Assembly (NCBI GenBank): GCA_029939715.1
Contig: JAOZSJ010000001.1
Location: 1,614-65,613, forward strand
Length of the DNA stretch: 64,000 nucleotides
Direction of reading: 5' to 3'
Source of the DNA: Desulfobacterales bacterium
GTDB lineage: Bacteria > Desulfobacterota > Desulfobacteria > Desulfobacterales > 4572-123
The position numbers and the translations under genes are program-made. Numbering within the stretch: position 1 is the stretch's first letter; every line of letters starts with the position of its first letter. Of this stretch, positions 1 through 64,000 are shown piece after piece. The notes below the pieces were generated by a model, which did not search any database, had not been told where the DNA came from, and saw only the letters and a list, made by a program, of their open reading frames with translations.

Positions 1-191
1 AGAAAATCAGACAATTGCTTTATCAGAAAAACCGATCCAATAAAAGGTTAATAAAATCACGATAATTTCTTGACTTGTTTTGTCGAATATAATATATTTA
101 CAGGACTTCATTTGGAACAAGTCAGCGTTTTTCGCACATTAAATTTCTAATTTTTCCATCAAAGACTCTGCGCAACAGAAAGGACCGATCT

Positions 192-611
192 ATGATCAGA
201 TTAGGTTCCATTCCACCGGACATGCACGAAATGTTCATAGATGATATTTTTCTTGCAAGGCTAAAGCTTCTTATCGTTATGGGTAAGGCCTATCTCCATG
301 GCTATCCGCTGGGCCACTACAGACACAAAGCCATCACTTCAAATGCCCTGTTAATTAAAAGTGAAGCAATCGACCTGGGAAATCTGGATACACGGGATTC
401 AGCACATTTTCCCACCCAAAAAATATCTGATTCGGAAAAAATGTTTTACGAAAACGTCAAAGCGCTGGCTGAAATGGCGCTTGACTTTAGACCAGGCGAG
501 GATACCGGCATGTCAAAACGGAAAAAACTGAATTCCGTTTTGGACAATATTTGTGAATCGATCACATTCGAGGACAGATTAAAAGACAGAAAATTTCTTG
601 AAGTGGCGTGA
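192..611 (+). CDS. hypothetical protein (139 aa)
   Basis: ATG ORF from the track with no motif I recognise. It ends (TGA 609-611) just before the receiver ORF. A candidate TTGACT (70-75) / TATATT (93-98) promoter lies upstream. Coding status is uncertain. Confidence 0.35.
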   Translation: MIRLGSIPPDMHEMFIDDIFLARLKLLIVMGKAYLHGYPLGHYRHKAITSNALLIKSEAIDLGNLDTRDSAHFPTQKISDSEKMFYENVKALAEMALDFRPGEDTGMSKRKKLNSVLDNICESITFEDRLKDRKFLEVA

Positions 612-621
612 GATGAGGTGA

Positions 622-1005
622 GTCATAATACCCCATGTAAAAATTATCATTGTCGATGATGACAAAATTACTCGCGATCTGTTAGTCGATGTACTGACCT
701 ACAGCGTAAATAGAAAAATCTTAACTTTTGAAACCGGTTCTGATGCCTGGGCTCATCTCCAAAGAGATGACAGTGCCGACATTATTATTTTTGATGTAAA
801 TATTCCTGAAATTAACGGTTTTGAACTTTTAGGCAAAATAAAACAAAATTTTTCAAACAAAACCTGCATCCTCCTGTCCCCTTCTCCTGCCGATGAAAAA
901 ACCGCCGGATCACTTGGAGCCGATGCTTTTTTAGCCAAGCCCTTTAGTGTCAACGATCTTTTTAACATTGTTCAGACGTTCGTCGTGGAATCCGGTGACA
1001 GGTAG
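622..1005 (+). CDS. CheY-like response regulator receiver domain protein; start codon unresolved (possible start-proximal frameshift)
   Basis: Frame-1 open reading from stop TGA 619-621 to TAG 1003-1005. It is missing from the ORF track because it has no ATG/GTG/TTG at the 5' end. Translation reads VIIPHVKIIIVDDDKITRDLL...SADIIIFDVNIPEINGFELL...CILLSPS...DAFLAKPF, which carries all canonical receiver residues (acidic pair, phospho-acceptor Asp, Ser, Lys). The nearest ATG (635-637) is 2 nt out of frame and is followed directly by TAA. Confidence 0.65.
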   Translation, partial: VIIPHVKIIIVDDDKITRDLLVDVLTYSVNRKILTFETGSDAWAHLQRDDSADIIIFDVNIPEINGFELLGKIKQNFSNKTCILLSPSPADEKTAGSLGADAFLAKPFSVNDLFNIVQTFVVESGDR

Positions 1006-1018
1006 TTTGTTGAACCGA

Positions 1019-1387
1019 TCAAACTGCGTTGAAGCTTTCCTCTATTATTTTTGTAATTTCCCCAATATCAATCGGTTTTTTTAACAATCCACTGAATCCG
1101 GCATCTTGAAGTCTTTCAGCATCATATAAACCAATATGACCTGACAGTGCAAAAACTTTAGACCTTATATTTTTTTGTCGCAGGACTTCACAAAACTCTA
1201 TTCCGTCCATTCCCATCAGCAGCAGATCGGTAATGATTACAGGAAAATATTCTTTTTCTATAAGTTTCAAAGCATCTTCCGAACTTTCAACGATGGTTAC
1301 TTTATAGCCCCTTTTGTTGAGCAAAGTATGCATCAACTCTCTGATATAGTCCTCATCATCAATCACCAGTATCTTTTTTTCATTCAT
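1019..1387 (-). CDS. single-domain response regulator (CheY-like receiver, 122 aa)
   Basis: KILVIDDEDYIRELM...PVIITDLLLMGMDGIEF...VFALSGH...GLLKKP gives the receiver-domain signature residues. It is convergent with the 622-1005 receiver ORF. Confidence 0.85.
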   Translation of the reverse strand: MNEKKILVIDDEDYIRELMHTLLNKRGYKVTIVESSEDALKLIEKEYFPVIITDLLLMGMDGIEFCEVLRQKNIRSKVFALSGHIGLYDAERLQDAGFSGLLKKPIDIGEITKIIEESFNAV

Positions 1388-1488
1388 AAATATCCTCCCT
1401 GGAAAGGGTATACCCTATCTTTTTTTTTGAAGCAAGATAATTTAATGAATTATATTAGGGAAATGGCGGCAAAACGGTAGAACCCAAT

Positions 1489-1521
1489 AAAAAAAGGGGC
1501 TGACCTTTTCAGGCTAACCCC
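1489..1521 (-). terminator. rho-independent terminator downstream of the tRNA pair
   Basis: On the minus strand: GGGGTTAGCC-TGAAAA-GGTCAGCCCC, an imperfect 10-bp stem with 2 G-U pairs and 1 mismatch, followed by TTTTTTT (complement of the A-run at 1489-1495). Confidence 0.6.
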
Positions 1522-1531
1522 TTGATTTTAT

Positions 1532-1606
1532 TGGAGGCGGCAACCAGATTCGAACTGGTGAATAACGGTTTTGCAGACCGTTGCCTTACCACTTGGCTAT
1601 GCCGCC
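1532..1606 (-). tRNA. tRNA-Cys (anticodon GCA), CCA encoded
   Basis: The reverse complement GGCGGCATAGCCAAGTGGTAAGGCAACGGTCTGCAAAACCGTTATTCACCAGTTCGAATCTGGTTGCCGCCTCCA folds as a cloverleaf. It has a 7-bp acceptor stem (GGCGGCA/TGCCGCC), anticodon loop CTGCAAA, T-loop GTTCGAATC, and is 75 nt long. Confidence 0.9.
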
Positions 1607-1611
1607 GTATT

Positions 1612-1686
1612 TGGAGCGGGAAACGGGATTTGAACCCGCGACTTCGACCTTGGCAAGGTCGCACTCTACCACTGAGTTATTCCCGC
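1612..1686 (-). tRNA. tRNA-Gly (anticodon GCC), CCA encoded
   Basis: The reverse complement GCGGGAATAACTCAGTGGTAGAGTGCGACCTTGCCAAGGTCGAAGTCGCGGGTTCAAATCCCGTTTCCCGCTCCA has acceptor stem GCGGGAA/TTCCCGC, anticodon stem-loop CGACC-TTGCCAA-GGTCG, T-loop GGTTCAAATCC, and is 75 nt long. Confidence 0.9.
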
Positions 1687-1698
1687 TCAAGCTTGGGA

Positions 1699-1727
1699 TA
1701 GATATACAATTACGCCCCTGTTGTCAA
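1699..1727 (-). promoter_or_regulatory. candidate sigma70 promoter for the tRNA-Gly/tRNA-Cys unit
   Basis: Minus strand: TTGACA (1727-1722), a 17-nt spacer, then TATCTA (1704-1699), about 12 nt upstream of the tRNA-Gly 5' end. Sequence match only. Confidence 0.35.
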
Positions 1728-1766
1728 TAAAAAAGTATAACAAAACCCATCAAAAATTAAATTTCG

Positions 1767-2333
1767 TCAAGTGGTCAACAGGTGGCGGGATCTTATAAAA
1801 TAATCGACTCCGGACCAGACCGTCATAAGCAGGGCCACCCATAGAAAAATGTTTCCGATGGCTGCAAAATCAATCCCAAAATGGGTATAATGAATCAGCA
1901 GAGGTATAATGGCAGCGATCTGAAATCCGGTTTTGTATTTTCCAAGACCGGATGCCGAAACATCGCCCCCACTTTCAGTGATGATATTTCGCAACCCCGT
2001 CACCGCAAGTTCGCGCCCGATGATGACACATACGATCCAGCCCGAAATCCATCCCAGGGTGCTGAGCATAATAAACGCGGATGAAACCAGCAGTTTATCA
2101 GCCAGGGGGTCCATGATTTTACCGAAGCTGCTGACCAGTCCCCGCTGCCTGGCATAAAATCCATCGAAAAAATCGGTAATGGCGGCCGCACTGAACAGCA
2201 TGGCGGCGATGAACGTACAAAGTGCATTGGGAAACATCATCAGGACAACAATGATCGGAGTCGCTGCAATCCGATAAAGAGTCAGTGCATTGGGATGGCT
2301 TATCATGTATGTTATATTTTTACTGAAAAACAT
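1767..2333 (-). CDS. pgsA: CDP-diacylglycerol--glycerol-3-phosphate 3-phosphatidyltransferase
   Basis: CDP-alcohol phosphatidyltransferase motif DFFDGFYARQRG...GKIMDPLADKLL in a multi-TM protein of about 180 aa. The start could instead be the ATG at 2306. Confidence 0.85.
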   Translation of the reverse strand: MFFSKNITYMISHPNALTLYRIAATPIIVVLMMFPNALCTFIAAMLFSAAAITDFFDGFYARQRGLVSSFGKIMDPLADKLLVSSAFIMLSTLGWISGWIVCVIIGRELAVTGLRNIITESGGDVSASGLGKYKTGFQIAAIIPLLIHYTHFGIDFAAIGNIFLWVALLMTVWSGVDYFIRSRHLLTT

Positions 2334-2401
2334 CTCTTAAAATTCTCTTTTAACAATTTTAAATCCGAAATATACTATGGCCGCGAGTATGATAGATCTT
2401 A

Positions 2402-2899
2402 TCAATATACCAAAACTCCCTGTCCATCGTCATCCAGACTGTTCAACAGATCCTGCACATTCTTTTTTATCACGGGATGGATAATACCGGGATCTATATC
2501 ACAAATAGGCTGCAAGACAAAGCGTCTTTTATGCATTCTCGGATGAGGCACAGTCACGTCAGGTGTATTGATGATGCGGTCATCAAAAAAAATGATATCA
2601 AGATCAAGAATTCGCGGGCCGAATCTGACGCTGTTTTTTTTACGACCGGCGCTTAACTGGATCGACTGCAGTTCCCTTAGAAGCGGCAGAGGATCAAGCC
2701 TCGTGGTGATTTTGACGGCAGCATTGACAAACCAGTCCTGATCCTTGAAGTCAACCGGTTCGGTTCGATAAAACCCGGACGCCGTTTCCAGCAAATTCTC
2801 TCCGGACCTGGTCAGGGCTTCGATTCCAGACCTGCAGTTGTCAAGTTTATCCCCGATGTTCGATCCAACCGATATGTAAACAATATGTTCTCTGTTCAT
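2402..2899 (-). CDS. folK: 2-amino-4-hydroxy-6-hydroxymethyldihydropteridine pyrophosphokinase (HPPK)
   Basis: VYISVGSNIGD...FYRTEPV...GPRILDLDIIFFDD...VPHPRMHKRRFVLQPICDI are typical HPPK motifs. I chose ATG 2899 over the track's GTG 2935 because it gives about 166 aa, the usual family length. Confidence 0.85.
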   Translation of the reverse strand: MNREHIVYISVGSNIGDKLDNCRSGIEALTRSGENLLETASGFYRTEPVDFKDQDWFVNAAVKITTRLDPLPLLRELQSIQLSAGRKKNSVRFGPRILDLDIIFFDDRIINTPDVTVPHPRMHKRRFVLQPICDIDPGIIHPVIKKNVQDLLNSLDDDGQGVLVY

Positions 2900-2935
2900 G
2901 ATATCCAGCCGGTAAAAAAAATTCAAAGGTGACAC

Positions 2936-3766
2936 TTACCTTATCAACCAGGCATCCTGGCCCAATTCGCCCGTGGAGATAATACGGGCATCACCTTCCA
3001 GAAATACATCATAAAAAATATCGTTTTTTTCTTTAAAATAGACAGTCAAACAACATTTACTTCGGGTGATTATTTTTACAGGAGAGGTGGCCCTGGATTT
3101 AATCGCCATTATCAGGGCGCCTGCCACTGCCCCGGTCCCACAGGCAAGTGTTTCATCTTCGACACCCCTTTCGTAGGTCCGAATCTCATAGGTACCGGGT
3201 TCACGAGAGGATATAAAATTAACATTGGTTCCTTCGGGTTCAAAAACAGGGTGCCGTCGAATCAAGCGGCCCAAACGGACAACATCTGTCTTGTCGGCAT
3301 CTTCCACGGCTGTCACCACATGCGGAACCCCTGTATTAATGCTGTTAAAAACCACGGTTCCGCCATCTATCTCCAAGCTTTGATCCAGCCTGGCCATTGC
3401 GGGATCAGTCATCCTGATTTTCACTCTGTCTTTGATGATTCTAGCTGCTATAACTCCGGCCAGGGTCTCGAATTTCATATTTTTCCCTGCAATACCGGTT
3501 ACATATGCAAACCGTGCCGCACATCGCGCACCGTTTCCGCACATTTCACCGATACTGCCGTCGGAATTATAAAATCGCCATTTAAAATCCACGGTGTCCG
3601 AATCTTCGATCAGAATAAAGCCATCGGCTCCCACTGACATTTTCCGCCGGCAGACTGCTGCGATAAATGCGGGCAGATCCGGCTCTTCAACAACATGATT
3701 TCGATTGTCGATAATGATAAAATCATTCCCGCTGCCGCACATTTTAAAAAAAGAAAGGTTTTTCAT
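2936..3766 (-). CDS. dapF: diaminopimelate epimerase
   Basis: FFKMCGSGNDFIIIDN (first catalytic Cys), EMCGNGARCAARF and LACGTGAVAGA (second catalytic Cys). Start set at MKNLSFFKM (ATG 3766, 277 aa) by family N-terminus. The track ORF extends to 3934. Confidence 0.9.
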   Translation of the reverse strand: MKNLSFFKMCGSGNDFIIIDNRNHVVEEPDLPAFIAAVCRRKMSVGADGFILIEDSDTVDFKWRFYNSDGSIGEMCGNGARCAARFAYVTGIAGKNMKFETLAGVIAARIIKDRVKIRMTDPAMARLDQSLEIDGGTVVFNSINTGVPHVVTAVEDADKTDVVRLGRLIRRHPVFEPEGTNVNFISSREPGTYEIRTYERGVEDETLACGTGAVAGALIMAIKSRATSPVKIITRSKCCLTVYFKEKNDIFYDVFLEGDARIISTGELGQDAWLIR

Positions 3767-3987
3767 TTTTTGTATAAAACTCCGCTGAACCCGGTCTGTT
3801 GAATTGCCGCCGGAGTGAGTGCCGGCGGCAGCGGCGGCGCTTTTCGGCCGCATCCGCAGATTATCAGTGCGACTGCCAAAGCCAAAAACAGTTGCCTGCC
3901 CATTTTTATAAAAAACAAAATCATTACCGGTCATCCTCCGGATTTAAGACCGTTCACGGTTCACGGCTATTTCCCAATTTCTAACAA

Positions 3988-5376
3988 TTACTCTTCCCTT
4001 CTGGCGAATCCCTCTTCGGCAGCATCAATAGCCGCCTTGACATTTGCAGTGGCTGTCCCTCCGGCTGATTTGCGCCTGTCGATCATTGCTTCAACCGTAA
4101 GGAGATCGAAAATATCTTCATCAATGACTCCCGAAAATTTTTTCAATTCTTCCAGGGTCAATTCCTGAAGCTCTTTTCCGTGATCCAGCGCATAACTGAC
4201 CGCCTGACCGACACTGCCGTGGGCCTCACGGAAAGGAACTCCTTTCATGACCAGATAATCAGCCAGGTCCGTGGCATTTAAAAATCCTTTTGAAGCTGCC
4301 GCGCGCATTGTATCGGAATTGAATTTAAGACAAGGGAGCATTCCGGTAACGACTTCAATGCATGCCTGCAGAGTATCCACCGCATCCATCATGGGCTGTT
4401 TGTCTTCCTGCATGTCACGGTCATATGCAAGAGGCAGTGATTTCATGATCGTCAGCATGGCAACCAGATCTCCGACAACCCGTCCGGTTTTACCTCTGAC
4501 CAGTTCCGGTACATCAGGATTCTTTTTCTGCGGCATAATACTGCTGCCGGTGGCAAACGCATCAGGCAGATCCACAAAGGCAAATTCGGAGGAGGACCAC
4601 AAAATCAGTTCTTCCCCAAGACGGCTGAAGTGCATCATACAGATTGCCGCAGCCCCCAGAAACTCAATGATAAAATCCCGATCCGCAACCGAGTCGATAC
4701 TGTTTGTCGATACTTTTGCAAAGCCCAGCAGTTCAGCGGTCTGTTCCCTGTCGATAGGATAGGTGGTACCTGCCAGGGCCGCGGTACCCAGCGGCATGAC
4801 ATCGATCCTTTTCAGGCATTCCCGAAAACGTTCCACATCCCTTGTAAACATCTCATAATAAGCCATAAGGTGGTGCGACAGCAACACCGGCTGGGCCCTC
4901 TGCAGATGAGTATATCCGGGCATCACAAGCCCCAGATGTTTGCGGGCAAGGGCGACAATGACCTTTTCCAGCCCCACGAGTCCCTTAATCACTGCATGGG
5001 TCTGGGCCTTGAGGTACATCCTCACATCCAGAGCGACCTGATCATTGCGGCTTCTTGCCGTATGCAATTTCTGAGCAACCTTCCCTGCAACCTGCAGCAG
5101 CCTGGCCTCGATATGCATGTGAATATCTTCCAGGCCGTCATCAAATTCAAACTGCCCCCGCTCGATTTCCCGCTTGATTGTTCCCAGCCCCTGAATCAGC
5201 GTTGCCGCCTCTTCGGGGGTAATGATACCGGCACTGCCCAACATCCGGCAATGAGCAATACTGCCTTCGATATCATAGGCGTACAACCGCCGGTCAATAT
5301 CGATGGAAGATGTAAACTTCTCCACCCGGCAATCGGTTTTTTCGGCAAATCTGCCGTCCCATGGCTTTTCAGACAT
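3988..5376 (-). CDS. argH: argininosuccinate lyase
   Basis: 462 aa with the fumarate-lyase signature GSSIMPQKKNPD and argH-typical N-terminus WDGRF. Confidence 0.95.
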   Translation of the reverse strand: MSEKPWDGRFAEKTDCRVEKFTSSIDIDRRLYAYDIEGSIAHCRMLGSAGIITPEEAATLIQGLGTIKREIERGQFEFDDGLEDIHMHIEARLLQVAGKVAQKLHTARSRNDQVALDVRMYLKAQTHAVIKGLVGLEKVIVALARKHLGLVMPGYTHLQRAQPVLLSHHLMAYYEMFTRDVERFRECLKRIDVMPLGTAALAGTTYPIDREQTAELLGFAKVSTNSIDSVADRDFIIEFLGAAAICMMHFSRLGEELILWSSSEFAFVDLPDAFATGSSIMPQKKNPDVPELVRGKTGRVVGDLVAMLTIMKSLPLAYDRDMQEDKQPMMDAVDTLQACIEVVTGMLPCLKFNSDTMRAAASKGFLNATDLADYLVMKGVPFREAHGSVGQAVSYALDHGKELQELTLEELKKFSGVIDEDIFDLLTVEAMIDRRKSAGGTATANVKAAIDAAEEGFARREE

Positions 5377-5490
5377 ATTATTATCACCTCGGTTAATTAA
5401 TTTAGCAATTAGCCTTCAGCTCAAAATAATGAAGGAATCCTTTGGCTGACGGTTAAAATCCGGCCGCTCAACTTGAGTCTTAATAAAAAA

Positions 5491-6693
5491 TCAATTTTTT
5501 ACCAGATTCTGAATCCGCAGCCTCAGAGCATTGAGCCGGATAAAGCCCTCGGCATCTTTCTGGGTGTAGACATCGTCGTCTTCGAATGTGGCGAAATCCT
5601 CACGATACAGCGATGCATCCGATTTTCTGCCGATAACCGTACTGTTGCCCTTGTACAGCTTCAACCGAACCACGCCGCTGACATTGATCTGGGTATGATC
5701 GATCATGGTCTGAAGCATCTTCATCTCGGGTGCAAACCAGAACCCGTTGTAAACCAGTTCTGCATACTTCGGTATCAGCGAATCACGAATATGCATGACC
5801 TCACGATCCAGGGTAATCGATTCCATGGCCATGTGAGCCGCCCTCAATATCGTTCCGCCGGGTGTCTCGTAAATACCCCTTGACTTCATTCCCACAAAGC
5901 GATTTTCTACAATATCAATCCGGCCGATACCGTTCTTCCCCCCCAACCTATTCAATTCCTGAAGCATGTCCGCGGGTGATAGACGGTTATCGTTGATGGC
6001 CACCGGATCACCCTGCTCAAACCGTATATCGATGACTTCAGGCTCGTCCGGAGCATCCTGTGGTGAAACCGAAAGGCAAAAAATATCCTCCGGCGGTGCT
6101 GTCCATGGATCTTCCAGGACACCGCCCTCATAACTCTTGTGCAGAAAATTACCATCGGTGCTGTACGGTTTTTTATGGGTAGTAGGGACTTCGATGTCGT
6201 GTCTTTTGGCAAAATCCATCAAGGCAGTCCTCGAATTGAGATCCCAGTCCCGCCACGGTGCAATAATTTTGATGTGTGGCTCCAGGGCCAGGTATCCAAG
6301 TTCAAAACGGACCTGATCGTTGCCCTTTCCGGTAGCGCCATGACTGACTGCATCAGCGCCTTCCATCCTGGCAATTTCGATCTGACGTTTGGCGATAAGC
6401 GGCCTGGCCAGGGACGTACCCAGCAGGTATTGGCCCTCATATATGGCATTGGCGCGAAAGGCGGGAAAAACGTAATCTTTGACGAATTCTTCTTTCAAAT
6501 CATCGATATAAATTTTAACGGCCCCTGTTTTAACGGCATTTTCCCTGACATGGCTTAAGTCATCATCCTGGCCGACATCCGCGGAAAAAGTGACAACTTC
6601 ACAATCATAAGTTTCAATCAACCATTTTAAAATAACGGATGTATCCAGCCCGCCCGAATAGGCGAGAACCACTTTCTTTATTTTGTCCGACAC
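5491..6693 (-). CDS. argG: argininosuccinate synthase
   Basis: 400 aa with AYSGGLDTS (PP-loop) and [13 protein letters not shown] signatures. Confidence 0.95.
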
Positions 6694-6721
6694 AATTTTT
6701 CTCCTTATACTTTAAATAACT

Positions 6722-7906
6722 TTATAATATTTCATCCAGGCATTTGATCAGCGCATCGATTTCTTCCCTGGTAATGATCAACGGCGGTGCGAACCGCAAA
6801 ATTTTATCCTGAATACAGTTAATCAAAAAACCCTTTTCACGACATGCATCTACAATATGTGCCCCCGGCGTCTTGAGTTCCATGCCCAGCAGCAGTCCCC
6901 TGCCCCGCACATCTTCCACCACCGGGTGATATTCCCTGAGCCGGGAAAGCTTTTCTTTAAAATACTCTCCAACCAGGGCACAATGCTCGATTATATTTTC
7001 TTCCTTGAGCACTCGTAGCGTTGCAAGACAAGCCGCGCTAACCAGGGGTGTTCCTCCAAAGGTGGATGCATGGGATCCGGGGCCGAAAGCTTCCGCCACA
7101 TGCTCGGCAGAGAGCATCGCTCCCATGGGCAAGCCATTGGCAAGGGCCTTGGCCAGCGACATGATATCAGGCTCGATTCCAAAATGTTCATATGCAAATA
7201 ATTTCCCGGTCCGTCCGATTCCCGTTTGTATTTCATCAAAAATGAGCAGAGTTCCGGTCTCATCGCATAATTTTCTGACCTGTCGAAAATAATCTTTATC
7301 CGGTATTCGCACACCGCCTTCACCCTGTATCGGTTCCATCATTACGGCACATATTCCAGGATTGATTTTTTTTCTCAGGGCATCGATGTCATTGAACGGC
7401 ACAAACTCGAAACCATTTAATACAGGATTAAATCCTTTCCTGATCTTTTCCTGCCCCGTGGCTGAAAGGGTTGCCATGGTCCGGCCGTGAAAAGATTGGT
7501 CCATGGCAATAATACGATGCCTGTTTTTTTCACCTTTTTCGTAAAAAAACTTGCGGGCCAGCTTGATGGCGGCCTCGTTAGCCTCGGCTCCGGAATTGCA
7601 GAAAAAAACCCTGTCGGCAAAACTGTTTGCGGTCAGCCAGGCCGCCAGTTGAGTCTGGGGAACCGTATAGTAAAGATTGGAAACATGAAAAAGCGTTTCA
7701 GCCTGCCGCGCCAGGGCCGATGCAATTTCCGGATGTGCATGTCCCAGATTACAGACTGCAATGCCGGCCAAAAAATCGGTATAGCAGCGACCCTCCATAT
7801 CCCATAGCTTACATCCCTTTCCCCGGGTAAGGGTAATCGGAACCCGCTGATACGTTTTTGCGATTACCCGGTCCGCCTGTTTAATAATATCATCATTCAT
7901 GATCAA
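6722..7906 (-). CDS. argD: acetylornithine aminotransferase (class III PLP aminotransferase)
   Basis: 394 aa with FCNSGAEANEAAIKLAR, LIFDEIQTGIGRTG and SLAKALANG (PLP Lys). It sits within the arg cluster. Confidence 0.9.
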   Translation of the reverse strand: MIMNDDIIKQADRVIAKTYQRVPITLTRGKGCKLWDMEGRCYTDFLAGIAVCNLGHAHPEIASALARQAETLFHVSNLYYTVPQTQLAAWLTANSFADRVFFCNSGAEANEAAIKLARKFFYEKGEKNRHRIIAMDQSFHGRTMATLSATGQEKIRKGFNPVLNGFEFVPFNDIDALRKKINPGICAVMMEPIQGEGGVRIPDKDYFRQVRKLCDETGTLLIFDEIQTGIGRTGKLFAYEHFGIEPDIMSLAKALANGLPMGAMLSAEHVAEAFGPGSHASTFGGTPLVSAACLATLRVLKEENIIEHCALVGEYFKEKLSRLREYHPVVEDVRGRGLLLGMELKTPGAHIVDACREKGFLINCIQDKILRFAPPLIITREEIDALIKCLDEIL

Positions 7907-7942
7907 TTCTTTCTGTTTTTTTCTATGAACCCTTAATGTCCA

Positions 7943-8815
7943 TCACAGGATAACTTCCGTGCCGATTCCCCGGTCGGTAAAAAGCTCGAGCAACAATGAA
8001 TGCCGTCTTTTACCATTTAAAATATGGACTTTTTCAATACCGTTTTTAATAGCATCCACCGCAAATTCAATTTTTGGAATCATTCCGCCGGATACAATTT
8101 TTTTATTCAAAAGATCATCCACGTCGTCACCGCTAATGGAAGAGATCAACTTGCCGTTATTATCAAGAACACCATCGACGTCTGTAAGGTATATCAGTCG
8201 CCCGGCCTTAAGGGCCGCGGCAACACGGCAGGCCACCAGATCGGCATTGATATTGTAGGTTTCCCCGCCTTTCCCGGTCCCTACCGGAGCTATAATCGGA
8301 ATAAAATCCTTTTCGGTGAGCGTATTGATGATTTCAGCGTTAATGTTTGTGACCTGACCCACCAGACCGGGATCAATTATCTCGGGCGGCTTGTCGATAT
8401 CTTCCTGACTGACAAGTTTAAGTTTTTTGGCTGTAATCAGCCCGCCGTCCTTGCCACTCAGCCCCACCGCCTTTACTCCCTCCCGGTTGATCTGAGCCAC
8501 AATTGCTTTGTTGACCTTGCCGCCCAGCACCATTTCCACCACATCCATTGTTTCGGCATCGGTCAGACGCATACCTCTTACAAATTTAGGGCTGATGCCC
8601 ATACGGTCCAGAACGGAATTAATCTGGGGTCCGCCGCCGTGAACCACAACCGGTTTGATTCCGATAGTTTTCATCAGCGTAATATCACGGGCAAAATCGA
8701 TTTTCAGATGCTTATCCACCATGGCATGCCCGCCGTATTTTATCACGATGGTCATACCATGAAATTTACGCATATAGGGCAGGGCTTCAATCAGGATATC
8801 CGCTACATTAGACAT
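7943..8815 (-). CDS. argB: acetylglutamate kinase
   Basis: 290 aa with VIKYGGHAM, VVVHGGGPQI and YNINADLVA motifs of the amino-acid kinase family. Confidence 0.95.
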   Translation of the reverse strand: MSNVADILIEALPYMRKFHGMTIVIKYGGHAMVDKHLKIDFARDITLMKTIGIKPVVVHGGGPQINSVLDRMGISPKFVRGMRLTDAETMDVVEMVLGGKVNKAIVAQINREGVKAVGLSGKDGGLITAKKLKLVSQEDIDKPPEIIDPGLVGQVTNINAEIINTLTEKDFIPIIAPVGTGKGGETYNINADLVACRVAAALKAGRLIYLTDVDGVLDNNGKLISSISGDDVDDLLNKKIVSGGMIPKIEFAVDAIKNGIEKVHILNGKRRHSLLLELFTDRGIGTEVIL

Positions 8816-8842
8816 AATATCTTCTCATTCCGGGTTTATGAA

Positions 8843-10222
8843 CTACAGAATATACCGGCTCAAATCTTCATTATTCTTGATATCTTTTAATTTAGTATTC
8901 ACATATTCTGAATTGATAACTATCTTTTTCTCCTTGATATCCGGCGCTTCAAACAGAATGTCCTCCAGCAGGCATTCCATAAGCGTATGCAGTCTGCGTG
9001 CCCCGATATTTTCGGTATGTTCATTGACCTCTTCGGCAATTTCAGCAATTTTCTCAACTGCATCATCTTCAAAAACCACTTCAACGCCCTCGGTTCTTAA
9101 AAGCGCCAGATACTGAAGCAGCAACGCATTACGGGGTTCGGTAAGTATCCGCACAAACTCTTCACGTCCAAGCGAATTCAGTTCAACACGGATGGGAAAC
9201 CTTCCCTGAAGTTCAGGAATCAGATCCGACGGCTTGACTGTGTGAAAAGCGCCCGAGGCGATAAAGAGAATGTGATCACTTTTAACCGGGCCGTATTTTG
9301 TATTTACCGTGGAGCCCTCTACAATCGGCAGCAAATCCCTCTGAACCCCTTCACGGGAAACATCCGGACTGTTGCTGCCATTGCGGCCGGCGATCTTGTC
9401 TATCTCATCTAAAAAGATAATGCCGGTCTGTTCAACCTTTTCAACAGCCTTTTTGACAACCTCGTCCATATCTACCAGGTTCTGGGCCTCCTCCTGGGCC
9501 ATGGATGCCAGGGCCTCGGGCACCCTGATCTTTCTTCGCTTGGTGTTACGCGGCATTAGCCCGCCGAGCATATCCTTGAAATTGATACCCATCTCCTCCA
9601 TGCCTACGTTCGAAAAAATCTCAACCATAGGCATGGATTTCTCGGGCATATCCAGGTCAACATAGCGTTTGTCCAATTTCCCGGCCCGCAGCATCTCCCT
9701 TAGCTTTTCACGGGTAGAAGAATTGACTGCCGCCTCATTGTTATGTTGAACCAGTTCAAGGGTGCCTTCTCCGGCTGTCTCTTTGTCTCCTGTACTGCCC
9801 GCCCGCGGTTTGGGAAGCAGCAGGTCCAGCATTCTTTCTTCGGCGATCCTGCCTGCCTTGGCCTTGACCGCCTCCTGCTCACCGGACTTTACCTTGTTTA
9901 CCGTAAGTTCCACAAGGTCCCTTACCATGGATTCCACATCGCGGCCGACATACCCCACTTCGGTAAATTTGGAGGCTTCGACCTTGCTGAAAGGAGAGTC
10001 GGTCAGCAAAGACAAGCGGCGGGCAATTTCCGTTTTACCCACACCGGTGGGGCCGATCAGGATAATATTCTTGGGTGCGATTTCGTCCCGCAGATCTTCC
10101 GGGACCTGTTTTCTTCGCCAGCGGTTCCGCAGTGCGATGGCAACCGAGCGTTTGCCTTTTTTTTGTCCGATAATATATTTATCAAGCGCATTTACGATTT
10201 CAGATGGTTTTAGTTCACTCAT
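8843..10222 (-). CDS. hslU: ATP-dependent protease ATPase subunit HslU
   Basis: 459 aa. N-terminus [15 protein letters not shown], Walker [16 protein letters not shown], Walker [11 protein letters not shown] and an I-domain insertion. Confidence 0.95.
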
Positions 10223-10749
10223 ATTTCTTCCACTGTAATTTTATCATTAGTATAGATGCAGATAGACGCTGCAATTTTCATTGCCTCATCCACAATTTTG
10301 CGGACATCCATATCCGTATTATCCACAAGAGCCGTAGCCGCGGCCTGGGCAGCTACGCCTCCGGAACCGATTGCCGCAATTCCCTGGTCCGGTTCCATGA
10401 CGTCGCCGTTTCCAGATATTAAAAACATACGCGTATCATCGGCCGCAATCATAAGAGCTTCCAGGCGCCGCAAATATTTATCAGTCCGCCAGTCCCTGGC
10501 CAGTTCAACGGCGGATCGGGTAAGATTGCCGTTATATCTTTCCAGCTTGGCTTCCAGACGTTCGGAAAGGTTCAGGGCATCGGCGGTTGCACCGGCAAAT
10601 CCCACGATTATTTTGTCATGATAGATTCTCCTGACTTTTCTGGCAAAATGTTTCACCACACTGGTATCAAGTGTCACCTGGCCGTCACCGGCAATTGCAA
10701 GCCTGCCCTTATGACGAAGGGCAAGTATCGTTGTTCCATGAAAATTCAT
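10219..10749 (-). CDS. hslV: ATP-dependent protease peptidase subunit HslV
   Basis: 176 aa. [11 protein letters not shown] carries the N-terminal catalytic Thr after Met removal. It overlaps hslU by 4 nt. Confidence 0.95.
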
Positions 10750-10858
10750 AATATACCTGCATTAATTGAATAATGAAAAGTGAATAGTGAAAACTTATAG
10801 CATCGCTACGCTCTATTTTTTAATAAAAAAACAAAATTAAGCATTAAATGGCTAAATC

Positions 10859-11797
10859 CTATTTCCTGGGATGTGCCTTGTCGTAAGCTTCCATCAGCCG
10901 GTCGATACTCACATGCGTATATTTCTGGGTCGTTGAAAGACTCTTGTGCCCCAAAAGTTCCTGCACCGCTCTCAGATCGGCTCCGGCATCCAGCATATGA
11001 GTGGCAAAACTGTGCCGCATGGTATGCGGTGAGACCGGGACGGTCAGACCGCACTGTCTGGCCAGCTTGTTTATAATGCGAGCAATCGACCGGGTGCTCA
11101 AACGTGTTCCGTTCTTGTTTAAAAACAGCGGACCGCCGGAAACCGATTGCCCGGGTCGTACGTTTTTCCCAAACCCGGCGCGATAGGTTTGGATAGCCTG
11201 CAGCGCTTTTTCGCCTACGGGAACAATCCTTTGTTTACTGCCTTTGCCCATCACGCGAATTACTTTTGCCGTATAATCAACATCAAATTCATTTAATCCG
11301 GCAAGCTCTGATACCCTGATTCCACTCGAATAGAGGGTCTCGAAAAGCGCACGATTTCTCAAATCCAGAAGACTGTTGTGCCCGATATTGTCAAGCAGGC
11401 GAAACACATCGTCAACCGTCAGGTAAGATGGAATATATTTTTCCTGTTTGGGAGATAAAATCTGCTCGGCCGGATTATCCCTGACAATACCTGCCCTGAC
11501 CAGATATCTGAAAAAAGAACGGATAGCGGACAACTTGCGTCCAATGGTTGTTTTTCTTTTTTTTTTATACAAATAACCCAGATAAAGACGTATGGTCAGA
11601 GCATCCACGGTTTCAATCTTAAACTGGGGGCATTTTGCCCCGTCACCCCGGCGGGATCGCCGGACGGGCTGATTCTTTGCTGCAAATTCAGCAAATGCTT
11701 TTAAATCCGTGCGATAGGCCCGGCATGTATTGGCCGAATAAGCTTTTTCCGAATCCAGGGATTCGATAAATTCGCTGATCAGTGTTTCTGATTTCAT
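10859..11797 (-). CDS. xerC: site-specific tyrosine recombinase XerC-type
   Basis: Catalytic-domain motifs LYSSGIRVSEL, HTMRHSFATHML and LLGHKSLSTTQKYTHV (R..HxxR..Y). The xerC-hslV-hslU synteny is conserved. ATG 11797 is preferred over the track's TTG 11827. Confidence 0.85.
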   Translation of the reverse strand: MKSETLISEFIESLDSEKAYSANTCRAYRTDLKAFAEFAAKNQPVRRSRRGDGAKCPQFKIETVDALTIRLYLGYLYKKKRKTTIGRKLSAIRSFFRYLVRAGIVRDNPAEQILSPKQEKYIPSYLTVDDVFRLLDNIGHNSLLDLRNRALFETLYSSGIRVSELAGLNEFDVDYTAKVIRVMGKGSKQRIVPVGEKALQAIQTYRAGFGKNVRPGQSVSGGPLFLNKNGTRLSTRSIARIINKLARQCGLTVPVSPHTMRHSFATHMLDAGADLRAVQELLGHKSLSTTQKYTHVSIDRLMEAYDKAHPRK

Positions 11798-11898
11798 CTT
11801 TGGTAACAATTCGCCATCAGGGCACAAGGATTCAGACCGGCAGTTATAACGGACAATTTGGAGTCAAACAGATCAACGCATCAGCATCTTCCCGTTTT

Positions 11899-12489
11899 TC
11901 ACAATTCCGGATTACGAGTTTCAAACTCAATCAGAGATTCAAGCTCGCGCCAGTTATGCACCTCTGTAAAATGATGCGTTTTCCGGTTCCAGGGCTGGCT
12001 GAACAAAACCGGTGTAATCCCCCTGGTTTCGAGCTTAAAACAGGTTTCCAGACGATCTTCGATAAAATAGGAAATATTCCTTTCCACAAGTATGCCGGCC
12101 TTTTTGTCAAAGTCCCCGACGGCGATAATCTCGATATCTTTTTGATCAACATCAAGAACGCAGGGCAGCCATTTGGTCATGGGGCCTGCAAAAGGACGTG
12201 CCGTAATAAACAGAACCGGGCTAAAACTGTCCGCCAGTCGCTGTAATACTTCCACCGCACCGTCAATGGGATGCAGGGTAGCCGAATAATCCCCGTCAAT
12301 GATCCGTTCAAAAATTTTCCGGAGAATAACCGGGTCAAGATCCAGACAATCTTCAAGGTTGTAGCAGGTAAAATCCTCGGAATACAGATCTGTTTCACCA
12401 TACTCTTCCCTGGCGATATCGAGAAACAATTGCATGGTATCAGCCACCACGTCGTCGATATCAAATGCAATAGATGCCGGATCAATCAT
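11899..12489 (-). CDS. HAD-superfamily hydrolase (possibly NT5C-like nucleotidase)
   Basis: N-terminal IAFDIDDVVAD gives HAD motif I (DxDxV). About 196 aa. The subfamily assignment is a guess. Confidence 0.55.
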   Translation of the reverse strand: MIDPASIAFDIDDVVADTMQLFLDIAREEYGETDLYSEDFTCYNLEDCLDLDPVILRKIFERIIDGDYSATLHPIDGAVEVLQRLADSFSPVLFITARPFAGPMTKWLPCVLDVDQKDIEIIAVGDFDKKAGILVERNISYFIEDRLETCFKLETRGITPVLFSQPWNRKTHHFTEVHNWRELESLIEFETRNPEL

Positions 12490-12518
12490 GATTTTTCATT
12501 CAACGTCTTTGTTATCAA

Positions 12519-12845
12519 TCAAGCACCCCGGCGAGTTTTCTTTTTCAGCCGGATAATACGTTTGCGGTAAATGGCGGCCAGTTTCTTATCCTCGGCTTCA
12601 AGCGCCTTGCCGCGATCAGCTTTCAGGGCTTTTATCTTTTTCTTGATATCCCTTATCGAAGAATTTACTTTGCCGGCAATCTTATCTTCAATACCGCGAG
12701 CTTTTTTAATACTGCTGACCAATTCTTCTTTATTCATCCCGTGAGCGCCTGTAATTTCAGATATCTCTTTAGCCACATCTCTAAGTTCCTTGGCGGTCAT
12801 CTTTTCCAGCGGTTTTTCCTTTGCTTCCTTTTTCTTTGAACCCAT
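12519..12845 (-). CDS. Lys-rich small protein with Rho-N/SAP-like helix-extended-helix segment
   Basis: 108 aa. MTAKELRDVAKEISEITGAHGMNKEELVSSIKKA resembles the Rho N-terminal/SAP motif. The rest is a highly basic predicted helix (KKKIKALKADRGK...RLKKKTRRGA). Confidence 0.5.
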   Translation of the reverse strand: MGSKKKEAKEKPLEKMTAKELRDVAKEISEITGAHGMNKEELVSSIKKARGIEDKIAGKVNSSIRDIKKKIKALKADRGKALEAEDKKLAAIYRKRIIRLKKKTRRGA

Positions 12846-13051
12846 GCGTTTTAGCTCTCCTTTTAATCTAAAAATTTGCAGTCCGGATTTCCTTTCCGCT
12901 GCCGATCTCTTGTTTTGGTTTTATGTAAAATCGATTTTCATAATCATGGATCGTACCTGTTGTCAATACCTATCCCGAATCAAATGAATATTGACTGCTG
13001 AAAATAAAAAAACAGTTCAATTTTCAGTGGTTATTTTTCAATTGTATGAGT

Positions 13052-13807
13052 TTACTCATCTTCTTTTTTCAACATTTTCAAAAATGGTCGAAACAGATCA
13101 ATCGGAATAGGAAAAATAGTCGTGGTATTGTTTTCAGCTGACATTTCGTTCATGGTCTGGAGATATCTGAGCTGCAGTGCTATCGGGTTGTCAGCAATTA
13201 TTTTGGCTGCTTTTGATAGTTTGTCGGCGGCCTGATATTCGCCCTGGGCATTGATGACTTTGGCCCGGCGATCCCGTTCCGCTTCAGCCTGGCGTGCCAT
13301 GGCGCGCTGCATCTCCTGCGGCAGATCAATGTGTTTGAGCTCCACTGTGGCCACCTTGATTCCCCATGGATCCGTATGCAGATCAAGAATTTCCTGAAGT
13401 TCTGCATTAAGCTTTTCACGGTTGGACAAAAGATCATCCAGTTCGGCCTGGCCGCAGACACTCCGCAATGTGGTTTGGGCCAGCTGGGACATGGCATAAT
13501 TATAATTCTCAACCTCGATAATCGCCTTGATGGGATCAATGACCCTGAAATAAATTACCGCATTTACCTTAACGGAAACATTATCGCGGGTAATTACATC
13601 CTGGGGGTCCACATCCATGGCCACCAGGCGAAGCCCCACCTTAACCATTTTATCAATAATCGGGATCAGGATAATCAGGCCAGGCCCTTTGGCCTTTATC
13701 ACCCGCCCCAGCCTGAAAATCACGCCGCGCTCATATTCATTTAAAATCCGTAATGCCGCTGAAAGAAAAAATACTACAAGAATAACTATTGCTATGGTCG
13801 TTATCAT
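13052..13807 (-). CDS. SPFH/band-7 (stomatin-like) membrane protein
   Basis: 251 aa with an N-terminal TM helix, then [15 protein letters not shown]...[17 protein letters not shown]...[24 protein letters not shown], typical of prokaryotic stomatins. Confidence 0.9.
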
Positions 13808-13831
13808 TTTGGCCTCCTTAACCCGGTTAAA

Positions 13832-15118
13832 CTATCCATTATCCGTAATCGGTTCGACCTCTACAACCAACCCTTCAACCTTTGTCACCCGTACTCCTGC
13901 ACCCTCGGAAACCGGTTGCCGGCTGACGGCCTTCCACAATTCACCGTGAAGCAGAATCCGGCCATGGGGGTTCAAATCGTTTTTGACAATGCCGATCTCA
14001 CCGATAAGTCCCTCGGCACCGGTTCTGGGCCGGAATAGCTGTGCCCGGAAAACAAGTCCGGCAACACATATAAAAAACAGGGAAACCAGCGTTACGGTCG
14101 GTATAACCACCTGCCATGACAGGGAGACTCCTGAATTGCTCTTTTCAAAAAGCATGACAGACCCCAGTGCCAGTGAAATTACTCCGGCGATACTCAAAAG
14201 CCCGAAACTGGATATTTTCATCTCCATGATAAAAAATATAATCGCCAGCAGAATAAGAAGTATCCCGGCATAATTAACCGGCAGGGTTTGAAACGCAAAA
14301 AAAGCCAGTATAATGGCAATACCGCCGACCACTCCCGGGAAAACAGCACCTGGATGAGATAATTCAAAATAGAGTCCGGCCAGCCCGATCATCATTAAAA
14401 TATAGGCAATGTTGGGATCACTGATGGTTTTTAATATCTTGGTCCGCAGGTTTTCCTTTAGTATTTTTCTTGAAAAATTGTCGAGTTGCAAAACCCCCTT
14501 GTCTTCAACTTTTCGGCCGTTCAGCTGCCGGACAAGGTCATCCATATCACGGGCAATAATATCTATTACATTTTGCCGCAACGCTTCGGTTTCAGTGATG
14601 CTGACACTTTCACGAACAGCTTTCTCGGCCCACGTGACATTTCTGCCCCGTTTCTCGGCAATACTTCTGATATGCGCCACCATGTCATTGGTAATTTTCT
14701 TTGACATGGCTCCGTCTATCTCCTTGCCGCCGGCACCCACCGGATGGGCTGCGCCTATATTGGTTCCCGGCGCCATGGCGGCAATATCGGCAGCCATGGT
14801 AATCATTACCCCGGCGGACGCGGCCCTGGCCCCCGGCGGGGAGACATATACAACCACGGGAACGCGGCTGGCATATATGGCCATAACGATTCTACGCATG
14901 GATTCGGCCAGCCCTCCGGGAGTATCCAGCTCGATAATTACACAGGGTGCGTCCTCATTCGATGCCTGTTTAATTCCTTTTTCTATAAAATCGGCTGTAG
15001 CCGGGCTTATAGCGCCGGATAACGGGATGATCACGATTTTACCCATGCCGGCGGTTCCCAAAGCCGGAAACCATAAAAACAGCATGATAAGCATTATTAA
15101 TTTTTTTTTAAGAATCAT
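13832..15118 (-). CDS. NfeD-family membrane-bound ClpP-class serine protease
   Basis: 428 aa. It has a signal/TM segment, a ClpP-like domain (IELDTPGGLAESMRRIV...GARAASAG), a multi-TM middle and a C-terminal OB-like NfeD domain (GRILLHGELWKAVS). It lies directly upstream of the stomatin gene, the classical operon partner. Confidence 0.85.
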   Translation of the reverse strand: MILKKKLIMLIMLFLWFPALGTAGMGKIVIIPLSGAISPATADFIEKGIKQASNEDAPCVIIELDTPGGLAESMRRIVMAIYASRVPVVVYVSPPGARAASAGVMITMAADIAAMAPGTNIGAAHPVGAGGKEIDGAMSKKITNDMVAHIRSIAEKRGRNVTWAEKAVRESVSITETEALRQNVIDIIARDMDDLVRQLNGRKVEDKGVLQLDNFSRKILKENLRTKILKTISDPNIAYILMMIGLAGLYFELSHPGAVFPGVVGGIAIILAFFAFQTLPVNYAGILLILLAIIFFIMEMKISSFGLLSIAGVISLALGSVMLFEKSNSGVSLSWQVVIPTVTLVSLFFICVAGLVFRAQLFRPRTGAEGLIGEIGIVKNDLNPHGRILLHGELWKAVSRQPVSEGAGVRVTKVEGLVVEVEPITDNG

Positions 15119-15810
15119 AATCTGTTACCCCTTTGCCTTTCCAGGGCTTGCATCAATTTTTTCATATCTTCCCAGACAGCCCGCTTTTTATCCTCGTTTT
15201 GAAGCAGATAATCAGGATGGTAGGTCGGCATCAGACGGATTCCGTGAAAATCATGAAATCGTCCCCGCAGGCTCGATACAGGCTTTTTTGTTTTGAGCAG
15301 AGTCTGGGCTGCAACGGTACCAAGGGCGCAGATAAATTCAGGTTTTATAACTCTGATCTGGCGTTTGAGAAAAGGATAACAGATACTTATTTCATCAGGT
15401 TCGGGGTTTTGATTCAGGGGCTGCAGGCATTTTAGAATATTGCAAAGATATACCCTGGTGCGTGTTAAATGCATCGCATTGATAATTTTTGTCAGGAGTT
15501 GACCGGCCGGACCCACAAAGGGTTTACCCTGGTCGTCCTCTTCAGGTCCGGGTGCTTCTCCGACAAACATGAGCCGTGCACGGGGATCTCCTTCCCCGAA
15601 AACCATGTTTCGGCGGGATTGAAAAAGCCGGCAGCATCGACACTTTTCTACATCCTTCTTGATACTTTCAAGCGTTTCGCCGTGAAGTGCAGGCCGTTTT
15701 TCCCAGTTGTTAATTATTTCTATCGCGTCTTTTGAGCAGTCAAATCCCGGGCATCCCAACTGTTTATAGAATCGGAGACTATCCTGGATTTCATCTATTA
15801 TCGAATTCAC
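15115..15810 (-). CDS. uracil-DNA glycosylase, family 4
   Basis: GEGDPRARLMFVGEAPGPEEDDQGKPFVGPAGQLL is the family-4 UDG motif, with Cys residues for the 4Fe-4S cluster. Its stop overlaps the NfeD start by 4 nt. Confidence 0.85.
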   Translation of the reverse strand: MNSIIDEIQDSLRFYKQLGCPGFDCSKDAIEIINNWEKRPALHGETLESIKKDVEKCRCCRLFQSRRNMVFGEGDPRARLMFVGEAPGPEEDDQGKPFVGPAGQLLTKIINAMHLTRTRVYLCNILKCLQPLNQNPEPDEISICYPFLKRQIRVIKPEFICALGTVAAQTLLKTKKPVSSLRGRFHDFHGIRLMPTYHPDYLLQNEDKKRAVWEDMKKLMQALERQRGNRL

Positions 15811-15846
15811 GGTTCCTGTATCCCCGGCGCTTTATATATATGGTAT

Positions 15847-17085
15847 TTAGTCTGCCCCCTGATCCATGGCCGTATCAGAGCACGGATCAAGGGCCGCAAT
15901 ACGATCAAGCAGTACATGGGCCACTTCGTCTTTATTCATATTCGGCAGAGCTTCAACGGTACCATCTTTAAAAAAAAGAGTAACAGAATTGGTATCACTC
16001 TCAAAACCAGATTCAGGACGACCGATGAGATTTCCGACAATCAGGTCCAGATTTTTAGCAGCAAGTTTTTTTTTGGCATTATCCCTGAGATCCCGGGTTT
16101 CAGCCGCAAATCCGACTAATACCCGGTTGCCTTTTCTTTGACCGAGGGTTTTTAATATATCAAGGGTGGGTGTCAAGGATAAAACCAGTTTATCCCGGTG
16201 TTCATGTTTTTTGATTTTGTGAGATGCCGTGTCCATGGGCCGGTAATCGGCAACCGCCGCGGTTTTGATTATGATATGACTTTGTTCCATATGCTCAAAA
16301 ACAGCATCAGCCATCTCTCCGGCGCTGTTTACTCTTATCATTTCCACATTGACGGGCGGATTTAATGCCGTCGGACCGCTTATCAGCGTCACGTCAGCAT
16401 CCCGGTGTTCGGCAGCACGGGCAATGGCGTAGCCCATCTTACCCGAAGACGGATTGCTGATAAAGCGAACCGGATCAATGGCTTCACGGGTTGGCCCGGC
16501 CGTAACCAGCACTTTTTTATCGGCCAGATCCGGCAGGGTAAAACATTTTTCAAGCCGATCCACGATTATTGGGGGCTCCGGCAGGCGGCCGGCCCCGCTT
16601 GTGCCGCAGGCAAGTTCCCCTGATTCCGGTGTTACAATTCTGTACCCGTCGGCGGTCAGAATTTCAAGATTTCGCTGAACAGCCCTGCTTTCATACATAT
16701 GCGTGTTCATGGATGGGCATACCAGTACAGGGCAGGTGACCGCCAGCAGGAACGTGCTCAACGCATCGTCTGCAATGCCGCCGGCCATTTTACCGATAAT
16801 ATTTGCGGTAGCCGGGGCGATAATCACGGCATCGGCCTCCCGTGCCCAGTCGATATGCCTGATGGACGATTCTACGTCCTTCTCAAAAAGACTGGAACAT
16901 ACGGGCCGGCCGCTCAGGGCCTCGAAGGTTAAAGGACCTGCAAAATGGCAGGCATTAGGGGTCATCATCACCCGCACCCCGGCATTTTGTTTCTGCAGGA
17001 GTCTTAAAATTTCAACACTTTTATAGGCGGCAATACCACCGCATACTCCAAGAATGATATTTTTATTTTTAATACTGTTATTCAT
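15847..17085 (-). CDS. coaBC: bifunctional phosphopantothenoylcysteine decarboxylase / phosphopantothenate-cysteine ligase
   Basis: 412 aa. N-terminal flavoprotein domain ([29 protein letters not shown]) plus C-terminal CoaB ([25 protein letters not shown]). Confidence 0.95.
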
Positions 17086-17400
17086 TGTCTGTTCCGCCGA
17101 TGAAAGTTATATGCAAAAATAATGATATGGTCCATGGCCCCGGGCACAGGCACAGGCCCCAGGCGATTAAGTTGTATTCTGATTGTCTCTAACAATTACA
17201 CTTTCTTTACACATAAATCAATTCTTATCCGGACAATACCAAATTTGTAAGAAATTCAACATATTCGTAAAGCTGCGCATGCCCGGTATTTTCTATCTGT
17301 TTTTGAACCGCGGATACTGGTTTTTATTTGCATTTTAGATATAATCATATATCATCGAATCGTTTTAAATTCAGAATTATTATTATTGAACAGAGTCTCT

Positions 17401-18096
17401 ATGCAAAATAATCTGCCATCTGCCGATAAAATGACCATTGTAATCCCCGCATTAAATGAACAGGCATCCATTGCCGGGGTTATCGCCGGATCTCTTTCCT
17501 ATTCAGATGACATTCTCGTGGTAGACGGCCATTCCGGTGACAATACCGCTGCCATCGCTGCATCTCTTGGAGCAAGAGTAATTTATGACAATCAAAAAGG
17601 CAAGGGTGATGCGATACGCTCGTCAATTAACCATATTCAACGCGGAATAACCGTTTTTATTGATGCCGACGGTTCACACGATCCAAATGATATACCAAGA
17701 CTCGTACAGCCGATACTGGAAGACAGGGCTGATCATGTCTGCGGTTCAAGACTGCTGGGCGGGTCCAGCGAGCTGCATGGCGGATTTGACGAATGTCTCC
17801 GCCTGATGGGCAGTTCATTTATCACAGCCTGCATAAATCATCGTTATAAAATAGCACTTTCCGAGAGCCAGAACGGGTTTCGAGCTATAAAAACAAATGT
17901 TTTAAGATCCCTGGGACTCAGAGAAAACATCACCACCATTGAACAGGAAATGACCATCAAAACGATAAAACAGGGTTTTCGCATGGCCGAAGTGCCGTCC
18001 CATGAATATCCTCGGCAGGCAGGCTGTTCAAATATCAAAATCAGTAAAGTAGCCTTCCGGTATGTTTTCAGTTTGATAAAATACCTGTATGGCTGA
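17401..18096 (+). CDS. family-2 glycosyltransferase, polyprenol-phosphate sugar synthase-like (Dpm1/ArnC type)
   Basis: MTIVIPALNE...ILVVDGHSGDNT...VFIDADGSHDP (DxD) is the GT2 fold. At about 230 aa with no TM it is typical of Dpm1/Ppm1/ArnC-like enzymes. ATG 17401 is preferred to the track's TTG 17386. Confidence 0.8.
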   Translation: MQNNLPSADKMTIVIPALNEQASIAGVIAGSLSYSDDILVVDGHSGDNTAAIAASLGARVIYDNQKGKGDAIRSSINHIQRGITVFIDADGSHDPNDIPRLVQPILEDRADHVCGSRLLGGSSELHGGFDECLRLMGSSFITACINHRYKIALSESQNGFRAIKTNVLRSLGLRENITTIEQEMTIKTIKQGFRMAEVPSHEYPRQAGCSNIKISKVAFRYVFSLIKYLYG

Positions 18097-18107
18097 CGGG
18101 CAATGAA

Positions 18108-19529
18108 ATGCTTAAAATTTTACTCCTGAACCCGCCCCACCCTGAAGCAAAAGGTTTCACCCGCGAGGGGCGCTGCACCCAGGAAGCCGGTGTATGGGCC
18201 ACACAGTGGCCGCCCGTTTCCCTGGCTACCACTGCAACCTTTCTGGAAAATGATGGTCACCAAATAAAAATTATTGACTGTCCGGCCATTGGCATGAATA
18301 GGCAAATACTAAAAAATGAACTTGGTAGGTTTTCCCCGGACATGGTCTTCTGGAACACGGCCACACCGACCCTTTCCCATGACCTGGATCTTGGGCACCT
18401 GATCAAAAACGTATCCCCTCATGCAACAACCGGTGTTATAGGCACCCATGTCACGGCTCTTCCTGAATCAGCACTGAATTTTCCAGGCATTGACGTGGTC
18501 ATCCGCAATGAACCCGAACAGACCATCCGGGAAATCTGCTTTCACCCTGGTTCATCCTGGCGGAAAATCAACGGGATTTCATACCGATCGTCTGATAGCG
18601 GCAAGATAAGGCACAATTCTCAACGAACCTTTTTAAAGGCGGATTCCATTCCCGCACCGGCCTGGCATTTACTGGATCTCAGCCCCTACCGTCTGCCGCT
18701 CAAAGGGCGCCCTTTCCTGATCGTAGCGCCCACCAGAGGCTGCCCCTTTGCCTGCAGCTTCTGCACGGCCTCGCTTTACTACGGCCGGAAACCGCGGCAG
18801 CGCCCCGTCAAAAATGTTGTCGATGAGATCGAAAATAATATGAGACAATTTTCGATCTTTGATTTTTTCATCTGGGCGGATACGTTTACCACTGACAATA
18901 ATTATGTTGAAAATTTCTGCCGTGAAATAAAAAAACGAGATCTGAAGATACGCTGGACCTGCAACAGTCGAGTGGATACCGTGAATAAAAAACTGCTTAC
19001 GGAGATGAAATCAGCCGGGCTGTGGATGATCAGCTTCGGATTGGAATCCGCCGATGATGCTATTCTTGAAAAAAGCGGTAAAAAAATCAACACGGCTCAA
19101 TCACGCCTTGCAGTAAACAATGCCCACGCCGTGGGATTGAAAGTTTCCGGACATTTCATTTTCGGACTTCCCGGTGAAAATAGCCGGTCCATGGCCCGGA
19201 CCCTCGACCTGGCCATGGAACTGCCGCTGGATATTGCCCAGTTTTATACCGCGGCTCCATTTCCGGGCACCGCCCTTTATGCCATGGCAGCAAACAGGGG
19301 ATGGATTTCAAGAGATGACGGCTGCTCCCAGAATCAGGCATCCATGCACCTGCCTGATCTGACTCCCGGTCAGGTGGATGCCTTTACCCGCAGGGCCTAC
19401 AAAAAATTTTATCTCCGGCTCAAAATACTTCTGAACCTTTTTTCCATGCTTGAGCCTGGTGCACTTACCGGTATCGGTATCGGTTTAAAACGTTTTCTCG
19501 GATGGACCTTGCATAAAAACAGCGGATAG
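18108..19529 (+). CDS. B12-binding-domain radical SAM protein
   Basis: 473 aa. The N-terminal Rossmann-like B12-binding region is followed by APTRGCPFACSFCTA (CxxxCxxC radical-SAM cluster motif). Confidence 0.8.
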   Translation: MLKILLLNPPHPEAKGFTREGRCTQEAGVWATQWPPVSLATTATFLENDGHQIKIIDCPAIGMNRQILKNELGRFSPDMVFWNTATPTLSHDLDLGHLIKNVSPHATTGVIGTHVTALPESALNFPGIDVVIRNEPEQTIREICFHPGSSWRKINGISYRSSDSGKIRHNSQRTFLKADSIPAPAWHLLDLSPYRLPLKGRPFLIVAPTRGCPFACSFCTASLYYGRKPRQRPVKNVVDEIENNMRQFSIFDFFIWADTFTTDNNYVENFCREIKKRDLKIRWTCNSRVDTVNKKLLTEMKSAGLWMISFGLESADDAILEKSGKKINTAQSRLAVNNAHAVGLKVSGHFIFGLPGENSRSMARTLDLAMELPLDIAQFYTAAPFPGTALYAMAANRGWISRDDGCSQNQASMHLPDLTPGQVDAFTRRAYKKFYLRLKILLNLFSMLEPGALTGIGIGLKRFLGWTLHKNSG

Positions 19530-19538
19530 AAGCAAAAA

Positions 19539-19566
19539 GAGCGGCCTTTCAAGCCGCCCTTTTTTT
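19539..19566 (+). terminator. candidate rho-independent terminator after the radical SAM gene
   Basis: GCGGC (19541-19545) / GCCGC (19553-19557) stem with a 7-nt loop, followed by a 7-T run (19560-19566) and preceded by an A-run. The stem is short, so this is a moderate call. Confidence 0.5.
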
Positions 19567-19690
19567 AGAATTTTTTGTCAACAACTATAGGCCGTCACAT
19601 ATTAAATTACACAAGGATAGAGGAAGGAGGCTGTATTGTAATACGCCGACGACCGATAACGCAGTGAAGTTTAATATGTGACAGTCTATA

Positions 19691-20164
19691 TCAACTCGAA
19701 GGACTGGTGGGCACCACGGTTGAGGTGGTTGTAGTAGTAGTGCTTGTAGTAGTAGTAGTTGGTATTGACAATGGTTCCTGGAGTGTATTGTCCAGCATCT
19801 CGATCAACTGTGCAACATCCTGCCCCTGGTCAGTTGCACAGGCAGCGGCACCATCTAAAACACCCTGTTTGGCATCTCTAATGGCATCGTCTATATTATC
19901 TCCCTGATTCCGGGCATTGCTATCAGCGGCATAAATAATATTTCTGGCAACCATGGCAGGGTCAGCCACAGTACAGATCAAGGCAATTGCAATCTCTTTA
20001 GATGCCTGATAATATGACTTTTTTTCTTTATTGATTTTGGCAGCCAAGTCTTTCTGAATACCCGCCAGGACCGGTGACGCAATGATAATGCTCATTACCA
20101 GTACCGCAAGTATTGTAAAAACACAGCTATACTTTTTATAGATTCTTTCCAGGTCATTTATCAT
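19691..20164 (-). CDS. secreted/membrane-anchored hypothetical protein with Thr/Ser-rich C-terminal tail
   Basis: 157 aa with an N-terminal hydrophobic signal/anchor (VFTILAVLVMSIIIASPVLAG) and a helical middle. The C-terminus is PTTTTTSTTTTTTSTVVPTSPSS (19694-19762). Confidence 0.55.
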   Translation of the reverse strand: MINDLERIYKKYSCVFTILAVLVMSIIIASPVLAGIQKDLAAKINKEKKSYYQASKEIAIALICTVADPAMVARNIIYAADSNARNQGDNIDDAIRDAKQGVLDGAAACATDQGQDVAQLIEMLDNTLQEPLSIPTTTTTSTTTTTTSTVVPTSPSS

Positions 20165-20336
20165 GATTATTTTGCCCCCTTGAAAAACTAAGAATTATTG
20201 CAGTGACATAGAATATATTAAACTAAAAACAGTATTTAAAAAGCAAACATTCAAAATGACAATAATTCATGAAACCAATAGTTGTCAAGATCATTTTCGC
20301 CCTGCATCCAGGAGATTGTTGATCCTTCAAGGATGC

Positions 20337-22055
20337 CTATCTTTTCATTTCCATTTTATATAGGACATATTCATAATTCTGTTCTCGCTCACACGCAATT
20401 TCTTCCAAAAAATATTGATCCTTGATTGCCCGGCAAAGTTTACGGCTGGGTGCTGATTCCGCATTACACCAGTAATTATAATGAAAATATACATGCCCCC
20501 TGTATTTTTTCATCAAATGCCCGATAATCTCAGGATTATTGATACCGGCATAGGTCTGAATGGCATTGCGGTTCCAAAGCAGAAACATGGCGGGGTTATG
20601 GGTCAACACAATGGAACGTTCCGGTATCTTTTTACTGAACTCTTCCGCATATTGATGGTCATAGCGCGCGCCCCAGGCCTCCTGGCCGATTCGCCGAACC
20701 AGCGGGAAAAATTGTAAAAAAGATGCCAGAATAATCCCGATCAGGAGAAAGGAAAAAAGCTTTGTGCGCCCTTTTTCTCCGGCCAGCAAACCGGAAAACA
20801 CGAGGCGGTCACGAGCATAGCCGCAGCCAAGGCCGGCAAGAACCGCAAGCGGCATAAAACCAAGCAGCGCAAAACGAACATCCGCCCCATAGGTGTAGCT
20901 GCCGGCGTAGAAAAAAAGAAAAATGCCCCAGAAAATAAGAAACCACAGCAAGACAAGCAATTTTTCTTTCAGCCATCGGCGGGTGAACAAAAGCCCGATG
21001 ATGGCAAACAGTATGAAAATTACCGGAAAAAACTTATTGTTAAAATAATAAACACCGTTGGTGAAAATATTCTGCGCCAGAAAGTTCAACGATATTTTAT
21101 CTCCATCAGCACCCCAGGACATGCCACGCATTATATAAAGATGAATCAGATGCGGCAAAAGAAAAGCCAGGGCCGGTATACCGGTGATCCATGATTTTTT
21201 TTCAACAAACGTACCCGGGGCCAGCCAGAGCAGGGCCGGCACTGTCCAGGCGGCAATCAGTATCGATTCCGGCCGCATCTGGCAGGTCAGGGGTATTAAA
21301 AATGATAAAACCACAAGATGACGCTGCCGCCGGGTCTTGGCATAGATAACCAGCGCAAGCACCGTGAGTCCGGCAAACAGAGCCGACGAAGGCTCGGCGG
21401 CAATCGTATTGTGCCAGATCAGGTTGTGAGGTATAAGCCCGAATATCAGGGCAGAGATGAACGATGTAAAAAATGCTTTGCTTAAATGCCAGGCAATCAG
21501 AAAAACGGTAAGTACCGCACTGCTGAAAATAAAGTTGTTGAGCAAAAATCCATAGAGCTCATTGGTTCCCAGCATCTGAAATACCAGGCTGATTAAAAAG
21601 GGCCAGCCGCTGGGTTGTTTATTGTATGTGATCCAGTGAGGGTAATATTCCCCGTATTCAAAAGTGCCGTAGTTACACTGCCCTGCCCTGCCGTCAAGAG
21701 CGATGTTCTGGCCCACATTTGCATAAATATCCTCGTCATAAAAAATCCGGTGCGTGCGTGGTACCGTAAACGCCGTCATACAGAAGGCAGTAATACACAG
21801 ACCGGCAATCAGAACACCTCGGCGATTGAAAAAAATTTTAACAAAATTCCACAGCTCCCGCCGACATACTGATACCGCAGCAATCAGCAGGAGTACATTC
21901 ATTCTGAGAACCCAGGGAACTGTTTTTTCCAGGCCTCTGATAATTTCATTATGGGGCATAGACATTATCAGCCATACCCCGGTTCCGGCCAGCGCAAAAT
22001 AAACGCCGAACAAAATAAACCAAAAACCCGGTTTGTTATAAATTTTAGACAGCAT
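20337..22055 (-). CDS. GT-C fold glycosyltransferase (PMT_2 / ArnT-like, polyprenol-phosphate-sugar dependent)
   Basis: About 572 aa and polytopic with many TM helices. An acidic motif, RIFYDEDIYANVGQN, follows the early TM helices, as in PMT/ArnT-type GT-C enzymes. Start set at ATG 22055 (MLSKIYNKPGFWF), overlapping the upstream stop by 11 nt. The track ORF runs to 22154. Confidence 0.7.
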   Translation of the reverse strand: MLSKIYNKPGFWFILFGVYFALAGTGVWLIMSMPHNEIIRGLEKTVPWVLRMNVLLLIAAVSVCRRELWNFVKIFFNRRGVLIAGLCITAFCMTAFTVPRTHRIFYDEDIYANVGQNIALDGRAGQCNYGTFEYGEYYPHWITYNKQPSGWPFLISLVFQMLGTNELYGFLLNNFIFSSAVLTVFLIAWHLSKAFFTSFISALIFGLIPHNLIWHNTIAAEPSSALFAGLTVLALVIYAKTRRQRHLVVLSFLIPLTCQMRPESILIAAWTVPALLWLAPGTFVEKKSWITGIPALAFLLPHLIHLYIMRGMSWGADGDKISLNFLAQNIFTNGVYYFNNKFFPVIFILFAIIGLLFTRRWLKEKLLVLLWFLIFWGIFLFFYAGSYTYGADVRFALLGFMPLAVLAGLGCGYARDRLVFSGLLAGEKGRTKLFSFLLIGIILASFLQFFPLVRRIGQEAWGARYDHQYAEEFSKKIPERSIVLTHNPAMFLLWNRNAIQTYAGINNPEIIGHLMKKYRGHVYFHYNYWCNAESAPSRKLCRAIKDQYFLEEIACEREQNYEYVLYKMEMKR

Positions 22056-23766
22056 TATTTTCAACCAGAAAGTCTTCCATAAAAAGATACCGCAGCCCGG
22101 TACGTGCCAACATGTCCAGAGCCTGCTCGGGAGAGCCGACAATAGGCTCGCCATGAATATTAAAACTGGTATTTAAAATTACACCCCGACCAAACTTATT
22201 TTTTATACCCAGCAGCAGTTCACGATAGGCCGGATTTTCATCTGCCACAAACTGGGGCCTGCACGTACCGTCTACATTCATCACCCCCTGCATGAGGTCG
22301 CGAAACTTTTGACTGACCCTGAAACCAGTGGTCATAAAACGATTTAAACTCAAATCCTGACCGTTTGTATTCAGCAAGAATGGAGCGTCCTCAATTAGAA
22401 GGCTGGGACAAAAAGGCTGATACCAGACCCTTTTTTTAAGAACCAGGTTCAAACGGTCACGAATTTCGAGACTGTCGGGACGGGCCAGGATACTGCGGTT
22501 GCCAAGTGCCCGGGGCCCCAGTTCCATGCGGCCGCGAAACCAGAGAATAATTTCATTGTTCAGAATCAAACGCGCTGCTTCAGCACCCGGATTGTCAAGG
22601 CGCTGATATCGGAAGTCATATTGTGTCAGAATTTTTTCAATCGACGCAGTGGAATAATCTGGTCCCAGGTAAAGATTTTTGATTTTATACCGCGAAACCT
22701 TGAGACGGTCATTATTAACAGCCATGGCAGACCCGGCCGCCAGCCCGCCGTCACCCATGTGGGGAAACACATAAACATCCCTGATATCCGGCAGCTTTGC
22801 GATCTTCATGTTCAGCTTGATATTGGAAAAAACACCACCGGCCAGGGCCACACGCTTCTCGCCGGTCCGGGCAATCGCGTTTTCAACAAGCTGCCGCACA
22901 TTTTTTTCCAAAACCCGCTGGGCCATATAGGCAAACTGTTCGGAAGGAAAGCGCCATAAAATTTTTTTCATCTCCCGGTGCATGGCAACCGAGTTAAAGG
23001 GGGATACAAAATCGAGGCCCTGCACACGGATCAGGTTCATCAGGGGATTATCACGGTCTGCCACCGGATAAGCATAGTTGGCAAGGGCCATGACCTTGCC
23101 CTCGTCTTCCAGTTCGCGCATATTCATCAAATTTGTTACATGCTCAAAAAATATTCCCGGTGAAACCCTTGCGGTATTTTTTTTTACCGGCAAAAGCCGT
23201 CCGGCCCCAAATTGATAAATAGATCCGCACAATCCATCCCCGACCCCGTCCAGCGTAATGACCATGCACCGGTCAAACCCGCTGCAGCAGGCCGCTGCCC
23301 AGGCATGTCCCAGGTGATGATCCACCAGGGTCAGGTGATAGTTGAAAAAACCAAGGTTCCGCATCTGCCTGCGGATATAGTGCCGGCTCAGGGCGGTGGA
23401 AAGAAAATTCGGACCTCTTTCAGTGAAGCGGTATTTAAACCGTTTTTTTAAAGGGTCGAGCCGCCCGGGTACTTTTTTGCGACGCCGGATCAGATAATAT
23501 TCCTCTTTTAAACGCGGCACCAGCCGTGTCAGGGTTTTAGCCGGATCACTGGTGGAAAGGGCCACCTCATTAATGTCAGCCGGCCTGATACCTGCATAAT
23601 CCAGAGCCGCCCGGATAGAAAGACGCGGGAATCCGACCTCCAGCTTGCGTCGGCTCAACCTCTCCTCGTTAACGGCAAAAACGATCCTGTTGCCGCAAAG
23701 CAGCGCAGCCCCGGCATCATGCCCGTCCCATATCCCCAACACATATTCAGATTTTTTTGAATTCAT
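22045..23766 (-). CDS. carbamoyltransferase (NodU/CmcH family)
   Basis: YVLGIWDGHDAGAALL...VFAVNEERLSRRK is the N-terminal ASKHA-like domain, and the C-terminal GILNTSFNIHGEPIV motif is typical of NodU/CmcH O-carbamoyltransferases. Start at ATG 23766 (MNSKKSEY). Confidence 0.85.
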   Translation of the reverse strand: MNSKKSEYVLGIWDGHDAGAALLCGNRIVFAVNEERLSRRKLEVGFPRLSIRAALDYAGIRPADINEVALSTSDPAKTLTRLVPRLKEEYYLIRRRKKVPGRLDPLKKRFKYRFTERGPNFLSTALSRHYIRRQMRNLGFFNYHLTLVDHHLGHAWAAACCSGFDRCMVITLDGVGDGLCGSIYQFGAGRLLPVKKNTARVSPGIFFEHVTNLMNMRELEDEGKVMALANYAYPVADRDNPLMNLIRVQGLDFVSPFNSVAMHREMKKILWRFPSEQFAYMAQRVLEKNVRQLVENAIARTGEKRVALAGGVFSNIKLNMKIAKLPDIRDVYVFPHMGDGGLAAGSAMAVNNDRLKVSRYKIKNLYLGPDYSTASIEKILTQYDFRYQRLDNPGAEAARLILNNEIILWFRGRMELGPRALGNRSILARPDSLEIRDRLNLVLKKRVWYQPFCPSLLIEDAPFLLNTNGQDLSLNRFMTTGFRVSQKFRDLMQGVMNVDGTCRPQFVADENPAYRELLLGIKNKFGRGVILNTSFNIHGEPIVGSPEQALDMLARTGLRYLFMEDFLVENNAV

Positions 23767-23813
23767 TGGTTGTCGTCTGCCCGTTGGGCAGGCACGGGGG
23801 CCTGCCCTTACAT

Positions 23814-25928
23814 TCATCGTTTGGTTTTTGCCATTTTTTCATCTATCTCACGGGCCATTTCCCTGTTGCCCGGATCCAGGGTCAGGGCCTTGTGATAATG
23901 CCATCGAGCCCTTTGCAGAGCTGCATCGCGCCTTTCTGCACGGAGCCAGGGATGGCCGGCACGCATATTCCAGTAATGTCCCATTTCCACGTGCTGGCGA
24001 GGATTTTTTTCACCGACAAAAAAAGCGGCGCTTTCCATGGCCCGGTCAGCAGCCGGCAGCCATTTTTCCCGGTAATTCGGCTCCTGCCACAGGTAAGTAT
24101 ATTCCCGGGCCAGACGGATGTAGCTTTCGGTCTCACAGGGATTCAGTAAAATAACATCTTGCAGTGCAGCAATAATACCTGCAACCCGAACCAGATTTTC
24201 CTGGTAATTATCTTCTGCAGCATGATCATCGCGATCCTTCATCAATGCCCGGGCCAATTTTTGCCGATATCTTGCATTAAGGCTATCCCGGGAAATGGCT
24301 CTCCTGATATTCTCAAGTGACGGCTGCCGGTCAATATTAAAGGTGGCGTTGTGCACGGTTGCACAATTAGATTCGGCTCCAAAATGGCGCAGGGCCCCTC
24401 CGGCACACCAGATCATCATTCCGACGAGCAAAAAAAGAAAAACAGTTCCCCGAAATTTCAGGGGCAGGCAATGCCACCGAAAAACCAGGTTTTCCCGACC
24501 ACGCCGGCAGTGCAGGTGCAGTGCTGCGCTGCTGCATGCAGTCAAACCTGCAAGCATTAAAAAATTGGCCGGGATATGCAGGTTGAAATCCGAATAGGAA
24601 TGGATGGCCATGGTCCCTATAATGGCCGGCGCCAGCGTTCCCAGGCCCAGGGCAAAGGGGTCATGTCGTTTCAGCCATAGCCGCAGGGTCCGAAACAGAA
24701 AACAGGCCATGCCCGTAAGCAGCAAAATCGGCCCGATCGTACCGGTCTCGGCCAGAAACTGGGCCCAGTCATTGTGTGCAAACCGGATATAGCGTTTATT
24801 ATCTTTTGCCGCCTGGTACCCGGGATAAACATATTCAAAATTACCAAAACCAATACCCGCCACGGGATAATCCTGATAAATATCCATGGTCTTGCGCGCG
24901 TACCGGGTACGATTTTCAAGGGACTGGTCAAAATAATTAAACCGCCCCATGGGATATTCGGCACCGATATAGACGGCGTAACCCGCCGTAACCAAAAATA
25001 GACCCAGCAGAGCAACTCCTTTGCGGCGCTGGGCCCTGCGAAAAATAAAAATAAGCCCCATGCAAAAAAGTCCACAGGCCCCGGCGATCATTCCCCCCCG
25101 TGAGGCCGTAAAAATCAGACCGATGCCGATAATAACCCCGCAAAAAAAAACCAGCAGCCGTTTGCCCGGAGCTTCCCCGCCGGAAAGCCCGCCAAATATC
25201 CGGCTTTTAATATCCCCTTTTCCCGGGAGGCCTTTGGGGCGTTCCCTTTTGGGCCGGGCCAGGGCAGCGGCATAGGCTGCGGCGGTGAGCAGGCCCATGG
25301 AAAGCAGCCCGGCCAGGTGATTACGGTTGATGTAGGTTCCGCTAACATCCCGGCCATAGCTATTCTTGGCATACCACAGGATATGCCCGGATCCTGAATA
25401 GGTCTGGGCCAGTCCGTAAACCGTTTCAAAACAGCAGAGGATCAAGACCAGAAAAACCGTGGTTTCGATCCGTTGCCGCGAATTGAGCACCAGCAGCATG
25501 CCGTAAAAAAACAAAGCATAGGTAAAAAAACGAATCAACGACATGCGTACCGGGTGCTGGTAAACACATAATGAAAGCCACCTTCCGTTAGGGGAGACAG
25601 TGCTTGTTTCAAGACCTGCCAGAGAGGCTTTGGCAACCTTTACCCGTTGGGGCGACAGAAAATTAACCACCCCTTCAGGCAGGGGCGTCAGTTGAAAAAT
25701 CAGCAGCAGTAAAAAGACAATAAAAAAAAATTTCAGCCCGGTATTGGGTATTTTAATAAAAAACCCGTTCTTTCCCGGTTCCCGGGCGATCCTTCCCGGC
25801 AAAAGCAGCACAGTCCCGACAAAAACCAGCAGCGACATCAAAGTATAGGCCCAGGGATGCATGGCCCCAAAAATCAGCGGGCTTATTACCATAGCTGCCA
25901 GAAACAAAACATATGCAACTTTTTCCAT
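23814..25928 (-). CDS. O-antigen ligase/Wzy_C-like polytopic membrane protein with C-terminal TPR-like domain (paralog 1)
   Basis: 704 aa with about 12 TM helices. The large-loop motif YPVAGIGFGNFEYVYPGY...IRFAHNDWAQFLAETG is Wzy_C-like. The helical soluble C-terminal third is TPR-like. Confidence 0.7.
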   Translation of the reverse strand: MEKVAYVLFLAAMVISPLIFGAMHPWAYTLMSLLVFVGTVLLLPGRIAREPGKNGFFIKIPNTGLKFFFIVFLLLLIFQLTPLPEGVVNFLSPQRVKVAKASLAGLETSTVSPNGRWLSLCVYQHPVRMSLIRFFTYALFFYGMLLVLNSRQRIETTVFLVLILCCFETVYGLAQTYSGSGHILWYAKNSYGRDVSGTYINRNHLAGLLSMGLLTAAAYAAALARPKRERPKGLPGKGDIKSRIFGGLSGGEAPGKRLLVFFCGVIIGIGLIFTASRGGMIAGACGLFCMGLIFIFRRAQRRKGVALLGLFLVTAGYAVYIGAEYPMGRFNYFDQSLENRTRYARKTMDIYQDYPVAGIGFGNFEYVYPGYQAAKDNKRYIRFAHNDWAQFLAETGTIGPILLLTGMACFLFRTLRLWLKRHDPFALGLGTLAPAIIGTMAIHSYSDFNLHIPANFLMLAGLTACSSAALHLHCRRGRENLVFRWHCLPLKFRGTVFLFLLVGMMIWCAGGALRHFGAESNCATVHNATFNIDRQPSLENIRRAISRDSLNARYRQKLARALMKDRDDHAAEDNYQENLVRVAGIIAALQDVILLNPCETESYIRLAREYTYLWQEPNYREKWLPAADRAMESAAFFVGEKNPRQHVEMGHYWNMRAGHPWLRAERRDAALQRARWHYHKALTLDPGNREMAREIDEKMAKTKR

Positions 25929-25981
25929 AAAACCTGCTGCCCATATTATTGAAAATTAAATACTAAAGGTGTGGCCGACCT

Positions 25982-26764
25982 TCAACGAAACACCTGCCAC
26001 CATTTTTTTTTCATTTCCAGCGGACGCAGCGGATCGGGGATTTCAATTGAATCACCGCAAAGAATGGCTCTTGGAATATCTGTGACCATTTTCCGGGCCT
26101 CGGCCATGCTGCCCAGAATATCGGCGGCAGCGTCTACTCCGTTGCTCAAAATCGGCGGACGACTACCGGGCGAATGGGCATCCGAGGCAATCACATGAGC
26201 CAGATGCCTTTGAAGCAGCGTGTGGGCACACCCCATGGCCGCCGTCCCGAGTTCGCCGGTGATACTCATGGCTGTAATCTGGACAAGGCAGCCCATGCCG
26301 ACTATATCATAGAGCTGATCAATGTCCCGCTGAAACAGAATATTCCGTTCCGGATGAGCGATAATCGGGGTTATGCCTTTGAGTTTGAGCTGGAAGAGTT
26401 CTTCGCTGGTGCCGGGGTTAATGGTCTGGAAAGGAAATTCAACCAGCACATATTTTCCAGTATGATTGATGGTACCGGCCAGACCATCTATGATTTTGCG
26501 GCTAAAGACGTCGCAGGTATGAACCTCTGCCCCGGGGCAAATCCTTAGCCGGATATTTTTATCCGTCAGTATCCGGTTCAAAGAATCTACGCCGCCTGTT
26601 ACAGCTTCCGACGGCGTCGTGTAAACACCATTGAAGGTATGCGGCGTAGCCACAATCGTCTTAATACCGTCTGCAAGGGCCTGATCCACCATGACCAGGC
26701 TTTCCGCAATGCTCAACGGCCCGTCGTCAATTCCGGGCAAAATATGGCAGTGGATGTCGATCAT
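25982..26764 (-). CDS. PHP-family protein-tyrosine phosphatase (CpsB/CapC type)
   Basis: MIDIHCHILPGIDDGP at the N-terminus, plus ATPH, AHPERN and ASDAHS metal-binding motifs typical of CpsB. Start at ATG 26764. The track ORF extends to 26926 over the kinase gene. Confidence 0.8.
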   Translation of the reverse strand: MIDIHCHILPGIDDGPLSIAESLVMVDQALADGIKTIVATPHTFNGVYTTPSEAVTGGVDSLNRILTDKNIRLRICPGAEVHTCDVFSRKIIDGLAGTINHTGKYVLVEFPFQTINPGTSEELFQLKLKGITPIIAHPERNILFQRDIDQLYDIVGMGCLVQITAMSITGELGTAAMGCAHTLLQRHLAHVIASDAHSPGSRPPILSNGVDAAADILGSMAEARKMVTDIPRAILCGDSIEIPDPLRPLEMKKKWWQVFR

Positions 26765-26786
26765 ATGGGCAGTGGATTCCGGGTTT

Positions 26787-29087
26787 TCAGCCCTCACTCG
26801 TTTCATGATAGCGGCTGGCGCGGCGCTTGCGACGCCGGGTGTTCTTTTTCTTTTCCCCGTCCTCGCCATAATAATAGTAATAGTACTGGTAGTAATAATA
26901 GCTGTCCCGGCCGGTTTTGATACCATTCAATACGGCACCCAGGATTTTGGCATTCACGGTCTGCAACTGGGCCAGTCCGTTTTGCACAATCTGCCGGGGC
27001 GTATCACCCGCCCGAACTACCAGAAGGGTACCGTCAGCCTGGGGAGCCAGAACCACGGCATCAGTTACCGCGGTCACAGGAGGAGAATCAATAATAATCC
27101 TGTTATAACTCTTTTTCAATGTCTCGAGGAGGTGTTTCATTCTCATAGATCCCAGCATCTCGGAGGGATTGGGCGGAATCGGACCAACCGGCAGAATATC
27201 AAGGTTTTCAACTTTCGATTTTATAATGGTCTGCCCGACATTTGCCTTTCCCACCAGCACACTGGAAAGACCCTGGTCCCTGGGCATTCCGAAAACTTTA
27301 TGTATCCTGGGCCGGCGCATATCGCAGTCCATCAACAAAACTTTGGAGCCGGACTGGGCCATGGTTACCGCCAGATTGGCGGCACACACGGTTTTGCCTT
27401 CAGACGGCCCGGCACTGCTTATCAGGATTACCCGTGGAGCACTGTCGGCACTGCTGTAAAGAATGCCGGTTCGAATCCCCCTGAAGCTCTCGGATGCCGT
27501 GGATTTAGGGCTGTGAAGCGTAACCAGATCGTGCGATTTTTCATCTGAACCGTCAAGAGCATAAGCCGGCACAGGACCAAGATAAGGAATTTTTAGATAA
27601 TTTTTGACCTCTTCGGGGAATTTAATTGTATTATCAAGATATTCCAGCAAAAAAGCCAGCCCGATTCCCAGGGTCAACCCGACCACCACCGCCAGCAGTA
27701 TATTGCGTCGCTTGTTTGGTTTTATAGGGCCCTGGGGAACCTGAGCCGGGTCTATGATCCGGATATTAGCTGTCTTTATCTCTTCAGTCAGTGAAGTTTC
27801 CTTGAACCTTTTGATCAGCAGATCATACATATGCCGTGAGCTTACAGCCTGCCGCTGAAGCACTCCATACTGTACGGCTTTCTTGTTTAATTCAAGCGAC
27901 TCTTTTTTCTGCTTCGTCAAAGCTTTTTTCAGGGAATCTTCCCGGGCGAGGGCCAGCTTGAACTCATTGCGAAGACTGTTTACCACTCTTTTTACTTCCC
28001 GGATCTTTCGTTTTTTCAGTTCCGCCAGTTCCGAATCAATAGCAATCATCTGAGGATGCTTACGACCGTATTTTTTGCTGATTTCGGACATACGGTTATA
28101 AAGGCCCACCTCCATTTTTTTGATCTCACGGATTAATTCATTGGTAAGCACCTCGGGAATGGCATCGAGCATATCTGAAGATTTCCCCAGCTCCAGGGCC
28201 TGGCGGTAGCGGGTTTCAGCTTCTACTCTTTCGGATTCAGCCTGTACCACCTGGTTATTAAGCGTTGCCAGTTTCTGGGCTGTAATATTCTCCGAATCAC
28301 TGGAAAAACCGGTAATAATTCCCTGCTCTTCCTTGTAGCGTAAAAGCTTGTTCTCGGCATCTTCCACCTTCCGGCGCTCTTCACTGATGCGTTCTCCCAG
28401 CCACTGCACCGCATTTTTTGCTGCTTCCAGCCTGTTCTCGAGGGTATGATCAATATAGGCCTGCACCATTTCATTGGCCATACGAGCCGCCAGTACCGGA
28501 TTGGCCGCCATAACACTGACATCGAGCAACTGGGTGTCACGAACAGGATTCACACTGACCCTGCCTAAAAGCGCTCCGGCCAACGGAGAATACAAGGCTT
28601 TTTCTTCCATGGCGGGAACCACCTTGTGTTGTTCCGGTTTTTTAATTTTCAAAGTCGATTTAAGCCAGGTCTTAATTCCGGAAATGAACTTTCGAATCGA
28701 CCTTTTCGTATTGGAGATCACATCATCTTTTGGTGGTGGAAAAAACTCCAGACTGTTTTGCAAATCCAGCCGTTTGACAACTTTATCGGCTACGGCCCGG
28801 CTTGTAATTATCTTGCTCTGTGTCTGGTAGTACTCCATTGCCATGCCGTAGTATTGCATAATCGGCCGGTTTGAAAACGGGTTAGACTGCTGTCTCTCTA
28901 TCTGTATCCTGGCGGTAGCCTGATAAATAGGCACGGTAGTAAAAGTATTAACCGCAACCGTCAATACCACCACAAAAAAAACACACATAATGATCCAGCG
29001 CCGTTTCATCAAAACGCGCAGGTAGTCCCGCAGGTCGATCTGTTCTTCCCTGTAATCTTCTCTGAAGTTTTCCCCGTAGTCTTCCAT
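26787..29087 (-). CDS. polysaccharide co-polymerase / BY-kinase (Wzc/GumC-type tyrosine autokinase)
   Basis: 766 aa. It has a Wzz-like N-terminus with a TM helix, a long periplasmic coiled coil and a second TM helix. The cytoplasmic kinase carries Walker A SAGPSEGKTVCAANLA, Walker A' VLLMDCDMRRP and Walker B IIIDSPPV. The C-terminal Tyr cluster is YYYYQYYYYYY. Confidence 0.9.
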   Translation of the reverse strand: MEDYGENFREDYREEQIDLRDYLRVLMKRRWIIMCVFFVVVLTVAVNTFTTVPIYQATARIQIERQQSNPFSNRPIMQYYGMAMEYYQTQSKIITSRAVADKVVKRLDLQNSLEFFPPPKDDVISNTKRSIRKFISGIKTWLKSTLKIKKPEQHKVVPAMEEKALYSPLAGALLGRVSVNPVRDTQLLDVSVMAANPVLAARMANEMVQAYIDHTLENRLEAAKNAVQWLGERISEERRKVEDAENKLLRYKEEQGIITGFSSDSENITAQKLATLNNQVVQAESERVEAETRYRQALELGKSSDMLDAIPEVLTNELIREIKKMEVGLYNRMSEISKKYGRKHPQMIAIDSELAELKKRKIREVKRVVNSLRNEFKLALAREDSLKKALTKQKKESLELNKKAVQYGVLQRQAVSSRHMYDLLIKRFKETSLTEEIKTANIRIIDPAQVPQGPIKPNKRRNILLAVVVGLTLGIGLAFLLEYLDNTIKFPEEVKNYLKIPYLGPVPAYALDGSDEKSHDLVTLHSPKSTASESFRGIRTGILYSSADSAPRVILISSAGPSEGKTVCAANLAVTMAQSGSKVLLMDCDMRRPRIHKVFGMPRDQGLSSVLVGKANVGQTIIKSKVENLDILPVGPIPPNPSEMLGSMRMKHLLETLKKSYNRIIIDSPPVTAVTDAVVLAPQADGTLLVVRAGDTPRQIVQNGLAQLQTVNAKILGAVLNGIKTGRDSYYYYQYYYYYYGEDGEKKKNTRRRKRRASRYHETSEG

Positions 29088-29153
29088 AAAAAATTATCCG
29101 ATTATTGAACATATGTATTTAAAGTGAATTGGCGATTATCTGCTGCCCGTCCA

Positions 29154-30203
29154 TTAAAAAAAACTCTCCGGGACTACGATAATATCACCGGGCAGAATTT
29201 TTACATCCTGCGTTTTCTGGCCGGATTTGGTAATAGCATCCACCTTGACATGAATGATCTTCTCAATTCCGTTTTCCACCCTTATGATGCGAGTTTTGTT
29301 CCGGGCCGCGATCTGGGTAAAACCACCTGCCTTGCTGAGAGCTTCCACCAGGGAGATCTCTTTTTCCAGGTAGGGATAAGAACCAGGTTTCTGTACCTGA
29401 CCGATAATATACAAAAATTCAGCTTTGGGAATATAAAGCAGGTCACGATCCATCAGGGCCAGATTGGAAATCTGATCCCCGCCCTTGAGCAGGCCGGGCA
29501 GATCGATACGGATCACAATCTTGCGTTCTGTTGCCGTCCCGTAATTTTCCGACCGTATGATCATTCCTTTTTTACCGCCCTGCTCAAAATCAATACCGCC
29601 GGAACGGGATATGGCATCCAGCACATGTTCGTTTGCCTGCAGCGGATAGGCACCGGGCTGCTTGACCGAACCGAGAACCATGTACTGTTTGCTGTTAAAT
29701 TCGCTGACAGTGACACTCACATGGGCGTCCAGCAGAAACTGCCCCTGGGCCAGTTTTCGGGAAATCAGAGTTTCAATCTCGCTGGTGGTAAGATTCGCCA
29801 CTCTCAGTCGGTTGATCAGGGGAAATGAAATAAAACCGTCAGCACTGACCCGAACGCCATCCCGGCAGAGATCCTGCTCTTCATACACGGTAATGTCGAG
29901 TACATCATAGCCTCCGACCCGATAATCATTGCCGCTTTTTTTGATATCGCGGCCTCTGACAGCCAGATATTCCGACACCGAGTAATTGGGCGTTGTCTGG
30001 ATTACATTTTCAAGTTTGGCGTCCTTGTCGCTCTTGCGCTTTTCAGCCTTTATTTCAGCCAGACGCGCCTTCTCGGTCTCCCCTATTCCGGAAAGATTTC
30101 CATCCGAAACGGTAAAGACCTGTACAACATCTCTGCCGGTACTACATGCATTAACCACTAAAAAAGCAATTAAAACCAAAATAATTTGCCACGATTTTTT
30201 CAT
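29154..30203 (-). CDS. polysaccharide export outer-membrane lipoprotein (Wza-like; Poly_export + SLBB)
   Basis: 349 aa with a signal plus lipobox-like LVVNAC. YRVGGYDVLDITVYE (Poly_export motif), two SLBB-like repeats and a C-terminal ILPGDIIVVPESFF. Confidence 0.85.
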   Translation of the reverse strand: MKKSWQIILVLIAFLVVNACSTGRDVVQVFTVSDGNLSGIGETEKARLAEIKAEKRKSDKDAKLENVIQTTPNYSVSEYLAVRGRDIKKSGNDYRVGGYDVLDITVYEEQDLCRDGVRVSADGFISFPLINRLRVANLTTSEIETLISRKLAQGQFLLDAHVSVTVSEFNSKQYMVLGSVKQPGAYPLQANEHVLDAISRSGGIDFEQGGKKGMIIRSENYGTATERKIVIRIDLPGLLKGGDQISNLALMDRDLLYIPKAEFLYIIGQVQKPGSYPYLEKEISLVEALSKAGGFTQIAARNKTRIIRVENGIEKIIHVKVDAITKSGQKTQDVKILPGDIIVVPESFF

Positions 30204-30493
30204 CAGACCACCTTATTTTAATTAAACCACCGATCTGCCAACCCTGTACAGCCGCAGAAGTATCCCATAATTTTTCATAAATTAATAGAATGCTTTTCGT
30301 AGAAATATGTTTATTACAATTTCAAGTCTCTAAACACAAGTCATTTTCACTTTAGTACTTTTTTTGTCTGAGTCGCATCCCTACCCGGACCCGGTTTCCG
30401 AGGATCGCAATCCCTGGCAGCCTTTGTTTTATTTTATTTGTTATATATTCAAATATCAAAGGTAGTTCTCGGAGAATCCCGGATCTTAATGCA

Positions 30494-30526
30494 TAAAAAA
30501 AGGACTGCCCCGAGCAGTCCTTTTTT
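30494..30526 (-). terminator. strong bidirectional rho-independent terminator
   Basis: AGGACTGC (30501-30508) / GCAGTCCT (30514-30521) is a perfect 8-bp stem with a 5-nt loop. It is flanked by a 7-A run upstream and a 6-T run downstream, 20 nt after the stop of the 30547-31791 gene. Confidence 0.75.
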
Positions 30527-30546
30527 ATTTGGCCTATCAACTTACA

Positions 30547-31791
30547 TTAAAATAACAGATTAGCATTCAGGCTGAAAATATTATTGTCGTACTCGTATTC
30601 ATCATCGTATACAGCATTACTGGTATTTCTGCTCTTGTACTCGTATTGGGCGCCAAACCGCAGCCATTCGCTTATTTTATAGGTTGTACCGATCCACCCT
30701 TTGTACATGTTATGGTATTTTTCCGGATAACCGGGATTTTCGTCCTCATAATCGGTGTTAACCCATTCAACACCAATGTGTAGTTTCAACCGATCCACTA
30801 TCGTCTGAGTCAGCTTTAACCCAACACTGGTATCCACAAAAGATGCGGAAGCTTCATCAGGTGCTCCCTTGATCGAACGCTGCAGATGAAAACCTACAAC
30901 TGATTTCGGAGTGACTTTCAGGCTCAAGGTTGTCTCGGAAATAAATTGGGTGGAATCTTCATATTTGTTGCCGTATTGGTCTTGATCGTTGTCATAAGAC
31001 TTTGTTCCATAGCCGATTTTGACCGTACCACTCAATTTTCCCCACGTATCGAATCTGGCTCCTATAAAATAATCGGCCAGGGCGTAATCTTGTGAATTGC
31101 CCGAATTCCAGTCGTCCAGGCCGTCATTCTGCCGGTCATATTCGGCATCGGTCATGCGAAACTGCCCGAAAATGGTGGTCTTACCGGTCAGTTTATAAAA
31201 AAACCCAACACTGTAGGCGTTATCAATCCTGTCCTGATGTTTGTCTATATCATTCTCATAGCGCTGCATATAATTTTGGTAACCGATTTCCACTGCATAT
31301 CGATCGGCAAACTCATACCCTATAATCATGGAGGCATCGTTGTTCCATCGATCCACCATATCTCCTTCTCCATAGGTATTGGCCGAACCATAGGGGTCCT
31401 CTGTTTTCAAATACTGGTCCTTGACCTCAAGATAGAGCCCCATTGCTGTTCTAAAATTAAGGGCGAAGTCGGGTTTGTGAGTAATGTAGTTATTGTCGCT
31501 ATTGTCCATATAAGAAACAAAATCACCATGGTATCCCAACCTGACGAAATTATCCATATGGGTTGATTGCAGCCTCACGTTGCATCCAAAGGACAATGTA
31601 TTGATGTAATCATCAACGGTATTGGATTTTTCCCTGTAAATATTGTCGTTGTACTCGCCCTGATAACCGACCCCCGGTTCAACCTGCAGCCATCCGAGTC
31701 GAAACGGTTCTTTAGCCAAGGCCGGCAATGCCGTCAGGCAAAACACAAATAATAAAAAAAGTATCCACTTCCGTTTTTTTATTAACTCCAT
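30547..31791 (-). CDS. outer-membrane beta-barrel protein (polysaccharide-locus associated)
   Basis: 414 aa. Signal peptide LTALPALA-KE, alternating Tyr/Gly/Asp-rich amphipathic strands throughout, and a C-terminal aromatic residue (...NANLLF) typical of OMPs. Confidence 0.6.
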   Translation of the reverse strand: MELIKKRKWILFLLFVFCLTALPALAKEPFRLGWLQVEPGVGYQGEYNDNIYREKSNTVDDYINTLSFGCNVRLQSTHMDNFVRLGYHGDFVSYMDNSDNNYITHKPDFALNFRTAMGLYLEVKDQYLKTEDPYGSANTYGEGDMVDRWNNDASMIIGYEFADRYAVEIGYQNYMQRYENDIDKHQDRIDNAYSVGFFYKLTGKTTIFGQFRMTDAEYDRQNDGLDDWNSGNSQDYALADYFIGARFDTWGKLSGTVKIGYGTKSYDNDQDQYGNKYEDSTQFISETTLSLKVTPKSVVGFHLQRSIKGAPDEASASFVDTSVGLKLTQTIVDRLKLHIGVEWVNTDYEDENPGYPEKYHNMYKGWIGTTYKISEWLRFGAQYEYKSRNTSNAVYDDEYEYDNNIFSLNANLLF

Positions 31792-32043
31792 TTTGATCCT
31801 CTTTTTTATAATTTATAAAAAATATTGATGGATTTGTGAAAGGTTCCGAAACCGCTTTTGCCCTATCCTATCGGGACATACGGAGCGAGGGCAAATAACG
31901 GTAATGGAAGTTAAATCAAATTAAAAAACCATCGATACAGGAATGACTATGTAAATATATATATTATTTATTGTCAATATATTTTTCCATCGTCATTTCA
32001 GCGCTTGATCTGAAAAAAAAGGATGCCCGGTTTTATTACACGC

Positions 32044-34056
32044 TTATCCTCTTTTCAAAGTAACCCACCTGAGCATTCTGCTCTGCAGGGCATCATCTTC
32101 CGGTATGATTCCCATCACCACGGCATCCTGCGGGAAATATTGCCACACTACAGCCGCTGCCGCCTGCCAATTCTCAGGAGTAATCGCCAATGAGCGTTTA
32201 AACAGCTTCTGAAATTTCTCGATGCCTTTTCCGTGTGAGCCGTCATCTGCCAGGGTACCGGACCGCCACACCCAGTATCCGGCCACATCAAACAACATGC
32301 CGGCATCGCAGGGCAGCCGTTTCAGGCCCTGTTCAAAACACTGCTCGGCCAGGGGCAGCCACTTGTTCAGATACTGGTAGGCATCTTCTTTTTGCAGCGC
32401 ATAGCATTTCCCAAGAAAATACCAGTTTTTCCCCCATCCCGGATTGTCCCGCAATGTTTTTTCCAGATCAAACATCGCATTTTTGTCAGACTCCGAATTA
32501 CATACCTGTCTTTCTTTCAACCGGTATTCGTTTTTGCACTGCAACTCTTTATGATCTGAAACGACCAGATTGATCATCAACATCCACCCTGTTACAGCGG
32601 ATAACAACAGTAGAGCCCGCCTCCACCGGGTAAGCTTCAGTGATCCGGTTTTCCAGAAAAATTTTTCACTGAATCCATAACCCTGTCGAAACAGTGCACA
32701 ATATCCAAGGGCCGGTATTGCGGTCACAAGAAAGCAATTATACCCGGCCCACATACCCGGCCCAAAAAAGGCATACACGCCAGTCAGCAGCATACAACCA
32801 ACTGCCACAGCTCCTATCCCCGTGGCAAGGGCATCATTTTTTCGGCGAAACCAGATGCGAAGCAGCCGGTAAAGCAATGTTCCGAAAGCACAAAGTACAA
32901 GAATCGAGCATCCCATTCCGTATTCGACAACCGCTTTTAAAAATGGCCGGCCTATATTGCAGGAGTTATTTTTAGAATCACATCCACCGTAGCCCGGATA
33001 AATATACTTGAAATTACCCGGCCCGATACCGGCAACCGCATAATCCCCTATCATGGAAATCAAAAGGTTACAGCCTGGAGACTGTTTTTTTTCATCAGAT
33101 AAATTTTTCCCAAAAGACCAGGCCGCCAAAACAGCCAGGCCCACCAGCATGGCAATCCACCCGTAACTGCGAAACCCGGATTTAAAAAAAAATAAAACTC
33201 CGACCAGTGTCAAAACCAAAGCAAGGGACAAAAGACCGGGCCGCGATCCGATAAACATGAGGGCCGTGCCGATTGCACCGGCACAAAAAAAGAAAAAAAT
33301 CCGTTGGGGACCGGCCATTTCCGGTGAGAACAGCCCGATAATTTTCTGAATGCCGACCCTCCTGCCTTGAAGGCCGGACATCAATCGCCGGCTCTTTTTC
33401 CTGGCAGCAATCAAGTATCCGAGTACAAGCAGAAGCAAGATTGCCATGTAATCCGCAAAATAGTTCAAACCGGCAAGTTCACGGCCCGCGCTTTTCCATA
33501 TCCAATCCGCCTGACAAACCATACCGACTGCAGCCGGCAAAGCTGCCAGAAGCATAACCATTGCCAAAATTTTGATCTGACGGGCCGACTTTATAGTATG
33601 AATGATCAGAAAGAACATGACCAGACAGGCAGCGGATTTCAGCCACTCGCTTCGCGCCGGATAAAGATATGCGGTTGTTGTCATCCAGCCTTTATCAGGC
33701 AACGGCAGGTCATGAGCCCGGGCCAGAAGGTCGGCCGCCTGAATTTTGTCCGCAAAAATGTGTGGGGATATCAGACGTACTAATTCACCCGGCAGCGGCA
33801 CCATCTGCATTCCGGTGAAAAAAAGAAAAATGATCAGCAGCACGACAGGGGGCAGGGCCACCCATTTAAGTTCAGGTTTTTTTAAAAATATCAACCTGTC
33901 GGTCAGCCAGAGCAGCAACAGACTGAAAATTACCATCTCCGCAGCATAAAATGGCAATGCAGGCAATGCCGTGCCCGATAGAACTGAAAAAACCAGTATC
34001 CCCGTGATCGTGGCACAAATAAGCCGATCCACTGCTGATAATTTTTCGGTCTGCAT
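32044..34056 (-). CDS. O-antigen ligase/Wzy_C-like polytopic membrane protein with C-terminal TPR-like domain (paralog 2)
   Basis: 670 aa with the same architecture as 23814-25928. Shared blocks include YAVAGIGPGNFKYIYPGY (paralog 1 has YPVAGIGFGNFEYVYPGY) and a C-terminal KWLPLAE block (paralog 1 has KWLPAAD). Confidence 0.7.
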   Translation of the reverse strand: MQTEKLSAVDRLICATITGILVFSVLSGTALPALPFYAAEMVIFSLLLLWLTDRLIFLKKPELKWVALPPVVLLIIFLFFTGMQMVPLPGELVRLISPHIFADKIQAADLLARAHDLPLPDKGWMTTTAYLYPARSEWLKSAACLVMFFLIIHTIKSARQIKILAMVMLLAALPAAVGMVCQADWIWKSAGRELAGLNYFADYMAILLLLVLGYLIAARKKSRRLMSGLQGRRVGIQKIIGLFSPEMAGPQRIFFFFCAGAIGTALMFIGSRPGLLSLALVLTLVGVLFFFKSGFRSYGWIAMLVGLAVLAAWSFGKNLSDEKKQSPGCNLLISMIGDYAVAGIGPGNFKYIYPGYGGCDSKNNSCNIGRPFLKAVVEYGMGCSILVLCAFGTLLYRLLRIWFRRKNDALATGIGAVAVGCMLLTGVYAFFGPGMWAGYNCFLVTAIPALGYCALFRQGYGFSEKFFWKTGSLKLTRWRRALLLLSAVTGWMLMINLVVSDHKELQCKNEYRLKERQVCNSESDKNAMFDLEKTLRDNPGWGKNWYFLGKCYALQKEDAYQYLNKWLPLAEQCFEQGLKRLPCDAGMLFDVAGYWVWRSGTLADDGSHGKGIEKFQKLFKRSLAITPENWQAAAAVVWQYFPQDAVVMGIIPEDDALQSRMLRWVTLKRG

Positions 34057-34140
34057 GTTCTTCAGAGGTTCAGGGCCAGAGGTTCAAAAATTTGATTTTC
34101 ATGATATCCGTCAAAAAAAAAGCGCCGGTCTTTAAGGGAA

Positions 34141-34203
34141 GGTTGGTTAGGTTGCTGGTTAAAGGTATGCTGTCTATTGGTGGGCAGAGCCCACCCTACG
34201 ATG
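34141..34203 (-). repeat. REP-like hairpin element, copy A (inverted relative to copy B at 63468-63530)
   Basis: The reverse complement CATCGTAGGGTGGGCTCTGCCCACC..GACAG..ATACCTTTAACC matches 63468-63515 at 24 of the first 25 positions plus downstream blocks. The core is a perfect hairpin, GGTGGGC-AGA-GCCCACC (34179-34195). Confidence 0.7.
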
Positions 34204-34220
34204 GCTTAACCTTCTATCTT

Positions 34221-34270
34221 CAGCTTTTCAGCCTAACAGCCTACAGCCTTCAGCCTACAGCCTAACAGCC
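34221..34270. repeat. imperfect tandem array of a 7-8 nt unit (N)CAGCCT, about 7 copies
   Basis: The sequence reads cagcttt-tcagcct-aacagcct-acagcct-tcagcct-acagcct-aacagcc. It lies immediately 3' of the lipoprotein gene stop (34279-34281, minus strand). Confidence 0.8.
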
Positions 34271-34278
34271 TTTTATAC

Positions 34279-34737
34279 CTACAGCGTCGGTGCCACCCAG
34301 ATTTCCACATAGGTATAAAAGTCTTTTTCCGAAATATTGATCACGCAGTAACGGTTGGCCTTTTCGTACATGATGACCGATCGAGGTGATTTAAAAGAAG
34401 CAATCTCTTTCCAGTTGTCTTTCTGCATATTGCTATTGAAAAAAGTAAGCAGAGAAGAAACTTCGACCCTGCCTTTCAGTGAGATCACACCCGCCGAAAA
34501 ATTAGCCGTACGAAATACAAACGAGGATTTTTTATCCACTTTTAATTCACTGGGAATCAGGACATCTCCGAAATCATAATACAGGGGGACCGGGCCTGCA
34601 TCCTGATCCGCCACCACCGGGGTTTCAGTATTTTTTTCACCTTTTGGCAAATGACTGCAGCCGGTTGCCAAAAATACTATAGTCGCCATGACAACCAACA
34701 CCATCCAACCTTTTTTCAATTTCCCAATTTTACTCAT
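34279..34737 (-). CDS. lipoprotein of unknown function
   Basis: Start at ATG 34737, preceded by AGGAG 7 nt upstream. Signal plus lipobox VFLATGC; 152 aa. The track ORF extends to 34842. Confidence 0.6.
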   Translation of the reverse strand: MSKIGKLKKGWMVLVVMATIVFLATGCSHLPKGEKNTETPVVADQDAGPVPLYYDFGDVLIPSELKVDKKSSFVFRTANFSAGVISLKGRVEVSSLLTFFNSNMQKDNWKEIASFKSPRSVIMYEKANRYCVINISEKDFYTYVEIWVAPTL

Positions 34738-34926
34738 GTTTTTTCTCCTGTCTGGCTTTGCTGAATCATTATAGGAGCTATTCTCCCTCCATAGTTCGTC
34801 AAGATTATGATTTTTATTACACTTTAAGAGCTTAAAAATCAATGCTTATAAATAGAACTTCTTGTCAAAACAATTGAAGCCGTACCCCAGGTCATATTTC
34901 TATAATCGATTGTAAATACCGCAGTC

Positions 34927-35220
34927 TCAATACTTTTTCAGACAGCGTTTCAATTTCTGCAAATCATTATACTTTCGTACAAGATCGAACCATTCCATAA
35001 ACAGGGGCAAAAGATAATCCGATTTTACAGTACAATCTCTTGCTGCCTGGTCTTCGGCTGCCAGCAGCGCATCTTTAATGTCGGTCCGGTGGGGTTCACG
35101 CTCTAACAAATGTCGATAAATTTCAATAGCTTTTTGAAAATACCCCTGCTGAACGTAAATACCCGCCATCGTCTTTGTGCATAAATTCAGATCTTTGCTC
35201 ATTATTCTTCCGTTTTTCAT
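34927..35220 (-). CDS. small TPR-like protein
   Basis: 97 aa. MAGIYVQQGYFQKAIEIYRHLLEREP matches the TPR consensus pattern. It overlaps the ftsB-like stop by 4 nt. Confidence 0.5.
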   Translation of the reverse strand: MKNGRIMSKDLNLCTKTMAGIYVQQGYFQKAIEIYRHLLEREPHRTDIKDALLAAEDQAARDCTVKSDYLLPLFMEWFDLVRKYNDLQKLKRCLKKY

Positions 35221-35540
35221 CTTTCGTTACTCACAGCGCGGCCCCGCGGTTTCAGGATCAGTTCATCCCTGCCTATCATTCCCAGCTCCTGCCGAGCTAT
35301 ATTTTCAATAAATTCAGTGTCATTTTTTAACCGGTCAATTTCCCGGTAAAGGTCGCGATTGGTGTCCCTTACATGCTCATTTTGTTTTATTATCTCATCT
35401 CGCTGTTTCCTGATTTTCCGCAGATCCACAAACCCGTTGTCGTCGAATATGATAACCAGGGAAAAAGCAAACAAAGCAAGGGCGGTCAACATCATAAATT
35501 TTTTTTGTATTTTACTCATTGGAAAAAACACCCTTATCAC
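35217..35540 (-). CDS. ftsB: septum formation initiator (FtsB/DivIC family)
   Basis: 107 aa with an N-terminal TM helix, a coiled coil, then DTEFIENIARQELGMIGRDELILK, typical of FtsB. Confidence 0.75.
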   Translation of the reverse strand: MIRVFFPMSKIQKKFMMLTALALFAFSLVIIFDDNGFVDLRKIRKQRDEIIKQNEHVRDTNRDLYREIDRLKNDTEFIENIARQELGMIGRDELILKPRGRAVSNER

Positions 35541-37092
35541 GCCTGATAATCAGCCTGATTTGCGCAAGTTCAGGGCTTTTTACAAGCCATGAAAGCAGGA
35601 CATAAAGTGCTATACCGCAAATGATGCAGATCCCGGTATCCATAAAAATTTCCGCCGTTCCGGACTTTACGATCGTTATTTCAAAAAATAGCAATCCACA
35701 CCGGATAACGGCTCCCATTATACAGGCACACACCGTTGACCGGGCGAATGACAGGCCCACCCGGCGCCACCTATCTGCTCCGATCCTCTCCCAGAGTGCA
35801 TGGACAAGCAGGCCCAAATTAAGCATCGAGGCCAGGGAAGTTGCCAGGGCCAGTCCGCCATGAGCCAGCGGTCCCATGAGTATGATACCCAGAATCACAT
35901 TGGCAACAACGGAAACAATCCCCATCTTGACAGGTGTACGGGTATCCTGCAGGGCATAAAATGTGGAAACTACGATTCGAACACCGGAAAATGCCCACAA
36001 CCCCAGACAATAATACAAAAGTGCCGATGCCGTCAATCGCGTGTTTTGCAAATCAAAAGCACCCCTTTTAAAAAGCATGGCCACAATCGGTTCCCTTAAA
36101 ACCATCATACCGACCATGGAGGGAATGGTAATAAAAAAAACAAGGTTCATGGAATGAACAAAAGTGTCCCGCAACTCCCGATAATTACCGATCGCAGCCT
36201 GCCTGGAAAGACTCGGCATAACCGCAGTAGCCGTGGCCATGGCAAAAAGCCCAAGGGGAAACTGCACCAGACGATCCGCATAATACAGGCAGGACACGCT
36301 TCCCTCGGGTAAAAACGAAGCCAGAAGTGTTCCTATCAGAATATTAATCTGATAAACAGCCGCTCCAAAAACCGCGGGAAGCATCAGTCGGCCGACCTTT
36401 TTTACTCCGGAATGAAAAAAAACGACTTTTTCCCGAAAATAAAATTCTTCCCGGATTAAAAAAGGAAACTGCAAAATCATTTGCAGGGCTCCGCCGATGA
36501 GCACACCCACGGCAAGGCCGTGAACCGGCACTGCCATATGCGGCGCAATCAGAAAGGCCGATCCGATAATGGCAATATTCAGAAAGACAGGGGCCAGAGC
36601 AGGAGCCGCAAAATGGCCCAGCGCGTTCAAAACCCCCATCATAACAGCCACCAGGCAGATACAGATTATATAGGGAAACATCCAGCGGGTCAAGCTGACC
36701 GTAAGATCGAATTTTTCAGGGGATTCTGAAAATCCGGGGGCAATCAGAAAAATAATTACAGGCGCCAGCAGCATGCCGATAAAACAAACAAACACCAGAA
36801 GCAGTGCAAGCAGATGCAGGGTGGATCTTGCGAATTCAAAAGCTTCCCTTCGTCCTTTCAAGGTAAGATATTCGGTAAATATCGGTATAAAGGCAATACT
36901 CAGTGCCCCTTCGGCAAAGAGCCTTCTGAGCAGGTTGGGTATCCTGAAGGCTACAAAAAAAGCATCCGTACTCATTCCCGCACCAAACAGCCCTGCAATG
37001 ACTGCATCCCGCACAAATCCGAGGATCCTGCTCAGCAGAGTTGCAAGACCGACTGTTCCGGCTGCTTTTGTAACTTTTCTGGTTTCTTCCAT
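35512..37092 (-). CDS. murJ: lipid II flippase MurJ (MviN)
   Basis: 526 aa, about 14 TM helices. N-terminus TLLSRILGFVRDAVIAGLFGAGMSTDAFFVAFRIPNLLRRLFAEGALS is the MurJ signature. Confidence 0.9.
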   Translation of the reverse strand: MEETRKVTKAAGTVGLATLLSRILGFVRDAVIAGLFGAGMSTDAFFVAFRIPNLLRRLFAEGALSIAFIPIFTEYLTLKGRREAFEFARSTLHLLALLLVFVCFIGMLLAPVIIFLIAPGFSESPEKFDLTVSLTRWMFPYIICICLVAVMMGVLNALGHFAAPALAPVFLNIAIIGSAFLIAPHMAVPVHGLAVGVLIGGALQMILQFPFLIREEFYFREKVVFFHSGVKKVGRLMLPAVFGAAVYQINILIGTLLASFLPEGSVSCLYYADRLVQFPLGLFAMATATAVMPSLSRQAAIGNYRELRDTFVHSMNLVFFITIPSMVGMMVLREPIVAMLFKRGAFDLQNTRLTASALLYYCLGLWAFSGVRIVVSTFYALQDTRTPVKMGIVSVVANVILGIILMGPLAHGGLALATSLASMLNLGLLVHALWERIGADRWRRVGLSFARSTVCACIMGAVIRCGLLFFEITIVKSGTAEIFMDTGICIICGIALYVLLSWLVKSPELAQIRLIIRRDKGVFSNE

Positions 37093-37142
37093 CTATATCG
37101 CGGCAGGCTGAAAATTATGAATCTGAACATGAGATATTACAA

Positions 37143-37652
37143 TCACATCATTTCAAAGCGGCTAATATCAGAATCAACCCCAATTTTCTTATTGAAAACA
37201 GTGATCACTTCAGCCTTTCTCAGCACGGTGCCATCCTGTTTATTGATATATCCATTTTTTACGACTTCAAGAATAACTTCATTTTCCAGGTCAGGGTGTT
37301 CCCGGGTTGCAATAATTTTGCAGTATTCCATTGTTGCTTTATTTTCAGGAAATTCCATCAGAACAATAGATGCAGATTTGAAATGACGAAGTAATTTTCT
37401 ATGAATAGTGAAAATATTCTTGCCCAGCATTTTTGCGGTTTTGTCAAGTTTATCTTTTTTGAATCCAAGGTTTTTTTCTATAATTTCAAAAGCATCTACG
37501 ATATCGAGAAGGTTTAAAAAAGAGTCTTTTTCTTTTTTATAAAAAAACTCTTCTTTTTGGGCAAGGGTCAGTCTCAATTCAGCGATCGTTTGTTGAAATT
37601 CAATGAGTTTTTGCTTTAACAGTTCTTTTTCAGAGGCCATGATTTTTTTCAA
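37143..37652 (-). CDS. divergent GrpE-like nucleotide exchange factor
   Basis: 169 aa. N-terminal coiled coil (ELLKQKLIEFQQTIAELRLTLAQKEE), then LNLLDIVDAFEIIEKNL (GrpE has LLPVLDNLERAL). The C-terminal beta domain VILEVVKNGYINKQDGTVLRKAEVITV parallels the GrpE V.Q.GY....LRPA.V.V block. Called by motif resemblance only. Confidence 0.6.
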   Translation of the reverse strand: MKKIMASEKELLKQKLIEFQQTIAELRLTLAQKEEFFYKKEKDSFLNLLDIVDAFEIIEKNLGFKKDKLDKTAKMLGKNIFTIHRKLLRHFKSASIVLMEFPENKATMEYCKIIATREHPDLENEVILEVVKNGYINKQDGTVLRKAEVITVFNKKIGVDSDISRFEMM

Positions 37653-37935
37653 AGATGGTTAAACATTTCAATTGAGGGGGGTCTGATGTTTCCGGATTAT
37701 CGAGAATTTCTGTTTTTTCAGTTATTTCCCGAATCAACTTTGCTTTTGCATCAGCCAGATCAATAAAATGCAAAAATTCTTGGCAAGCCCTGGAAACAGG
37801 ATCAAGAAGCATTTTCTGCGCCTTGGCAAGCTCTTTGACGGAATATTTTTTTTCACGCATACCAAGAGCCACAGCCAGAATTATTTCCCTGTTCGAAGCG
37901 TATCGGTTTATATTCAAAACCTTAAAAGGGTTCAT
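37630..37935 (-). CDS. J-domain-like protein lacking the HPD motif
   Basis: 101 aa. NPFKVLNINRYASNREIILA parallels J-domain helix I/II (YxxLGVxxxASxxEIkkA), and AKAQKMLLDPVSRACQEF parallels helix III (AYEVLSDxxKRxxYD). The position of the HPD tripeptide reads GMREKKYS. It overlaps the GrpE-like gene by 23 nt. Confidence 0.5.
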   Translation of the reverse strand: MNPFKVLNINRYASNREIILAVALGMREKKYSVKELAKAQKMLLDPVSRACQEFLHFIDLADAKAKLIREITEKTEILDNPETSDPPQLKCLTIFEKNHGL

Positions 37936-37942
37936 CTTTTAT

Positions 37943-40000
37943 TTAATCTCCTAAAAAATGGATTTTGTCTTTAATTGAGTCAATAACAATATGATCCGGG
38001 TCAACGGTCATGCAGGTATTGAGCAGGTTGTGGAGATGATTTTTTTGCATATAATAATCCAGACCGCTGTCGTCGACCTGGTCAATGAGCTGTTCTACAA
38101 ATTCAAAATATTGGTCGCATACTTCCGGATATGCGGATTGCCTGGCAAGCCCGGCTGCTTTATTCAGTTTACTTTTAGCCATGGCATTATAAACAGCATT
38201 AATCTCCAGCCTGATGACTGTTTGCTCCAGGGTATGGACGGCAAGTTCATTGTCCGGATATATTTTAAGTGCCTTTTCAAGGGCAACCTTTATCTGCTTA
38301 CTGGTAATTTTTCTACGATTATATCCGATTATGGCTGTTTTCGTCATTACAGAAGAGAGTGCCTCTGCAATTGAATCAGACCGTCGTTGTTTATAGAGAA
38401 GAGTTAAAATTTTCTCATAACAAATCAGTTGGTCACCATCATATTGTAGAATCTTGTCAGTAAACCGTTTTTCAATGGAAGGTGCGGATTCAAACAGTTT
38501 TGATGTCAGGGCAAAGTATTGAAGATAATTTTTTTCACTGTTTTTCATGGCAACCTGTCCGAACTCAAACTGCACAAGTCTTATGACATAGTCTGTGAAT
38601 GCATCCTTTGAAGCAGTAAATTCTATTGCAGCAAGCGAATTCAAAGCTTTTTTAACATTACCTGTTTTTAATGCATACAGACTTTTGCCGGCCCTGGAAT
38701 AATAACCTCCGGTTTCCAGATAGTGCTCCCGGTTTTTAAAAAAATTTTTATTCTGTTTGATCAAGTCCAAAATGATATCGGAAAGCCCGTTAATCGTTGC
38801 ATATTCAGGCGTACAAACCTGATCAAAATGCAGGCCCTGTTTCCTGGAAATAGCCAGCAGATCCTTGATTAATTTTTTTTCAATTACAAGATAACTTGCG
38901 GCATGACGGGCACTCAGGGAGTCTGGTTGACTATTTATCCGTTGTTCGGCAATACTGATCAATTGATGTTGAACCTTTTCCCGTTTATCGGGAATATCCG
39001 AAAACCGTGCTGATATATCTTTGGAATAGATTGCAGTAAGCCAGAAGGTCATCATCGGTTCCAAAAATTTTACATCTTCCCCGGCCAGATGAAAATAAGT
39101 CTTGGCATTCAAAGCAAGGATGGCCGGATCATTAGTGACCGTCATCTGCAAAAGAAGGTCTGCAATGGCTACAAACTCCTTCTTTTTCCACAAGTTTTCT
39201 ATCAAAGCCAGTCTGTAGTATGAACAAATCTTTTCAAGAATACTGATCTGCTTTGTACTGCTCATGGTATTGGCAATGACAAGAAGATCATCCGCCCTCT
39301 TGTAGACCTCATTGATATCCGGTTCTTTTCCAATGGTGTTATAAAGGTCAAAACAGGCAAGGGATAGAGCCAGGTGCTTCTGCTCAATGAACGTCTTGTC
39401 ATGGGTATCCAGTTTCTTCCACTGTTTCAGCGCTTCATAGTATTTCCCGATCTTTGCAAGGGCAAAACCGTAATAATATATTGCCTGGTCATGCGGCAGA
39501 TCCAGTTTTTGGAACATTGCTGCTGCTTGAGCATATCTTTCGGCCTTTACAAAACTAAAAGCACCTTTTAAAAGGCACTCCGGATGGCCGTTTTCCCCCC
39601 ATGCCTTGAGATATAGCTCGGATGCCTTGAGATAATCATGGGTTGCCTCAGCTTCCCCTGCTTCGGCATCAATATTGTTCCATGTCAACTTATTTTGCAG
39701 CTCTTTGATTTTGGCGGTTAGCCAGGGGGCATTTAATAGTTTTTCCGCCCCTTGAAAACATGAGATCGCTTCAGATAATTTATCGTTTTTTACGGCTTTG
39801 TGACCCTGTTTTACAAGATCTTTGGCTTTGATAGCCCTGGTTTCTTTGCGACAGATTTCAAGTTTTTCCGCAATTTCATTACTGTTGAGTCTTTTTTCTA
39901 CCTTTTTAAATTCTTTTTCAGCAAGCAGAAAGTTACCGGTCTTGAACAGATTTTCGGCCCGCTTCAGAATGGTATCAATCTTTTTCTTTTTTTTAGCCAT
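37943..40000 (-). CDS. large cytoplasmic TPR-like/alpha-helical repeat protein (685 aa)
   Basis: No signal peptide or TM helix. Repeated A/Y/L-spaced helix pairs occur (e.g. AERYAQAAAMFQKL, YYYGFALAKIGKYYEALKQWKKL, GGYYSRAGKSLYALKTGNVKKALNSL). I recognise no catalytic motif. It has a 7-nt gap to the J-like gene and a 4-nt gap from the upstream gene. Confidence 0.6.
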   Translation of the reverse strand: MAKKKKKIDTILKRAENLFKTGNFLLAEKEFKKVEKRLNSNEIAEKLEICRKETRAIKAKDLVKQGHKAVKNDKLSEAISCFQGAEKLLNAPWLTAKIKELQNKLTWNNIDAEAGEAEATHDYLKASELYLKAWGENGHPECLLKGAFSFVKAERYAQAAAMFQKLDLPHDQAIYYYGFALAKIGKYYEALKQWKKLDTHDKTFIEQKHLALSLACFDLYNTIGKEPDINEVYKRADDLLVIANTMSSTKQISILEKICSYYRLALIENLWKKKEFVAIADLLLQMTVTNDPAILALNAKTYFHLAGEDVKFLEPMMTFWLTAIYSKDISARFSDIPDKREKVQHQLISIAEQRINSQPDSLSARHAASYLVIEKKLIKDLLAISRKQGLHFDQVCTPEYATINGLSDIILDLIKQNKNFFKNREHYLETGGYYSRAGKSLYALKTGNVKKALNSLAAIEFTASKDAFTDYVIRLVQFEFGQVAMKNSEKNYLQYFALTSKLFESAPSIEKRFTDKILQYDGDQLICYEKILTLLYKQRRSDSIAEALSSVMTKTAIIGYNRRKITSKQIKVALEKALKIYPDNELAVHTLEQTVIRLEINAVYNAMAKSKLNKAAGLARQSAYPEVCDQYFEFVEQLIDQVDDSGLDYYMQKNHLHNLLNTCMTVDPDHIVIDSIKDKIHFLGD

Positions 40001-40004
40001 TTAT

Positions 40005-40958
40005 TTATTCCAGAAAAACCCCTACCTTCATTCCGGGTTCAAGGGGTGTGTCTTCAACAAGGCAATCCTTCTGATTCAAACAGTATCGTTTCATGATGGC
40101 CTTTCGTGTATCTCCGGGTCGAACCGTATATCTCCAGTAACGCCTGTTTTGTTTTTTGCCTGTTACGGCCTTGTAAACACAGGCAGCCAGTGTTTTATCA
40201 CACAGATAACGAATCGTATCCCTGCTGCTGATATTGTACACCTGAAGATCGGGATTATGTTCCAGCAGTATTGGATAAAAGATTCCCGAGCCATAAAGAT
40301 CATCGGCAATGTCCCACAGGGTATCATCATCCTTTGCGTGGTAAACGGCAAAGCACGGTTTTTCCTTTTCCACTCCGTCTTGAATCTTAAAAGACTCCTT
40401 AATTTCTCCTGTAACAAGTTTAGAAGCCTTTTTTCCCAACACATTTTCAGTCAATCGAATTTCATGCTCTTTTGTCATCTCAACCAGTTCTTCAATACGC
40501 TCTTCCAGATGATTCATCCGCCTTGTGCCTGCCTCCAGAGCAGTCATGATCACTTCTGGATTTTTATTGAGCACCTTTGTCATCCGGACCACGTCAGTGT
40601 CAATTTTTTGTACAGTAGATTCCATGGCGGAAAAACGATGGCCGGCATATCCGAAAAAACAGACAAGCATTACTATAATTATCCCCCCCTGGACAATCGG
40701 ATTCCATGGAATTTTTCTTTTGTAAGCCTTATCGGCACCCGACCACAATTTATCCTGTTCAACTGCTTGTTTGCCGGTTTTGGTGGACAAATCCGGCCGT
40801 AAGTCATTTATAGAGTCAGTCAATGATGCCCGGGGCTGATCCGGCAGGGCGTCTAAAAGCTTAAAGCAGATCAAATCCGAATCGCACTGGGGACAGGTAT
40901 CCCCGTCCCGGGGAATATGCTCAAAATGACAGACAGGGCAGGTTATTCCAGAGCTCAT
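40005..40958 (-). CDS. bitopic membrane protein: N-terminal zinc ribbon, TM helix, coiled coil, C-terminal LysM-like domain(s)
   Basis: 317 aa. Zinc ribbon CPVCHFEHIPRDGDTCPQCDSDL and TM helix IVQGGIIIVMLVCFFGYAG. A coiled coil is followed by AVYHAKDDDTLWDIADDLYGSGIFYPILLEHNPDL (LysM pattern) and a second partial YTVRPGDTRKAIMKRY. Its start abuts the Hsp70 stop with a 0-nt gap. Confidence 0.65.
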   Translation of the reverse strand: MSSGITCPVCHFEHIPRDGDTCPQCDSDLICFKLLDALPDQPRASLTDSINDLRPDLSTKTGKQAVEQDKLWSGADKAYKRKIPWNPIVQGGIIIVMLVCFFGYAGHRFSAMESTVQKIDTDVVRMTKVLNKNPEVIMTALEAGTRRMNHLEERIEELVEMTKEHEIRLTENVLGKKASKLVTGEIKESFKIQDGVEKEKPCFAVYHAKDDDTLWDIADDLYGSGIFYPILLEHNPDLQVYNISSRDTIRYLCDKTLAACVYKAVTGKKQNRRYWRYTVRPGDTRKAIMKRYCLNQKDCLVEDTPLEPGMKVGVFLE

Positions 40959-43298
40959 TTACCGGGTAATACCTTTTTGAATCGTTCCGGTTTCAGAATC
41001 GTATTGCTGAAGCACTTTTTTTACCTCAGGTTGTATTTCGCTAAGAGTTGACTCAACCAACTCATAGTTTTCTTTTAACGTTGCCTCCATAATAGTTGAA
41101 ACGGCATTATAAAATTTAGGCGATCTGGAAGGTTCATGCTCATCACACAGTTCTCCAGCACTGGTAATATCCATGAGAATATTAATTATCGGGAAGCTGT
41201 CAAAGAATGTGTCCAGATCATTATAGGCATCAAGGTTCTCTTCATATGTTCCATCAAGATTCATTTTTTTGAGATGTTTTATCTTTTTCTTCATCAACGA
41301 CTGATTTTTTGACGAAAATGCTTTGGAAAAATCTTGCAGAGCGCTTTGAGCATAATATATTAAAGAATAACAATTCACTCCTTCTTCCGCCAGTCGCTTT
41401 GTCTTATCGATTTTCATTTCCACAAGGTTATAAATAGGTTCTATAATCTCACCGGTCTTTTTATCGATCACACTATGGATATCCTTAATGATGGAAACGA
41501 TTCGGGTTGTCATGTCATCAATGGTATAGGTGCTGTATTCATTTTTATTGGACTCATTGATCATGTCTTCCAGAGCCATAAACAACTTTTCATCAGCCTT
41601 TCCCCTGGATAATGTTTTGGTCAACTCAACCCCGGGCAGCTCTCTCAGGGATGCAGCAACTTCAACAAGATTATTTTCATCAATTTTCAGAGTTACCTCA
41701 ATACTAAGGGGCAGTTCCCTGATCTCCTCGGAGAGATCTCTCCGGTAATCATTAACGTCTTCAGTGTCAATATCCAGCCAGAAGTCACCGATAGACTCAT
41801 ATTTATCATTGACAATGTTAAAAAATTTTATATGCACAAGCTGCTGATCAGAATGAACAAGTTTAAAAACTTCCGTCCGCTCGCAGGGAAGAGGCGTATT
41901 CTTTTCAATAAACAGATATTTGTCTCCATTTTCAAGGACAACATAATAATCATGGGCCGCTGAATGAACAATATCAAAAACGCCCTGATCTATGATATGC
42001 TTTTCCAGATCAAATCCACATTTGCTACAGACAATGTCTGACTGGGAAACCGTGTTTCCACACCCCATGCACTCATAGGTATCGGAAAGCCGATGGCTTA
42101 AAATGGCGGCCCCTTCAGCAATGGCAAGCATGGGCCGCTCATGGACAAGCACTTTATCCGGTCCGAATATATCTTTTACAGCCCTGATAATACATGGAAT
42201 TTTTGAACTTCCACCAACAAGCAGCACATTGTCTATAAGATCCGGTGTAAAATGAATATCATCAAGCAGCTTTCGGGTCAGTTCCATGGCGTTTTTCACC
42301 ACAGGCCGGATAATTTCTTCAAACTGTTTTCTTGTCAAGGCAACATCTACATCCAGAAGGTCACCATCCTGGTCCTTTAAAAGACCCAGAAGTTCAATAT
42401 AAGCTTCGTCCTGATCGCTCAAGTTGATTTTTGCCTGCTCCACAGCAGCCGTCAACTCACCCAAAAAACGATTTTTCACCCCATTTTCCTGATGGTCTAT
42501 CACTTGGGCGATATCCCCAATATCATATTCACGCGCTGTTTCACTGAGCACAAAATCTTCGATTTTCCGGTCGATATCTTCTCCGCCCAGCCACATATTG
42601 CCGCCCTTGCCCTGTTCAATAAACTGACCGCCGCTGATAGTAAGCACAGACAGGTCAAAAGTTCCGCCTCCAAAATCAAATACCATGATTGTTTTGGCTT
42701 CATCATTTTTTACCTGATCAACTCCAAAAGAGATGGCAGCCGCAGTAGGTTCCGGAAGCAGCCGCTGCACTTTCAACCCGGCAAGGGATGCAGCAGTTCT
42801 TGTGGCATGCTTCTGCTTGTCGTTAAAATAGGCGGGCACGGTAATCACTGCATATTCAATCGCATCATGCAGGAAGGCTTCAGCATCCTTGTGCATTTTT
42901 TTAAGGATTTTGGATGAGATTTGTTCAGGGGTATATTCTTTTTCGTGTAAAAGGATGGCAAGGCTGTTCTCGGTCCCCATGGACTGACAGGTTATGGTAT
43001 TAAATTGCCGATGCCCTGATATAATTTTTTGAACTTCCGGGTTGGTAAAGCTTCTTCCCATCAATCGTTTAACTGCTGTCACTGTATTTACCGGATCCTG
43101 CTTTATCCATTCCAGGGCATGCTTTCCAACAATAAATTCCTGTCGTTTGATCAGTCCTACTAATTTTTTTTTCTTAACTGTAAGACATGACGGCGTTATC
43201 AGATCTCCCTCACTATTTTTAATAATTTCGATATGTACTTTTTTAATAGCTGCTGCTGAATTAGTTGTTCCCAAGTCTATTCCGATGGATTTTGGCAT
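40959..43298 (-). CDS. atypical Hsp70-family ATPase (779 aa) with zinc-ribbon insertion and non-canonical C-terminal domain
   Basis: Hsp70 NBD motifs IGIDLGTTNSAAA, VITVPAYFND, VFDFGGGTFDLSVL and LLVGGSSKIP. A CxxC-x10-CxxC ribbon (ECMGCGNTVSQSDIVCSKCG, aa 410-427) follows the NBD. A beta-rich segment and a ~200-aa helical tail come next. The tail is unlike the DnaK lid and has no acidic EEVD-like end. Confidence 0.9.
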   Translation of the reverse strand: MPKSIGIDLGTTNSAAAIKKVHIEIIKNSEGDLITPSCLTVKKKKLVGLIKRQEFIVGKHALEWIKQDPVNTVTAVKRLMGRSFTNPEVQKIISGHRQFNTITCQSMGTENSLAILLHEKEYTPEQISSKILKKMHKDAEAFLHDAIEYAVITVPAYFNDKQKHATRTAASLAGLKVQRLLPEPTAAAISFGVDQVKNDEAKTIMVFDFGGGTFDLSVLTISGGQFIEQGKGGNMWLGGEDIDRKIEDFVLSETAREYDIGDIAQVIDHQENGVKNRFLGELTAAVEQAKINLSDQDEAYIELLGLLKDQDGDLLDVDVALTRKQFEEIIRPVVKNAMELTRKLLDDIHFTPDLIDNVLLVGGSSKIPCIIRAVKDIFGPDKVLVHERPMLAIAEGAAILSHRLSDTYECMGCGNTVSQSDIVCSKCGFDLEKHIIDQGVFDIVHSAAHDYYVVLENGDKYLFIEKNTPLPCERTEVFKLVHSDQQLVHIKFFNIVNDKYESIGDFWLDIDTEDVNDYRRDLSEEIRELPLSIEVTLKIDENNLVEVAASLRELPGVELTKTLSRGKADEKLFMALEDMINESNKNEYSTYTIDDMTTRIVSIIKDIHSVIDKKTGEIIEPIYNLVEMKIDKTKRLAEEGVNCYSLIYYAQSALQDFSKAFSSKNQSLMKKKIKHLKKMNLDGTYEENLDAYNDLDTFFDSFPIINILMDITSAGELCDEHEPSRSPKFYNAVSTIMEATLKENYELVESTLSEIQPEVKKVLQQYDSETGTIQKGITR

Positions 43299-43449
43299 AA
43301 TTATTCCTCAATTATTAATAGTCAAAATTTTAGATTTAGTGGATATCAAAGCCAAAACCTCATTGCAATATTTATTGTAATCTGGGCCACCCTCGATCAA
43401 GTCTTATTTCCTGTCGCTGCCGGGGCATGGTATTTTATATAAAAATATC

Positions 43450-43478
43450 TTGACAGCCCATTTTCGATTTTGTATTAG
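43450..43478 (+). promoter_or_regulatory. candidate sigma70 promoter for rpsT
   Basis: TTGACA (43450-43455), a 17-nt spacer, then TATTAG (43473-43478), about 60 nt upstream of the rpsT start. Confidence 0.4.
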
Positions 43479-43539
43479 TTCTAATTTTACAAACAACCAT
43501 TGTTGATTATAATTATTGTTAAATAAAGGAGTTAATAAC

Positions 43540-43806
43540 TTGGCCAATCATAAATCCGCACTTAAGCGCGCCCGGCAGAATGAGATCAACCGGCTTCGCA
43601 ATAAAACTACCGGCACCAAGGTAAAAAATATTGTCAAACAGGTCCGTCTGGCGGTCAGTGAAAACCCCGATGAATCAGTCACAACCGACCTGAACAAAGC
43701 AAAATCCATTATCGACGTCGCAGTAAAGAAGGGCGTCATTCATAAAAAAACAGGTTCGCGCAAAATATCCCGCCTCGAAAAACTGGCAGGCAAAATAAAT
43801 AGCTGA
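43540..43806 (+). CDS. rpsT: 30S ribosomal protein S20
   Basis: ANHKSALKRARQNEINRLRNK is the S20 N-terminus. TTG 43540 is preceded by AAGGAG at an 8-nt spacing. The track ORF starts at an upstream in-frame TTG (43516). Confidence 0.9.
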   Translation: MANHKSALKRARQNEINRLRNKTTGTKVKNIVKQVRLAVSENPDESVTTDLNKAKSIIDVAVKKGVIHKKTGSRKISRLEKLAGKINS

Positions 43807-43815
43807 TTAAAAACA

Positions 43816-44343
43816 CTAAAATTTTTCTGTTACACGGGAGTATACCACTTCGGCAAGACGCCGGGCAAGTTTTTCAATAGCACCTGTCCGGTTTTGTTCG
43901 GTCCCGGGCTTTTCGGGTTCAACATCATAGGCCTCTCTGTCTGTCAGGCCTTTTACAGACCAGATGATCGCGCCGTCAATTCCGGCAAGTTTTACATCAA
44001 CGGATAAGCTCACCCGCCTTTCCAGTGCCGTCTGCTGTCCGCTGCGGGATATGGTATGAATCTGCAACGATTCAACCGATCCGCTCAGCACCGCATGCCC
44101 GCCTTTCGAGCCACCGCCGACCTTCACGCCCCGGCTCACAAACTCGGCTATAAGGCATCTTGTAACAATATTTTCCACGCCTGTCTCGGCTGTACGATTT
44201 GCAAAAACCGTGATACCTACATCCCGGATGCCTTCCGGCAGGTTCCCCTGCCCGGCAAAGCGGTAGCCGCAGGAAGAAATCAGCATTACCAGCACTCCTG
44301 TAAAAACAACCCAGCCATATTTATATTTCATCTTCAGCGGCAT
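43816..44343 (-). CDS. lptE: LPS-assembly lipoprotein LptE
   Basis: 175 aa with lipobox LISSCGYRFAG. The position immediately downstream of leuS is the conserved leuS-lptE arrangement. FANRT...VE motif. Confidence 0.75.
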   Translation of the reverse strand: MPLKMKYKYGWVVFTGVLVMLISSCGYRFAGQGNLPEGIRDVGITVFANRTAETGVENIVTRCLIAEFVSRGVKVGGGSKGGHAVLSGSVESLQIHTISRSGQQTALERRVSLSVDVKLAGIDGAIIWSVKGLTDREAYDVEPEKPGTEQNRTGAIEKLARRLAEVVYSRVTEKF

Positions 44344-44362
44344 TATTGCTGCTCCATGGCCA

Positions 44363-46966
44363 TTACACCACGATGTTAACCAGCTTTCCTTTTATGACAA
44401 TAATCTTTTTCACGGGCTTTTCGCCGATAAACTTCCGGATATGGTCATTTGCAAGGGCCGTTGCCTTGAGGTCGGCATCACTCGTGCCGGCGGCAGCGTT
44501 GAATCGGCCTCTGAGTTTTCCATTTACCTGAACGACAATCAGCAAATCATCCCGGACAAGTGCTTCTTCTTTATAATCAGGCCAGGTTTCCAGCAGAATA
44601 CTCGAATCGTGGTCAAGGGCCTGCCAGATTTCCTCGGCGTAATGAGGAACAATCGGAGATAAAAGTAAAGCCGTCGTCTCCACGGCAAGACGCATAACCG
44701 CGGACTTGTGCTCATTTCCGGATTCATATTCTATCTGGTGCATGGCATTTACCAGTTCCATGATTGCGCTGATGGCCGTGTTAAAATGAAACCGGTTTTC
44801 TATGTCTTTACCGACTTTTTTTATGGTTTCATGAACTTTTTTATACAAATCGCGCAGATTGACTTCAAGTTCGGAGATATTTCCACTGTAAGGATCGCAA
44901 CCTGCAATTTCTTCAATCCAGCTATAAGTACAGCGCCATACACGGTTCAGAAAACGGTAACCGCCCTCGACTCCCTGCTCTTTCCACTCCAGATCGCGCT
45001 CAGGCGGTGCCGCAAACAGACAGAACAGCCTCGTGGTGTCGGCTCCGTATTTTTCAAGCAGAATGTTGGGATCAACCACATTTTTTTTCGACTTGGACAT
45101 CTTTTCGACTCTGCCTACTACCACCGGGCTGCCGCATCTTGTGCAGGCCCTGTCGTCACCGCTCCCAGTGACTTCCTCGGGAAACAGAAATCCGTGCTCC
45201 GGACATGTAACTGTTTCCTGGCAGACCATTCCCTGGGTCAAAAGACGGGTAAAAGGCTCCTTATATTTAACCAGGTCCATATCCTTGAGCACCCGGGTAA
45301 AATACCTTGAATACAAAAGATGCAGCACTGCATGCTCGACGCCGCCGATATACTGGTCAACGGGCATCCAGTAATCCACGGCCGCCTTGTCAAAGATACC
45401 GTCATCACAGGCCGGGCTGCAGTAACGTTCAAAATACCAGGAGGATTCCACGAATGTATCCATGGTATCGGTTTCCCGGCGGGCGTCACTGCGGCCGCAT
45501 CGCGGGCATCGGACCACGGCAAAGTAATCCAGTTCCGAAAGCGGTGATTTGCCGCCTTCGAGGAGATCGGCATCCTCGGGAAGCACGATGGGAAGGTCTT
45601 CTTCGGGAACCGGAACAATTCCGCAGCTTTCGCAATGAATCATGGGAATCGGTGCACCCCAGTAGCGCTGCCTTGAAATCCCCCAGTCCCTGATCCTGAA
45701 ACTGACGGTCTTTTTGCCAATTTCATTTTCCACCAGCCAGGAGGCAATATCATCCAGGGCCCGGCTGTTTTCAATTCCATCGAACTGCCCGGAATTGATC
45801 ATGATCCCATCGCCCGTATACGCCTCGGTCATTTGCCGGCCATCAACCTGCCCGTTGTCCGGTTTGACAACCACAACGATGTCCAATCCATATTTTCGGG
45901 CAAAATCAAAATCGCGTTGATCATGAGCCGGCACAGACATGACCGCACCGGTCCCGTACTCCATGAGCGCGAAATTCGCGGCCCAGATGGGCATACGGCG
46001 TCCGCTCAATGGATTGATACACCAGGCCCCTGTAAAAACCCCCTCTTTTTCATAGGTTTCCACAGCCCTGCTGGACCGGTCCTGAAGAGCGATGCGGCTT
46101 ACAAATTCAGCGACGGATTGTTCCTGGTCCGTTCCCTTTGAAAGTTTGGCCACCAGTGGATGTTCCGGTGCAAGACACATGAAGGTAGCTCCGAACACCG
46201 TATCCTGCCGGGTCGTAAATACAGTGATACCCTGATCGGCATCATCGGGCGGATTTTCAATGGAAAATCTGATTTCAGCCCCCACGCTTTTGCCTATCCA
46301 GTTTTTCTGCATCGTGATAACTTTGTCAGGCCAGCCGGAAAGCTTATCGCAATGGGCCAGCAGGTCTTCGGCATCCTCGGTAATACGAAAAAACCACTGC
46401 CAGAGTTTTTTCTGGCGTACCTGTTTGCCACATCGCCAGCACATGCCGGCCTCGACCTGTTCATTGGCCAGTACCGTCCGGCAGGTGTCACACCAGTTGA
46501 CAAAAGATTCTTTTCTATAGGCCAGTTTCTTTTCATACATTTTCAAAAAGAGCCACTGCTCCCATCTATAGTATTCGGGCCTGCAGGTGGCTATTTCCCG
46601 ATCCCAGTCATAGGAAAAACCCATCCGTTTGAGCTGAGCGCGCATGGCATCGATGTTTTCATAAGTCCAGGCGGCAGGATGTGTATCATTGGCAATGGCC
46701 GCATTTTCAGCCGGCATTCCAAATGCATCCCAGCCCATGGGGTGCAGCACATTAAAGCCCTTCATCCGTTTATAACGGGCCACTACGTCGCCGATGGTGT
46801 AGTTGCGCACATGCCCCATGTGAATTTTTCCTGAGGGATAGGGGAACATTTCCATCAGGTAGTACTTTTCACGCTCAGGATCTTCCGTTACCTTGAAAAT
46901 TTCTGATTCTTCCCATATTTTCTGCCATTTTGACTCAATTGTCCGCGGATTGTATCTGTTTTCCAT
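44363..46966 (-). CDS. leuS: leucine--tRNA ligase
   Basis: 867 aa. [17 protein letters not shown] (HIGH) and [12 protein letters not shown] (KMSKS), with CP1 editing-domain motifs. Confidence 0.97.
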
Positions 46967-47241
46967 TATTTGTTTATCCCGTATTCATCAGCAGGGTGTG
47001 AATATTTTTTCCGATAAAATATCTTTTTTGTTAAAGCTTATTTAAACGTCGTTATCGGCCCCTTTATTTTGAATCGTCATGCCATACTATGCCTGAAATA
47101 GCAAGTAGCGATTAAAATTTGCGCGCCATATCGAAGAAAACATCAGGAACCCATGAGAATTAAAGAAAAATCATTTGACTTGCATTTAACAATTGCCTAT
47201 CACTGTCACTGACTTATAATAAAAATCAGGAAAAATAATAC

Positions 47242-48708
47242 ATGAGCAGTAAAATTCTTATTAATGCAGTGGATTCGGAAGAGTGCCGGATCGCTAAAGT
47301 TAAAGACAGCCATCTTGAAGAATTTCATATTGAAAACGCGGCCAAGGAAGTTACACACGGCAATATCTACAAAGGCATCATCACCCGCATCGAGCCCAGC
47401 CTGCAGGCGGTATTTGTAAACTATGGAGCAGATCGGCACGGATTTCTGCAAAAACATGAAATCCACAGCGACTACTTCCAGGACAACCCTTCCGGCGGCC
47501 GCTCAATACAAAATATCGTCAAACGTGACCAGGAGCTGCTGGTACAGGTAACCAAAGACCCGATAATGAAAAAAGGAGCCATGCTCACTACCTATATCTC
47601 CCTGCCGGGAAGGTATACAGTTCTAATGCCGGGCGGTAAAACCCGCGGTATTTCGCGAAAAATCGAAGATGAAGCCGAACGTAATCGTTTAAAGGAGATT
47701 GTCGGCAAACTGAAACTCCCCGAGGAATTCGGAATTATTGTCCGTACTGTTGGCATAAACAGTACCAAAACTCTGCTGGACAAAGACCTGCGCTATTTAA
47801 TGCGGCTGTGGAAGAATATCAATAAGCAGGGCGTCAGCAAAAAGGCACCGGCCATTCTTTACAAAGAACGGAATCTGGCCATTCGCTCCATACGGGATTA
47901 TCTGACGCCGGAAATCACCGAAATCCTGATTGACGATCAAACCGTTTACAACGAAATCAAGGAATTTGTGCAGCTTATCGCTCCCAAGCAGAAAAAAATT
48001 GTCAAACTGCATAAAGACCCCAAACCGATTTTCACGAAACACCAGCTTGAAACCCAGATCGCATCTATCTTTGAAAGCCGGGTAGGCCTGCCCTCGGGAG
48101 GATCTATCGTGATCGATCAGACCGAGGCCCTGGTTGCAATAGATGTGAATTCCGGCAAGGCGACTCAAAAAAAATCCATTGAACAAACTGCATTGTTGAG
48201 CAATCTTGAAGCTGCCGAGGAGATCGCGCGTCAGCTCAGGCTCCGGGACCTTGGAGGATTAATTGTTATCGATTTTATTGACATGCGTGATTCAAAACAC
48301 AAAAACGAATTAGAGCGGGTTATGAGATCTCATCTGAAAATTGACAAAGCCCGCACCAAAACAGGCAGACTTTCCAAATTCGGCCTGATGGAAATGTCCC
48401 GGCAACGAATCAAACCTTCAATAGAATCCGCCAGTTTTGAGCCCTGCCGATACTGCCGGGGCAAGGGTCTGACGCCTTCCACGGAGACGCTGGCCCTTGG
48501 TTTTCTTCGTGAACTGCGCCTGAAAACCCTTAAGGGAGACATAGCTGCGGTTAACGGTAAGGTGCCGATGGAAGTGGCGGATTATCTTCTCAATAAAAAA
48601 CGCAGTGAAATTCTTGAGTTGGAAAGCAGGCGGAATCTATCCATTATCATCACTCCCGACAGCAGAATGATCCCCGGTGAAAGCAGTATCGCATGCGAGG
48701 AGCAATAA
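47242..48708 (+). CDS. rng: ribonuclease G (RNase E/G family)
   Basis: 488 aa with an N-terminal S1 domain (GNIYKGIITRIEPSLQAVFVNYG). ALVAIDVNSGK and GGLIVIDFIDM are the catalytic DNase-I-like motifs. A CRYCRGKG zinc link is present and the RNase E scaffold tail is absent. Confidence 0.9.
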   Translation: MSSKILINAVDSEECRIAKVKDSHLEEFHIENAAKEVTHGNIYKGIITRIEPSLQAVFVNYGADRHGFLQKHEIHSDYFQDNPSGGRSIQNIVKRDQELLVQVTKDPIMKKGAMLTTYISLPGRYTVLMPGGKTRGISRKIEDEAERNRLKEIVGKLKLPEEFGIIVRTVGINSTKTLLDKDLRYLMRLWKNINKQGVSKKAPAILYKERNLAIRSIRDYLTPEITEILIDDQTVYNEIKEFVQLIAPKQKKIVKLHKDPKPIFTKHQLETQIASIFESRVGLPSGGSIVIDQTEALVAIDVNSGKATQKKSIEQTALLSNLEAAEEIARQLRLRDLGGLIVIDFIDMRDSKHKNELERVMRSHLKIDKARTKTGRLSKFGLMEMSRQRIKPSIESASFEPCRYCRGKGLTPSTETLALGFLRELRLKTLKGDIAAVNGKVPMEVADYLLNKKRSEILELESRRNLSIIITPDSRMIPGESSIACEEQ

Positions 48709-48783
48709 AATGTATCTCCTGATTTATTTTTTTCCACACCCGAGCTCCAGTCTTCTGCCTGGTAAAGTATTGGGAGCAAACTA

Positions 48784-49581
48784 ATGCATCGTGAAAAAAA
48801 ACAAGTGTCGAACCGGGTTTACATTTTCGTTGTTATCGGCTCAATAGTCATGACCGCACTCATTGCCGGCATTTTCTACCTGCATGGCAAGAGCCCTGAA
48901 AAAACGGCGGAAACCGGTACGTCGATGCAGGTATCCATTAATTCTCCAATACCGGTACCGGCGCAGCCCTTGTTCATTGATTACCATAATCTGGATAAAA
49001 ATACCGAAATCAAGGATCTTCTGCAAAAAAGAAAGGATCGCTACGGAATCGATAAGGGACTTGATCTTATCGTCAAATCCGATGAAAGCCTCAAAGTTGG
49101 TGACACAACCATATCCATGAAAAAAATCATGGATACAATACGCTTAAAACATGGCGACATTCTTGAAAAAACTCTGGACCTGGCCGGAATGGATGCAGCC
49201 GACCAGGGCGCTTGCCAAAATGAAATATTCGGTATCTACATTGTCCGGCCCGGAGACAATATCTGGAATATACATTTTCAGTTTTTAAAAGATTTTTTTT
49301 CTCACAAAAACATTACGGTTTCTCCCATGGCCGACGAACCGGACAAACTCGGATTGAGTTCGGGCATCGGAAAGCTCCTGAAATTTTCTGAAACCATGAT
49401 TCATATATACAATATCACGGAACGCAGGCTCGACGTTGATCTGGACCTGATTCAACCATTTAATAAACTGGTTGTTTATAATATGGACCAGGTATTTGCG
49501 CTGCTGAACCAGGTCGATCATTCGCATGTCAACCATATCCGGTTTGACGGCGAGACCATATGGATTGTGGCAGATCAGTAA
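48784..49581 (+). CDS. membrane-anchored hypothetical protein with LysM-like segment
   Basis: 265 aa with N-terminal TM helix VYIFVVIGSIVMTALIAGIFYL. IYIVRPGDNIWNIHFQFL resembles a LysM start. Confidence 0.5.
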   Translation: MHREKKQVSNRVYIFVVIGSIVMTALIAGIFYLHGKSPEKTAETGTSMQVSINSPIPVPAQPLFIDYHNLDKNTEIKDLLQKRKDRYGIDKGLDLIVKSDESLKVGDTTISMKKIMDTIRLKHGDILEKTLDLAGMDAADQGACQNEIFGIYIVRPGDNIWNIHFQFLKDFFSHKNITVSPMADEPDKLGLSSGIGKLLKFSETMIHIYNITERRLDVDLDLIQPFNKLVVYNMDQVFALLNQVDHSHVNHIRFDGETIWIVADQ

Positions 49582-49602
49582 AGCCCCTTATTGGGGCTTT
49601 TT
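49581..49602 (+). terminator. rho-independent terminator
   Basis: AAGCCCC (49581-49587) / GGGGCTT (49593-49599) stem with a 5-nt loop and a T-tract, overlapping the stop codon of the upstream gene. Confidence 0.75.
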
Positions 49603-49659
49603 CAGTGGATACCCGATATTGTTTGAACCTGTTTTGTAAAAAATAATTACAAGAATTAT

Positions 49660-49688
49660 TTGACGTGCGCTGATATTTGAAGTATATC
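49660..49688 (+). promoter_or_regulatory. candidate sigma70 promoter for yajC-secDF, overlapped by an 11-bp perfect palindrome
   Basis: TTGACG (49660-49665), a 17-nt spacer, then TATATC (49683-49688). The palindrome TGCGCTGATAT-N7-ATATCAGCGCA spans 49666-49694. Confidence 0.35.
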
Positions 49689-49734
49689 AGCGCATTTTAG
49701 TATCTATTTTTTGGAAAATATAAAGGAGGATGTC

Positions 49735-50115
49735 TTGTTTAATATCGCATATGCAATGGGTCAGGGTGGCGCAGACGGAGCACAAGGTGGATTTGGAGCG
49801 TTTATTCCCCTTATTTTAATGTTCGTTATTTTTTATTTTCTGTTAATCCGGCCGCAGCAGAAAAAAACAAAAGAACACCGCGCAATGATCGGCAGCCTTA
49901 AAAAGGGTGACCGTATTATCACGGGCGGGGGAATTCATGGCCGAATTACAGGACTGGATGAAACAACCCTGACTGTTGAAATTGCCGACCGTGTTCGTGT
50001 AAAAGTCAACCGCGGGAACGTAACAGCCATGACTCAACCCGGCACCCAGCCGGCAGCAGCCAAAACCGAAAAAAAAGACTCCAAGAAAAAACCGGATAAG
50101 GCAGATAAAAAATAG
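49735..50115 (+). CDS. yajC: preprotein translocase subunit YajC
   Basis: FIPLILMFVIFYFLLIRPQQKKTKEHRAMIGSLKKGDRIITGGGIHGRI is the YajC signature. TTG 49735 lies 4 nt after AAGGAGGA. The track start is an upstream in-frame TTG (49711). Confidence 0.85.
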   Translation: MFNIAYAMGQGGADGAQGGFGAFIPLILMFVIFYFLLIRPQQKKTKEHRAMIGSLKKGDRIITGGGIHGRITGLDETTLTVEIADRVRVKVNRGNVTAMTQPGTQPAAAKTEKKDSKKKPDKADKK

Positions 50116-50247
50116 ACACAATGACTGAATTTCACAAGTTCAAAACGGCTCCACCGCGTTCTGCGGGTCCTGGGCCTTTATTAAAGAACTGATGTCTTTA
50201 TGAAAAACGACTTTGTGTTTAATTCTATTTGAGAAAGGAACAGTTCA

Positions 50248-51825
50248 TTGAAAAAGATTTCATGGCGGCTGGTGATCGTGATCGGGGTTATTATTGCTGC
50301 ATTCGTCTATGTTCTACCCACCTTCAAACCTGCCTTGTGGCCCCACAAGAAAATAAATCTGGGGCTCGATCTGCAGGGCGGCATGCACCTGGTTCTTGAA
50401 GTGGATACGGAAAAGGCTGTCGAAGGTACCGTTGAGCGCATAGCCCAGGAGCTAAAGGACCAGATAAAAAAAGAACGCATCCGGAATACAGGCATAGACC
50501 GCATAGAGGGCACAAAAATATCCGTTATTATCCGTGATCCCGATAATGTGGATGATGTGGACAAACTCCTTGACAAGGATTTTAAAGACCTCCGCATATT
50601 GTCGCGTTCCAAAGAGGGGGAAAATCTGGTTATAACCATGGATCTTCCCGACAATCGGTCCGACCAGATAAAAAAAATGGCCACCGACCAGGCCCTTGAA
50701 ACCATAAGAAACAGAATTGATCAGTTCGGGGTCAGCGAGCCCGACATTCGCCGACAGGGTGAAAAGCGCCTCCTGATACAGCTCCCGGGGATCAAGGACA
50801 CAAAAAGAGCCAAGGAACTTATCGGACGAACCGCCCAGCTGGAATTCAAACTCGTTGATGAAGCCCATGACCTGGATGCCGCACTGAAGGGCAATCTTCC
50901 CCCCGGCAGCCAGATTCTTTATCAGGTCAAGGAAGATCCGCTTACCCGTCGAACGAGCAAAACCCCTTTTCTCATCAAAAAAAGATCCCTTTTAAGCGGT
51001 GCCTATCTTACAGATGCCAGGGTTCAGATCGATTCCCAGTACAACGAACCTTACGTCGGTATCGATTTTAATCGTAAGGGCGCCAGAATTTTTGAACGAA
51101 TTACCGCTGCAAATGTAAAAAAACGGCTTGCCATCGTACTGGACAACAAAGTCTATTCAGCGCCTGTTATCCAGGAAAAAATATCCGGCGGATCGGCCCG
51201 CATTACAGGCAACTTCAGTACGGAGGAGGCCCGGGACCTGGCCATCGTGCTGCGCGCCGGCGCACTGCCGGCCCCGGTCAATATTATTGAAGAACGTACC
51301 GTCGGCCCATCACTGGGCTCCGATTCCATTAGCAAGGGGCTGATATCCATGTGTATCGGCGGAATTCTGGTCGTTCTTTTCATGATCATCTACTATAAAG
51401 CATCAGGTCTGATTGCGGATTTCGCCCTGATTTTAAACATCCTCCTGATTGCCGGCGGACTCGCCGGTTTCCAGGCGACTCTGACACTGCCGGGTATTGC
51501 CGGCATTATTCTTACAATCGGTATGGCCGTCGATGCCAACGTGCTTATTTTTGAACGTATAAGAGAAGAAATGGGTCTTGGCAAAACACCCCGCGCGGCG
51601 GTCGATGCAGGATACGCCAGAGCGACGTTGACTATCCTTGATGCCAATGTCACCACATTGATAGCAGCACTGGTACTGTTCCAGTTTGGAACCGGTCCGG
51701 TCAAGGGATTTGCCGTAACACTCAGTCTGGGAGTCATTGCCAGTCTGTTTACAGCCCTTGTGCTGACACGGGCTATATTCGATTACCTGTTGATTAACCG
51801 TAAAGCTAAAACCTTAAGCATCTAA
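50248..51825 (+). CDS. secD: protein translocase subunit SecD
   Basis: 525 aa. INLGLDLQGGMHLVLEVD, a periplasmic domain and C-terminal 6-TM motifs (GIAGIILTIGMAVDANVLIFERIREE). Confidence 0.95.
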   Translation: MKKISWRLVIVIGVIIAAFVYVLPTFKPALWPHKKINLGLDLQGGMHLVLEVDTEKAVEGTVERIAQELKDQIKKERIRNTGIDRIEGTKISVIIRDPDNVDDVDKLLDKDFKDLRILSRSKEGENLVITMDLPDNRSDQIKKMATDQALETIRNRIDQFGVSEPDIRRQGEKRLLIQLPGIKDTKRAKELIGRTAQLEFKLVDEAHDLDAALKGNLPPGSQILYQVKEDPLTRRTSKTPFLIKKRSLLSGAYLTDARVQIDSQYNEPYVGIDFNRKGARIFERITAANVKKRLAIVLDNKVYSAPVIQEKISGGSARITGNFSTEEARDLAIVLRAGALPAPVNIIEERTVGPSLGSDSISKGLISMCIGGILVVLFMIIYYKASGLIADFALILNILLIAGGLAGFQATLTLPGIAGIILTIGMAVDANVLIFERIREEMGLGKTPRAAVDAGYARATLTILDANVTTLIAALVLFQFGTGPVKGFAVTLSLGVIASLFTALVLTRAIFDYLLINRKAKTLSI

Positions 51826-51896
51826 ACCAATACAGGCTGCCGGCCCTCGGATCAGTAAACAACAAAACTGGCCGAGGGCAGCAATCCGGAGGCACA

Positions 51897-52931
51897 ATGC
51901 AGTTTATAAAACCCGATGTGAACATCGATTTTATCGGTAAACGAAAAATCGCTTTTATTGTATCCAGCGTTATGATCCTGATCAGTATTGCATCGCTTAT
52001 CATTCACGGGGGCCCCCGCTTCGGCATTGATTTTGCCGGGGGTACTCTTATTCAGGTTAAATTTTTCAGTTCGGCCGCCATTGATGATATCAAATCCGGC
52101 CTGAACACAATCGGATTGAACAAATCATCCGTACAAACGTTCGGCGCCGCGGAGGACAACGAATATCTCATCCGCACGGATAAGTCGCTTATGACTGATC
52201 ATGAATTTTCCGAAGAGGTGTCCAGGGCTCTCAAGTTTTCCACAAAAAATGATCTGGAAATCAGACGGATTGAAATGGTCGGCCCCCAGGTCGGCAAGGA
52301 TCTGCGTGAAAAGGCCCTGTTTGCCATGTTCTTTTCCCTGCTTTTTATTACGATCTATATCTCCGGCCGGTTTGAACTGAAATGGATATTAAGCGGTGTT
52401 ATGGCGGGCGCTCTGATGGGCGCAGTTTACTTCCTGTCTATTTTTAACGTCAGCATACCTTTTTTGATAGGGGCGGCTCTGGTCGTTACGCTGATTCTGT
52501 TCTGGTTCCTTAAACTCAAATATGCCATGGGGGCTATTGTGGCTCTTATTCACGATGTCTCGATCACCGTGGGCATCTTTTCCATCTGCGGAAAAGAATT
52601 TACATTGCCGATTATTGCGGCCCTGCTAACGATTATCGGCTATTCACTAAACGATACCATCATCGTTTTTGACCGTATCCGTGAAAACTCAAGAAAAAAT
52701 CAGAAGAATCCCCTGCATGCCATCATCAACCGCAGTATCAACGAGACACTTTCACGCACGATCCTGACTTCCCTTACTACTATGGCTGTAGTGGTGTGCC
52801 TCTTTGCCCTTGGTGGAGGTATCATTCATGATTTTGCCTTTGCAATGATCATTGGAATTCTTGTCGGAACCTATTCATCCATTTATGTAGCCAGCCCTAT
52901 TCTGATAGCCTGGCAGACCCAGAAAAAATAA
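51897..52931 (+). CDS. secF: protein translocase subunit SecF
   Basis: 344 aa. GIDFAGGTLIQVKF and YSLNDTIIVFDRIREN motifs. It follows secD. Confidence 0.95.
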   Translation: MQFIKPDVNIDFIGKRKIAFIVSSVMILISIASLIIHGGPRFGIDFAGGTLIQVKFFSSAAIDDIKSGLNTIGLNKSSVQTFGAAEDNEYLIRTDKSLMTDHEFSEEVSRALKFSTKNDLEIRRIEMVGPQVGKDLREKALFAMFFSLLFITIYISGRFELKWILSGVMAGALMGAVYFLSIFNVSIPFLIGAALVVTLILFWFLKLKYAMGAIVALIHDVSITVGIFSICGKEFTLPIIAALLTIIGYSLNDTIIVFDRIRENSRKNQKNPLHAIINRSINETLSRTILTSLTTMAVVVCLFALGGGIIHDFAFAMIIGILVGTYSSIYVASPILIAWQTQKK

Positions 52932-53025
52932 CCGGCATCCTGCATGATAAATTAAAATTGCTTCACGCTTTGTAAATCTTGTATCCTGGTAATGAAATTG
53001 GAAAAAAGGACGCCGTGGATCTTTT

Positions 53026-54144
53026 ATGAAAAATATTTTACCATGGGCTGCCCTGAAAACTGTTCCGGGCATTGGAAACCTTCTTTTCAAGCGGCTGTTT
53101 CAGCATTTTAAAACACCTGAATCAGTATTGGATGCGCCGATAGAGGCTCTGCTTCAGGTGGAAGGTATGACCACCCGTCTTGCCAATGCCGTAACCCGGC
53201 ACAGGATACCGGAAAAAGCCAAAAGGGATCTTGAACTTGCATTTAAAAAGGGCTTTAAAATCATAACCCTGGATGACAGTGCTTACCCTCCCCTGCTTCT
53301 GGAAATACCTGATCCTCCACCTTTTCTCTATGTTTGCGGCAATTTAAAAACCTCTTTGCTGAACATCGCTATCGTTGGATCCAGAAATGCTACCAAATAC
53401 GGCCTGACAATCACCCGGCGTCTGGGAGCGGACCTGGCGGCACTCGGCGTTACGGTGGTCAGCGGTATGGCCCTGGGAATTGATACGGCTGCTCATTACG
53501 GGGCCCTGGCAGGCCATGGAAATACAATCGCCGTACTGGGCAGCGGGTTGGATCGAATCTACCCCGCTTCAAATAAAAAACTATTTCAACAAATAGCCGA
53601 GCAGGGAGCCGTAATTTCCGAATTTCCCCTTGAAACCGAACCTGAAAGCCACAACTTTCCTCGGCGCAACAGGATCATAAGCGGAATATGCCAGGGCACG
53701 ATCATAGTCGAGGCCACCAGGCGCAGCGGATCACTCATCACCGCACGCATGGCTGCTGAACAGAACAGAGATGTTTTTGCCGTGCCGGGCAGCATTCACA
53801 GCTTTAAAAGCACCGGAACCCACACGCTGATCAAACAGGGAGCCAAACTGGTGGAAAACGCTCAGGATATTGTGGAAGAATTTGATCTGATTCTGAACAA
53901 TCCGGCAGCCATGGAAAGCAAGGATACAAAAACACCCCTGCAACTGACGCCGGATGAATCCATGGCTCTGGAATTGCTGGGACCCTATCCGATACATATC
54001 GACAACCTGGTAAGAAAAATGTCTATCGCACCGGGCAGACTCTCAAGCATATTGCTCAATCTGGAACTTAAGGGATTGCTCCAACAGTCACCCGGCAATT
54101 TATTCACCATTACGGATACCGGCAGTCAGGCAGCTAAAAATTGA
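53026..54144 (+). CDS. dprA: DNA-processing protein DprA (Smf)
   Basis: 372 aa. IAIVGSRNATKYG...VSGMALGIDTAAH...FPRRNRIISG...VVEATRRSGSLITA are DprA Rossmann-fold motifs. The dprA-topA synteny is conserved. Confidence 0.9.
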   Translation: MKNILPWAALKTVPGIGNLLFKRLFQHFKTPESVLDAPIEALLQVEGMTTRLANAVTRHRIPEKAKRDLELAFKKGFKIITLDDSAYPPLLLEIPDPPPFLYVCGNLKTSLLNIAIVGSRNATKYGLTITRRLGADLAALGVTVVSGMALGIDTAAHYGALAGHGNTIAVLGSGLDRIYPASNKKLFQQIAEQGAVISEFPLETEPESHNFPRRNRIISGICQGTIIVEATRRSGSLITARMAAEQNRDVFAVPGSIHSFKSTGTHTLIKQGAKLVENAQDIVEEFDLILNNPAAMESKDTKTPLQLTPDESMALELLGPYPIHIDNLVRKMSIAPGRLSSILLNLELKGLLQQSPGNLFTITDTGSQAAKN

Positions 54145-54181
54145 CTGCCGTAAAAAGCAAACCTGTATATGAGGGGTCAAA

Positions 54182-56443
54182 TTGACTAAACCGCTCGTGG
54201 TCGTGGAATCACCTACAAAAGTAAGAACAATCAATAAATATCTCGGTAATAAATTTAACGTTTCCTCCACCGTAGGGCACATTAAAGATCTTCCTCCCAG
54301 GGAACTCGGTATTGATATTGATGATGCCTTTAAACCGAAATACCGCACCATTGCCGGCAAAAGCAAAATTGTCCGGGCTCTAAAAAAAGCCGCCGGGGAA
54401 ACCACTGAAATATATTTAGCGTCCGACCCCGACCGGGAAGGAGAGGCTATTGCCTGGCATACGGCGGAAATTCTAAAAAAAAAGGGGAGAAAATTTTACC
54501 GTGTCCTTTTTCATGAACTGACCAAAAACGGAATTCAAAAGGCGATCCACAGCCCTGAAGAACTGAACAAAAATAAATATGAGGCCCAGCAGGCCCGCAG
54601 AATACTGGATCGGCTTGTCGGTTATCAGGTATCTCCCCTTTTATGGCGCAAGGTCAAGGGCGGGCTCAGTGCCGGCCGGGTTCAGTCCGTTGCCGTCAGG
54701 ATAATCTGTGAAAGGGAGCGCGCCATCTGGGCCTTTGATCCTGAAGAATACTGGACCATTACCGCTGACCTTGAAGGATCCGTTCCCCCTGTATTTTCCG
54801 CGAAACTGGCAAAAAAACAGGGCAAAAAAATTATAATTCCGGACAAAAATGCCTCGGACACGATCCTGAATGAACTGTCCGGTGCCAAATATATTGTCGA
54901 TAAAGTCACAAAAAAAACGACAAAACGAAATCCCCTGCCCCCTTTTATAACAAGCAAAATGCAGCAGGAGGCCATCCGCAAACTCAAATTTTCCGCAAAA
55001 AAAACCATGTCGGTGGCCCAACAGCTCTATGAAGGAGTTGATCTTGGCCCGGGAGAACCCACCGGCTTGATCACCTATATGCGAACGGACTCGATCCGTA
55101 TCGCTGCGGAAGCGGCCCATGAAGCGCTGGATCTTGTCCGCAAACAATTCGGCCCGGATTATGCGCTTGACAAACCACGGTTTTTTAAAAATCGCAACAA
55201 GGCTCAGGATGCACACGAGGCCATTCGGCCCACATCGGTTTTTCACACGCCCGAAAAGCTTACTCCATATCTTTCCAAAGACCAGTTGAAGTTATACCGC
55301 CTGATCTGGCAGCGATTTGTCGCATCCCAGATGCAGCCGGCCCTGATCAACCAGAACTCGATAGCCATTAAAGCCAATGCCTATACATTTACGGCCAGCG
55401 GTTCATCCGTCAAGTTTCCCGGATTCATGGCCCTTTACCTGTCGGCCGATGACGAGGCCGAAAAAAAAGAAAAAAAGCAGCAGCTTCCGGAGCTTGCAAA
55501 GGATGTTGAACTGAAAGTTCACGCCGTCAATCCAAAGCAGCACTTTACGCTGCCTCCACCTCGTTTCTCGGAAGCATCACTGGTCAAGGAACTGGAAGAA
55601 AACGGCATCGGGCGGCCCAGCACATACGCCTCGATTCTCACAACAATCCGGGACAAAGGGTACGTGGACTTTATGAAAGGCTATTTCAAACCCAGCGAGC
55701 TTGGATTTATTGTCAACGACCTTCTGGTACAGACCTTTCCGGATATCTTTTCAGTTGACTTTACGGCCAAACTGGAAAACCGCTTAGATGGCATAGAAGA
55801 GGCCCGGATCAAACTCATAGACGTGCTTTCCAAATTCTACAGCCCATTTTCAAAAAAGCTGGAAAATGCCCCGGACAGCATGCTGAGCATCAAGGGCGTG
55901 GGATTTGAAACCGATTTAAAATGCCCTGCCTGCAATGGGCCTCTGCATATTAAAGTCGGCAAAAACGGACCATTTATCGCCTGTAACAATTATCCGGAAT
56001 GCCGATTTTCCAGGGATTACACCCGCAATGAAAAGGGAGATATTCAACCGGTGGAATTACCCTCCGAAGAGGCCACCGATATAATCTGCGACCAGTGCGG
56101 CCGCCCCATGGTCATGAAAAGGGGCCGTTACGGCAATTTTCTGGCCTGCAGCGGTTACCCGGAATGTAAACACACCCAGTCCCTGGCCAACGGCAACGGA
56201 AAGGACCTGGGCATTGCATGCCCCGAACCGGGTTGTACCGGGAACATTGTTGAAAAAAAATCGCGCCGGGGTAAAATATTTTACGGGTGTAACCGTTTTC
56301 CCAAATGCACCTTTGCCACATGGGACAAACCCATAGACAAGCCCTGCCCCAGGTGCGGTGCTAAATTTATGGTAGAAAAAACTACAAAAAAACAAGGGAC
56401 CTTTCTGAATTGTATCAACCCTGAATGTAAATACCGGGAATAA
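54182..56443 (+). CDS. topA: DNA topoisomerase I
   Basis: 753 aa. Toprim LVVVESPTK...ASDPDREGEAIAWH, an active-site region ITYMRTDS, and multiple C-terminal C4 zinc ribbons (CPACNG, CDQCGR, CPEPGC, CPRCG). TTG start after GAGGGG. Confidence 0.95.
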   Translation: MTKPLVVVESPTKVRTINKYLGNKFNVSSTVGHIKDLPPRELGIDIDDAFKPKYRTIAGKSKIVRALKKAAGETTEIYLASDPDREGEAIAWHTAEILKKKGRKFYRVLFHELTKNGIQKAIHSPEELNKNKYEAQQARRILDRLVGYQVSPLLWRKVKGGLSAGRVQSVAVRIICERERAIWAFDPEEYWTITADLEGSVPPVFSAKLAKKQGKKIIIPDKNASDTILNELSGAKYIVDKVTKKTTKRNPLPPFITSKMQQEAIRKLKFSAKKTMSVAQQLYEGVDLGPGEPTGLITYMRTDSIRIAAEAAHEALDLVRKQFGPDYALDKPRFFKNRNKAQDAHEAIRPTSVFHTPEKLTPYLSKDQLKLYRLIWQRFVASQMQPALINQNSIAIKANAYTFTASGSSVKFPGFMALYLSADDEAEKKEKKQQLPELAKDVELKVHAVNPKQHFTLPPPRFSEASLVKELEENGIGRPSTYASILTTIRDKGYVDFMKGYFKPSELGFIVNDLLVQTFPDIFSVDFTAKLENRLDGIEEARIKLIDVLSKFYSPFSKKLENAPDSMLSIKGVGFETDLKCPACNGPLHIKVGKNGPFIACNNYPECRFSRDYTRNEKGDIQPVELPSEEATDIICDQCGRPMVMKRGRYGNFLACSGYPECKHTQSLANGNGKDLGIACPEPGCTGNIVEKKSRRGKIFYGCNRFPKCTFATWDKPIDKPCPRCGAKFMVEKTTKKQGTFLNCINPECKYRE

Positions 56444-56563
56444 AAACAGGAATAACGATACAAAATCAACAAAATAGAAATAATTTTAACTTATTATGAA
56501 AGATGCCATAAAAAACTTGACTTTGGTTATAATGATTGATAGTAACATTTACTCAAAATCAAG

Positions 56564-56677
56564 ATGGAAGAAGAAATGACAAATATCACAGCCCTTATCA
56601 GCCTTCTAAGCATAATTATCCTCCTCGTCGTAGGTGTCCTTGCCTGCCACGAGGAAAAATGGTTGATAACGCCGTAA
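56564..56677 (+). CDS. ilv operon leader peptide (37 codons, Ile/Leu/Val-rich)
   Basis: MEEEMTNITALISLLSIIILLVVGVLACHEEKWLITP has 16/37 residues as I/L/V. The run ALISLLSIIILLVVGVL is 13/17 I/L/V. It lies between a candidate promoter (TTGACT 56517-56522) and an intrinsic terminator just upstream of ilvB. An alternative start is ATG 56576, behind GGAAGAAGAA. Confidence 0.6.
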   Translation: MEEEMTNITALISLLSIIILLVVGVLACHEEKWLITP

Positions 56678-56717
56678 TTTAAGTAAAATACAGGAAATTC
56701 AAAATCCGTTATCAGCC
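56661..56717 (+). promoter_or_regulatory. antiterminator helix of the ilv attenuator
   Basis: GGTTGATAACG (56661-56671, last leader codons) can pair with CGTTATCAGCC (56707-56717), giving 10 Watson-Crick pairs plus 1 G-U. This sequesters the 5' arm of the terminator. GATAACG occurs twice (56665 and 56727). Confidence 0.55.
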
Positions 56718-56744
56718 TCAGGGGCCGATAACGGATTTTTTTTT
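56702..56744 (+). terminator. attenuator terminator upstream of ilvB
   Basis: A 12-bp perfect stem, AAATCCGTTATC (56702-56713) / GATAACGGATTT (56727-56738), with a 13-nt loop. The T-run extends to 56744 (9 T in total), 42 nt before the ilvB ATG. Confidence 0.75.
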
Positions 56745-56786
56745 ATAAAACTCATATTAATTAATAAAAAAGACAAGGAATCTGCA

Positions 56787-58472
56787 ATGAAACTTACTGG
56801 TGCACAGGTCCTGATGGAAGTGCTCAAGGATGAAGGAGTTGACACAATTTTCGGCTTTCCCGGAGGGGCGGTCATTGATTTGTACGATGAGCTTGTAAAA
56901 ACAGACATCCGGCATGTACTTGTCCGGCATGAACAGGGGGCCGTACATGCCGCGGACGGCTATGCCCGGGCCGGCAACAAGACCGGAGTCTGCCTGGTCA
57001 CATCAGGGCCCGGAGCCACCAACACGGTGACCGGCCTTGCCACCGCCTATATGGATTCCATCCCCCTTGTCCTCATCACCGGACAGGTGCCCACCCATCT
57101 GATCGGCAATGATGCTTTTCAGGAGGTGGACATCGTGGGCATCACCCGCTCCTGCACCAAACATAATTATCTGGTAAACAGCGCCGAGGAGTTGCCGAGA
57201 ATCCTCAAGGAAGCCTTTCATATTGCACGGTCCGGACGGCCCGGACCTGTTCTGATCGACATTCCCAAGGACCTGACTACCCGCACCATTGATTACCAGC
57301 CCATCAAACGGGTTAAAATCAAATCCTACAATCCCACCTATAAGCCGAATATACGGCAATTGACCAAAGTGGTACAACTCATAAAAAAAGCTGAAAAACC
57401 GGTTATATTCGCCGGCGGCGGAGTAATTCTCTCCAATGCCGCATCTGAAATAACCCAATTGGCCCACACGATACAAAGTCCGGTGAGCACATCGCTCATG
57501 GGGCTGGGATCACTGCCCGGAACAGACCCTCTGTGGCTGGGGATGCTTGGAATGCACGGCACCTATCGGGCAAACATGGCTATCAGCGACTGTGATCTGC
57601 TCATCGCCGTAGGGGTTCGATTTGACGACCGGGTAACCGGAAAAACCGATACATTCGCATCCCAGGCCAAAATCGTCCATATCGATATCGATCCCACATC
57701 CATCCGAAAAAATGTACCGGTCACCATTCCGGTTGTGGGTGACTGCAGAATGACCATCCGAAAGCTCAACGAAATGCTGGAAGAAGAAAACCTCGAGGGC
57801 ATCAACGCCGACAGAGCCCCCTGGATCAACCGGATCGAAAAGTGGAAAAACATGAGCAAACTGGCCTTTGCACAAAAAGAGACCATCAAACCGCAATATG
57901 TCATCGAAAAACTTTATGCGCTGACCAGCGGGCAGGCCGTTATTACCACCGAAGTCGGCCAGAACCAGATGTGGGCTGCGCAGTATTATCACTTTGACCG
58001 CCCCAACCATTTTATTACTTCCGGAGGCCTTGGCACCATGGGATTCGGTCTGCCGGCTGCCATCGGAGCGCAGATTGCATGCCCGGACAAACTGGTGGTG
58101 GACGTAGCCGGCGACGGCAGTATCCAGATGAACAGTCAGGAACTGATGACCGCGGTCGAATGTCGTCTGCCGGTCAAGGTAGTCATTTTAAACAATCGCT
58201 ACCTTGGAATGGTCAGGCAATGGCAGGAACTTTTCTATAACCGTCGTTATGCCTGTACAGCCATGGAACAGGCCCCTGATTTTGTCAAGCTGGCCGAAGC
58301 ATACGGTGCCACTGGCCTGCGGGCGGAAAAACCCGAAGAGGTGGAGGCGGTTTTAAAGGAAGGCCTTTTTTCCGACAAAACCGTTATCATGGATTTTGTG
58401 GTGGAACGTGAGGAAAGCGTATATCCAATGGTTCCCGCCGGAGCTCCCATCACGGAAATGCTGCTGGTATAA
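56787..58472 (+). CDS. ilvB: acetolactate synthase large subunit
   Basis: 561 aa ThDP enzyme: GFPGGAVIDLYD, GPGATNTVTGLATAYMDSIP, GGLGTMGFGLPAAIGA and GDGSIQMNSQELMT. Confidence 0.95.
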   Translation: MKLTGAQVLMEVLKDEGVDTIFGFPGGAVIDLYDELVKTDIRHVLVRHEQGAVHAADGYARAGNKTGVCLVTSGPGATNTVTGLATAYMDSIPLVLITGQVPTHLIGNDAFQEVDIVGITRSCTKHNYLVNSAEELPRILKEAFHIARSGRPGPVLIDIPKDLTTRTIDYQPIKRVKIKSYNPTYKPNIRQLTKVVQLIKKAEKPVIFAGGGVILSNAASEITQLAHTIQSPVSTSLMGLGSLPGTDPLWLGMLGMHGTYRANMAISDCDLLIAVGVRFDDRVTGKTDTFASQAKIVHIDIDPTSIRKNVPVTIPVVGDCRMTIRKLNEMLEEENLEGINADRAPWINRIEKWKNMSKLAFAQKETIKPQYVIEKLYALTSGQAVITTEVGQNQMWAAQYYHFDRPNHFITSGGLGTMGFGLPAAIGAQIACPDKLVVDVAGDGSIQMNSQELMTAVECRLPVKVVILNNRYLGMVRQWQELFYNRRYACTAMEQAPDFVKLAEAYGATGLRAEKPEEVEAVLKEGLFSDKTVIMDFVVEREESVYPMVPAGAPITEMLLV

Positions 58473-58518
58473 GGGCTGCGAACTTACACATAAACGATTG
58501 CATTGAAAGATTTTGATC

Positions 58519-59037
58519 ATGACTGAAAATAACAACCATTTTGACCCGGCAAACGAAGAAAAACATATTTTTACAATGCTGGTGGACAACCAGCCGGGCG
58601 TGCTGTCCAGAATTGTTGGACTGTTCAGCGGCCGTGGCTTCAATATTGAAAGTCTTTGCGTCGCAGAAACCATGGAACCGCTGATATCCCGAATTACCAT
58701 CGTCACCAAGGCCAATATGCCGCTGGTTGAGCAGATCAAGAAACAGCTCAACAAACTGATTAATGTCATCAAGGTCCGCGACATGACCGGTTCAAAGTCG
58801 GTTCAGCGGGAAATGGCCCTGATCTGCGTCAGGGCCTCAAAGGAACATCGCGCGGAAATCCTGCGTATCGTTGATATTTTCAGATGCAAGGTCGTTGATG
58901 TGGGTCAGGAGCATTACACCATTGAGGTGACCGGAGACCAGGGCAAACTCACGGCTCTGCTGAATCTTTTAAAACCCATGGGAATCAAAAAAATTGCCCG
59001 AACCGGTGCCATTGCACTCTACCGGGAACCCAATTAG
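58519..59037 (+). CDS. ilvN: acetolactate synthase small (regulatory) subunit
   Basis: The ACT domain HIFTMLVDNQPGVLSRIVGLFSGRGFNIESL is typical of IlvN/IlvH. ATG 58519 has better SD spacing than the track's TTG 58513. Confidence 0.9.
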   Translation: MTENNNHFDPANEEKHIFTMLVDNQPGVLSRIVGLFSGRGFNIESLCVAETMEPLISRITIVTKANMPLVEQIKKQLNKLINVIKVRDMTGSKSVQREMALICVRASKEHRAEILRIVDIFRCKVVDVGQEHYTIEVTGDQGKLTALLNLLKPMGIKKIARTGAIALYREPN

Positions 59038-59067
59038 AAACGGCGGGACAGAAGACAGAAATAACGA

Positions 59068-59086
59068 GGCAGGCCTTGTGCCTGCC
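59068..59086. repeat. GC-rich hairpin (REP-like) in the ilvN-ilvC spacer
   Basis: GGCAGGC-CTTGT-GCCTGCC is a perfect 7-bp stem with no T-run. It is preceded by a tandem GACAGAA GACAGAA (59047-59060). Its architecture is related to the GGTGGGC hairpin plus GACAG of the 34.2/63.5 kb elements, but the sequence differs. Confidence 0.4.
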
Positions 59087-59150
59087 CGCCAGAAATCAGG
59101 ATAGAAAAAACAAATAACCGATAACAAAAAATTAACAACCGGAGGATAAA

Positions 59151-60200
59151 ATGGCAAAAATTGATTTTGGCGGTGTTGTTGAAGAAGTCATCACATCGGA
59201 AGAATTTACACTGGAAAAGGCCCGCGAGGTACTCAAGGATGAAACAGTTGCCGTGCTGGGGTACGGCATACAGGGACCTGGCCAGGCTTTAAATATGAGG
59301 GACAACGGCATCAATGTCATCGTGGGACAGCGCGAGGGCGGAAAATCCTGGGACAAGGCTGTTGCCGACGGATTTATCCCGGGGCAGACGCTCTTTCCCA
59401 TCGAGGAAGCCGCAACTCGCGGAACCGTCGTTCAGTTTCTGCTGTCCGATGCCGGCCAGATGGAGACCTGGCCAAAAATTAAAAAATGTCTGAACCAGGG
59501 TGATGCACTATATTTTTCACACGGTTTTTCCATTGTTTACAAAGACCAGACCAAAATAATACCGCCTGACAACATCGATGTGATTCTGGCGGCTCCCAAA
59601 GGCTCGGGAACTACAGTTCGAACCAACTTTCTGGACGGCAGCGGCATCAATTCCAGCTTTGCCGTATTCCAGGATTTTACCGGCCGGGCCCGGGAAAGAA
59701 CACTGGCTCTGGGAATTGCCATCGGCTCGGGCTATCTCTTTCCCACCACATTTGAGAAAGAGGTTTCAAGCGATCTTACCGGTGAACGCGGGGTTCTCAT
59801 GGGCTGTCTGGCCGGCGTCATGGAAGCCCAGTACGATATTCTGCGCAAAAACGGACACAGCCCCAGTGAGGCCTTTAATGAAACCGTTGAAGAACTTACC
59901 CAGAGTCTGATCCGTCTTGTTGCTCAAAACGGGATGGACTGGATGTTCGGCAACTGCAGCACCACGGCCCAGCGTGGAGCCCTGGACTGGGCCCCGAAGT
60001 TCAAGGATGCCGTGACCCCGGTCTTTAAAGATCTTTATGAAAGTGTAATTACCGGGGAAGAAGCCAGGCGTACCCTGGAGAAAAACAGCTCACCAAATTA
60101 TCGTGAAGAACTCGATAAAGAACTTTCAGCGATACACAATTCGGAAATGTGGCGTGCCGGTGCAGCGGTACGCTCTTTGAGGCCTGAAAACCGCAAATAA
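59151..60200 (+). CDS. ilvC: ketol-acid reductoisomerase
   Basis: 349 aa class I KARI: VAVLGYGIQGPGQALNMRDNG, FSHGF and LFPTTFEKEVSSDLTGERG. GGAGG SD before the ATG. Confidence 0.95.
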   Translation: MAKIDFGGVVEEVITSEEFTLEKAREVLKDETVAVLGYGIQGPGQALNMRDNGINVIVGQREGGKSWDKAVADGFIPGQTLFPIEEAATRGTVVQFLLSDAGQMETWPKIKKCLNQGDALYFSHGFSIVYKDQTKIIPPDNIDVILAAPKGSGTTVRTNFLDGSGINSSFAVFQDFTGRARERTLALGIAIGSGYLFPTTFEKEVSSDLTGERGVLMGCLAGVMEAQYDILRKNGHSPSEAFNETVEELTQSLIRLVAQNGMDWMFGNCSTTAQRGALDWAPKFKDAVTPVFKDLYESVITGEEARRTLEKNSSPNYREELDKELSAIHNSEMWRAGAAVRSLRPENRK

Positions 60201-60302
60201 ACAAGACCGATGAAAGCCGGGGAGCAGAGATCTGTGAATTTCCTGCTCCCCGGCGGACCTTTAGCTCCAGACCCATTAACCCATAATTTCAGGTGCAGCA
60301 TA

Positions 60303-61898
60303 ATGGAACCAATCCTGTTATATGACACGACCTTAAGAGACGGTACCCAAGGCGAAAACATCAATTTCAGCGCCCGGGAAAAAATTCGAATTGCCCGGCG
60401 GCTGGATGATATCGGAATCCATTATATTGAAGGCGGCTTTCCCGGCTCGAATCCCCGGGACCTCGAATTTTTCAAACTGGCCCGGGAAATTGAATTCAAA
60501 CATGCCCGGCTTGCCGCCTTTGGCTCAACCCGCAGATCCGGTATCAGCCCGGACGACGATCCAAATCTTAAAACACTTGTCGAGAGCGACACTCCGGCGG
60601 CCACCATCTTTGGTAAAACCTGGGATCTTCATGTCAGGCAGATTATAGGAATTACCATGGAAGAAAATCTGGCCATGATCCAGGAAAGTGTACGTTTTCT
60701 TCATGAAAACAACATGGAGGTTATCTATGATGCCGAGCATTTTTTTGATGGTTATCGCGATAACCCCGATTATGCCTGTGAGACCCTTCTGGCCGCCTGC
60801 CGGGGGGGAGCCGCCGGCATCGTGCTTTGTGACACCAACGGGGGGGCCCTGCCTTTTGATGTTGAAGCCATTATCCCCGTGATTCAACAAAAATTAAAAG
60901 ATGAACTGGTTAAGGACGGCAACAGCACATCGATTAAAATTGGAATTCATACCCACGACGACTGTGGACTGGCCGCTGCCAACGCCATCGCGGCGGTACG
61001 TTCCGGAGCGACCATGGTCCACGGCACCATTAACGGATACGGCGAACGGTGCGGCAATGCTGATCTGACAACGGTCATTCCGCTGTTGAAACTGAAATTG
61101 GGTTATGACTGCATGACTGATAAAAATCTTGCCAAACTGAAAAAATTATCTCGTTTCGTCAGTGAAACAGCCAACATGACACCGTTGAGCAACCGGCCTT
61201 TTGTAGGTAAAAGCGCCTTTGCCCACAAAGGCGGTGTCCATGTCAGCGCCATCATGAAAAACGCCAGAGCATATGAGCATATGACACCTGAACTGACCGG
61301 GAACAAAAGACGTGTTCTTATCTCCGATCTGGCAGGAAAAAGTAATGTAGAATACAAGGCCCGGGAACTGGGTGTAAACCTTAATGCAAACGGATCCAGC
61401 AGCCGCCAGATTGTTTCCGAAATAAAAAAACTGGAGCAAAATGGATTTCAGTTTGATGTGGCCGACGGATCATTCAAGATCCTGCTTGAAAAATACACCA
61501 GACAGTTCAAGCCTCTGTTCGAACTGGAATCATTCCGGGTTTCCATCGAGAAAGACAAGGACCAGCCCTGCTCTTCCCATGCAACCATCAAGATAGCGGT
61601 GGGTGATAAAAAGGAAATCACCGCGGCCGAAGGCAATGGACCGGTAAGCGCTCTTGACAATGCCCTGCGCAAAGCCCTGGAAAAATTTTACCCGGGTCTG
61701 GACAGCATGGGTCTGGTCGATTTCAAAGTGCGGGTTATAGACGGCCGGGAAGGTACCGCTGCAAAGGTACGGGTCCTGATCGATTCGAGGGACAAAGATC
61801 AGATATGGAGCACAATCGGTGTGTCCGAGGATATTATAGAAGCAAGCTGGCAGGCCCTGGCCGACAGTTTTCAATTCAAACTGTCCAAAAAAAAATAA
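60303..61898 (+). CDS. cimA: (R)-citramalate synthase (LeuA-family, CimA type)
   Basis: MEPILLYDTTLRDGTQGENINFS...IGIHYIEGGFPGSNPRD. About 531 aa with a C-terminal LeuA-dimer regulatory domain. It closely resembles CimA of Geobacter/Leptospira type as I remember them. Start at ATG 60303 after AGGTG; the track ORF starts at 60210. Confidence 0.8.
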   Translation: MEPILLYDTTLRDGTQGENINFSAREKIRIARRLDDIGIHYIEGGFPGSNPRDLEFFKLAREIEFKHARLAAFGSTRRSGISPDDDPNLKTLVESDTPAATIFGKTWDLHVRQIIGITMEENLAMIQESVRFLHENNMEVIYDAEHFFDGYRDNPDYACETLLAACRGGAAGIVLCDTNGGALPFDVEAIIPVIQQKLKDELVKDGNSTSIKIGIHTHDDCGLAAANAIAAVRSGATMVHGTINGYGERCGNADLTTVIPLLKLKLGYDCMTDKNLAKLKKLSRFVSETANMTPLSNRPFVGKSAFAHKGGVHVSAIMKNARAYEHMTPELTGNKRRVLISDLAGKSNVEYKARELGVNLNANGSSSRQIVSEIKKLEQNGFQFDVADGSFKILLEKYTRQFKPLFELESFRVSIEKDKDQPCSSHATIKIAVGDKKEITAAEGNGPVSALDNALRKALEKFYPGLDSMGLVDFKVRVIDGREGTAAKVRVLIDSRDKDQIWSTIGVSEDIIEASWQALADSFQFKLSKKK

Positions 61899-61919
61899 AC
61901 CATAAGGGAGAAACCAACC

Positions 61920-63458
61920 ATGAGCGATCGCATCTATATTTTTGATACAACTTTAAGAGACGGTGAACAGTCCCCGGGTGCCAGCATGAATGCCGGAGAA
62001 AAAATACGCCTTGCCATCCAGCTTGAAAAACTGGGGGTGGATATTTTAGAGGCTGGATTTCCAGCGGCCTCCAAGGGAGATTTTGATGCCGTATCCCTAA
62101 TTGCCGGCAAGGTACAAAAAATGGAGGTCGCGGCTCTGGCCCGCACGGGACGCGATGATATCGACCGGGCCTGGCAGGCGATCCAACACGCGGCCAAGCC
62201 CAGAATCCATACCTTTATCGCCACATCTGATATCCATATGAAATACAAGCTGGATATGACCCGTGACCAGGTGATCGATGCAACAGTGGATGCCGTCAAA
62301 TATGCCCGATCTTTTACCGACCGGGTTGAATTTTCAGCTGAAGACGGCTCCCGCAGCGATCGGGATTTTCTGTGCCGGGTTTTTGAAGCCGCCATTGACG
62401 CCGGGGCCACCACCATCAATCTTCCGGATACCGTGGGGTATGCCATACCCGAAGAATTTTCAGACCTGGTCAAATACGTCATGGCCCACACGCCCAACAT
62501 CCACAAGGCGGTTTTGAGCGTGCACTGCCACAACGATCTGGGTCTGGCCACGGCCAACACCCTGGCGGCCATCAATGCCGGGGCCCGCCAGGCCGAAGTA
62601 ACCATCAACGGTATTGGCGAAAGGGCCGGGAACACTTCCCTTGAAGAGGTGGTCATGGCCCTGAATACCCGTCCCAACTTTCTACCGGTAACCACCAACA
62701 TCCAAACCGAATATATCTACCCCACCAGTCGCCTGGTGAGCATGATCTCCGGCATCCTGGTACAGCCCAACAAAGCCATTGTTGGTGCCAATGCCTTTGC
62801 TCATGAGGCCGGCATCCATCAGGACGGGGTCCTGAAAAACCCCATGACCTATGAAATCATGAGCCCGGAAACCATCGGCCTGAGCACCAATAAGCTGGTC
62901 CTTGGCAAACACTCGGGCCGCCATGCCCTGCGCTCGCACCTGAAAAACCTGGGATATGACCTGACCGACGAAGAGTTAAAACTGATGTTTATCAAATTCA
63001 AGGATCTGGCCGACAAGAAAAAAATGTTGGTGGATGAGGATCTGGAAGCATTGGTCACCGAAAGCATTCTGCGAACCGATGATATTTTCCACCTGGAATA
63101 CCTGCATGTCATCTGCGGCAACACCGTATTGCCCATGGCCAGCATCAAAATCTCTATCAACGGCCGGTCGATACAGGGTGCGGATTATGGCAACGGCCCC
63201 ATTGATGCTACCTACAACACCATTTCAAAACTTGCCGGGACCAAGCCTGAACTCCTGCGATTTTCCGTCAGCGCACTTACCGGCGGCACCGACTCTCAGG
63301 GCGAAGTAACAGTGCGGCTGCGGGAAAACGGGCTGGTAGCACTGGGACGAGGGTCTGATCCGGATATTATCACCGCCAGCGCCAAAGCCTTTGTTAACGG
63401 CCTCAATCGTCTGGAATATCTGAAGGCCAATCCCATCCAGGCTTCGCAGGTTTTGTAG
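61920..63458 (+). CDS. leuA: 2-isopropylmalate synthase
   Basis: 512 aa. IFDTTLRDGEQSPGASM, HCHNDLGLATANTLAAINAGA and HEAGIHQDG, plus a C-terminal regulatory domain. Confidence 0.95.
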   Translation: MSDRIYIFDTTLRDGEQSPGASMNAGEKIRLAIQLEKLGVDILEAGFPAASKGDFDAVSLIAGKVQKMEVAALARTGRDDIDRAWQAIQHAAKPRIHTFIATSDIHMKYKLDMTRDQVIDATVDAVKYARSFTDRVEFSAEDGSRSDRDFLCRVFEAAIDAGATTINLPDTVGYAIPEEFSDLVKYVMAHTPNIHKAVLSVHCHNDLGLATANTLAAINAGARQAEVTINGIGERAGNTSLEEVVMALNTRPNFLPVTTNIQTEYIYPTSRLVSMISGILVQPNKAIVGANAFAHEAGIHQDGVLKNPMTYEIMSPETIGLSTNKLVLGKHSGRHALRSHLKNLGYDLTDEELKLMFIKFKDLADKKKMLVDEDLEALVTESILRTDDIFHLEYLHVICGNTVLPMASIKISINGRSIQGADYGNGPIDATYNTISKLAGTKPELLRFSVSALTGGTDSQGEVTVRLRENGLVALGRGSDPDIITASAKAFVNGLNRLEYLKANPIQASQVL

Positions 63459-63467
63459 GCTGCAGGC

Positions 63468-63530
63468 ATCGTAGGGTGGGCTGTGCCCACCGACAGAAAG
63501 AATACCTTCAACCTTCAATCTTTGAATGAT
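63468..63530 (+). repeat. REP-like hairpin element, copy B
   Basis: CATCGTAGGGTGGGCTGTGCCCACCGACAGAAAGAATACCTTCAACC... with core hairpin GGTGGGC-TGT-GCCCACC (63476-63492). It is homologous in inverted orientation to 34141-34203. Confidence 0.7.
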
Positions 63531-63540
63531 TACAGAAAAA

Positions 63541-63575
63541 GGGGGGCGCATACAAGGTATGGCCCCCCTTTTTTT
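63541..63575. terminator. bidirectional rho-independent terminator between leuA and the convergent small gene
   Basis: GGGGGGC (63541-63547) / GCCCCCC (63562-63568) stem with a 14-nt loop, a 7-T run (63569-75) and AAAA upstream. Confidence 0.7.
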
Positions 63576-63598
63576 GTTTACCAACCAGCAGGTATTGA

Positions 63599-63853
63599 CT
63601 ACCTGTGTAGCAGAATAGATTGATATCTCTTTGCCCCAAACATATTTCTGCCCAGGGAATTAAAAAAAGCCATCAACCATTTGATACCTTTTCTGCTAGG
63701 TTGTAAATTTTTTTCCAGTTCCAGTAAACCATATCCGCAGTCACATTCCGGCAAACGATGATTACAATAGGGGCATTTTCGGACTGCGGAATGAGTCGGA
63801 TATCCGACTTCAAAAAATCGATAATCTGTGTAATTATTTGTTTTTATAGTCAT
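63599..63853 (-). CDS. small Cys-rich hypothetical protein (84 aa)
   Basis: ATG 63853 is preceded by AAGGAG at a 6-nt spacing. It contains CPYCNHRLPECDCGY (CxxC-x6-CxC). The track ORF extends to 63994 without SD support. Confidence 0.4.
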   Translation of the reverse strand: MTIKTNNYTDYRFFEVGYPTHSAVRKCPYCNHRLPECDCGYGLLELEKNLQPSRKGIKWLMAFFNSLGRNMFGAKRYQSILLHR

Positions 63854-64000
63854 TTTAAACTCCTTTTGTTTTATTATTTTTAAAGCAATGGGCTTATATT
63901 CCCTCCGAAAATGAAAAGCAATACTTTTTTTGTTTTTCGTACCTGAATTTGCAGAATATTCATCATCCATGCCATTAAACCTGTATTCGTGCATTGAAAG

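Follow-up and report, generated by a model that had tools for sequence, protein, structure and literature searches.

A conserved zinc-ribbon-type Cys4 motif ahead of a retained interdomain linker in an Hsp70 paralog from a Desulfobacterales bacterium

The results described here reveal that an Hsp70 paralog encoded in the window (the whole stretch of 64,000 nucleotides analyzed) is an otherwise complete Hsp70, possessing a catalytic nucleotide-binding domain (NBD), an interdomain linker, a substrate-binding β domain (SBDβ) and a long helical lid, and that residues 410–427 form a zinc-ribbon-type Cys4 motif, a putative metal site that, as judged from sequence comparison, is under strong purifying selection. 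The ribbon sits in a permissive junction loop with the linker retained behind it, and on balance it probably acts as a metal-stabilized docking or regulatory knob of a membrane-anchored module. The features of the Hsp70 gene are as follows.

40959..43298, minus strand: Hsp70 paralog gene, 779 amino acids, stop codon included in the coordinates (open reading frame list, Pfam, homologs)
42084..43298, minus strand: NBD, residues 1–405 (PDB phmmer alignments with the NBDs of BiP, Hsc70 and DnaK stop at 400–405)
41976..42083, minus strand: insertion of about 36 residues, 406–441, comprising the zinc ribbon, a conserved GFDL motif and a short helix 431–438 (alignment A2, secondary structure of the model)
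42018..42071, minus strand: Cys4 core, C410-x2-C413-x10-C424-x2-C427 (translation, alignments, model)
41958..41975, minus strand: retained hydrophobic interdomain linker, V442-F-D-I-V-H447 (conservation, register, model)
41601..41957, minus strand: divergent SBDβ, residues 448–566 (hhalign, profile, model, Foldseek)
40962..41600, minus strand: enlarged nine-helix lid/C-terminal domain, residues 567–779 (model helices 568–766, pLDDT >90)

The identity of the protein as an Hsp70 rests on its NBD, matched by Pfam HSP70 (PF00012) at residues 5–406 with 327 bits (E 2e-97) and by PDB entries at E 1e-62, and on more than 120 full-length homologs with 58–100% identity. The catalytic residues D8, K77, E183, D208, T213 and D215 occupy invariant columns in alignments A1 and A5. 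An actin-like ATPase NBD with the signature and catalytic residues, followed by an SBDβ sandwich and a helical lid, places the protein within the Hsp70 superfamily; its whole-protein NCBIfam scores are below the cut-offs of TIGR02350 (DnaK; 316 versus 822), TIGR01991 (HscA; 278 versus 708) and PRK11678 (60 versus 331), so that it belongs to none of these equivalogs. The SBD escaped detection in a single-sequence phmmer search against the PDB, where the family profile alone found it: the A2 profile matched the SBDs of mortalin (E 7e-13), Ssc1 (3e-12) and DnaK (about 1e-9), and the match continued into the lid helices of mortalin, the lid itself ending in a conserved tail (...G-x-I-x-K-G/D-I-T-R, alignment A1). 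Alignment of the SBD with residues 406–492 of Escherichia coli DnaK by hhalign gave an E value of 7e-5. An AlphaFold (AF2) model of one state, built from 105 sequences (pLDDT 89.3, pTM 0.84) and superseding an earlier 18-sequence run with a poor NBD (pLDDT 69.6), shows the SBDβ strands at a pLDDT of about 90. In Foldseek comparisons, the whole model matched domain-docked, ATP-type Hsp70s with TM scores of 0.83–0.84 (rmsd 3.5–3.8 Å, about 575 columns) and undocked states with a TM score of about 0.64. Because the model superposes on the ATP-type, domain-docked structures, the canonical Hsp70 architecture is kept in the predicted fold.

The ribbon reads ...AEGAAILSHRLSDTYE-C410-MG-C413-GNTVSQSDIV-C424-SK-C427-GFDLEKH..., confirming the CMGC-x10-CSKC pattern given in the preliminary description and mapping it exactly onto 42018–42071 of the minus strand. 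Its location directly after the last NBD helix, at the NBD–SBD junction, also holds, since DSSP assigns that helix to residues 392–404 of the model and the PDB alignments of the NBD end at 400–405. The four Cys residues are invariant in an 18-sequence alignment (58–80% identity), and the CxxC-x10-CxxC spacing is kept by all 74 Hsp70 open reading frames, each from a different species, recovered from 80 species-level genome loci; the genome scan for these loci used the closer alignment A3, as the diverse alignment A2 offered no sufficiently conserved stretch. This conservation across orthologs, which the preliminary description had proposed as a check for the four Cys, is the decisive evidence that the ribbon is real. 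E409, G414, Q419 and F429-D430-L431 are conserved besides the Cys residues, and the loop residues between the Cys vary freely, with entropies inside the knuckles of up to 2.8–3.3 bits. The protein has 10 Cys in all, and random placement of 10 Cys produced a CxxC-x5–25-CxxC pattern in 41 of 200,000 trials (about 2e-4). Pfam Zn_ribbon_3 (PF13248) matches residues 407–430 weakly (E 0.004, 17.1 bits versus a cut-off of 27), the same family is among the precomputed matches of several orthologs, and the AlphaFold model predicts short paired strands at 407–409 and 416–418 within a ribbon of pLDDT 77–83. As in Zn_ribbon_3, Zn_Ribbon_1 and DZR, there are two CxxC knuckles, a short β-hairpin spacer and CPxCG plus CxxCG-F-x-L signatures, although the window protein stays under the gathering threshold of Zn_ribbon_3 and such generic ribbon families are uninformative on function. 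To our knowledge, ribbons of these types have not been described inside an Hsp70. In the Hsp70 literature searched, such an internal zinc ribbon is nowhere described, in line with the earlier remark that the arrangement is unusual for the family.

The insertion has not displaced the linker, as had been supposed in the preliminary description: it is followed by a conserved G-V-[LFV]-D-I-V-H segment (441–447), whose distance to SBDβ strand 1 equals that of VLLLDV in DnaK, and residues 442–444 form a β-strand in the predicted, domain-docked model. Among 72 unique sequences, linker entropy is 0.1–1.0 bits, except at the variable hydrophobic second position, F443. The same description had named, as one ground for refutation, a canonical linker and SBD together with an incidental Cys pattern. 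This is half borne out: the protein does have a linker and an SBD, yet its conserved Cys pattern is not incidental. In alignment A2 the insertion block behaves as an indel, which 10 of the 18 family representatives possess and 8 lack. The spacer at this site is 43–50 residues long in ribbon-bearing versus 14–37 in ribbon-less proteins; in the ribbon-less homolog P0141, the counterpart of residues 406–441 is a spacer of 8 residues. These ribbon-less relatives, which belong to the same small family, have variable, unstructured residues in place of the ribbon and retain the linker as [hydrophobic]-x-[IMV]-[VM]-H; the short and variable nature of their spacer marks the junction as a permissive loop, in which the ribbon is an optional accessory. 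A neighbor-joining tree separates the ribbon-bearing proteins into two clusters with ribbon-less lineages between them, the second cluster, at only 30–40% identity, still keeping the Cys residues, their spacing, E409 and FDL. A single nested loss (P0217) was seen within the two clusters, and none in the main clade. According to the tree, more than one gain or loss of the ribbon seems to have taken place.

The Hsp70 gene is the first of a tightly packed, translationally coupled five-gene module, in the order Hsp70, zinc-ribbon/TM/LysM membrane protein, TPR-like protein, J-like protein lacking HPD, and GrpE. The features of the four downstream genes are as follows.

40005..40958, minus strand: membrane partner gene, 317 amino acids, with an N-terminal zinc ribbon, one TM helix, a coiled coil and a C-terminal LysM domain
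40884..40940, minus strand: Cys4 ribbon of the partner, C7-PV-C10-x11-C22-PQ-C25, followed by a conserved D-[AS]-D-L-x-C-F
40641..40697, minus strand: predicted TM helix of the partner, residues 88–106, IVQGGIIIVMLVCFFGYAG (Kyte–Doolittle maximum 2.09 over 19 residues)
40215..40343, minus strand: LysM (peptidoglycan-binding) domain of the partner, residues 206–248 (Pfam LysM E 1.3e-4, 22.3 bits, cut-off 20.9)
37943..40000, minus strand: TPR-like protein, all-helical, 685 amino acids (about 690 in the family), conserved at operon position 3
37630..37935, minus strand: J-like protein without HPD, 101 amino acids (Pfam DnaJ), with a C-terminal L-x-x-L-[ST]-I-F-[DE] motif
37143..37652, minus strand: GrpE-like nucleotide-exchange factor, 169 amino acids as listed, the true start of which may be an internal ATG

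The ATG of the partner directly follows the TAA stop of the Hsp70 gene, and a partner homolog lies immediately downstream of Hsp70 in nearly all loci. The partner has a cytoplasmic zinc ribbon, one TM helix, and a periplasmic coiled coil with LysM; the CxxC...CxxC ribbon earlier ascribed to the start of this neighboring membrane protein was found as C7/C10/C22/C25. The only matches of the TPR-like protein were weak ones to TPR_19 and Amuc_1098. Pfam DnaJ matches 19 of 23 members of the J-like family (best E 7e-6), but the HPD motif is absent from all 56 orthologs, its position reading K-K-Y-S or similar, and the likeness to J-domain proteins, which have a His-Pro-Asp between helices II and III, is one of fold alone. 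GrpE, matched by Pfam above the cut-off (E 1.2e-8, 35.2 bits), also closes the cassette in other genomes. Five-gene synteny is preserved in essentially every locus of sufficient length, with flanking genes that differ among genomes (murJ and rpsT in the window), and the module occurs in about 100 species genomes, mainly of Desulfobacterales, Desulfatiglandales and Desulfobulbales, including cable bacteria. In the one orphan Hsp70 copy seen, which has no partner genes, the N-terminal ATP-binding motif has been lost. Searches of the five proteins against PADLOC-DB defense models gave no significant match, the single hit to Csm2 (E 0.0045) being at chance level.

We infer that the ribbon most likely serves, next to the linker, as a metal-stabilized knob for docking or regulation. 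Rather than replacing linker-based allostery, the ribbon would form a rigid, metal-stabilized knob that, by analogy with published structures of DnaK and of DnaK with a J-domain, should protrude at the NBD base, beside the entry of the linker into its cleft and the J-domain docking site. Such a knob could offer an extra docking or regulatory surface to one of the module proteins, be it the J-like protein, the TPR scaffold or, through its cytoplasmic tail, the membrane partner. Docking at the ribbon would tune the timing of linker docking and link the ATPase cycle with the complex anchored in the membrane. A precedent for a Cys4 zinc finger acting on the NBD-plus-linker unit of an Hsp70 is Hep1/Zim17 (PMC4890766). 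Two observations count against a docking role, namely the poor conservation of the knuckle surface residues, unlike what specific interfaces usually show, and the constancy of the rest of the module with or without the Hsp70 ribbon: partner ribbon, TPR-like protein, J-like protein and GrpE are the same either way, no partner feature was found to co-vary with the ribbon, and the traits of the J-like protein (free-standing versus TPR-fused, C-terminal tail) gave no consistent pattern with it at seven loci.

Among the other explanations, an unlikely but conceivable one is a redox or metal switch, in which the Cys4 site would hold Zn or Fe, and oxidation would free the metal, unfold the site, lengthen the tether and alter NBD–SBD coupling. 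The Cys4 zinc center of Hsp33 and the zinc ribbon of Ruc, both switches released by oxidation that feed the DnaK system (PMC7448276), set a precedent, the ribbon is ideally sited for altering the effective length of the linker, and most ribbon-bearing hosts are strict anaerobes (e.g., Desulfobacterota, Cloacimonadota and Elusimicrobia), although some carriers are labeled Nitrosomonas or Sandaracinaceae (bins of metagenome-assembled genomes). The Fe option is modeled on the rubredoxin-like domain of rubrerythrin, and a weak match to a rubrerythrin-like NCBIfam model (E 0.019) speaks for it; against the switch, this match is far under the cut-off and the module contains no other redox components.

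It is rather improbable that the ribbon is a built-in escort, shielding in cis the aggregation-prone NBD and linker in the nucleotide-free state much as Hep1/Zim17 acts in trans on mitochondrial Hsp70. Hep1 is a tetracysteine zinc-finger protein that requires no more than the ATPase domain plus the interdomain linker for binding, and it is reported to be absent from prokaryotes (PMC4890766). Like Hep1/Zim17/Tim15, the ribbon is a tetracysteine zinc-type module at the NBD–linker unit, which it directly adjoins, and the linker of ribbon-bearing proteins (V-[LFV]-D-I-V) is more hydrophobic than that of most ribbon-less ones. However, Hep1 is a stand-alone protein of the zf-DNL fold, a family with CxxC-x21-CxxC spacing and a D-N-L signature, to which the in-cis ribbon has no sequence relation; with spacings of x10 and x11, respectively, neither the Hsp70 nor the partner gave a zf-DNL match (Pfam, E≤0.1), and neither is a member of that family. 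Moreover, the universal N-terminal ribbon of the partner could serve such a function just as well.

Quite unlikely is the model of the preliminary description, in which the ribbon replaces the linker, rewires allostery and pairs with the ribbon of the membrane protein to assemble the complex. Its first part is already refuted by the conserved linker and the canonical, domain-docked model. For its second part it may be said that the two genes abut, that both ribbons end alike in C-x-x-C-[GD]-x-D-L, and that both are conserved together, the partner ribbon being present at 67 of the 69 main-clade loci with enough downstream sequence. At four loci with a ribbon-less Hsp70 (L084, L085, L089 and L091), however, the partner retains its N-terminal CPxC...CPQC ribbon and evidently needs no counterpart in the Hsp70, so that the phyletic data fail to support ribbon-to-ribbon assembly. 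A co-occurrence signal in favor of pairing was rejected, as the apparent loss of the partner ribbon was due to mis-called starts, and in-frame upstream translation restored it at all four loci.

Equally doubtful is a broader analogy, in which the cassette would be an envelope-anchored Hsp70 motor resembling the mitochondrial PAM, with the ribbon as a built-in Hep1/Zim17-like or redox-sensitive module gating linker docking; the redox or metal state of an anaerobe would thereby act directly on Hsp70 allostery. The parallel parts would be the Hsp70, GrpE (Mge1), the HPD-less J-like subunit (Pam16), the membrane tether, here fixed to peptidoglycan through LysM, and the zinc-ribbon modules (a zinc-ribbon protein in PAM); this is an analogy only. 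Finally, that the ribbon is a neutral, stable mini-domain that landed by chance in the permissive loop is very improbable, since, for all that the junction tolerates 14–37 unrelated residues in relatives, the knuckle surfaces vary and the ribbon was apparently gained or lost repeatedly, the absolute conservation of the Cys, spacing, E409 and FDL in 74 species and in the second cluster, with just the one nested loss, speaks for selection.

The module is worth comparing with known Hsp70 systems. It shares with DnaK/DnaJ/GrpE a complete NBD, hydrophobic linker, SBDβ and lid, and dedicated GrpE-type and J-related co-chaperones encoded alongside; it differs in the Cys4 ribbon of about 31 extra residues ahead of the linker, in a very divergent SBD and a lid about twice as long, in the lack of HPD in the J-like protein, and in the addition of a membrane anchor and a TPR-like protein to the operon. 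An HSP70-GrpE-DnaJ/TPR theme has been described for the DO-GTPase (GAP1-N2) conflict systems by Kaur, Burroughs, Iyer and Aravind in 2020 (PMC7159879), which likewise combine a specialized Hsp70 with its own GrpE and J-domain/TPR partners in mobile, often membrane-proximal multi-gene modules. However, those systems have adjacent DO-GTPase and GAP1 genes, whereas neither the window cassette nor any of the 80 related loci compared by synteny encodes a DO-GTPase, GAP1 or FNIII protein, none of the five proteins has a DO-GTPase match, and the cassette is not a member of these systems. The only DO-GTPase2 neighbor seen adjoins the gene of P0171, a protein of the same C-terminal family that lacks the ribbon. 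The paper describing the DO-GTPase systems makes no mention of an Hsp70 ribbon or a LysM partner ("LysM" has 0 occurrences).

The allostery of Hsp70 hinges on the short segment that leads from the ATPase domain to the linker, and it is exactly there that the strictly conserved putative metal site is placed. The ribbon-less sister proteins constitute built-in controls and thus an experimental handle on how access to the linker and the co-chaperone face may be tuned. Beyond the ribbon, a compact and uncharacterized chaperone module emerges, which combines a GrpE of its own with an HPD-less J-like protein, a TPR-like scaffold and a membrane protein anchored to peptidoglycan. Its carriers include environmentally important sulfate reducers and cable bacteria; among the cultivable ones are Desulfobacter hydrogenophilus, Desulfosarcina ovata and Desulfonema magnum. 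According to recent reviews, the numerous DnaK-derived paralogs of complex bacteria are without assigned function (PMC13580251), and the ribbon-bearing Hsp70 family provides a tractable example among them.

The ribbon lies in a gene and at a position that are given here in window coordinates:

40959..43298, minus strand, Hsp70 paralog ORF, 779-aa product
42018-42071, minus strand, ribbon residues 410-427, mapped exactly from the ORF translation

Residues 401-450 of the product read SHRLSDTYE-CMGC-GNTVSQSDIV-CSKC-GFDLEKHIIDQGVFDIVHSAAHD. Pfam places the Hsp70 ATPase domain (NBD) at residues 5-406 (E 2e-97), followed by weak zinc-ribbon matches at residues 407-431 (Zn_ribbon_3, E 0.004, under the cut-off), and the protein is regarded as an unnamed Hsp70 paralog because its NCBIfam scores fall far short of both the DnaK and the HscA cut-offs. 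Random placement of its 10 Cys residues produces a CxxC-x5-25-CxxC arrangement in 41 of 200,000 trials. Full-length homologs number >120 (58-100% identity), all from Desulfobacterales-type hosts, and C410, C413, C424, and C427 are invariant in an 18-sequence alignment. In a genome scan that took one genome per species (101 species with a relative, 80 loci kept, many of them from metagenome bins, so that some host labels may be wrong), CxxC-x10-CxxC was present in 74/74 recoverable Hsp70 ORFs with zero length variation, bearing out the four-Cys ribbon of the preliminary description. Besides the Cys residues, E409, G414, Q419, and F429-D430-L431 are conserved, and the knuckle positions vary strongly (up to 3.3 bits); together, the fixed Cys residues and spacing, the conserved neighbors, and the variable knuckles indicate a pattern under selection rather than an incidental one.

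The insertion site was delineated with residues 405-779 as a query against 1.84 billion representative proteins, of which only 114 clusters were matched, so that the family is small. The ribbon is present in ~10 full-length members, and ~35 others carry 14-37 unrelated, low-complexity residues at the same site; in ribbon-bearing and ribbon-less members alike, the site is followed by [hydrophobic]-x-[IMV]-[VM]-H-[ST]-x-x-H-D-Y-Y. The version in the main clade is a strongly conserved G-V-[LFV]-D-I-V-H, which our pairwise alignment, hhalign, and profile matches place in the register of DnaK 388-DVLLL-392, counted back from strand 1 of the substrate-binding domain (SBD). Mortalin (E 7e-13), Ssc1, and DnaK (about 1e-9) are also matched by the family profile, over their SBD-beta and lid. 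In the AlphaFold model (105 sequences; pLDDT 89.3, pTM 0.84; ribbon pLDDT 77-83), short paired strands (407-409/416-418), a helix (431-438), and a strand (442-444) lead into the SBD-beta and then a nine-helix lid. The structures closest to this model, which represents one conformational state only, were ATP-type, domain-docked Hsp70s in Foldseek (6ZMD, 7KZU, and 6EOC; target TM 0.83-0.84, rmsd 3.5-3.8 A over about 575 columns); undocked ADP/apo structures gave about 0.64. The retained linker segment, the SBD/lid matches, and the docked-type model thus point to a canonical NBD-linker-SBD architecture. Judging from alignment and model, the ribbon, a net insertion of about 31 residues relative to DnaK, is placed ahead of the linker and does not replace it as originally proposed, since the conserved hydrophobic V-[LFV]-D-I-V-H follows at the DnaK 388-392 register, with a recognizable SBD behind it. 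In a crude neighbor-joining tree, indicative only, the ribbon-bearing proteins form two clusters with ribbon-less lineages between them, one ribbon-less sequence being nested within a ribbon cluster, which suggests that the ribbon was gained or lost more than once at one permissive loop.

The TAA stop of the Hsp70 gene abuts the ATG of a 317-aa membrane partner, which carries a CPVC-x11-CPQC ribbon at its N-terminus, a single TM helix (residues 88-106), a coiled coil, and a LysM domain at its C-terminus. Next come the genes for a TPR-like helical protein of 685 aa, a J-like protein of 101 aa, and a GrpE-like protein (E 1e-8 with Pfam GrpE). This five-gene order is kept in essentially every related locus of sufficient length, and the flanking genes vary from genome to genome. 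The lone clear synteny exception (L030, 7846-10143) is a ribbon-bearing orphan Hsp70 adjoining dnaE, with the four partner genes absent; it lacks the N-terminal GIDLGTTNS phosphate-binding (ATP-binding) motif and probably represents a pseudogene in decay. Pfam DnaJ matches 19/23 members of the J-like family (best E 7e-6), and the HPD motif is absent from 56/56 orthologs. A hydrophobic peptide, L-[KE]-[RY]-L-[ST]-I-F-[DE], is conserved at the C-terminal end of the J-like protein (window 37630-37935, minus strand) and of its orthologs at L001-L083; it resembles an Hsp70-client or TPR-binding tail. In some ribbon-less modules (L084, 5217-7292; L089, 10497-12008), the J-like domain has no gene of its own and instead forms the C-terminal part of a fusion with the TPR-like protein, suggesting that the two act as one working unit. 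Eukaryotic TPR co-chaperones bind EEVD tails; by analogy, the TPR-like protein may recognize the Hsp70 extreme C-terminus (window 40962-41000, minus strand), ...T-G-x-I-x-K-G/D-I-T-R, conserved family-wide including in ribbon-less members. The GrpE-like ORF as listed begins with TTG and shares 23 nt with the end of the J-like gene (window 37630-37652); another possible start is the ATG five codons further in. The window cassette neighbors the housekeeping genes murJ, rpsT, lptE, and leuS. At L001, L002, L084, L088, and L089, the cassette lies near defense-island-type genes (RAMP/CRISPR, an NTase toxin-antitoxin pair, AAA_14-DUF4143, a STAND-like adenylate cyclase, and a kinase-FHA with an M48 peptidase). 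The module proteins matched none of the PADLOC defense models.

The same kind of module accompanies the divergent ribbon-bearing Hsp70s P0148 (LysM protein, TPR, J-like, GrpE) and P0190 (ZnR-multi-TM protein, TPR, J-like, GrpE). Automatic gene calls had suggested that the partners of ribbon-less Hsp70s also lack a ribbon, a reading rejected on in-frame upstream translation: CPxC-x12-13-C[PF]QC is encoded at 4/4 ribbon-less loci (L084, L085, L089, and L091). Public gene calls put the partner start too late there, clipping the N-terminal ribbon (L084 4700-4816, L085 2430-2508, L089 9262-9361, L091 2890-3008); the likely start is non-ATG in L084, just past the Hsp70 stop, and in L089, where it may fall inside the Hsp70 gene, at the 3' end. 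Across the family, the partner ribbon is thus universal and the Hsp70 ribbon optional, and ribbon-mediated assembly with the membrane partner, as first suggested, finds no phyletic support as an obligatory pairing. The observation in the preliminary description stands, and its interpretation is supported in part only, as linker replacement is not borne out. The occurrence of ribbon-less Hsp70s in modules further indicates that the basic machine functions without the Hsp70 ribbon.

What is established is that a complete Hsp70 carries, directly before a kept linker, a Cys4 site under selection, and that the loop holding it is permissive. Judged by the published DnaK-ATP and DnaK-J-domain structures, a ribbon knob inserted after the last NBD helix and ahead of the linker would be expected to protrude from the NBD base, near both the linker cleft and the J-domain face. 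The simplest role would be to offer some module subunit an additional surface for docking or regulation, although the knuckle surfaces are weakly conserved, which argues somewhat against a highly specific interface. Alternatively, the ribbon could be a redox or metal switch, by analogy to the zinc centers of Hsp33 and Ruc (PMC7448276), or a cis-acting shield for the NBD-linker unit, likened to Hep1/Zim17 (PMC4890766). A neutral filler is a third, less likely alternative, at odds with the selection seen on the Cys pattern.

Among described systems, the closest are the DO-GTPase conflict systems with their HSP70-GrpE-DnaJ/TPR themes (PMC7159879), from which the window cassette differs in having neither a DO-GTPase nor GAP1. 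At L086 (1516-3009 and 7476-11131), the neighbors of a ribbon-less Hsp70 of the same family are a DO-GTPase2 gene, Big_2 repeat proteins, and an HPD-less J-like protein of 63 aa, a setting that ties the family to the conflict systems described by Kaur et al. 2020. In its list of parts the cassette also parallels the mitochondrial PAM motor with Zim17, an analogy that the sequences do not back. A 2026 review, which makes no mention of a ribbon-type insertion, emphasizes that bacteria have many DnaK-derived paralogs and that these lack an assigned function (PMC13580251). In keeping with the earlier view that the ribbon is unusual for Hsp70s, open-access papers searched in full text yielded no description of an Hsp70 with an internal zinc ribbon, a scope that does not prove absence. 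The anatomy of the ribbon-bearing Hsp70 and its operon is solid; the functions of ribbon and module are inferred. Altogether, the window protein is, by its sequence, an Hsp70 paralog with a conserved, putative metal-binding insertion and a distinctive operon, and it belongs to a dedicated, membrane-linked co-chaperone module.

Follow-up and report, generated by a model that had tools for sequence, protein, structure and literature searches.

Between topA and ilvB, in a 64,000-nucleotide stretch of a Desulfobacterales genome (contig JAOZSJ010000001.1; the whole stretch is hereafter the window), lies a short open reading frame (ORF) rich in isoleucine, leucine, and valine (ILV) codons, which is followed by a hairpin and a run of T residues. 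This arrangement raises the question of whether the branched-chain amino acid (BCAA) operon that begins with ilvB is controlled by ribosome-mediated attenuation, as an earlier note on this DNA had proposed. Judging from the sequence and its relatives, we put the probability at about 90% that the region is a ribosome-mediated attenuator of ilvB-ilvN-ilvC-cimA-leuA that senses charged tRNA-Ile, tRNA-Leu, and tRNA-Val; the proposal is supported by conservation, covariation, and a coding signature across 25 leaders.

Elements of the leader region

The operon and its leader comprise the features listed below. The NCBIfam models TIGR00118, NF008864, TIGR00465, TIGR00977, and NF002086 cover the five operon genes, all with matches above the curated cut-offs. 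The parts described in the earlier note are real, but the architecture has five elements rather than three, segment 1 and hairpin H having been missed.

54182-56443: topA, the 5' neighbor of the leader
56517-56545, + strand: predicted sigma-70-type promoter (-35 TTGACT at 56517-56522, weak -10 TAGTAA at 56540-56545)
56576-56677, + strand: leader ORF, 33 codons plus TAA, translation MTNITALISLLSIIILLVVGVLACHEEKWLITP, with 6 Ile, 7 Leu, and 3 Val
56593-56603, + strand: segment 1, candidate anti-antiterminator strand, CCTTATCAGCC, at codons ~5-10 of the 33-codon ORF
56622-56655, + strand: hairpin H, inside the ORF, CCTCGTC.GTAGGTG/loop/GCCTGCC.ACGAGG, -20.6 kcal/mol
56661-56672, + strand: segment 2, the 5' strand of the antiterminator, GGTTGATAACGC, overlapping the last leader codons
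56701-56744, + strand: intrinsic terminator, with 5' arm 56701-56718, loop 56719-56721, and 3' arm (segment 4) 56722-56739
56706-56717, + strand: segment 3, inside the 5' arm of the terminator
56787-63458, + strand: operon ilvB-ilvN-ilvC-cimA-leuA
56787-58472, + strand: ilvB, with its ATG at 56787
58513-59037, + strand: ilvN
59151-60200, + strand: ilvC
60210-61898, + strand: cimA (citramalate synthase)
61920-63458, + strand: leuA
~63528-63576: terminator hairpin 3' of leuA

Ile, Leu, and Val account for 16 of the 33 codons of the leader ORF, and 14 of these lie within codons 4-22. When the small ORFs of the window (ATG-initiated, 20-60 codons, all six frames, n = 373) were ranked by ILV density, the leader ORF came first, with 10 ILV residues in its best 12-codon stretch and an ILV content of 43% against a mean of 20% for the 373 small ORFs. 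Another small ORF rich in ILV codons (43285-43380) was dismissed as chance, since it runs over the 5' end of a gene on the minus strand and has no ilv context.

The leader ORF had originally been placed at 56564-56677, as a 37-codon version whose translation is MEEEMTNITALISLLSIIILLVVGVLACHEEKWLITP. Its content of 6 Ile, 7 Leu, and 3 Val stands, but the second in-frame ATG, at 56576, is a likelier start than the first. ATG 56576 is in register with the start codons of 24 relatives in the leader alignment and lies 30 nt from the -10 hexamer, the commonest spacing among relatives (which range from 27 to 41); for ATG 56564 this distance is 18 nt. An SD-like GGAAG precedes ATG 56576 (weak, -3.3 kcal/mol) and none precedes ATG 56564 (+2.0); an SD sequence is absent from several related leaders. 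With a start at 56576 the peptide has 33 residues, in keeping with the 27-34 of the family, and segment 1 falls at the same codons as in relatives. We favor 56576 because the start alignment, the peptide length, the spacing to the -10 hexamer, and the weak SD all fit.

The predicted promoter has a 17-nt spacer that ends in TG-A, and we infer a transcription start at ~56552, ~25 nt 5' of the leader ORF. A TTGAC(A/T) element, a 17-nt spacer, and a TAnnnn hexamer are found at the same position in 24 of the 25 related leaders. A scan with consensus models called neither the leader promoter, because its -10 element is weak, nor the leader terminator, which a simple scan probably missed because of an A.C mismatch in the stem. 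This mismatch also corrects the "perfect 12-bp stem" of the initial description: the stem consists of 13 contiguous Watson-Crick pairs (56701-56713 with 56727-56739), the A.C mismatch, and four further pairs, and four of the 13 contiguous pairs are A-U pairs that use the T tract. The other two parts of that description, a run of nine T (56736-56744) and an end 42 nt 5' of the ilvB ATG, were borne out. The terminator has a predicted energy of -22.3 kcal/mol (RNAfold), and the same hairpin also reads as a terminator on the opposite strand, as it does at locus L005.

The pairing that had been noted between the final leader codons and the 5' arm of the terminator was found as described: GGTTGATAACG (56661-56671) pairs with CGTTATCAGCC (56707-56717) through 11 pairs, one of them G-U. 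The duplex of segments 2 and 3 (56661-56672 with 56706-56717) is worth -15.4 kcal/mol and excludes the terminator helix, and the stop codon TAA (56675-56677) lies 3 nt past segment 2. In the minimum free energy fold, segment 1 is paired with 56661-56671. Segment 3 is a near-identical direct repeat of segment 1, and segment 4 of segment 2, which is the hallmark of a four-strand attenuator. In the window, the 1:2 helix falls short of the 2:3 helix (-12.7 vs -15.4 kcal/mol), whereas in most relatives it is as strong or stronger (in L021, for example, -23.3 vs -16.7). Hairpin H lies between segments 1 and 2 and holds the last Val and Leu codons of the ILV run; it may serve as a pause or timing hairpin and would also close the 1:2 structure, and the composite of the 1:2 helix and hairpin H reaches -30.2 kcal/mol. 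As a whole, the 246-nt region folds more stably than 200 of 200 dinucleotide shuffles (z = -3.2).

Conservation, covariation, and coding signature in related loci

The earlier note had asked whether an ILV-rich mini-ORF is conserved upstream of ilvB in related genomes. Relatives were collected with IlvB as an unbiased probe, giving 80 loci from species-representative genomes and 80 metagenome loci, and each locus was scanned mechanically for a mini-ORF rich in ILV with a hairpin and a T run 3' of it. The best IlvB matches, at 67-77% identity, belong to Desulfobacterales or "delta proteobacterium" metagenome-assembled genomes, which places the window in this group. The whole arrangement was present upstream of ilv operons in about 40 of the 160 independently fetched loci. 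Among the 26 closest IlvB genome loci with enough upstream sequence, 19 have the leader and terminator, as do further metagenome loci. About 25 Desulfobacterales-type genome and metagenome loci share this leader, always at the head of an ilv operon in which ilvB or ilvD-ilvB comes first. The leader is directly 5' of ilvB in, for example, L001, L002, L004, L007, and L008, and the order topA-leader-ilvB is common to the window and L001. At seven loci (L003, L005, L006, L009, L014, L027, and L028) it instead lies ~1.8 kb upstream and precedes ilvD-ilvB; L003 is the one ilvD-ilvB-type locus with an identified upstream gene, and there the leader is between thiC and ilvD-ilvB. Since the leader also stands before ilvD-ilvB with differing neighbors, it travels with the ilv operon and not with topA.

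The related peptides contain 13-17 ILV codons each, and two further types were found beside the mixed one. In L043, L063, L138, and L140, the run is almost purely Ile. In Syntrophales-type loci (L034, L038, L039, L105, L112, L125, L127, and L131), it is Val-rich; the terminator of these leaders differs (GCCGCGGGCCCC...), and often two hairpins resembling terminators stand in tandem. In L043, some of the leader types seem to sit on separate acetolactate synthase paralogues of one genome.

Structure was tested on an alignment of the 25 main-type leaders, with covariation compared against 500 shuffles and with the pairing partner slid along the alignment as a control. The results for the four helices were as follows.

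Terminator (3:4): 89.9% of cells paired (28-53% with slid partners), 6 pairs changed on both sides, score reached by 0 of 500 shuffles
Antiterminator (2:3): 95.3% of cells paired (17-61% with slid partners), 3 pairs changed on both sides, 0 of 500 shuffles
Hairpin H: 73% of cells paired in the unrefined alignment (44-60% with slid partners), 9 pairs changed on both sides, 0 of 500 shuffles
Segment 1:2: 82.3% of cells paired (22-50% with slid partners), 2 pairs changed on both sides, 202 of 500 shuffles

One position changes in step across three strands, being T or C in segment 3 and correspondingly A or G in segments 2 and 4, and a tract of T7-T9 is kept in all 25 leaders. The 1:2 helix is a conserved pairing potential with covariation no greater than that of shuffles, and its paired percentage was also reached by 139 of the 500; segment 1 was placed identically by the duplex search and by MAFFT. 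Hairpin H was assessed by per-sequence folds and by the named-structure count. It is present in every main-type leader, with energies of -15 to -26 kcal/mol and stem sequences that differ, and its loop encodes Ile-Ile in most relatives. RNAalifold found no pairs when given the MAFFT alignment around hairpin H, as the arms are not all of one length. Permuting synonymous codons, with the peptide and the set of codons kept, lowered the stability of the ORF RNA (z = -3.5 for the window, mean -2.4), which argues that selection acts on RNA structure within the ORF; the effect is absent from the Ile-only subtype.

The same alignment carries the signature of a translated frame. In the ORF body, the length of every indel (10 of 10) is divisible by three, against 9 of 24 at the junction of hairpin H and segment 2, 7 of 23 in the spacer, and 6 of 24 in the terminator loop. 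All 25 leaders have the start codon in register, and in all 25 the stop codon lies inside segment 2 or no more than 6 nt past it, in either of two reading frames (TGA within GGGTTGATAATGG, or TAA/TAG after GLIMA). A stop that keeps its place in two frames means that segment 2 is conserved as RNA and not as peptide. What is conserved at the C-terminus of the leader is thus the position at which the ribosome would stop, the apparent motif being an RNA strand. From this behavior we infer that the leader ORF is translated.

A different view of these data is that the ORF is an independent gene encoding a small hydrophobic peptide with a single transmembrane segment, such as a small membrane protein or type I toxin, which has its own terminator and stands before ilvB incidentally. 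The peptide is hydrophobic enough for one transmembrane helix, the NLISLI and GLIMA motifs are conserved, and there are weak, sub-threshold Pfam matches to transmembrane segments. These motifs, however, coincide with RNA pairing strands, the C-terminal one being read in two frames. In the 25 main-type leaders, the peptide cores are 66% ILV, and ILV make up 89% of the hydrophobic residues while Phe makes up 1.6%; hydrophobic residues that are nearly all Ile, Leu, or Val fit regulatory codons better than a generic membrane helix, as does the shift of the subfamilies to nearly pure Ile or Val runs. A gene of this kind would also not be expected always to head an ilv operon, even with different neighbors, and a plain gene terminator needs no pairing like that of the antiterminator, which covaries with the terminator. 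When seven leader peptides were searched against Pfam and NCBIfam at E <= 10, no leader-peptide family was found, the transmembrane-like matches remaining at the level of noise. We therefore regard a membrane peptide as an improbable explanation of the locus.

Competing terminator and antiterminator helices are likewise used by the expression platforms of riboswitches and T-boxes, and ppGpp riboswitches precede some ilvB genes in Firmicutes (PMC10272879), so a switch that binds a ligand, a tRNA, or a protein (a riboswitch, a T-box, or protein-mediated antitermination), with the ORF incidental, also has to be weighed. Rfam, amino-acid leader families included, gave no family match for the window (E <= 10) or for nine relatives (E <= 1), and permissive scans of the window and relatives returned only chance matches on the terminator hairpin (MIR868, MIR2670, and similar). 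Neither a T-box nor a ppGpp (ykkC-type) riboswitch was found in the window, in 19 related loci at gathering thresholds, or in nine loci at E <= 1. Besides hairpin H, there is no conserved structured domain resembling an aptamer. Moreover, the region 5' of segment 2 changes in evolution as a coding frame does, its indels in threes and its start and stop kept, and it is enriched specifically in codons for the end products of the pathway. A switch of this type is accordingly a slightly poorer candidate still than a membrane peptide.

The least probable reading is that the hairpin and T run form the topA terminator or arose by chance, with the ORF a chance frame in an AT-rich spacer. The leader does lie 3' of topA (which ends at 56443), and the hairpin is terminator-like on the opposite strand as well. 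Against this, a conserved promoter separates topA from the ORF, the leader precedes ilvD-ilvB at seven loci, with thiC and not topA as the upstream gene in L003, and conservation, covariation, and coding signature across the 25 loci exclude chance.

A model for ribosome-mediated attenuation

Given the preferred reading, an attenuator that responds to the leader ribosome, we propose the following sequence of events. When BCAAs are plentiful, the ribosome would reach the stop codon and cover segment 2; free segment 3 would then pair with segment 4 to form the terminator, and polymerase would halt 42 nt before ilvB. When any one of Ile, Leu, or Val is scarce, the ribosome would stall in the ILV run (~56585-56641), where it would cover or isolate segment 1 and melt hairpin H, leaving segment 2 free. 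Segment 2 could then take segment 3 before segment 4 is made, so that no terminator forms and the operon is transcribed. In an untranslated leader, segment 1 and hairpin H would probably sequester segment 2. Hairpin H may, in addition, pause polymerase and thereby keep transcription and translation coupled, and perhaps it clamps segments 1 and 2 together.

Folds of the nascent RNA were modeled before segment 4 emerges. With a ribosome footprint of 30 nt, a stall at any codon from 5 to 22 gave the full 11-pair 2:3 helix, in agreement with the earlier suggestion that a ribosome stalled in the ILV run leaves the antiterminator free. With the modeled ribosome at the stop codon, segment 2 was masked and segment 3 was mostly unpaired. 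This is what had been predicted for a ribosome that reaches the stop, and the constant placement of the stop in the 25 leaders speaks for the same point.

The untranslated nascent RNA also gave the antiterminator as its equilibrium fold. Since the 1:2 helix is weaker than the 2:3 helix in the window, termination in the absence of translation would rest on kinetics or may be leaky here. In a check of the alternative folds, which had been recommended at the outset, the stalled and terminating ribosomes gave the structures that the classical model calls for before segment 4 is present; once segment 4 is there the terminator is always thermodynamically preferred (-22.3 vs about -15). Antitermination would therefore rely on the order in which the strands are made during transcription, as in classical attenuators.

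Stalling, pausing, and the in vivo response of this leader are projected from sequence and modeled folds. When candidate regulatory codons were substituted in the Streptomyces coelicolor ilvB leader, regulation was unchanged (reported in PMC1262725), so a convincing-looking ilvB leader is not in itself proof of classical attenuation.

Relation to known ilv attenuators and meaning for the Desulfobacterota

The enterobacterial ilvL, ivbL, and leuL attenuators consist of an ILV-rich promoter-proximal ORF, overlapping anti-antiterminator, antiterminator, and terminator helices, and a U tract, and in them a ribosome that has reached the stop codon keeps the antiterminator from forming. The logic of the Desulfobacterales leader is the same as that of the Escherichia coli and Salmonella ilvGMEDA (ilvL), ilvBN (ivbL), and leu (leuL) leaders, and its predicted control by several amino acids resembles that of ilvGMEDA. 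In contrast, it has no detectable sequence relationship to the enterobacterial leaders, its operon is ilvBNC-cimA-leuA with the citramalate route to isoleucine, it has an additional conserved hairpin within the ORF, and its host is in the Desulfobacterales group.

The view that such control is poorly documented outside the Gammaproteobacteria, with which the locus was first presented, is overstated. Leader-peptide attenuators of ilvB have been described in Actinobacteria (PMC1262725, PMC11857589, PMC10272879), in Firmicutes (PMC5794164), and in Leptospira and various phyla (PMC10272879), leader peptides were also found in Firmicutes by Naville and Gautheret (PMC2965389), and Narunsky et al. 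regard attenuation by upstream ORFs (uORFs) as a common mechanism for ilvB (PMC10272879). Mutations and reporter assays have been used to test the attenuator of Corynebacterium ilvBNC, which is the ilvB-II motif and has a three-hairpin model (PMC11857589, PMC10272879). There too, a BCAA-rich uORF and then terminator, antiterminator, and anti-antiterminator hairpins precede ilvBNC, but sequence family, peptide, and lineage (Actinobacteria) differ; compared with it, the leader studied here is longer, with many more regulatory codons (16), and its ORF contains a separate hairpin that covaries. Two RNA motifs from the Breaker laboratory, ilvB-OMG and Leptospira ilvB, have been reinterpreted as candidate BCAA-rich uORF attenuators and taken to show that such control of ilvB is common (PMC10272879). 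These predicted attenuators belong to a sequence and structure family distinct from the Desulfobacterales leader, as neither the window nor its relatives are matched by an Rfam model. In Staphylococcus aureus, outside the Proteobacteria, a combined ilv-leu operon has a leader-peptide attenuator (PMC5794164), but this one is leucine-specific, is layered with CodY repression, and has no sequence similarity to the Desulfobacterales leader. In the searchable literature, we found no such leader described for Desulfobacterota or delta-proteobacteria. On comparison of sequences, the leader is lineage-specific, well conserved, and new, while the kind of attenuator it would represent is well known and mechanistically ordinary.

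Taken together with the relatives, the locus leads us to a broader and tentative proposal, which we consider rather less secure than the attenuator itself and on balance doubtful: that the leader belongs to an undescribed family of attenuator RNAs, widespread in the Desulfobacterota, with a pause or timing hairpin inside the ORF and subfamilies tuned to particular amino acids. These subfamilies may comprise a mixed I/L/V type, an almost pure Ile type, and a Val-rich type with tandem terminators. If this is true, the paralogues of acetohydroxyacid synthase (AHAS) would be subject to isozyme-specific sensing that evolved independently of the enterobacterial ilvL/ivbL pair. By analogy with rnTrpL/peTrpL of Sinorhizobium, for which action in trans has been reported (PMC7298713), the terminated RNA of ~190 nt or the hydrophobic peptide might possibly act in trans as well.

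The Desulfobacterales leader leaves the general understanding of attenuation unchanged and adds one more independent lineage to the evidence that ilvB has come under uORF attenuation repeatedly. Its most novel aspects are at the level of the family, namely the hairpin within the ORF and the apparent amino-acid-specific subfamilies on AHAS paralogues. The ~40 aligned examples could seed an RNA-family model with which unannotated leaders would be recognized in Desulfobacterota genomes and metagenomes. For the organisms themselves, the leader provides a testable model for how BCAA synthesis, including the citramalate route, is controlled in uncultured bacteria of the sulfate-reducer type.

Leaders ahead of ilvD and the features of the main type

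In seven of the loci retrieved with IlvB (L-numbers), ilvD, with ilvB after it, is preceded by the same leader and terminator, and the attenuator therefore stands at the head of an ilvD-ilvB... operon in these relatives:

L003:1078-1244, leader before ilvD
L005:1108-1277, leader before ilvD
L006:1056-1224, leader before ilvD
L009:1029-1195, leader before ilvD
L014:1119-1281, leader before ilvD
L027:900-1058, leader before ilvD
L028:1148-1305, leader before ilvD

The nearest match to the window leader is the one in L003, where the upstream neighbor is thiC, not topA; hairpin H, which lies inside the leader ORF (window 56622-56655), is nearly identical in both. The loop of this hairpin is AUUAUU(AU) in most relatives, which puts two or three Ile codons in the loop, and GUC-CUU (Val-Leu) takes their place in the window.

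Window 56637-56640 (columns 77-82 of A4, the alignment of 25 main-type leaders), loop of hairpin H
Window 56517-56545 and relatives, promoter of the leader family

The family promoter combines a near-perfect -35 element (TTGACA) with a consistently poor -10 element (TAnnnn) in 24 of the 25 leaders, usually with TGT or TGC just ahead of the latter. The poor -10 may reflect the promoter rules of the lineage or a dependence on an extended -10.

Operon boundaries and the assignment of one contig

For the close relatives L015, L017, L019, L020, and L022, no leader was found within 3 kb upstream of ilvB. All share a conserved peptide end, ...AGGLVEY(I/V)KK, directly before ilvB, presumably the C-terminus of an upstream gene, which may encode a LeuD-like small subunit. 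In these genomes, ilvB probably lies inside a longer operon, with the leader, if any, further upstream. At the other end of the window operon, 3' of leuA, a hairpin probably serves as a bidirectional terminator that closes the operon; it gave a sub-threshold match to Rfam 'sraA' on the minus strand.

Window 63528-63576, G/C-rich hairpin between A and T runs (AAAAAGGGGGGCGC...GGCCCCCCTTTTTTT)

L010 (contig JAIVWA010000608.1, 2995 nt) is labeled as a Gammaproteobacteria MAG. In the design of the leader, the terminator, and IlvB it hardly differs from L008, a Deltaproteobacteria MAG, so this short contig was probably mis-binned.

Val-rich leaders and a tandem pair of acetolactate synthase operons

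Downstream of the Val-rich (Syntrophales-type) leaders, a hairpin with a T run occurs twice in succession, at a distance of about 40 to 45 nt; the first element is GCCGCGGGCCCC...GCGGC TTTTTT and the second GCCGC...GCGGC TTTTTT. The pair may be a tandem attenuator or may rely on alternative pairing. Loci with this double hairpin include the following, among others:

L034:2783-2990
L038:644-850
L039:2789-2960
L112:761-955
L131:762-955

On a single MAG contig, L043, two acetolactate synthase operons lie in tandem, each with a separate leader:

L043:332-465, leader
L043:2818-2969, leader

A Val-rich leader (MIHHNLNSSILVVAVVVLVLMGTAARFL), with a terminator of the GCCGCGGGCCCC type, precedes an ilvB'/ilvN' paralogue pair, and the leader in front of the second ilvB is almost pure Ile (MNGSRIANIAIIIIIGIIIPFRTGAG). 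The two L043 leaders look like amino-acid sensing specific to each isozyme, comparable to the ivbL and ilvL pair of E. coli.
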